Origin: an uncultured Myxococcales bacterium
GTDB taxonomy: Bacteria; Myxococcota; UBA727; JABDBI01
Reading direction: 5' to 3'
DNA length: 64,000 bases
Assembly: GCA_964368985.1 (NCBI GenBank)
Contig: CAYJDW010000002.1
Location: forward strand, 28,171 to 92,170
Part shown: one piece after another, positions 1 through 64,000 of the stretch
Numbering within the stretch: position 1 is the first letter of the stretch
Layout: the number at the start of each line of letters is the position of its first letter
The notes under the pieces: model-generated
What the model was told of the DNA's origin: nothing
Databases searched by the model: none
The model's input: the letters and a program-made list of their open reading frames with translations, nothing else
Translations under genes and position numbers: made by a program

Positions 1-10378: not shown

Positions 10379-11530
10379 ATGAGATATTTATTTTTTGTGA
10401 CTTGGTTATTAGTAGGGTTTTTTCCTATCTCGTGTGGGAATAAAGGATCATCGGATTCTTCGAATTTTTCGAATCCTGCGAATACTTTTAATCCCAGTCC
10501 TAAGGTTGAGAGTAAATGTACCCTAAAGAATCAGGATCAATGCGAACTAAATATTCTTGATAATTGTATTTGGAACTTCGATCGCTGCATGAATAAAATT
10601 CTTGAGTATGCGCCTGTCGTTCCGAAAGAGCTCGGAAAAGTGAAAATGGTGGCCGTTGGTAAGGGTTTTTGCGCTATAGATATGAATGATGAGCTCTGGT
10701 GCATTCCTCAATCCATTTTAGAACGACAAATTCTTCCCCGGCCAACGAAAAAATATCGCCATGTCGCTATGGCTATAGATGCAGTATTGAGGAGTAAAAT
10801 TTGCGCCACTGAACTTGATGGCACAAGTGTCTGTTTCGACAAAGGAAAAGAGGAAAAAGGCCCCACCACAGATAAAGTTCTAGAGACGATTCCTTCTCCC
10901 CACCACGATACGATCTGTGCTTTTTCGCAGAAGAAACTCTATTGCGAGTCAAACCAAAAAGCTTTTGAAAAACTTGATGATTTTTCGAATGACCCCGATA
11001 TCCAAAGGTGGGCTAAAAAGAACGCCACTGATGCCATGCCTGATTTCCAAAAAATTGCTTTTTTGGGATCAAATTATGGTAGTGATGCAAAGAAATTTTT
11101 TACCGCATTTTCCAGTTCAAAAGTCCTCGTAGGCGTTCGGGATGATACTAAAGCAAGTCTTTGGGATATGGCAAAACTCGGTAGTGGGCGCGCTGCAATA
11201 TATGAAGATATTTTAAGTTTTAGCACTTATAATGAGGCTTATTGTATCATTGCCGAAGATAAAAAAGGATTAGTTTGTGATGGTGGAAAATATCACAGTT
11301 TAGTTGATACTCCTAAAGATATTCAAAATGCTGACTTGGTTCAGGTGGCCACGGCGTTGGAGCATACCTGCGTGATCCTTAAGGGCTCCGGCGAGCTTAA
11401 ATGTTGGGGAGCCAAGAGAAAAATTAAAAATATGCCGCCAAATCTCTCTGGCGTAAAGCAAGTTGCCGTGAGTGAAGAGATGACTTGTTTTATTGACAAA
11501 GCCGATATGCTGAATTGTTTTGGCGAATAG
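10379..11530 (+). CDS. Cys-rich lipoprotein with RCC1-like (regulator of chromosome condensation) beta-propeller repeats
   Basis: It has a signal peptide plus lipobox (FFPISCG). Recurrent HTCVILKGSGELKCWG, FCAIDMNDELWCIP and MTCFIDKADMLNCFG motifs match the RCC1 blade consensus (hTC.l..dG.v.CWG). Confidence 0.5.
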   Translation: MRYLFFVTWLLVGFFPISCGNKGSSDSSNFSNPANTFNPSPKVESKCTLKNQDQCELNILDNCIWNFDRCMNKILEYAPVVPKELGKVKMVAVGKGFCAIDMNDELWCIPQSILERQILPRPTKKYRHVAMAIDAVLRSKICATELDGTSVCFDKGKEEKGPTTDKVLETIPSPHHDTICAFSQKKLYCESNQKAFEKLDDFSNDPDIQRWAKKNATDAMPDFQKIAFLGSNYGSDAKKFFTAFSSSKVLVGVRDDTKASLWDMAKLGSGRAAIYEDILSFSTYNEAYCIIAEDKKGLVCDGGKYHSLVDTPKDIQNADLVQVATALEHTCVILKGSGELKCWGAKRKIKNMPPNLSGVKQVAVSEEMTCFIDKADMLNCFGE

Positions 11531-11887
11531 TTAGTTTAAGCGCTGCGGATTAATACCTATTTTAGTGTTTGTGCCAAGCATAATAGTCAGTCCATGAAAA
11601 AGGCTTGGTAAGAGCGGGATTAAGTTTATAATGGGTATTAAATCGCAGGCCAAGGCTGCCAGCGCGATGCTGCCCAATTGGGGTTTATTAATTTGGCGGC
11701 CCCGTAGAAAACTTATCCCCACGGCCAGGCCTAAAGATAAAGCATGAACGCTAAAACCCCAGCGAGCCTGATCGGAAAAAATATTGGCCATCATGGAATT
11801 CGAGCCCACCCAAGGCAGTATATAGCTGGGGAGGATGAGGATTGTGTAGGCATAAAAAAACCATTGTCGTTTAAAAAACTCAAACAT
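11531..11887 (-). CDS. Hypothetical small membrane protein
   Basis: Three or four predicted TM helices. No motifs. Confidence 0.35.
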   Translation of the reverse strand: MFEFFKRQWFFYAYTILILPSYILPWVGSNSMMANIFSDQARWGFSVHALSLGLAVGISFLRGRQINKPQLGSIALAALACDLIPIINLIPLLPSLFHGLTIMLGTNTKIGINPQRLN

Positions 11888-12063
11888 AGGAGCAACCTCA
11901 TCATGCGGGCTAATAAAATTGTCAGGTGGGGATTAATAACACTTTTTAGCAATTTAACCATTAGGAGGGCCGGGCCAATCAACCGTGCTATTAATTAATA
12001 CAATTCAAGACATTCCGAGCTTGCTCACATTAATATAAATTGTCACAAAGAGGGAGCTAGCGC

Positions 12064-12504
12064 ATGTATAAGCAATGGTGTGAATTTTCTTTTATTCTTA
12101 AGCCATCTACCCGCGGCGGTGTCGGGGTTTTTGCGACTCACCCGATCATTGCGGAATCTCCAATTTTTCATCGCCCTTTTACTATGAGAATATTGGCCAT
12201 CAACGAAATTCCACCTGCGCTACGTCAATATTGTATCTATATTAATGAGGAAGAAGCTATTTGTCCTGAGCATTTTGCCCATATGGAGATTGCCTGGTTC
12301 ATCAATCATTCCGACCAGCCTAATATTATGAGACGTATGCCTATTCGTAACTTTGGGGCAGCAAATAAAATGGATACTCTTAATGATATGAAAATGCGGT
12401 CAATGTATTCTATTAAAAATATTGAAATGGATGAAGAAATTTTGATTGATTATAATCATTTGAATGAACCCGAGCATTTGAAAGAAGATTATTATCGAAG
12501 ATAA
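12064..12504 (+). CDS. SET-domain protein (putative protein-lysine methyltransferase)
   Basis: GGVGVFAT N-terminal SET motif, INHSDQPN (the NHSCxPN box) and a C-terminal EEILIDYN (the ELxxDY box). At 146 aa it is the size of a minimal SET. Confidence 0.65.
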   Translation: MYKQWCEFSFILKPSTRGGVGVFATHPIIAESPIFHRPFTMRILAINEIPPALRQYCIYINEEEAICPEHFAHMEIAWFINHSDQPNIMRRMPIRNFGAANKMDTLNDMKMRSMYSIKNIEMDEEILIDYNHLNEPEHLKEDYYRR

Positions 12505-13214
12505 ATTTGGCGATGGCTTTTTAGCAAAGGCCATTCGGGGAGGTCAGCCTCAAAATCAGCAGAGGGCCCTGCCCATGCTTTCTGACCATTTATTAGAATC
12601 AGCAGATCTCCGCCTAAATAGTTCGTCTCCGCCAAATCGTGACTAATAAAAATAATCGTCAAGCGATCATTCACGACACTTTTTAGCAATTTAACCATAG
12701 CTAGCCTCAAGACCGTATCAAGTCCTGAAAAAGGCTCGTCCATGATCAAGAGGCGCGGATTGCTGGCCATCGCTCGGGCGAGCGCAAGGCGTTGTTGCTC
12801 GCCTTGGGACAATTCATGGGGACGTCTCGTTTTAAGATTGTCGAGCTGGAAAGTCACTAATAGCTCGTCAATATTTAACGCTGTTGGCGCGAAAGAGCGG
12901 GTGAGTAAAAGAGTCTGGATAACACTTAGATGCGGCCATAGGCTCAGGTTTTGCGGCACATAGGCAAAGCGTCGTTTAGAGATTGGGGAGGTGATTTTAT
13001 TATCGTGTTGCAGCAGTTCTTCATAAAAATAAATTTTGCCGGCGACATTAAAGCCAGTCGCCAAGCCTAAAATAGTACGGGCCAGGGTGGATTTACCGCT
13101 CCCGGAAGGCCCCATGAGGGAGAGGATTTTGCCGCTTGGGACCGAGATATTAATGCTTTTGAGGATGGGGTGGGAAGAGGCGTTTACTGATAGGTTTTCG
13201 GTTATAAGGCCCAT
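12492..13214 (-). CDS. ABC transporter ATP-binding protein
   Basis: Walker A GPSGSGKST, signature LSQGEQQRL, Walker B LLIMDEPFSGLD. Confidence 0.85.
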   Translation of the reverse strand: MGLITENLSVNASSHPILKSINISVPSGKILSLMGPSGSGKSTLARTILGLATGFNVAGKIYFYEELLQHDNKITSPISKRRFAYVPQNLSLWPHLSVIQTLLLTRSFAPTALNIDELLVTFQLDNLKTRRPHELSQGEQQRLALARAMASNPRLLIMDEPFSGLDTVLRLAMVKLLKSVVNDRLTIIFISHDLAETNYLGGDLLILINGQKAWAGPSADFEADLPEWPLLKSHRQIYLR

Positions 13215-13280
13215 AATAAATCCCCAATCTGCTCGCGTCCCTTTAAGAAGTGCGTTGTTGCATAAATGCGGCCCATTTTA

Positions 13281-13326
13281 GCACCACACTCCCTCGCCCG
13301 CTTGCGGGCGAGGGAGTGTGGTGCCG
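13281..13326. repeat. REP-like perfect hairpin (21-bp stem, ttgc loop) in the gcaccacactccctcgcccgcttgcggg family
   Basis: Read directly as gcaccacactccctcgcccgc-ttgc-gggcgagggagtgtggtgc. It is intergenic between two minus-strand genes. Related copies are at 33.2, 54.4 and 56.0 kb. Confidence 0.7.
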
Positions 13327-13369
13327 GGCCTTAGCCTCTTTTAAAAAACCTTCACACTGGGCGGATTAC

Positions 13370-14113
13370 TCACACCCGCCACAAATACATTAAAATAGCC
13401 CCCGCCACAGCCACATTGAGGGATTCAGTCGCATTGCTCATGGGCAAGGAAACTTTCCTGCCAAGTGCGCTTATTTCTTTACTCAAGCCAGCAACCTCCG
13501 AGCCCAAGGCGAGAGCGATTGCGACCGGCGTGTTCAATGTCTCAGGGGCTTTGCCATCGAGCTCAGCGACGTGGAGAGGGAGTTTTTCGAGCTCAAGAAT
13601 TTGTTTTAGCTCACTAAGCTTTCCACTCTTCAAATGCAAACGAAAACAAGCACCCTTAGAAGCTTGAAGGGCTTTTTCGCCGAAAGGATCGGCTGAGCCC
13701 TCCAATAAAAAAATGTGATCCCATCCAAAAGCCAAAGCGCTGCGAAAAATGGTGCCTAAATTTCCTGGGTCTTTGATTTGGTCGAGGATCAGGAGGCGTT
13801 TACAGCCCTTAAAAGAAATTTCAGTAGGGCACGGAAATTCTGCGATCCAATCAGGCAACATCGGCAGATTGGTGATTTTCTCCATCACTTCATCGCTCAC
13901 CTTTAGGAAGGGAGCTGAGGGCGGAGGAAGCGACGCGTTTTCTCGGATCATAATAAGCCGGGGAGGCAAATAATGCATGAGCTCGGTGATCACCTGGCTG
14001 CCCGGCACGAGGGCTGAGCCTTCCTTGATACGTTCGGAGGATTTTGTGCGCAAGCGCACCCATTTTTTGACGATAGGATTCGAAGTGCTCGACAGGTATT
14101 TTTCCTTAGACAT
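13370..14113 (-). CDS. SpoU/TrmH family RNA 2'-O-methyltransferase
   Basis: The SPOUT motifs are LILDQIKDPGNLGTIFRSA and a C-terminal LPMSNATESLNVAVAGAILMY knot. Confidence 0.8.
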   Translation of the reverse strand: MSKEKYLSSTSNPIVKKWVRLRTKSSERIKEGSALVPGSQVITELMHYLPPRLIMIRENASLPPPSAPFLKVSDEVMEKITNLPMLPDWIAEFPCPTEISFKGCKRLLILDQIKDPGNLGTIFRSALAFGWDHIFLLEGSADPFGEKALQASKGACFRLHLKSGKLSELKQILELEKLPLHVAELDGKAPETLNTPVAIALALGSEVAGLSKEISALGRKVSLPMSNATESLNVAVAGAILMYLWRV

Positions 14114-14115
14114 CT

Positions 14116-14781
14116 CTACAACCTACCAAAACCTGCGAAGAGCTGGGCCGCAGTAAAGGACGGGTGGGGGCCTTCGGCTCTTCTTAGCATATGATTTACT
14201 CGTTTGTTGGTGGCAGGATTAATTGATTTGTCCGGCATGGAAAGATCCATCCGCGAACGAATAATCGAACGGCCTAAATGATGAACGAAATGAATTAAAG
14301 AGCCTTCAGTTTTTTCCACAATCCCAATATGGGTCAATGCGTCGTTCAAACGACCGTTGCGGCTACGGTCATAGGTATTATGGAAAAAAACTAAATCACC
14401 CGGAATGGGGTTATTTTTAATAATTTTTCCATATTTACGAACATAACGATAAATAACTTTAACATCGTTATCTGAAGGACTTTTCATCACACCACCAAGA
14501 GGAATGCGAGCCTGAGCAAATATTGCTCTTACCGTGCCTGAACAATCTGCGCGAAAAGATTTTGAGCCCGCTTTTATTGAAGATTTGCCGACAGATTTTT
14601 GGGCAATTTGGCTAAGGCGTGAGCGATCATTATTATTGAGTTTTTTATATATGCTTCGAGAGTTATTTTTTGTGGGGTGAAAAGTCCGTGAAGTGCTTGC
14701 ACAGCCGCTAAAAATCAGGATCAACGCCACCATCATGCTCGCGAATAAATTGCTTAAAATGTTTTTATAAGAGCGATTCAT
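14116..14781 (-). CDS. NlpC/P60 (C40) family cell-wall peptidase lipoprotein
   Basis: Lipobox FSGC. FRADCSGTV is the catalytic Cys box, and PGDLVFF...THIGIV is the conserved His region. Confidence 0.7.
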   Translation of the reverse strand: MNRSYKNILSNLFASMMVALILIFSGCASTSRTFHPTKNNSRSIYKKLNNNDRSRLSQIAQKSVGKSSIKAGSKSFRADCSGTVRAIFAQARIPLGGVMKSPSDNDVKVIYRYVRKYGKIIKNNPIPGDLVFFHNTYDRSRNGRLNDALTHIGIVEKTEGSLIHFVHHLGRSIIRSRMDLSMPDKSINPATNKRVNHMLRRAEGPHPSFTAAQLFAGFGRL

Positions 14782-14877
14782 GTTTTGGTTTTTAGGCGGT
14801 TAAAGCGTTTTTAGTAGTATATAATTTATGCGCCACCATTCTTGTTTTTTTGCTCAATAAGAATAATTTAAAGCTTA

Positions 14878-15267
14878 TTAGAGCATATCTTTGCTGATAG
14901 TTACTGCGATTCGATTGGTAGCTTCCAAAGTCACTGAGGAAATTAAGGGCAAATTGGATTCTAGTTTGCGAAAGATCCACAGTGCCACTACCTCACCGGT
15001 CGGGTTTTGTAAGCCCTCAATTTCATTAAGTAAAGAATGGTCCAGCAATTTTGCGAGGGGAGCGAAAGCATGGTTTAACTCTGCTAAATCCATGACCCAT
15101 CCCATTTTTTCATCGATAGGGCCTTTAACGCGAATGACCAATCGATAACTATGGCCATGGATCTTATGACATTGATGACTTTCGGGTACTGCAGGCAAAA
15201 AATGAGCCGCCTCAAATCGAAATTCTTTTGCTATTTCAGCATTTATCGCCACAGTTTTTTCCCTCAA
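14878..15267 (-). CDS. queD: 6-carboxy-5,6,7,8-tetrahydropterin synthase QueD (6-pyruvoyl-tetrahydropterin synthase family)
   Basis: 129 aa. It has the CHKIHGHSY zinc-binding Cx3HGH motif and the FRFEAAHFLP start typical of PTPS/QueD. Confidence 0.8.
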   Translation of the reverse strand: MREKTVAINAEIAKEFRFEAAHFLPAVPESHQCHKIHGHSYRLVIRVKGPIDEKMGWVMDLAELNHAFAPLAKLLDHSLLNEIEGLQNPTGEVVALWIFRKLESNLPLISSVTLEATNRIAVTISKDML

Positions 15268-15524
15268 TACTAATTATTTGGTTTTTCTTGCTGCTTTATT
15301 CAATGCAATTGAATGAAGTATGGGCCCTAACATGGCCCTTTAGCCATAAATTGGCAATAAGGCAGATTGAGAGCTTGGCTCATGTGCTCTATGGTGTTTT
15401 TCTTTAAGCTGGTTTAGTCTATGCGAGCGCCTTATCTCTATGTAGCACCAACAACAATCCGTGATAAGAACTTTGAGGTCATGGGCGTGGCATCAAAGAA
15501 AATGAAAAGGGTAGGATATACCTG

Positions 15525-17372
15525 ATGAATACTGAATTAAATAAAGAAGCTGCTCAGCCTAGAAAAGCGAACTCCGAAGGGAATCGACCGAGAGCAAAAA
15601 AACGACCAAGAGGTGACAAAAGAGTCATGCGTCCTAGCGTGATTTATAGTGACGAAGAACTCTTGGCGGTGGAACAGCGTCCTTTTTGGAACTGTGTCCA
15701 CGACGCAAAAGTCTCGTCGATTATCGATGATGGCGTTGTGGTAGCTTTGGCGAGCCCCACTGGTGGGGACATCAAAGTTCTTATACCTGATGGCGAATTA
15801 GTCGCGAAAGCGAGCCTTGCGCCCAATCAGTCCATGCGCGTCTATTTGGACGACACCATCGAGAGCAAAGCTGACAGTGAGCACCCTATCTCAGGGAGCG
15901 AAGTTAAAGCAGTTGAACTCGATTTGTTGGAACGAGCCTCCAAGGCCCAACAAAAAAGAGAAACGCTGCACGGCTATGTCGTGAGCGCTATCAAGGGCGG
16001 CTATTCTTTGGCGCTTTTTGCCCAGAGTAGAGAGCAGGCAGAAGTGGGCTATGGTTTGCGCGCATTTTTACCTTTTGGTCGTACTGCGCTTCGTCGCAAC
16101 GATGGCCTTTCTGAGGCGGAAAATCATCTTGTTTCAGTGCAAATCAGCGAACTTGATTTGGCGAGAGGCAACATTGTTGTTTCGCGACGGGAATTGTTAG
16201 CTGAAGAACGCAAAAAAGATGAAGAAGAGTTTTATACGAAGCACAAGGTAGGCGATCAAATCAGCGGCAAAGTGAGCGCAGTCATGCCTTATGGCGTGTT
16301 CGTTAACTTAGGCGCGGTTGATGGCTTCTTGCATGTAAGCGATATTTCTTGGGATAAAAAACCTCGTCTGCATGACATTGTTCCGGTAGGCAAAGAAATA
16401 TCGGCGCAGATTATTGGCATCGATAAAGAGAGCAAGCGCGTTAAGTTGAGCATCAAAGGCCTCAACATTGATCCTTGGCAAAACATTGAGAAAACCTTCA
16501 AGCCAGGAACTGAGGTTGAGGGTACCATTGTGGCATTCGCCGAGTTTGGTGCTTTCGTTAAACTCAGGGATGGCGTCGAAGGCTTGATTCACTTGGGCGA
16601 GATTTCTTGGAATCGCATCAAGCATCCATCGCAACGTTTTAAACTGGGTGATCCGGTGAAGGCCGCAGTATTGCGGGTGGATAAAGCTGCAAGACGAATC
16701 TCTCTTTCAACGAAAGCGATAGAATTGAGTCCGGTCGAGCGTTTGTCGGGGCAATTTCCTATTGGTACCGTTCTTAAAACCAAAATTGCAAGCATCCATG
16801 ACTTTGGTATGTTCGTAGTTCTCGACGAAGAAAGTCAGGGATTGGTACCGCGAAGCGAAGTTTCTTGGCATCGCAGCGAAGATCCTTTGGACAAAACTTA
16901 TAGCGTGGGCCAAGAAATTGAAGTTGCAGTTTTGGGCTATGACTCCGATCGCCAACGAGTTTCCTGCTCCATCAAACGCCTAAACGATGATCCATGGAAT
17001 AAGTGGAAAACCATGTTTAAGCGTGGCAGCGTCCACAATGTCAAAGTTTTGCGTGTGCTTCGCACGGGTCTTGAGTGCCAACTTGATGGCGAGCTGATTG
17101 GGTTTTGCCCACGACGAGAGCTTTCCGAAGGTGAAAACGAGCAAAGCAAACTCAATGCTCGCGTGGGCGATATGATTGAAATTGTTGTAACCGCCATTGA
17201 TCCGGTGCGTCAGCGTATTTCGATTAGTCAAAAAGCGGCAGCCGAATCGGAAACGAAGCAGGCATATGAAACTTACTTACACGAGCAGAGCCAGGGCGGT
17301 GCACGCACTACTTTGGGTGATGCTTTTAAAAAAATAGATTTGAATAAAGGTAGAAATAAGGACCATGGCTAA
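15525..17372 (+). CDS. rpsA: 30S ribosomal protein S1 with a basic N-terminal extension
   Basis: It has multiple S1 domains (GxxVxGxVxxVxxYGxFVxL repeats, e.g. GDQISGKVSAVMPYGVFVNLGA). The roughly 60-aa N-terminus is Lys/Arg-rich. Confidence 0.9.
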   Translation: MNTELNKEAAQPRKANSEGNRPRAKKRPRGDKRVMRPSVIYSDEELLAVEQRPFWNCVHDAKVSSIIDDGVVVALASPTGGDIKVLIPDGELVAKASLAPNQSMRVYLDDTIESKADSEHPISGSEVKAVELDLLERASKAQQKRETLHGYVVSAIKGGYSLALFAQSREQAEVGYGLRAFLPFGRTALRRNDGLSEAENHLVSVQISELDLARGNIVVSRRELLAEERKKDEEEFYTKHKVGDQISGKVSAVMPYGVFVNLGAVDGFLHVSDISWDKKPRLHDIVPVGKEISAQIIGIDKESKRVKLSIKGLNIDPWQNIEKTFKPGTEVEGTIVAFAEFGAFVKLRDGVEGLIHLGEISWNRIKHPSQRFKLGDPVKAAVLRVDKAARRISLSTKAIELSPVERLSGQFPIGTVLKTKIASIHDFGMFVVLDEESQGLVPRSEVSWHRSEDPLDKTYSVGQEIEVAVLGYDSDRQRVSCSIKRLNDDPWNKWKTMFKRGSVHNVKVLRVLRTGLECQLDGELIGFCPRRELSEGENEQSKLNARVGDMIEIVVTAIDPVRQRISISQKAAAESETKQAYETYLHEQSQGGARTTLGDAFKKIDLNKGRNKDHG

Positions 17373-18747
17373 AGTTCATTTAACTTCGCTTGGTTGTCCA
17401 AAAAACCGCGTCGATGCCGAGCATATGCTGGGCATCGCTCGTTCTTTAGGCCATGAATTGGTTTCTAATGCGGACGATGCGGATACATTGGTAATCAATA
17501 CGTGTGCATTTATTAACGAAGCAAAAGAAGAATCCATCGACGGTATTTTGCAATTGGCTGAGCTTAAGGAGAAATCTGGCGGCAAGAAGAAGCTGATTGT
17601 GACGGGTTGTTTGGCGCAAAGATATTCTAAAGAGTTAGAAAGTGAGATCCCTGAAGTGGACCATTTCTTTGGCACTTCCGATTATTCTTTGGTGGCCAAT
17701 GTTCTTTCGGGCGAATTTGGCGAGCCTGCGCCAGCGAAAAATCCGAAGCTCGTGAGTATTGGCACCAAGGCTCTCACCAAAAATATGGTGACGAGCGATT
17801 TGTCCTATATCGAAAAATTTGATCTGCCGCGTATCAATACTTCGCCCTCGTTTTCGGCTTATTTGCGTATTTCCGAAGGTTGCGATAATGCCTGTGCATT
17901 TTGCATTATTCCGAAATTGCGGGGTAAGCAGCGCAGCCGTGGAATTGAAGATCTCGTGAAGGAAGCGCAGTTTTTAGCGCAATCGGGTGTGATGGAATTG
18001 AATCTCATTGGCCAAGATCTCACGGCTTATGGTTTCGATATTCCAGGCCGGCCCACCTTGGCAGCGCTTCTTGAAGCGTTGGCTGCCATACCTGGAATTC
18101 GCTGGATTCGCCAAATGTATGCCTATCCGCGGACTTTTAGCGAAGCATATTTTAAGGCTTTCCAAAATAAAAATGTTTTGCCTTACATTGATATGCCGAC
18201 GCAGCATGGTTCGGCCAATGTTTTGCGCTTGATGAAACGAGGCGGCAGCAAGGATCGTTTAACCAATATCATCGGCAGTTTGCGCTCGAATATTCCAAAC
18301 TTAGTGTTACGAACAACCGTGATGGTGGGCTTTCCCGGCGAGACTGAGGCTGATTTTCAAGAGCTTTGTGATTTCGTGAGAGAAAATCGATTTGACCGCA
18401 TGGGTGTCTTTAAATATTCAAACGAAGAAAATACCCAAGCCTATGTTTTTGCGGATCAAGTTGCAGAATCTGTCAAAGAAAAGCGTTTTCATGAGTTGAT
18501 GTCGATTCAGCGTGAGATTTCCCTCGAGAAAATGCAAAGTTTGATTGGCAGCGAGCAAGAAGTAGTGGTGGAAGGCCAATCTGATGAGCATGAATATGTG
18601 GTCAAAGGCCGCATGTGGTCACAGGCGCCAGAGATCGACGGGCAGATTTATATTTCAGCCTTGACGCCCTTAACGGTTGGCCAAGTAGTGAAAGTAGTGA
18701 TCACCGATGCGCATGATTATGATTTGTCGGGTGAAGTGATCGAGTAG
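17365..18747 (+). CDS. rimO: Ribosomal protein S12 methylthiotransferase RimO
   Basis: The N-terminal SLGCPKNRVD MTTase motif is of RimO type. It has a radical-SAM CxxxCxxC box (CDNACAFC) and a C-terminal TRAM domain. It overlaps the rpsA stop by 8 nt. Confidence 0.85.
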   Translation: MAKVHLTSLGCPKNRVDAEHMLGIARSLGHELVSNADDADTLVINTCAFINEAKEESIDGILQLAELKEKSGGKKKLIVTGCLAQRYSKELESEIPEVDHFFGTSDYSLVANVLSGEFGEPAPAKNPKLVSIGTKALTKNMVTSDLSYIEKFDLPRINTSPSFSAYLRISEGCDNACAFCIIPKLRGKQRSRGIEDLVKEAQFLAQSGVMELNLIGQDLTAYGFDIPGRPTLAALLEALAAIPGIRWIRQMYAYPRTFSEAYFKAFQNKNVLPYIDMPTQHGSANVLRLMKRGGSKDRLTNIIGSLRSNIPNLVLRTTVMVGFPGETEADFQELCDFVRENRFDRMGVFKYSNEENTQAYVFADQVAESVKEKRFHELMSIQREISLEKMQSLIGSEQEVVVEGQSDEHEYVVKGRMWSQAPEIDGQIYISALTPLTVGQVVKVVITDAHDYDLSGEVIE

Positions 18748-18793
18748 TGGACTCGGATTTATATACCAGTAAAAACTCCTGTTGTTTTGATTA

Positions 18794-20641
18794 TTAACTA
18801 TCGAGATAAAGCTTACCGCTGGCTAACTGGCGGTAATAAACGGATCGTTGCTCGAGTTCTGGCAGGGAATAGGCCTTAATATTTTTCTCTGATGACAAAA
18901 GTGACAAATCGATGAGGCCTTTAGCTCTCGCAACGGTTTTAAGCCGATGGGCGATCACCAGGGTTAAGGAGCTTTGAGCGAGTTCCAGGATCATGGTGGT
19001 GATGGAGGATTCGCTAATTTCGTCGAGGCTGCTGGTGGGTTCATCGATTAATATGACGAAAGGCTTATAAAATTGTGCCCGTAGATAGAGGCTTGCAAAG
19101 TTCACTCGCTGGCGTTGTCCACCTGAAAGATTTAGGCCTCGTTCGCCTAGTTGCGTTAATAGGCTTTGATTGGCGTTAAGAATATTCAAGAGACCTACGC
19201 GATCGAGGATCTTTAACAAAAATTCATCGCTATAACCATGATCTTCTGGCAGCCCAAAAAGGAGATTATACTTGACCGTCCCTTGGAGCGTGGAGGCTGT
19301 TTGACCTTGCATGGCGATCATACGGCGACGCGTGCTATCGCTTATCTTATAAATATCCACGTCGTTGACCATAACAGAGCCGACATAAGGCTTTAGTTGC
19401 CCGCCCAAAATGGATAACAAGGTGGTTTTGCCACTGCCAGATGCTCCGATAATGCCATAAAGCCTATGGGTTTCGTCGCGATGGCAGCTTAAAGATAAGC
19501 TGTGGTTATTGAAGAGTTGGGCAGTTTCGTAATCGAAAGAGATCTTCTCGGCCTTTATCGTTATGTCCTCGTGCAAAGGCTTTAGTTCTTCAGCAACTCC
19601 CAAAACTGGCCAGCCCTGTTTGCCAAAACGCGGAATGAAAGCAAATAAGTCTCTTACGGCGTTTAGGCCACGCATATAGCGACGAAAGGGTCCAAGAATC
19701 CTTAGCATTAGCTGGGTGTTCCGCAAAAAAGCTATGGCTAAAGCGGTGGCAGCGACGACCGTGGTTGTACCGCTTTTTATTTGCGACAACAGCACAAGAA
19801 CCAAGGCGAAAAGCGCTAATAAATAGATCGTCCTCACTATTAAATTGCCAAAGGTATAAGAGAGCCAAACCCTGGCTTCACTTTGCATATTGTTTTTAAT
19901 AGTATTGTTTAATTTATCGCTCATATAGTCGCTTGCAAAAGTTGCCCGGACTAAGTGCACTTGCGCCAAATTCTCTACAGCAGTGGTACGAAAGGCATCA
20001 TCGCTTTCAATAAATCCCATCTCGAGGGGCGTGGAAATTCTTATCGCAAAAAAATAGCCAATAAAGAGAATGGCGCTAAACAAGCAAGTGACAAGCGCAG
20101 AAAGGAGGAGCGAATAATAAGCCAAAGCGACTATCGTTGTGATGAGGCCCACCAAAATGGGAGAAAACTCTAGCAGGAGTTGATCAAGAAGATCCTCATA
20201 GCCTCGAGCAGCTCGATCTATTTTACCCAAAATGGCGCCACTGGAGCGATGAGTATGATAGCGCGGGTCGACCACCAACAACTGCTGATGCGCATTTTGA
20301 TGGATGCTGTGGATAATTTGCAGTTGAAATTGGGCGTTTAACCTAAATCCTAAATTCTCCATAAGCGTGATTATTAACCACACGGCAAACATCGCCACAC
20401 AAATAAACATACTTGCTGATTCAAAAGCATAAGCCATCAAAAAGGGACTAATGCTCCAAAAAACATTAGATAAGGTTGTAAGCAGGGCAATAGCCACTGC
20501 CAATCCTTTTTGCCCTACAATGATTTGCCACCACGGTTTTGCGAAATCGATGGGCAAGAGCCTTGATTTGATGGCTAACAATTTTCTAAATAAAAACACG
20601 GTGATTTCCCAGCGCTCAGGCATACGCCTAGGCGATAACAA
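18794..20641 (-). CDS. ABC exporter, fused permease/ATPase (type I exporter fold)
   Basis: An N-terminal six-TM domain is followed by Walker A GASGSGKTT, signature LSGGQRQRV and Walker B ILIDEPTSSLD. Confidence 0.8.
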   Translation of the reverse strand: MLSPRRMPERWEITVFLFRKLLAIKSRLLPIDFAKPWWQIIVGQKGLAVAIALLTTLSNVFWSISPFLMAYAFESASMFICVAMFAVWLIITLMENLGFRLNAQFQLQIIHSIHQNAHQQLLVVDPRYHTHRSSGAILGKIDRAARGYEDLLDQLLLEFSPILVGLITTIVALAYYSLLLSALVTCLFSAILFIGYFFAIRISTPLEMGFIESDDAFRTTAVENLAQVHLVRATFASDYMSDKLNNTIKNNMQSEARVWLSYTFGNLIVRTIYLLALFALVLVLLSQIKSGTTTVVAATALAIAFLRNTQLMLRILGPFRRYMRGLNAVRDLFAFIPRFGKQGWPVLGVAEELKPLHEDITIKAEKISFDYETAQLFNNHSLSLSCHRDETHRLYGIIGASGSGKTTLLSILGGQLKPYVGSVMVNDVDIYKISDSTRRRMIAMQGQTASTLQGTVKYNLLFGLPEDHGYSDEFLLKILDRVGLLNILNANQSLLTQLGERGLNLSGGQRQRVNFASLYLRAQFYKPFVILIDEPTSSLDEISESSITTMILELAQSSLTLVIAHRLKTVARAKGLIDLSLLSSEKNIKAYSLPELEQRSVYYRQLASGKLYLDS

Positions 20642-39226: not shown

Positions 39227-40597
39227 TTGAAAGTAGGTTTTATGATTAAGCGTGAAACGTGGAGTTCCAAATTAGGATTTATATTAGCGGCAGTTGGCTC
39301 AGCCATCGGGCTTGGGGCCTTGTGGAAGCTGCCTTATGTGATGGGACAAAACGGCGGCGGCGCTTTCATTCTTTTGTTCATTGCCTTTAACTTTGTCATT
39401 GGTTTGCCGCTTTTCATGGGTGAGCTCATCTTAGGACGTCAAAGTGGCAAGGGGATTGTTTCCTCTTTCATGGCTTTTTCAAAACCTGGCAGCGCGTGGA
39501 GCATGGTGGGTTGGCTCACCGTGTTGGTATCGCTCCTAATTTTGGGCTGGTATTGCGTAGTGGCGGGCTGGGGTATTTGCTATATTTTGCTTTCACTCAC
39601 CGATTCGTTTCAAGGTTTGTCGGTGGAAGAAATCGGCGCGAGCTTTGATACTTTTCGTGCGGCTGGCAGTCTCAATGTGACTTTTCAGATAATTTATATT
39701 GCCATCAATGCGGTGATTTTAGGCAAGGGCTTGTCCCAGGGGATTGAGAAGTGGAGTAAGTTCATGACCTCGGGCTTATTCATTGTGCTCATTGGTCTCG
39801 CCCTTTATTCAACTCAGCTCGAAGGTTTTTCCAAAGCCGCTCATTATCTGCTTTATCCTGATTTTTCTGCGCTGACTTCGCGAGGAGTTTTGCAAGCCTT
39901 GGGCTTAGCGCTTTTCACTTTGAGTCTCGCCTATGGCGTTATGATAACCTATGGCTCCTATTTGAAAAAAGACGCCGATATTCCAAAAACCGCCTTAATC
40001 GTCGTGGTGGCAAACCTGGTCGCATCGATATTAATTGCCATCACCATTTTCCCCATGATTTTTAGTTTTGGTTTTGCTCCTCAATCCGGCGAAGGTCTCA
40101 TTTTTAAAACCTTACCCTATGTTTTTGAACAGCTGCCAGGCTCGATGGTTATAGCGCTCGTATTTTTTACCCTCCTGTTATTTGCCGCCCTCACTTCGTC
40201 GCTTTCGATGTTTGAGGTGGTGGTTGCGAACTTTACTGATTTAAACGGTATGTCTCGTAAAAAAGCCGTTTTAATCACCTCGTTCATCGTGTTTGTTTTG
40301 GGTCTTCCCACGGCAATCTCGGGCGAGAACGGCATTTTTCCTGCCTGGGAACGGATCTTTGGCGAATCCTTTATGGAAACCAATATTTTATTGGTGGACT
40401 GGATTTTAGTAATCGTCGCGTTTTTCACGACTATTTTCATCGCCTTCAAACTCAGTTCGGAAGTGCGCTCCGAGGGATTTTTATCGGGCACCAAATATTC
40501 TTTCCTCTACGGGCCGTGGATTTTATTGCTCAGAACCATAGTGCCGTTGGCTATTTTGTTGGTTATCGCTCATCGAGCGCAAATAATTCATTTCTAA
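39227..40597 (+). CDS. Sodium-dependent transporter, neurotransmitter:sodium symporter (NSS/SNF) family
   Basis: N-terminal W..KLGFILAAVGSAIGLGALWKLPY and GGGAFIL NSS signature. About 12 TM helices. Confidence 0.8.
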   Translation: MKVGFMIKRETWSSKLGFILAAVGSAIGLGALWKLPYVMGQNGGGAFILLFIAFNFVIGLPLFMGELILGRQSGKGIVSSFMAFSKPGSAWSMVGWLTVLVSLLILGWYCVVAGWGICYILLSLTDSFQGLSVEEIGASFDTFRAAGSLNVTFQIIYIAINAVILGKGLSQGIEKWSKFMTSGLFIVLIGLALYSTQLEGFSKAAHYLLYPDFSALTSRGVLQALGLALFTLSLAYGVMITYGSYLKKDADIPKTALIVVVANLVASILIAITIFPMIFSFGFAPQSGEGLIFKTLPYVFEQLPGSMVIALVFFTLLLFAALTSSLSMFEVVVANFTDLNGMSRKKAVLITSFIVFVLGLPTAISGENGIFPAWERIFGESFMETNILLVDWILVIVAFFTTIFIAFKLSSEVRSEGFLSGTKYSFLYGPWILLLRTIVPLAILLVIAHRAQIIHF

Positions 40598-40607
40598 GAG
40601 GCTTTTT

Positions 40608-41963
40608 ATGGAAACAGTTCGACGTGAACATTGGCGGTCGCGCCTGGGAATTATTTTTGCCACTAGCGGCTCAGCCATCGGCCTTGGTACCCTGTGGAAG
40701 CTGCCCTATTTGGTTGGCCAAGGCGGGGGCGGTGCTTTTATCGCCATGTTCTTGGCTTTTACCATGCTTCTTGGCACGCCCCTTTTTGTGGCTGAATTAG
40801 TTTTGGGTAAACACTATCAAAAAAGCGTAGTGGCGATTTTTAATAAAGTTCCATCGGCATCAGGCGCCATCTCTTTGCTCGGCTGGATTGCCATAATCGC
40901 CACCTTCTTAATCGCAGGCTGGTATGGGGTAGTTTCAGGCTGGGGCATCAACTATTTGCTCATGGCTTTGACCGATGCCTTTAGTAATCGCACTCCCGCC
41001 GATTTTAATGAGATTTTTAGGCAATTTCGTTCCTCAGGCGCACTCAACATGATGTGGCAGGCGATCTTCGTCGCTATTACTTGTTTAGTGCTGGCTCAGG
41101 GTATCAAGGACGGTATTGAACGTTTCAGTAAACTTTTTTTCTCACTCCTCTTCTTGCTCGTGATTGGCCTATTTTTATACGCCACTACCTTGAGCGGATT
41201 TGATCAAGCTTTGCATTATATTCTTGACCCTGATTTCTCCAAAATTGATCGCGCCACCGTGCTCGCAGCTTTGGGTCTAAGCTTATTTACCCTCAGCCTC
41301 GGCCAAGGCATTATGGTGACCTATGGCAGCTATTTGACCAAAGGCGAGAGTATTTTTAAGACGGCCTTTATTGTGAGTTTCTCGGTAGTGGCCATTTCGA
41401 TTTTAATCTCCTTGATGATTTTCCCCATGATCTTCACCTTCGGCTTTCCGCCTGAATCAGGCGAGGCTTTGTTGTTTGTCACCATGCCCTTTGTGACAGA
41501 ACAATTACCCGGCTCCATGGCTATCTCAGCGCTGTTTTTTATGTTGTTGATCTTTGCCGCGCTCACTTCCTACATTGGTCAATTGGAAGTTTTGGTGTCT
41601 TGTTTCATGGAAAGTTTTAGCCTCTCAAGAGCCAAAGCCGCCTTGCTATCAGGCCTAGGCTGCTTCGTGGTGGGCGTACCTATTGCCCTCATGATGAGCG
41701 AACATAATCCTTATCCTAGTTTTGAAGCTATTTTTCACCGTTCTTTGCTGGATACGGTTTATATCATCATCGATTGGTTGCTCATCATCTTTTCCTTGGG
41801 CGTTTGCGGCGTAGTTGGCTATAAGTTATCGCCGGGCGATGTTGCCCAGGCCCTAAACATGAAAACTACCCATCTAGGTTTTGTCATGTGGCGTTTTTTG
41901 ATTCGCCTCGTGGTGCCTTTTTGTTTATTGTTGGTGGCTTTTTCCCGCATAGGTTGTCAGTGA
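40608..41963 (+). CDS. Sodium-dependent transporter, NSS/SNF family (tandem paralog)
   Basis: Same signature (WRSRLGIIFATSGSAIGLGTLWKLPY, GGGAFIA). It is collinear with the upstream paralog. Confidence 0.8.
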   Translation: METVRREHWRSRLGIIFATSGSAIGLGTLWKLPYLVGQGGGGAFIAMFLAFTMLLGTPLFVAELVLGKHYQKSVVAIFNKVPSASGAISLLGWIAIIATFLIAGWYGVVSGWGINYLLMALTDAFSNRTPADFNEIFRQFRSSGALNMMWQAIFVAITCLVLAQGIKDGIERFSKLFFSLLFLLVIGLFLYATTLSGFDQALHYILDPDFSKIDRATVLAALGLSLFTLSLGQGIMVTYGSYLTKGESIFKTAFIVSFSVVAISILISLMIFPMIFTFGFPPESGEALLFVTMPFVTEQLPGSMAISALFFMLLIFAALTSYIGQLEVLVSCFMESFSLSRAKAALLSGLGCFVVGVPIALMMSEHNPYPSFEAIFHRSLLDTVYIIIDWLLIIFSLGVCGVVGYKLSPGDVAQALNMKTTHLGFVMWRFLIRLVVPFCLLLVAFSRIGCQ

Positions 41964-42025
41964 AGAATATTTAGGCGGGGACTTATGCTAATTGTAGATA
42001 ATACTCTTATTTAACGAGGTATCCC

Positions 42026-42364
42026 ATGTCGAAGTATTGCCCTGCCTGCAAAAGCGAATTTCACGATGGCATTAAAATCTGCCCTAGCGATAATGAGAAT
42101 CTCGTTGATCATTTGGATGACGACGATTTATTGGTGGATATTTACCTCGCCAAAGATGAAATCGAAGCAGAGCGCATCATCAGTTATTTGCGCTCTGAGG
42201 GGATTAACTGCCAAGAATCAGATACCGGTATCTCACAATTGCCCGCAGCAGGTGATAAAGGTTTCGTGATATTGGTAGCAAAAAGCCAACGAGCTGAAGC
42301 CAAAGTATTTCTTGAAGAAGCGCGCCGTGATCAGGTAATTTCCAGCTCTGGTACTTTTTTGTAG
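42026..42364 (+). CDS. Small protein with N-terminal zinc-ribbon (CPACx..CPSD) and DUF2007-like C-terminus
   Basis: CxxC...CxxD pairs at the N-terminus. No catalytic motif. Confidence 0.4.
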   Translation: MSKYCPACKSEFHDGIKICPSDNENLVDHLDDDDLLVDIYLAKDEIEAERIISYLRSEGINCQESDTGISQLPAAGDKGFVILVAKSQRAEAKVFLEEARRDQVISSSGTFL

Positions 42365-42372
42365 GGGGTAAT

Positions 42373-43098
42373 ATGGCTTTGGACAGCATGAAGTCGGCTC
42401 AGATTCCTTCTTCCATCGATAAAAAAACCTCGCTGGTTTTAGTTTCCGCAACGATGCTCACCATGCTGCTCTACGTCGTGCCAATTTTTCGACCTCTGGC
42501 CTATCCATTTTTATTGCTATCGACCCTGGTTCATGAGATGGGACATGGACTTGCAGCGATTTTAGTGGGCGGTCATTTTAATTCGTTCACCATGTGGGCC
42601 GATGGTTCGGGAGCGGCCAATATTAGTGGCGATTTTAGTCGTTTTTCCAGAGCCTTAGTGGCGGCCGCGGGTTTAGTGGGGCCTGCCATTGCTGCCAGTA
42701 TATTTTTTGCGAGCATAAGGTCGCAGCGTCGCTCGCGAGTCATTTTGGCGAGTTTTGGTATTATATTATTGCTCGCCATTTTATTGGTTGTACGCAATCT
42801 TTTTGGCGTAGCCTTTGTCGCAGGCATATCGGCCTTATGTTTGTTTTTTTCCCTTGGTGCGGCCAAAGCTCACGCCCAAACTTTAGTAACTTTTTTGGCC
42901 GCCCAGCTGTCTCTAAGCGTATTTTCCCGCAGCGATTATTTATTCACCGATGTGGCCCAAACCAGCGCCGGTAGCATGCCTTCCGATGTAGCTCAAATGG
43001 CGGATGCTTTGTGGCTGCCTTATTGGTTTTTTGGGGCGCTTTGTGGGGTGTTTTCTATTGGTGTTTTAGTGTTTGGGATTAAGAGGATATTTAGGTAA
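42373..43098 (+). CDS. Integral membrane putative zinc metalloprotease (HExxH; M50B-like)
   Basis: LVHEMGHGLAA HExxH motif within the first TM region. About six TM helices. Confidence 0.45.
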   Translation: MALDSMKSAQIPSSIDKKTSLVLVSATMLTMLLYVVPIFRPLAYPFLLLSTLVHEMGHGLAAILVGGHFNSFTMWADGSGAANISGDFSRFSRALVAAAGLVGPAIAASIFFASIRSQRRSRVILASFGIILLLAILLVVRNLFGVAFVAGISALCLFFSLGAAKAHAQTLVTFLAAQLSLSVFSRSDYLFTDVAQTSAGSMPSDVAQMADALWLPYWFFGALCGVFSIGVLVFGIKRIFR

Positions 43099-43160
43099 TT
43101 ATTGGCTTAATTAGTATTCCTCTCTTCTAAATTCCATCTCAAAGCCCTATTTGAAGCCTT

Positions 43161-44216
43161 ATGTTTAAAATCGGCCCCTATGAAATAAAAAATCCCACCA
43201 TCCTCGCTCCCATGGCAGGCGTGAGCCAAATGCCTTTTCGGCGTTTAGCCTTGCAATTGGGTGCAGGTCTTGCTCCTACCGAGCTAATCTCGGCCAAAGG
43301 ACTTACTTTTGGTAATCTTCGGACCAAAAGTTATTTGGCTTATGACCAAGAAGTGGAACGGCCTTTTTCGGTACAGCTTTTTGGTGGGGAAGCGGAATCC
43401 ATGGCGGTGGCTGCGGCTCAGGCGGTGAAGATGGGTGCCGAGATTATTGATATCAACATGGGCTGCCCGGTAAAAAAGGTGACTAAAACCAATGCCGGCT
43501 CTGCCCTCATGTGCGATTTTCAACGGGCAGAAACTATTGTTAAAGCCATGCGAAAGGCTACGGGTGATAAAATTCCCATCACGGCAAAAATCCGCTCGGG
43601 GTGGGATGCGCAAAACTTGAATTATTTAGAAGTAGCGCGCGCCTTGCAAGGGGCAGGCATCGCTGCGCTCGCTATTCATCCTCGCACGCGTGCTCAGGGT
43701 TATGCGGGTTTGGCTAATTGGGACCACATCGCTGACCTCAAAGCCCATCTTTCTATTCCTGTTATTGGCAATGGCGATGTCAAAAATGTGAAAGATGCCC
43801 AAAAAATGCGTGAACAAACTGGCTGCGATGCGGTGATGGTTGGGCGTGCAGCTTTAGGAAATCCGTGGATTTTTCGTGAACTTGCAGGGCACGTGGGAGT
43901 GGTGGCAAGCGAAGAGCGTCGCCTCGTCGTTATCAAGCATTTACTGGATCATATCGAGCTTCGGCGAGAAATCGAGGCAGAAGAAGCCTGTCGGCCCTTT
44001 AGTATGACCCAAACTCTAAAAAGTTTTCGTTCCCATCTGATGTGGTATTCCACCGGAATGACGGGGGGCGCCAAGTTTAGGCAACAGGTTATGAACACCG
44101 AAGAATATCAAGCGACCCTCGACCTCATCGACGAGTTTTTTAGTAATTCCAAAAAGTCTCAAAACGAAGTTGAGAACGGCGACGATGGCATCGATTATCG
44201 CCAGGCTTTTGGTTGA
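43161..44216 (+). CDS. dus: tRNA-dihydrouridine synthase
   Basis: N-terminal LAPMAGVSQMPFRRL, DINMGCPVKKV with the catalytic Cys, and a TIM-barrel plus helical C-terminal domain. Confidence 0.85.
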   Translation: MFKIGPYEIKNPTILAPMAGVSQMPFRRLALQLGAGLAPTELISAKGLTFGNLRTKSYLAYDQEVERPFSVQLFGGEAESMAVAAAQAVKMGAEIIDINMGCPVKKVTKTNAGSALMCDFQRAETIVKAMRKATGDKIPITAKIRSGWDAQNLNYLEVARALQGAGIAALAIHPRTRAQGYAGLANWDHIADLKAHLSIPVIGNGDVKNVKDAQKMREQTGCDAVMVGRAALGNPWIFRELAGHVGVVASEERRLVVIKHLLDHIELRREIEAEEACRPFSMTQTLKSFRSHLMWYSTGMTGGAKFRQQVMNTEEYQATLDLIDEFFSNSKKSQNEVENGDDGIDYRQAFG

Positions 44217-44309
44217 TTTACGCAACTCCTTCACTCGTTACACAACGAGTGGGAGCCCAGAGTTTGGCGATTCCTTGGCCCAAGAAAGCCCGCGCTGGGC
44301 CATATGTAA

Positions 44310-44858
44310 TCAGAAACCATTGGCCAAGAGATCTTCACAGCGATGCCAACCACTGATCGACCCTCTCATATCCTCAGAAAAAACAATATGTGGTGCAAAA
44401 TTTCGGCTCGCCGCCATTCTGTATTCATCATTGTTTTCTATTAATCCAGAGGACAAAGCGAATTCTCTAAGCTGCTCGCATTTGATATTGTCGCTCTCTT
44501 TGGGCCAATGGATTGGATTGAGGGATGTGGCATTTGGCGGAAGCTGGCATCTCGATACTTCACCGGAGATGAAGCAAAATCTCGCAGCATCGTAAATATC
44601 ATTCATAGCTGTCGCATATTGAGCCGCATTGGAGCGCAAAATGTCCTCTTGAGATCGAGTCAGTGAATATTCACTTCTACTATCGCCAAATAGTATTGCT
44701 CTAAGTCTCGCAACATTGGCAGATATATCTTGGTACCAGTTAAACAACTCCGCTACTTGTCGCGTTTGAAAATCAGCAAATTGACTACCTATTCTCGGGA
44801 CCAATGATTTAATATGCGTCGTGATAAATTGGATAGGTACTGCACGAGAATGATTCAT
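44310..44858 (-). CDS. Hypothetical protein (possibly the 3' part of a frameshifted gene)
   Basis: 182-aa ORF with no motifs. It overlaps the 3' end of the 44809-45204 ORF. Confidence 0.3.
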   Translation of the reverse strand: MNHSRAVPIQFITTHIKSLVPRIGSQFADFQTRQVAELFNWYQDISANVARLRAILFGDSRSEYSLTRSQEDILRSNAAQYATAMNDIYDAARFCFISGEVSRCQLPPNATSLNPIHWPKESDNIKCEQLREFALSSGLIENNDEYRMAASRNFAPHIVFSEDMRGSISGWHRCEDLLANGF

Positions 44859-45204
44859 ACCTCTCGTAAAGTAAGTCCTCCGGCATATCGGAAAGCTCGG
44901 GTTGCAAGCGCGGATTTCTTAAAACATATCTGCCATAATCTGATTTAAACAGTAGTAGCCACGAGAGTGAATCTGATTGAAAAGTGGACTCATTTTCTAG
45001 CTGGACCGATCCTTCACAAGAAACAAAGAGGAAACCACCGCCAAGATAAAGCCTACTGCTTGGGTGATATTGATACATTTCCGAATTCGCATGGATGCAA
45101 GAAATAAAGATAGATAAAAATAAGATGCACGTCGATCTCGGCATTTTTTTCTCTTCTAAAGGTTTGAGCACTATCTTGTCAAACATGCAAAACCATGAGG
45201 ACAT
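44809..45204 (-). CDS. Hypothetical protein (possibly the 5' part of a frameshifted gene)
   Basis: 131-aa ORF with a hydrophobic N-terminus. It overlaps the downstream ORF by 50 nt in a different frame. Confidence 0.3.
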   Translation of the reverse strand: MSSWFCMFDKIVLKPLEEKKMPRSTCILFLSIFISCIHANSEMYQYHPSSRLYLGGGFLFVSCEGSVQLENESTFQSDSLSWLLLFKSDYGRYVLRNPRLQPELSDMPEDLLYERYESFSCSTYPIYHDAY

Positions 45205-45210
45205 TGTTCC

Positions 45211-46758
45211 TCACTCTCCCGCATAAAGCTCAAATTGGCTAAATCGTAGCGGGTCAATGAGCTTTGGTCTTGGTTGTTTACTTTTGGTTTTCATGTAGTT
45301 TCGAAATTCAGTGGGGCTTTGCGGGCCGCCCATATTTTTTAGATAAATCGCATGGGCCAGTGCCAAAGGTGTTGCCCACGATGTCGACATTATCTTAATA
45401 ACCATCGGTGTTCTGAATCCCAAAGACCTATAGTGGAGAGCATTCTTGCCAACTTTGATCGGCTCAGGCTCAGTTAGAGAAGCCGAATCTAGCCCACCTT
45501 CGCTAACGCCTCCATTGATGTAAGCACTCGCGCAAAAAACTTGATTTAGTTGCTCTTTTGCCAACAAGGTGGAATCAAATCCGCCTCTCTCATCGAATTC
45601 ATAATCTGCTGATGAGAAATAACCAACTCTGACGAAATTCTCATACTCCGCGGCCACCAATTCATCACCTTTATTTTCAGGTCGGTACATTGAATGGTCG
45701 GTATTTGGCAAACTTTGAAAAACAGAAATATTTGGGATTTCACTCAGTTTCCTAAAAACAAAAGTTTCTAACTCTAGAAACCTGTCTATTGCATCTTTAT
45801 CGATTGCACTAAAAGGCTTACTTCCAGTTGTTGCGCAAGCCATATTATAATTTCTTTTCAAAGCCTCAGGGCTTGGTGCTTCCGATATATTTACATAGTT
45901 AATTTTATGAATGTCGATGATCTTCAACACCTGAATCATGGCATGAGAAAGAATAGTCGACATCCTGCCCAGATTATCTCCTTCATCGAAATGGCAAAAA
46001 TCAAAAGAGATAAAGTTTGTAGGAAATTCGGCTATCACGAATTGAGCTTCAGGCACTAGATCAGCTAACCACTCAAAGATCGGTACGCCATGGCTCAAAA
46101 ATGGTTGATGCTTTAGTTTTGCAGCAAAGCCGTTGTTCCTGAGTTTCGCTATATCAAGCGCTTCAGCGGGAACATGGTAGGGGAGATTGCTCAAATATTC
46201 TGAAATCTCGTCGAGCGGCGAATAGACCTCGGTATCCGGAAAATACTCCTCATATTTGGGCGAGCTTTTTGAAAATTTATAAAATCCTAAAACTCTCTTT
46301 TTATACCGAAGCATTGCAGAATCAGGTACAAAAAAACTCTCAAAAATTAAAATTCTCTGTCCCAAACTCTCGGCCCTTGGTTGGGCTGGCGAGAATTTCA
46401 ATAATTTTGTCGGACAATTTGGTACAACACATTTTTCCCTCCACTTATCAATAATGAAATCTATGTTGGTTGCTGCTTCAATCGACTGCGCCTGAGTAGC
46501 TACCCGCGGTAAGGGCTCAGTGCGTGATGCACTGGTTGTAAAAGCAAGTGACTTATTACTTGTTTCACCATGTTGCAGGTCATCACAGGCCAAAAGGGCC
46601 GAGGAAGCAACGGCAATTAAGCAAGCAAGCAAATGCGACTTCTTATTCATCGGAGTTTTGTCCTTCTTAAATTGGTTCATCCCAAAAGGGCATGAACGCT
46701 CTATCCACTTCATCATCCATTCCTGAACGGTAGAGATAAGAACTAATCGCGTTAGCAT
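45211..46758 (-). CDS. Hypothetical lipoprotein; C-terminal MSTSWATPLALAHAIYL resembles the subtilase catalytic-Ser box
   Basis: Signal peptide plus lipobox (LLAC). The Ser box resembles GTSMATPhVAGaaAL, but the Asp and His boxes are not clear. Confidence 0.4.
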   Translation of the reverse strand: MLTRLVLISTVQEWMMKWIERSCPFGMNQFKKDKTPMNKKSHLLACLIAVASSALLACDDLQHGETSNKSLAFTTSASRTEPLPRVATQAQSIEAATNIDFIIDKWREKCVVPNCPTKLLKFSPAQPRAESLGQRILIFESFFVPDSAMLRYKKRVLGFYKFSKSSPKYEEYFPDTEVYSPLDEISEYLSNLPYHVPAEALDIAKLRNNGFAAKLKHQPFLSHGVPIFEWLADLVPEAQFVIAEFPTNFISFDFCHFDEGDNLGRMSTILSHAMIQVLKIIDIHKINYVNISEAPSPEALKRNYNMACATTGSKPFSAIDKDAIDRFLELETFVFRKLSEIPNISVFQSLPNTDHSMYRPENKGDELVAAEYENFVRVGYFSSADYEFDERGGFDSTLLAKEQLNQVFCASAYINGGVSEGGLDSASLTEPEPIKVGKNALHYRSLGFRTPMVIKIMSTSWATPLALAHAIYLKNMGGPQSPTEFRNYMKTKSKQPRPKLIDPLRFSQFELYAGE

Positions 46759-47157
46759 ACACCTGCTTGAGTTTGGGCAGGTATCCCACGCGAGCGAAAA
46801 AGGTTTTTACATCCCTCATTCGGCGGTGTGCATGACCATCAAGACCCGGAATTACCACTCAACAACATCCCCAGCTCCCCATCACCCAGAGGATCGGAGT
46901 AAAAGATATTAATTTTTTAAAAACGCTAAAATGTTCATGAAAATTATTTATGCATTCAACAAGCTGGATGTAGTCCAGTGCTTGACGCCTAGCATTTGCA
47001 TGGCAGATTAGAGACATGAATCAAGATCTATTGACCAACTATCTCTATGCTTCTCATTATTACGCCGGCTAGGCGTATATAATTATCTCCCTACATAAGC
47101 GATTTTTTTATTAAACAAAGGTTTTAGTTTAAACTTTAGTAAAGATATTGGTGAAAA

Positions 47158-47949
47158 ATGACAAAAAGCAAATACGAAGCGAAGCTGCCTAATCATTTGG
47201 GTATCGTGGATTTTAGCAATGAAGAAGATAGCGTTTGGCATGAGCTCTATGAGCGGCAAATTAAGCTTTTGCCAGGCCGAGCCTGCGATGAATTCTTGCT
47301 AGGCTTAAAGACGCTCAATCTTGATCCTAAAAAAGTCCCACAGCTGAGCGAAGTTTCTCGTACTTTGGGGCAGGCGACGGGCTGGGCCTTGGCGCCAGTT
47401 AAGGCGTTGATTTCATTCAAGGAATTTTTTGATCTCTTGGCTGCTCGGCAATTTCCAGCGGCAACTTTTATTCGCCTACGCGAGGATCTCGATTATTTAA
47501 AAGAGCCAGATATTTTTCACGAAATTTTTGGTCATTGTCCACTTCTGACCAATCAAGCATTTGCGGATTTTACACATCAAGTAGGCGTACTCGGCCAAAT
47601 TATGACCAAAGAAGAGCGCGTGATGTTGGCCCGTCTTTATTGGTTCACGGTTGAATTTGGTTTGATCAAAACCGCTGGCGGCGTGCGCATTTATGGTGGT
47701 GGTATTTTGTCGTCGAAGGGGGAAAGTGTTTATGCCCTTGAAAGTGAGATTCCGGTGCGGGAGTCTTTTGATTTGCTGACGGTCTTACGCACTCCTTATC
47801 GCTACGATGAAATGCAGAAAAAATACTTCATCATTGATTCATTTGCTGATCTTTTTAAGCTCGTCAGTGAAGATTTGCGTGAAGTGTTTAAAGAGGCTAA
47901 GGCTAAGGGGGTCATCACCGAAAATGATAACGAGATGAGGAGCTGCTAA
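47158..47949 (+). CDS. phhA: Phenylalanine-4-hydroxylase (biopterin-dependent aromatic amino acid hydroxylase)
   Basis: Iron-binding HEIFGHCPLL motif and LARLYWFTVEFGL. At 263 aa it is the size of a bacterial PAH. Confidence 0.85.
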   Translation: MTKSKYEAKLPNHLGIVDFSNEEDSVWHELYERQIKLLPGRACDEFLLGLKTLNLDPKKVPQLSEVSRTLGQATGWALAPVKALISFKEFFDLLAARQFPAATFIRLREDLDYLKEPDIFHEIFGHCPLLTNQAFADFTHQVGVLGQIMTKEERVMLARLYWFTVEFGLIKTAGGVRIYGGGILSSKGESVYALESEIPVRESFDLLTVLRTPYRYDEMQKKYFIIDSFADLFKLVSEDLREVFKEAKAKGVITENDNEMRSC

Positions 47950-48278
47950 TGAGCGAATTGACCGAAAAAAAATGCCAAGCCTGCGAAGGCGGCGTGCCAC
48001 CCGTAGGCCCAATCGAGGCGAAACGCCTGCTTGATCAAATACCGGGCTGGGTGCTTGATAAGGATGCGAAATACCTCGAGCGCAAATTTAAGTTCAAAGG
48101 TTTTTACGCCACTATGAGCCTTGTAAACGCTGTCGCTTATATGGCCCAAAAAGAAGGCCATCACCCCGACATGCAGGTGGGTTATGACTATTTGACGATC
48201 AAATTCACCACCCATGCTATCGACGGGCTTAGTGAAAATGATTTTATCTGTGCAGCGAAGGTTAATGCCTTGTTATAA
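47949..48278 (+). CDS. phhB: Pterin-4a-carbinolamine dehydratase
   Basis: 109 aa. EGHHPD active-site motif. The start overlaps the phhA stop. Confidence 0.8.
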   Translation: MSELTEKKCQACEGGVPPVGPIEAKRLLDQIPGWVLDKDAKYLERKFKFKGFYATMSLVNAVAYMAQKEGHHPDMQVGYDYLTIKFTTHAIDGLSENDFICAAKVNALL

Positions 48279-48355
48279 GTTTTCGGCCCCGCCTACATAA
48301 AATAGGCCAGCCGAGAGGAGACTGTCGATAAGCGCTAAACTTCTCTATTTGTCAG

Positions 48356-48422
48356 CCTCGTGCTTGACACGAGGATCCACGAAGTGCCTCATAACCTGGA
48401 TACTCGGGTCAAGCCCGAGTAT
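48356..48422. terminator. Two consecutive strong hairpins (cctcgtg-cttga-cacgagg; atactcggg-tcaag-cccgagtat) downstream of phhB
   Basis: Perfect 7-bp and 9-bp stems read directly. No classical T-tract. They could be a terminator, a REP or an sRNA. Confidence 0.4.
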
Positions 48423-48466
48423 GACAAATTAGCGTTTATCGATAGTCTCTAAGATATAGGTAGTAT

Positions 48467-49720
48467 ATGAGTAATCAATCGCAAATTCGAGATCCCATTC
48501 ATGGCGTAATTTATTTGAGTCACGAAGAGCGCGCGTTAATTGAGAGCCCGGCTTTTCAGCGTTTGCGCAATATTAAGCAATTGGGTTTTGCTGATTTCGC
48601 TTTTCCTGGAGCGACGCATTCTCGCTATTCCCACAGTTTAGGCGCCATGAACTTTGCGGGCAAAATGTTCGATCGGGTATTTGCAGAGACAAAGAATAAA
48701 TCCGAGCTTCCCCGTTTTCGTCAAGCGGTGCGACTGGCGGCTTTGCTGCATGATATTGGGCATCCTCCTTTGTCCCATACAACAGAAATGCTCATGCCGC
48801 CTAAGAATCTGCTTTTTGAAGGGGCGAGCGCTGAGCGTGCGAGTCATGAAGATTTCACCATCAAGACCATTATTAACTCGCACCTGACTGAGTCGATTGA
48901 GGGAAAATTTCCCGGCGTTACGGCATCAATGGTTGCCTCTTTGCTCAGTAAAAATCAAGAATCTGTTTTTTGCATTGGGGCTTTGGATTATGCCCCGGTA
49001 CTGAGGCAAATTATCTCGTCGGAAATAGATGCGGACCGCATGGATTATTTGCTGAGAGATAGTTTTTTTTGCGGGGTGAACTACGGAAAGTTTGATAGTG
49101 ATTGGCTGATCGATAATTTAATTCCCATCGAATCTGAGGGCAAACTCTATTTAGGCATCAAAGCCCGCGCCATATTTGCCTTTGAAGATTTTCTGCTCTC
49201 TCGCTACCACATGTTTGCCAGCGTGTATTTGCACCATACGCCCGTGATTTTAGAAAAGATGCTCGCCCGGTTTTTTGCTGAATGTCCCAACCAGTTTCGA
49301 CTGCCCTCAAATATCGAAGATTATCTCGCCCTCGACGACATGGATCTATGGTGGGCTTTAAGAAAAAGCACCAATCCATGGGCACGTCGAATTGTGGAGA
49401 GAAAAGCTTATGTTTTGGTAAGCGAACATTTAAGCCGCGAGCCTGATGATAACAGCTCGCTTGAACTAGATACTTTGCTGAAAAGCCTATCGGATGCCAA
49501 TATCGATACTATTGCATCCCGCTCAAAGAGCGTGCTGTCACACTATTTTGGAGCAGTGAGTGCGCCATTATTTGTGAAGGAATCGCATAAAGAGCCAGTG
49601 CGGCTTGAAGAATTTTCAACCCTCTTTATTCGCTATCAGGTTCCGGCGCAAATTGATCGGGTTTTTGTCGAGGCGGATGACCGCGAGCGGGCGCAGGAAA
49701 TTGTGCGGAATGTTAAATAG
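48467..49720 (+). CDS. HD-domain dNTP triphosphohydrolase-like protein (SAMHD1/Dgt-like)
   Basis: DPIHGVIYLSHEERALIESPAFQRLRNIKQLG...PGATHSRYSHSLGA closely parallels the SAMHD1/EF1143 N-terminal HD block. The HD motif is LLHDIGHPPLSH. Confidence 0.75.
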   Translation: MSNQSQIRDPIHGVIYLSHEERALIESPAFQRLRNIKQLGFADFAFPGATHSRYSHSLGAMNFAGKMFDRVFAETKNKSELPRFRQAVRLAALLHDIGHPPLSHTTEMLMPPKNLLFEGASAERASHEDFTIKTIINSHLTESIEGKFPGVTASMVASLLSKNQESVFCIGALDYAPVLRQIISSEIDADRMDYLLRDSFFCGVNYGKFDSDWLIDNLIPIESEGKLYLGIKARAIFAFEDFLLSRYHMFASVYLHHTPVILEKMLARFFAECPNQFRLPSNIEDYLALDDMDLWWALRKSTNPWARRIVERKAYVLVSEHLSREPDDNSSLELDTLLKSLSDANIDTIASRSKSVLSHYFGAVSAPLFVKESHKEPVRLEEFSTLFIRYQVPAQIDRVFVEADDRERAQEIVRNVK

Positions 49721-49806
49721 TTAGGTCGTAATAATCGTAGAGACCAGATAATTATTGACCTATCTCGTCATGACGAGCGGAGCGTGGCAGTTCAAACTAC
49801 TGGAGC

Positions 49807-50211
49807 TCAATAAGGTCGAACCTTTGCGATGGAAATACACATTACTTTTTTTGTCGCCCTATCCACATGGGCATAAACAACATAATCATAAGGAGTCTTT
49901 GATAACAAAGTATCTTTTAAATCCTCAAAATTAACGTCCTGAGGTTTTTCGAGCATGCCAAAATTATTACTTAGTTCAAATCTCTCTTTATTTTCGGCAA
50001 CAAACACCCATCTTTCGGTTATTTTAGCAAGCACCTTTTCCCACGCCACTTTGCCACCGTATTCTAAGAAACCGCTCGGAGGACTTCCTATGCGATGCTT
50101 GCTGCAATCTTTTGCTTCTGGGTTGGCTAAAAGAGTAACCGAGGGCAGGGTCAAAAGTATCAACAAAGTAACCACGTAATTTTTAATAATATTTTTCATA
50201 ACAACCTTCAA
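49807..50211 (-). CDS. Hypothetical secreted protein
   Basis: Signal peptide. No motifs. Confidence 0.35.
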   Translation of the reverse strand: MKVVMKNIIKNYVVTLLILLTLPSVTLLANPEAKDCSKHRIGSPPSGFLEYGGKVAWEKVLAKITERWVFVAENKERFELSNNFGMLEKPQDVNFEDLKDTLLSKTPYDYVVYAHVDRATKKVMCISIAKVRPY

Positions 50212-50424
50212 ATCAATTAATGTATTGTTTTTGAGCTATTTCTCACCTTTAGTGTTGTTTTATTATCTAAGAGGTGCGGGCGCTACCAACCCGATCCCTT
50301 TTTAGGCGGCCAACGCATGATGCTTTGAGCTCGTGATCGGCTCAAATGATTTTACCCAGCTGACCTTGGGAATCAATCGGGATTCACCAAACGCAGTTTA
50401 CCAGCATTATAAAAAAAACCGGGA

Positions 50425-50562
50425 TTACCCAATAGTGACCACAGTCCTGTAGTTTCCAGAATCGCCACTGATAGACTTCCAAACGCCATCACCAGAATAG
50501 GTGGCTGTGAATGAAGAGAGAGAAAATAGTAATAAACCAATAAATGATCGGATGATTTTCAT
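50425..50562 (-). CDS. Candidate small secreted peptide (45 aa; MKIIRSFIGLLLFSLSSFTA signal peptide + ~25-aa Gly/Ser-rich mature part)
   Basis: It is below the ORF-track size cutoff. A strong GGAGA RBS lies 6 nt upstream of the ATG, and a T-run follows the stop on the coding strand. Confidence 0.25.
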   Translation of the reverse strand: MKIIRSFIGLLLFSLSSFTATYSGDGVWKSISGDSGNYRTVVTIG

Positions 50563-50769
50563 GAGGTCTCCTTCCCTTCGTGATGAAGGGCGCTTTAACG
50601 AGGCTATTAGTAGTCAGGATCCAGATCAACTCGAAGCAAATTAAAATTGCTGGTTTTCTCGTCGCGAGATTGGGCATTTGTTCTTAAAACGACTTGGGCT
50701 TCGGATTTTACTCGCGAAGCTGAGGCCCATCCTAAGGCGAGTTCGTTCTCACTAATGGCTGCCCGGAAA

Positions 50770-52401
50770 CTAAGGCAAAAAACTAATACGCGCCTCATGA
50801 GGCCCTGATAAGGGCGAATGAGCTTTCAGATAATTGGTGAGCGCATCAATATCGGCGATTCCTGTCTGACGATTGGTTCCTTGGCTAAAAAGCCTAAACC
50901 CGTCGCCTCCTTCGGCCAGGAAACTATTGGCAGCTACGCGGTAAACTTGGCTGAAATCGAGGGCTTTGCCCTCAATCATTATGCTTTTAGGTTCAACTTT
51001 ATGGCAAATGGGCCCACTTTTCTTTACTTGATAGCGAAGGCTTGCGGATATCTGCAGGATGCGTGGTTGCTCGCGGCCACAGCCTATAAATTGTTGTTCT
51101 AAGAGCTCAAGTATTTCTCCACCCTTAAGATCCATGGTTATCACATTGTTGCTAAAGGGTTGCACGGCGTATGCCTCGCTAAAAGTGACTTTGCCGTCGC
51201 CTTCGTTGGCGGGGCTGCTTGAGAAATTTAGATCCGTGCGAATGCCGCCGGGATTAACAAAAGCCACGTCAGCTTTTTGGTGATCCGGTAGAAAGGAGCT
51301 CGCCTCGAGTTGAGCGTCGGCGATCACACGTCCGAGCATTGATTCGCTGCCCTCATCGCTTCCTTTAGTGAGACTTTCATTTATGACGCCAACGACTTTG
51401 TCGGCGATGGGGGCGGATTGATCTTTATATTTTTTGATCAGGGCGCTTTGCTCCGGATCTTTTTTTACATCGCGAGTAACAATGAGATTATCTGCGCTTG
51501 CGGCGAGCATTTTTCCGGTAGTTGGATCAATGCTGAGGTCGATATTAGTGACGAGGCGGCCATTGTTGGCAGTGCTCGTTACGAGTTTATTATTAATCCT
51601 GCAGTTATAAGCTTGATGAGTATGGCCGCTTAAAATTATGCCCACCCGGTGGTCTAAGCGCTGGGCAATTTCTACGATCGGTCCCGATATCCCGGGGCAC
51701 TCATTAAAACCTCCAGTGGGAAAACCACCTTCGTGGATCATCACGACAAAGGTGTGAGCTCCTGCCGCTTCAAGCTCGGGGATCAACGCGTTCACACTTT
51801 CAGCTTCATCTAAGAAAGAGAGCCCTTTGATAGCCTCGGAGGCGGTCACTTTATCCATTTCTTGGAGCACCACGCCGATAAAGGCCACTTTAACTTTTCC
51901 AAATTCACGGATTTCAGAGCCCGGAAAAAGAGTTTTTCCGCGCGCATTGACCATCACATTTGCGGCAAGGAATTTAAATTGTGCGCCCTGAAAGTTGGTT
52001 TCACGATCCCCATATTGAAGTCTTTCTAATGCGTCAGCACCTTTGTCAAATTCATGATTGCCCACCGCATTAAGATCGAGCCCGAGTAAATTCATGGCCT
52101 CCACGGTAGGTTCTTCCCGAAAGAGCGCGGACAGCAATGGACTGGCGCCAAATAAATCACCCGCTGAAAGGGTCACTGAATAGTGATGCCCTTGCCGTAA
52201 TGCCTTGATATGAGTCGCTAAATACTCAATGCCACCTGCATCAATACCATTGATTTTGCCTCCACTTCCCGTGGGTGGCTCAAGATTGCCGTGAAAATCA
52301 TTGATGCCAAGGAGCTGCACGTGAATAGCGTTGGCGTCCTCGGCGTTGAGTGCGCCAAAAGTGAAAAAAGTGAACCATAGCGTTAAAATTATTTTTTTCA
52401 T
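50770..52401 (-). CDS. Bifunctional metallophosphatase/5'-nucleotidase (UshA-like), secreted
   Basis: Signal peptide and calcineurin-like motifs (GNHEFD). The C-terminal 5'-nucleotidase substrate-binding domain is present. Confidence 0.8.
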   Translation of the reverse strand: MKKIILTLWFTFFTFGALNAEDANAIHVQLLGINDFHGNLEPPTGSGGKINGIDAGGIEYLATHIKALRQGHHYSVTLSAGDLFGASPLLSALFREEPTVEAMNLLGLDLNAVGNHEFDKGADALERLQYGDRETNFQGAQFKFLAANVMVNARGKTLFPGSEIREFGKVKVAFIGVVLQEMDKVTASEAIKGLSFLDEAESVNALIPELEAAGAHTFVVMIHEGGFPTGGFNECPGISGPIVEIAQRLDHRVGIILSGHTHQAYNCRINNKLVTSTANNGRLVTNIDLSIDPTTGKMLAASADNLIVTRDVKKDPEQSALIKKYKDQSAPIADKVVGVINESLTKGSDEGSESMLGRVIADAQLEASSFLPDHQKADVAFVNPGGIRTDLNFSSSPANEGDGKVTFSEAYAVQPFSNNVITMDLKGGEILELLEQQFIGCGREQPRILQISASLRYQVKKSGPICHKVEPKSIMIEGKALDFSQVYRVAANSFLAEGGDGFRLFSQGTNRQTGIADIDALTNYLKAHSPLSGPHEARISFLP

Positions 52402-52483
52402 ATTTTCCCCCTGAACCTAATAGTTTCAGGGGGCACGAGTTGGCTTGGTGTTGCGCAGCCCGCAATTTCGGAGGCTTGATCCT

Positions 52484-53032
52484 TTAAAAAACCCGCGCCA
52501 TCAAAACGCAAATCCCCATCATGACATAAAGCCCAATCCCACGAATAAATAGCCACCACCAGTTGCTCATCCGAAAGGCCGCATAGGCGACTAAGGCTGC
52601 ATGAAGGAGCAAACCCATACCTAAGTTGAGGGATGTTTGAGAAAGCATCTTTTGCACCAGTGGGTTGTTGGCATTGATCTGCATCTCGGCAGGAACCAGC
52701 GAGCCGTATTTCTCAATGACTAACAGAAGAATGGGTTTGCCTAAAATTTGTAAGACCAGCACGACGCATCCAAAACTGATTCCCAAAAAAACTGGCTGCA
52801 GCTTCATATAAATCGCGTTATTCGATTTGAAAGACAAAAGTCCAAATACTAAGACCAGCACGAGAGAAGCAATACTTAGCCAATCAAGCTCGCCAAATTC
52901 GTAAATAGTATAAGCAGCTTCAGCTACCGCAAATAAAATTGCAGCTATTAGGCCTGATTTAAGCCCCAAAAACGCATCAATTATTACAAAGGCAATCAGC
53001 GGCAATAAACCCAATATTAAATTCATAGTCAT
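52484..53032 (-). CDS. Inner-membrane protein, YciB (intracellular septation protein A)-like
   Basis: Five TM helices. The N-terminus (LILGLLPLIAFVIIDAF) resembles the LDFLPLVVFF of YciB. Start chosen at MTMNL. Confidence 0.45.
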   Translation of the reverse strand: MTMNLILGLLPLIAFVIIDAFLGLKSGLIAAILFAVAEAAYTIYEFGELDWLSIASLVLVLVFGLLSFKSNNAIYMKLQPVFLGISFGCVVLVLQILGKPILLLVIEKYGSLVPAEMQINANNPLVQKMLSQTSLNLGMGLLLHAALVAYAAFRMSNWWWLFIRGIGLYVMMGICVLMARVF

Positions 53033-53302
53033 ATACAGATGCCTTCTTTTTGAGAAACTTCGTGTTTTGCTGCAAATAGATTGTTTAATGATATAAAAAA
53101 AGCCTGTCAATAAGTGATAACATCTGCCTAGGAGTGGCGATTTAAAGTTTTGAGAGGAGTTGATTGACTGAAGAAGGCCCGAAAGATAAAGCTTTAGGCG
53201 AGTTAATTGAAAACCACAAAATGATAGTTAGCTTAAATTATATATTATTTGTCTGCATATGAGGGTTTTTTACCATTTAAATAAGGCGAAACCGGTTTTA
53301 TT

Positions 53303-54346
53303 ATGAGCAAAAAAAAGAGCAAAGAAATTATTGATGTGACTCACGAAAGCCAACTGCCCATGCCGCGTAATGCCATTAGTTTGGCGGATCAAAAAGGCGA
53401 ATGGCTTGAAGAAGAGCCGGATTTGACCGAACTTGCTCTGCCTCCCGATGATCAAGATGTGCCCGAGCAAGATAGCCCCAAGGGTGATCAGGTTTATAAA
53501 TCTTTCGCTCGGCAAATAGCGAAAATCAAGCGCTTAAGTGATGAAGAAGAATATGCCCTTGGCCTCAGAGTAAAAAATAATAACGATAACGCTGCTAAGA
53601 AAAAGCTCGTTATGCATAACATGCGACTCGCTCTAAAAATGGCCCATCAATATCGGCGTGATTGGACGAGCCTGATGGATTTAGTACAGGAAGCGTCGGC
53701 CGGCATGGCCATTGCTGCGCAAAAATGGGATCCGGACGTTGGCACCCGTTTTGGCACCTATGCGGCCTATTGGATTCGGGCGCAGCTTACAAAATTTTTA
53801 ATGACCAATGCCCGACTTATCCATACCGGCAATACGCGCGCAGGCCGCAAAGTCTATTTTAGCTTGCCCCAAGTGCGGCGAAAACTCCTCCTCGAAGGAA
53901 AAAGTGCCAATGCTGAAGATATTGCTCGGGAAGTAGGGGAAGATCCTGAAGAAGTGCAACTGATTTTATCCCGTTTGCAAGGGAAAGAGACGAGCCTCTC
54001 CACGCCACTGGACGATGATGCCTCTTCCACTCTCGAAGATACTTTGACCCATCCGAGTGACGACCCGGAAAAAATCGTCAGCAATAATGAAATTGAGAAG
54101 CTCATTAAAGACGTGATTGCAAGCTTTGAAAAAACCATCAGCGAGGACCGAGATATCGCTATTTGGCGAGAAAATTTAATCGCCAACGATCCCGTAAACA
54201 TGGTGGAGCTTGGCAAACGTTACGGGGTTTCTAAGCAAAGAATGGGGCAATTGGCGACGAGACTCAAGCGAAGTTTTCGGCGCCATATTATAGAGCAGCT
54301 TGGGCCTAATACGCAGTTGTCATGGTTGTTTCGGGATGATGATTAG
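53303..54346 (+). CDS. RNA polymerase sigma factor, sigma-70 family with RpoH-box-like motif (RpoH-like)
   Basis: Region 2 is TYAAYWIRAQL. The RpoH-box-like segment is TRAGRKVYFSLPQVRRKL. Region 4 HTH is LGKRYGVSKQRMGQL. The acidic N-terminal extension is about 80 aa. Confidence 0.7.
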   Translation: MSKKKSKEIIDVTHESQLPMPRNAISLADQKGEWLEEEPDLTELALPPDDQDVPEQDSPKGDQVYKSFARQIAKIKRLSDEEEYALGLRVKNNNDNAAKKKLVMHNMRLALKMAHQYRRDWTSLMDLVQEASAGMAIAAQKWDPDVGTRFGTYAAYWIRAQLTKFLMTNARLIHTGNTRAGRKVYFSLPQVRRKLLLEGKSANAEDIAREVGEDPEEVQLILSRLQGKETSLSTPLDDDASSTLEDTLTHPSDDPEKIVSNNEIEKLIKDVIASFEKTISEDRDIAIWRENLIANDPVNMVELGKRYGVSKQRMGQLATRLKRSFRRHIIEQLGPNTQLSWLFRDDD

Positions 54347-54396
54347 GGGATTTATTTGCTTCCTAGTTGCATAAGTAGACTTGGATTTAGCGCGAC

Positions 54397-54429
54397 AATT
54401 CCTCTCCCGCAAGCGGGTGAGGGAGCGTA
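54397..54429. repeat. Single-arm REP hairpin copy (cctctcccgc-aagc-gggtgagggagcg)
   Basis: It matches the right arm of the MITE-like elements. It lies between convergent genes. Confidence 0.6.
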
Positions 54430-54455
54430 TTGCTTTCACGAGCCTCGTCTCACCC

Positions 54456-55280
54456 CTACCTAATAATCCGAGGCTGCAAAGCCACCTGGTTCGCTTCGGT
54501 GACCACCTCAAATAACACGCCCTGACAATGGTGGGAGTTGAGCAGATCCGTACGAGTTTTCTCGATGGTTTTTAGAAAAAGAGGGTATTCAATTTGCTCA
54601 AGATTAATTTCTCGTTGAGCATCGATAAAGCGTTGAAATAATTCGCCTAAGTCCTGATCTTGTTTGTCCAAGGCTGGTTCAATAACTTGAGTGATCATTT
54701 CCCGCGGAGGCGGATTCGAGTCCATCATGGGATTATTAAGCATGGCCTCATTTTTCGCCAAAGGTCGGACCACGGTTTTTTCCATGTGAAGATCTGGTTT
54801 AGCCTCGAAAACATTATTTTTGGGCGCTTTTTCAGGCAAATTGCAGACGGGACCAAGCTCAGGGTGGAAAGAATGCTCGAAAAGAGTGGCTTCTTTTTGC
54901 TTGATGCCAGGCAGAAGTTCTTCTCGTAAGCTACGCTTAATCTCTTCCTGCTTGCGAAATTTTTGCTCAAGATTAATCGCTAGCTCATTAAGATGCACCG
55001 AGATTCCCTTCAGAGGATCTTTTTCATCGATGGTCATGCGCGTCTTATATTTGCCGCTTTGGAGCGCCTTGATCGCATGAAGAATGCCATCGATGGGCAA
55101 AGGGGCCTCACGATAAAAAGCCATGATCACGGCCACCAGGCCAATGATCAGACCCACGTCGATAAAGAGGCGTGCGTATGCTATTTGCGGCGATACATCG
55201 AGGGTGATGAAAAATCCTACCATCGCTGCAAATAATACGATGGCCCCTACAGCAATAATGATATTTCTGCGACCTGTCAC
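54456..55280 (-). CDS. Membrane protein with HAMP-like linker and coiled-coil
   Basis: Two N-terminal TM helices and an amphipathic HAMP-like segment (LHAIKALQSGKYKTRMT..PLKGISVHLNELAINLEQ). Confidence 0.45.
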   Translation of the reverse strand: MTGRRNIIIAVGAIVLFAAMVGFFITLDVSPQIAYARLFIDVGLIIGLVAVIMAFYREAPLPIDGILHAIKALQSGKYKTRMTIDEKDPLKGISVHLNELAINLEQKFRKQEEIKRSLREELLPGIKQKEATLFEHSFHPELGPVCNLPEKAPKNNVFEAKPDLHMEKTVVRPLAKNEAMLNNPMMDSNPPPREMITQVIEPALDKQDQDLGELFQRFIDAQREINLEQIEYPLFLKTIEKTRTDLLNSHHCQGVLFEVVTEANQVALQPRIIR

Positions 55281-55903
55281 GGTGAACCTTTTCTTGTGAG
55301 CAAAGCTGAAGGATAAGTTTCGCGCATTAAGTCCTGCGCTTGCTTTGTCCCTTCAGCACCATTTTTAAATCTTATTCCTAAATTATCTTCAATAACCAAT
55401 TTAGCAGCTTGCTGCACCACGGGGTCCTTATCAAGAAGGGCCCGATGAATCAATGAGCTGGTTGATTGGTCGTCGAATTTAGAACCGGCGAGAGCCATAA
55501 CCGCTAAAGCGCGTATGCGCGCGTCCTTGTCCAAACTAAAGGTTGCAATAAAATCTATGTCCAAAGGTTTTCTTGAAAGTCGTACACGATATTCCATCAG
55601 CGAGGAGGGAAATAAAGCCACGATAACCATGACACCAAGAAAAACCGGCAAGAGATCAACGAGGGTGATGGTTGCTGCTGACTTGCCTCCCAACTGCACG
55701 ACGAGAGACATAATAAACAGCGTTAAAAAAATTATAGGACCGAATAAAAGCCAGTGGGCCGAAAGATCCGCCTCACGAACGCTGGCAACTAAATATGGCC
55801 GGGTTAAAAGAATGATGACGGCACATAAAATCATGGAAAAATAAATCACTAGTTTTAATAAAACTAGACTTATTTTTTCAGGATGAGTGCTGGTGTCCAT
55901 CAT
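55277..55903 (-). CDS. Membrane protein with C-terminal HEAT-like repeats
   Basis: The start is set at MMDTS. The longer ORF upstream of that runs through the MITE and is not believed. Three TM helices are followed by DARIRALAVMALAG...DKDPVVQQAA HEAT-like repeats. Confidence 0.4.
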   Translation of the reverse strand: MMDTSTHPEKISLVLLKLVIYFSMILCAVIILLTRPYLVASVREADLSAHWLLFGPIIFLTLFIMSLVVQLGGKSAATITLVDLLPVFLGVMVIVALFPSSLMEYRVRLSRKPLDIDFIATFSLDKDARIRALAVMALAGSKFDDQSTSSLIHRALLDKDPVVQQAAKLVIEDNLGIRFKNGAEGTKQAQDLMRETYPSALLTRKGSP

Positions 55904-56002
55904 AGGCTCGGATTGAGGTGGAGACTTTAAGACAATAGCAATCAAATGGGAACATTTCAAAAAATATCTATCTTGGCGGAAAGACCTTCCCCTGCCCGAT
56001 TC

Positions 56003-56198
56003 AGCAGAACTACTCCTCGCCCGCTTGCGGGAGAGGCTGGGGAGAGGGTGGAGCGACAAAAACATTAGACTAAAATTGCTGGGGGATATGGTGAGAAAAT
56101 TAGAGAACGGCTTTCTTAAAAGTAATTTTTCTACAACCTTTGCGTTGCTCCACCCTCTCCCTAGCCTCTCCCGCAAGCGGGCGAGGAGTTGTTGTGGT
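56003..56198. mobile_element. MITE-like element: ~43-bp near-perfect terminal inverted repeats flanking a ~100-bp AT-rich core
   Basis: The left arm is ctcctcgcccgcttgcgggagaggctggggagagggtggagcg. The right arm is its reverse complement. It is the same family as 33191-33326 and generates the spurious ORF 56025-56282. Confidence 0.7.
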
Positions 56199-56223
56199 GT
56201 TTCTGAGGAGGCTTTCTTGATAG

Positions 56224-57963
56224 CTAAGGTAATTCAAATCCCAGTCCAAAAGTCCAGAGCAGAGGCATTCCCGTCCCCATGATATCTTTCGGGGAGAATT
56301 GAAAACCATCTTTACCGAAAGTGTCGATTTTGGTGTAGGACAACTCGCCTTTAAGATAGACGTTGTTGAAAAACCCTGAACCTTTTGCGGTTCGCATGGC
56401 CCCCGGCTCGAGGAAATTAAGCATGAGCATTAACCCGGCTGCGCCCTGATAGCCAAATCTAAAACCATTGGCGTCGTGTTTAAGAACATCATCGGTTTCG
56501 ATTTCATTACGAAATGAATAGCCGTGCATGATGGCTGCGGCCCGCACATAGGGTACCAAGGGGACATAATCCTGAAAATAATCGAACAAATAGGTCAGCT
56601 GAGGCCGCAGCTGGTACATGTGAAGAGAGGTTTTTACCGTGGTCGCTTTGTCCACGTCAGGTTTCTCGGCGCTATCCATGCCCATGGCGAAGCCGTTGAC
56701 AAAGGTGTAGCCTAAACCTAAGCCCAGCTGCAAACTCCCGAAGCCATCAAAGAGATGCATATCCACTTCAAGTCCCATCAGGGGAGTGATGGGGCCATCC
56801 TCGTCGCTGGTTTTTTTGCGAAAAAACCCTTTGTAAAATGGAAAAACAGTAGAGCCATCGCTCAGTTTTTCGTTGTCCAAATCTGGCCTATACATCGATC
56901 CTAAAAATCCAATATTAACTTGGCCGAAATGGGCATGAGATTCTTCAGCGGGGATCAGAAAAACCAGGGCGAGTACTACGGGACTGAGTGAAAATTTCCC
57001 GAAGCGTCTGAGGCGTAGGCATAAGGCCAGGGCTAAAACCATCACCAAAAATCCGATTGAGTTCGAGCTGGAGCTTTGGCAACTAAAAGTAAGTTCCCCG
57101 CCATTGCCATTATAGCTAGCCAAAGGAAAAACTACTGGTATGGGTGTAAGTTTGAAGCTGTCATAATATTCACCAGGTGTATTGTTTTGATCCAATGGCC
57201 TCACATAAAAAATGTATTCTACATCATTTTTTAATCCACTAATTTTGATTTTCGGCGGAGCTTGGGTCCACGGGGTAAAAGAGTTTGATTTGCAATCTTT
57301 TTCTTTATCAAAAGGGGGCATATCTTTGACATATTTTGCGTAACAGGTCTCAATAGTAGATATTTTCCCGGTGTATTTTACCGTAAAAAGCGCAATACCA
57401 TTGGCAGCGCTTTGATCGACAATGTTATCTATTTTTGCAACCGCCGTATCAAAGTGAAACGAGACGCTGGCAACGAGCTTGCCTTCCTGGCCAACCTCAC
57501 CAGTATAAATACACAGCGTATTCAAACCAGCTGAACCTTTTTTGCATTGCCCAGGGGTTAAAAGATTTTTTTGTTTTATGTCTGTAGGGGACCATGCTTT
57601 AACAGATTGGTTCGCAGCAACCGAAGCTTTACATTCCGGAGCTTTGGTAGCGCTTTTGCTCCCACTCTCCAACATAACCTGAAAATCATCGTATTCATTG
57701 GTCAGGCTCTCGGGCAGAGTGAGGAGGACTTTCTGCTCAGATGTACAAGAACCTTGACCAAGAGTAGGGCTTTGGTCATTGTTGATTTCTAAAACGGCCT
57801 TGGTAAGGGTGCTGGTGCTAGGGTCAGGAGTAGCTGCTGCACTGGGATTTCCCAACAACCATAAAAGCCCAAAACTAAGCCACCAAATCTGCGATGGTTG
57901 GCAATGCGATGACGACATGAATATTCTACTCCAGCTAAAGTTTCTCAGCGATGCGTACCGCAT
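56224..57963 (-). CDS. Hypothetical secreted protein; Cys-containing N-terminal half and beta-strand-rich C-terminal half (possible outer-membrane barrel)
   Basis: Signal peptide (WWLSFGLLWLLGNPSAAA). Alternating Gly/aromatic patterns appear in the last ~250 aa. Confidence 0.4.
   Translation of the reverse strand: MRYASLRNFSWSRIFMSSSHCQPSQIWWLSFGLLWLLGNPSAAATPDPSTSTLTKAVLEINNDQSPTLGQGSCTSEQKVLLTLPESLTNEYDDFQVMLESGSKSATKAPECKASVAANQSVKAWSPTDIKQKNLLTPGQCKKGSAGLNTLCIYTGEVGQEGKLVASVSFHFDTAVAKIDNIVDQSAANGIALFTVKYTGKISTIETCYAKYVKDMPPFDKEKDCKSNSFTPWTQAPPKIKISGLKNDVEYIFYVRPLDQNNTPGEYYDSFKLTPIPVVFPLASYNGNGGELTFSCQSSSSNSIGFLVMVLALALCLRLRRFGKFSLSPVVLALVFLIPAEESHAHFGQVNIGFLGSMYRPDLDNEKLSDGSTVFPFYKGFFRKKTSDEDGPITPLMGLEVDMHLFDGFGSLQLGLGLGYTFVNGFAMGMDSAEKPDVDKATTVKTSLHMYQLRPQLTYLFDYFQDYVPLVPYVRAAAIMHGYSFRNEIETDDVLKHDANGFRFGYQGAAGLMLMLNFLEPGAMRTAKGSGFFNNVYLKGELSYTKIDTFGKDGFQFSPKDIMGTGMPLLWTFGLGFELP

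Positions 57964-64000: not shown

Follow-up and report, generated by a model that had tools for sequence, protein, structure and literature searches.

A family of uncharacterised single-domain SET proteins in uncultured, mostly host-dependent bacteria

The window, a 64-kb stretch of DNA from an uncultured member of the Myxococcota, carries a gene for a 146-aa protein that consists of a SET domain with short flanks. The gene is real and its assignment to the SET domain is correct and robust: the identical protein is encoded on 16 contigs and homologues, of which there are 143, reach down to an E value of 2e-47, so that the protein stands far above chance. It belongs to a family of uncharacterised single-domain SET proteins found almost exclusively in uncultured bacteria, most of them host-dependent. 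Judged by its conserved residues, it is very probably an active protein-lysine methyltransferase. The reading that we prefer goes further and holds that this active lysine methyltransferase acts outside the cell that produces it, on a protein of a host or prey organism; to that complete statement we assign a probability of about 40%.

The gene, its motifs and its fold

The features of the gene to which the text refers are as follows (coordinates are those of the window).

12064..12504, plus strand: SET-domain coding sequence, 146 aa, with ATG start and TAA stop (17.4 kDa, pI 5.96)
12050..12056, plus strand: Shine-Dalgarno-like GAGGGAG, 7 nt 5' of the ATG of the SET gene, read from the sequence
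12118..12126, plus strand: G19-V20-G21, the GxG of SET motif I (AdoMet binding)
12229..12231, plus strand: Y56, the motif-II tyrosine
12304..12324, plus strand: N81-H82-S83-D84-Q85-P86-N87, the NHSxxPN box (SET motif III)
12325..12402, plus strand: variable insertion (residues 88-113) that separates the NHS box from the last core strands, defined from two family alignments
12433..12453, plus strand: E124-E125-I126-L127-I128-D129-Y130, SET motif IV (ELxF/YDY type), with catalytic Tyr130
12466..12495, plus strand: E135-Y144, EPEHLKEDYY, a conserved family-specific C-terminal tail in the place of a post-SET segment
12492..12504: 13-bp convergent 3'-3' overlap between the SET gene and an ABC ATPase gene (12492-13214, minus strand)

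A sequence-only reading of this DNA had described the product as a minimal SET protein, and this description is borne out: in all 146 residues Pfam finds SET and no other domain. The Pfam search that had been named beforehand as the result on which the assignment would stand or fall returns SET (PF00856) with 39.9 bits (E 6.2e-10), where the gathering cut-off is 22.4, and residues 19-131 match model positions 1-105 of 105. The three strings on which that reading was built, GGVGVFAT (residues 18-25), NHSDQPN (81-87) and EEILIDYN (124-131), are all present. The last of these, which had been taken for a post-SET-like motif, is instead motif IV of the SET core and contains the catalytic tyrosine, Tyr130.

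Conservation within the family is concentrated on these elements. Across an alignment of 41 family sequences G21, F23, P68, N81, H82, S83, N87, E125, I126, E135 and P136 are invariant. G21 belongs to motif I, whose G19 is conserved in at least 90% of sequences, and N81, H82, S83 and N87 to motif III; E125 and I126 fall in motif IV, where D129 and Y130 are conserved at 90% or more, and Y56 reaches the same level. E135 and P136 open the C-terminal tail, in which E137 and K140 are conserved at 90% or more in the same alignment and Y143 equally so in a second one; the motif EP[ENDGQK] is found in 157 of 173 family members.

The alignment of the NHS and tyrosine residues, a further check that had been proposed, was carried out with HMMER against solved SET domains. 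The NHS box falls on NHSCxPN in Clr4 and MLL3 and on NHSKDPN in vSET, while Y130 aligns with the catalytic tyrosine of the ELxF/YDY motif in all three enzymes (EEILIDY with EELTFDY of Clr4, EELCYDY of MLL3 and EEITISY of vSET). The GxG of motif I is matched by GGYG in vSET and by GLG in MLL3, and Y56 pairs with the tyrosine of YMF in MLL3; as a tyrosine of the YxG-type motifs it is expected to lie in the active site, as in SET domains generally. Comparison of the family profile with vSET by hhalign (using a vSET sequence entered by hand) gave a probability of 97.8% with 29% identity over 98 columns, and the profile also aligned by HMMER to the PDB's own vSET chain.

An AlphaFold2 model of the protein, computed from the 41-sequence family alignment, has a mean pLDDT of 89.1 and a pTM of 0.81, and no segment of it lies below 50. 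When the PDB was searched with this model using Foldseek, vSET ranked first (3kma; E 4.4e-8), followed by Plasmodium PFL0690c and then by MLL1/MLL3 and SET7/9, all with a probability of 1.00. The model and its matches strongly support the assignment of the predicted structure to the SET fold. Sequence and model likewise support an intact AdoMet pocket with two putative active-site tyrosines. The insertion at residues 88-113, which is short or missing in many members of the family, is predicted somewhat less well (pLDDT 81-85) and includes a helix at 102-110.

The protein has just three cysteines (C6, C57 and C67), none of them past the catalytic tyrosine, and its C-terminus reads NHLNEPEHLKEDYYRR. 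Neither a CxCx4C post-SET cluster nor a cysteine-rich pre-SET zinc cluster was found in the 146-aa sequence, as follows from this cysteine count, and no classical nuclear localisation signal or basic cluster was seen in it. A promoter and terminator scan gave nothing that exceeded the expectation from shuffled sequence, and an Rfam scan of the whole 64-kb window found no RNA family.

Carriers, phylogeny and genomic context

The 16 public contigs that encode the exact protein (the longest is 1.25 Mb) share a constant neighbourhood. Six of these loci, from several samples, were compared; their SET genes show no more than one synonymous base of difference, a variation too small for an analysis of selection among close strains to be informative. 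The nearest relatives that are not identical share 57% of residues. The 143 homologues were collected at E ≤ 1e-3; among the matches listed, all except one fragment carry PF00856 as a single domain, and they measure about 100-190 aa, mostly 125-190. An exhaustive profile search of 1.84 billion representative proteins returned 447 clusters at E ≤ 1e-10, of which 58 reach E ≤ 1e-30. Domain fusions in this wider family are rare and mixed, comprising tandem SET domains, a cupin, a weak GNAT and, once, a giant polymer-synthetase; they give no guide to function in the clade of the window protein.

The sequence-only reading called SET proteins rare among bacteria, but by 2014 SET genes had been recorded in more than 500 bacterial genomes, those of free-living bacteria included (PMC3980110). 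A pattern-seeded scan of one genome per species across 185,579 species, which gives a lower bound biased to closer relatives, located 54 loci. All 54 lie in metagenome-assembled genomes (MAGs), and no isolate genome is among the species matched. About half of the loci belong to Patescibacteria (Saccharibacteria, Parcubacteria/Paceibacterota, Doudna-, Yanofsky-, Wildermuth- and Taylorbacteria). Another six bear a Chlamydiota label (Rhabdochlamydiaceae, Rhabdochlamydia, Simkaniaceae or unclassified), three belong to Babeliales, and ten come from Gamma- or Alphaproteobacteria or Pseudomonadota MAGs, one of which is labelled Coxiellaceae. Three more are MAGs of Verrucomicrobia type, two so labelled and the third named 'Ca. 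Acheromyda pituitae'; this trio groups with a Chlamydiae sequence at 78% bootstrap. Two loci (L007 and L012) are Myxococcota, making three carriers in that phylum when the window is counted, and the remaining loci are singletons. The single archaeal locus is also the weakest match of the scan (E 2e-4), and Bacillota contributed no locus among the 185,579 species. Most of the 54 loci carry the labels of lineages known to be host-dependent. The known hosts of Patescibacteria are prokaryotes, either bacteria or archaea that lack histones.

The window protein, in a neighbour-joining tree, stands beside those of the two other Myxococcota, in a clade with Chlamydiota, Babeliales and Proteobacteria in which the phyla are interleaved; the Patescibacteria fall largely outside this clade. 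Only four small clades reach 70% bootstrap and deeper nodes lie below that value, so that the interleaved topology is no more than suggestive. Among 2.9 million viral contigs there were three weak relatives, at 30% identity, and the family is therefore not viral. An origin in a defence system or phage was considered on the same evidence and rejected, since PADLOC returned no match and PHROGs a single insignificant one (E 0.0012).

The source of the window is an uncultured Myxococcota of activated sludge and not a known host-associated bacterium, unlike the carriers of SET proteins with which the sequence-only reading compared it. The RimO protein of the window is 80% identical to proteins from 'Myxococcales bacterium' MAGs, and remoter matches with names are labelled Myxococcota, Deltaproteobacteria or simply 'bacterium'. 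The window also encodes a DUF4215 repeat protein with nine repeat matches; such proteins are typical of myxobacteria. The 1.25-Mb contig that bears the identical SET protein, Ga0558120_00034, comes from JGI metagenome 3300056831, an identifier given for a MAG in a study of pilot plants for biological nutrient removal from wastewater.

The SET gene has a GC content of 0.367 (0.333 at third codon positions), which ranks second from the bottom among the 31 genes; the window as a whole has 0.442. For a gene of 441 bp this is a weak sign of acquisition. It lies between the gene of a 118-aa membrane-like orphan and the ABC ATPase gene that overlaps its 3' end (ABC_tran, 105.8 bits). The genes further downstream are of a housekeeping kind (SpoU methylase, NlpC/P60, PTPS, S1 and RimO), while the region upstream, at 8.4-11.9 kb, holds four genes without a significant Pfam match, three of them below the GC content of the window. 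Pfam annotation of the neighbours places the three Myxococcota copies in three unrelated contexts: L007 follows a trypsin-like protease gene and a gene of no assigned function, and L012 adjoins glpX. An all-against-all BLAST of the open reading frames at the 54 loci and in the window found no recurrent neighbour gene, the sole recurring neighbours being generic ABC ATPases at six loci.

Two of the upstream genes had been read as further eukaryote-like domains. The protein called RCC1 (10322-11530) does contain one match to the RCC1_2 repeat; the match is, however, below threshold (19.7 bits against 22), and the N-terminus of the protein is lipoprotein-like. For the protein called a TcdB-like glycosyltransferase (8417-9808), resemblance holds at the level of a motif and of weak fold matches to a low-confidence model, but not at that of sequence matches, of which Pfam and the PDB gave none. 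This protein has only three homologues in 5.8 billion proteins, and they share an invariant D174-x-x-R177 ... Y191-x-D193-x-D195 pattern that resembles the ASDILR...YLDVD signature of large clostridial glucosyltransferases. Its AlphaFold2 model has a pLDDT of 58; NleB/SseK, YeGT and PaTox are among the best Foldseek matches, all of which have E ≥ 0.04 and TM ≤ 0.31, with unrelated proteins ranking alongside the GT-A enzymes. Motif and model are no more than suggestive of a toxin-type GT-A glycosyltransferase. Within the 64-kb window no secretion system is visible.

Taken together, patchy loci, interleaved phyla, low GC and orphan neighbours fit a horizontal acquisition of the SET gene, although each of these signs is weak by itself. 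Horizontal transfer has probably spread the family as a whole among its uncultured and mostly host-dependent carriers.

Export, target and alternative explanations

If the window protein is an enzyme, its chemistry would follow that of other SET proteins. S-adenosyl-methionine is most likely bound through the GxG and NHSxxPN elements, and the methyl group would be moved to the epsilon-amine of a lysine reached through a channel lined by Tyr56 and Tyr130. By analogy with the C-terminal flanks of vSET and SET7/9, the aromatic-rich EPEHLKEDYY tail may close the lysine channel or the cofactor pocket. Ile128 occupies the Phe/Tyr switch position of SUV39/MLL-type enzymes, a weak indication that more than one methyl group may be transferred. 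The family is acidic (median core pI 5.35), which fits basic substrates, and an acidic surface would favour them. The enzyme of the sludge myxobacterium may act on a basic protein of a eukaryotic microbe, either host or prey, for which histones are the obvious candidate.

The window protein itself has no signal peptide, and its N-terminus coincides with the canonical start of the family. Relatives of a different kind exist: 34-37 of 234 family members are extended at the N-terminus in a Sec-like manner, so that a basic n-region and a hydrophobic core, then small residues, precede the SET domain (for example MNKIILSGIYFIILITGFISA / EEQEWSEY). Some of these calls may be over-extended open reading frames in AT-rich genomes, given that 16 of the 37 candidates have a methionine near the canonical start. 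Seven extended members, however, have no Met, Val or Leu near that position, and with no alternative start available the extension in these seven is no artefact of annotation. At the genome loci such extensions were seen in Babeliales, in Proteobacteria and in a single unclassified MAG, and in none of the Patescibacteria. An AdoMet-dependent enzyme that is exported would be expected to end inside another cell, where AdoMet is available.

What leads us to prefer a target in a host or prey organism is the range of carriers, the existence of exported relatives and a locus that looks acquired. Methylation of host histones by the window protein is plausible, since most carriers of the family belong to host-dependent lineages and signal peptides are present in some members. 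The Patescibacteria, which account for about half of the carriers, argue for a non-histone or endogenous target, at least in their clade, because their known hosts lack histones.

The alternative that best survives is an endogenous lysine methyltransferase, a cytoplasmic enzyme that would act on one of the cell's own basic proteins, whether nucleoid-associated, histone-like or ribosomal. We regard this as a serious possibility, at odds somewhat short of even. A signal peptide is missing from most of the family as it is from the window protein, an acidic protein suits basic DNA- or RNA-binding substrates, and the SET gene of the window sits among genes for RNA and translation (SpoU methylase, S1 and RimO). 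There are precedents in cpnSET, which acts on Hc1, and in Go1-SET, which acts on MC1-alpha (PMC3980110). The many carriers among Patescibacteria, whose known partners are prokaryotes, point in the same direction. Several observations speak against this alternative. The 54 loci share no conserved neighbour and offer no candidate substrate gene; they include no isolate genome; and in the Myxococcota the gene is patchy, with only three carriers at three different loci, which shows that SET is not a core function of the lineage. The low GC of the gene relative to its genome also counts against it, and the convincing Sec signal peptides of some homologues are incompatible with cytoplasmic housekeeping in those members.

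It is highly unlikely that the protein is a SET-fold methyltransferase of a small molecule or non-protein polymer, in the manner of BurB, which acts on methionine. One distant member of the family (P0361, 2321 aa) does fuse SET to PGA-capsule, Mur-ligase and ATP-grasp domains of polymer synthesis; biosynthetic neighbours are absent, however, from the window locus and from the 54 others, the full motif set of lysine methyltransferases is conserved with both tyrosines, and identity to BurB is just 15%. We give next to no credence to a catalytically dead SET binding module, or a decaying acquired gene without current function, for although the open reading frame is isolated, low in GC and apparently acquired, it is full-length, has a ribosome-binding site and the canonical N- and C-termini of the family, keeps cofactor and catalytic residues that are intact and conserved family-wide, and encodes the identical protein on 16 contigs with at most one synonymous base of difference across six loci.

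Action on a host or prey protein, the reading we prefer, can be extended to a wider picture, which we hold to be doubtful. Bacteria with a life in or on other cells, namely Chlamydiota, Babeliales/Dependentiae, Legionellales-like Proteobacteria and Patescibacteria, would, on this extension, draw upon a pool of horizontally exchanged minimal SET effectors that are sometimes exported by Sec. The SET gene would then mark a low-GC (44%), apparently small-genome Myxococcota lineage of activated sludge as one that lives with protists, hitherto unrecognised, as their associate or parasite and methylates the chromatin of its host, and the GT-like and RCC1-like orphans would form part of the same picture.

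RomA, NUE, BaSET and BtSET make up a small and much-studied set of nucleomodulins that alter host chromatin. For the SET fold the window protein brings nothing mechanistically new; it does lead to an uncharacterised family of bare SET domains in uncultured and mostly host-dependent carriers, many of them Patescibacteria. A literature search returned nothing specific on this family, on a reduced-genome symbiont among the Myxococcota or on 'Acheromyda'. If the proteins are exported and act on those of host or prey, then the catalogue of epigenetic effectors would widen far past cultivated pathogens, and the gene would provide a genomic marker for hidden symbiotic lifestyles, the Myxococcota included. 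If the target is endogenous, this would imply regulation by lysine methylation in reduced genomes.

Comparison with known SET proteins

The closest likeness is to vSET (A612L) of Paramecium bursaria chlorella virus 1 (PDB 1N3J/3KMA), which is also a minimal single-domain protein, of 119 aa as compared with 146; vSET works as a homodimer and is specific for H3K27. The resemblance follows from the lack of any reader, targeting or zinc-cluster domain. Both proteins are without pre- and post-SET zinc clusters, both carry GxG, NHSxDPN and EEIxIxY motifs, and both have an aliphatic isoleucine two positions before the catalytic tyrosine. By form the window protein falls in the vSET-like class, having a single SET core of no more than 150 aa, no accessory domains and homology to vSET. 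The two differ in that vSET is viral whereas the present family is essentially absent from viral contigs, and in that, within the family, the stretch between motifs I and III is longer by 25 residues, a variable insertion follows the NHS box and the EPEHLKEDYY tail is peculiar to the family.

The best match to a single sequence in the PDB is PFL0690c of Plasmodium falciparum (PDB 4RZ0; E 0.001), which likewise has 146 aa together with NHSDxPN and EILIxY motifs. It is a eukaryotic protein of similarly uncharacterised function, and identity over the aligned core is only 24-28%.

RomA/LegAS4 of Legionella pneumophila, an effector of the Dot/Icm T4SS with SET and ankyrin domains that methylates H3K14, has the same core motifs and shares the proposed logic of a eukaryote-type enzyme in an amoeba-associated gene pool. 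The window protein is about one third of its size and has neither ankyrin repeats nor an NLS-bearing N-terminus. Kinship with RomA/LegAS4 does not extend beyond the common domain: the NCBIfam equivalog model for AnkI/LegAS4 (NF043024) gives 15.1 bits against a cut-off of 550, with 35 residues matched, and the scores of the family profile against LegAS4, vSET, MLL3 and EZH2 are alike and weak, all of them about 32 bits. As far as sequence comparison tells, the window protein is not an orthologue of RomA/LegAS4, and LegAS4 stands no nearer to it than human MLL3 or EZH2 do. A distribution in a similar amoeba-associated gene pool, one lineage of Patescibacteria included, has been described for DOT1-like methyltransferases (PMC10117894).

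NUE (CT737) and cpnSET are small bacterial SET proteins as well, and Chlamydiota are among the carrier lineages of the present family. Both have basic NLS-like clusters at the C-terminal side, one of them near position 206-208 (KHRKKR), in addition to an N-terminal T3SS signal (PMC3980110). The position of that cluster makes them longer than the window protein, which, set against these descriptions, has 146 aa and no cluster of the KHRKKR type, and ends in EPEHLKEDYYRR. Go1-SET of Methanosarcina mazei, which methylates MC1-alpha, and BaSET of Bacillus anthracis, which methylates histone H1 (PMC3980110), are further stand-alone prokaryotic SET proteins that act on basic DNA-associated proteins, in their case from other lineages, the Archaea and the Bacillota. 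The chlamydial pair mirrors the two leading explanations for the family described here: NUE acts on the histones of the host, and cpnSET on the Hc1 of its own cell (PMC3980110).

Duplication and fusion within the SET family

Local duplication occurs within the family of uncharacterised single-domain SET proteins to which the window's SET protein belongs. A Saccharibacteria MAG carries two copies of equal length and with matching termini, approximately 2 kb apart:

L053 (genome locus), 2221-2613: SET copy
L053, 4182-4574: SET copy

Tandem double-SET fusions are present among metagenomic proteins, both in P0241 (325 aa), where the pair is preceded by a signal-peptide-like N-terminus, and in P0291 (305 aa). 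P0361 (metagenomic, 2321 aa), a distant member of the family, has its SET domain joined C-terminally to a giant protein with PGA_cap, GNAT, Mur-ligase and ATP-grasp domains, which is cyanophycin or poly-amino-acid synthetase-like. This fusion hints that amino-acid polymers are the substrate of some prokaryotic SET domains.

Lineage and genome character

One further protein of the window bears on its lineage:

35696-38359 (+): 887-aa protein with nine DUF4215 repeat matches

The DUF4215 repeat is typical of myxobacteria, and the protein thus agrees with the assignment to Myxococcota obtained from RimO, a housekeeping protein of the window. The GC-content of the lineage is approximately 44% and the longest contigs of the relatives represented by proteins P0126 and P0151 are only 2.3-2.5 Mb; these values are unusually small and AT-rich for Myxococcota. 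Given the low GC-content and the small contigs of its relatives, the lineage could have a reduced genome and, possibly, a dependent lifestyle.

Other genes of the window

9783-10160 (-): 125-aa ORF, signal-peptide-like in appearance
10322-11530 (+): 402-aa protein, GC 0.404
11531-11887 (-): 118-aa ORF, multi-pass membrane protein-like in appearance
20841-22460 (+): 539-aa orphan with the lowest GC of the window (0.317)
23359-31358: HlyD-like protein (sub-threshold), then a C39-peptidase ABC exporter, another ABC protein and a PLD-like phospholipase of 1012 aa

The two small ORFs alternate with the low-GC genes that precede the SET gene and are also called in public contigs of the same species; searches of Pfam, PADLOC and PHROG found nothing for either. 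The N-terminus of the 402-aa protein is lipobox-like (FPISCG), and the one RCC1_2 repeat in this protein is sub-threshold (19.7 bits vs a cut-off of 22): the protein may be a beta-propeller lipoprotein. The 539-aa orphan precedes the group that begins with the HlyD-like protein, and together they have the look of an export cluster of the type-I/bacteriocin style, next to proteins that may be secreted.

A possibly glycosyltransferase-like orphan

8417-9808 (+): 463-aa orphan, GC 0.381

This protein, which has a lipoprotein-like N-terminus (...LLMLNAC), is without any sequence match in Pfam or PDB and has only three homologues among 5.8 billion proteins. Its low-confidence AF2 model gives weak matches to the NleB/SseK, YeGT and PaTox glycosyltransferases (E >= 0.04). 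Invariant in the protein and its homologues is the pattern D174xxR177...Y191xD193xD195, which resembles the DXD signature by which toxin glucosyltransferases of the TcdB/Lgt type are marked.
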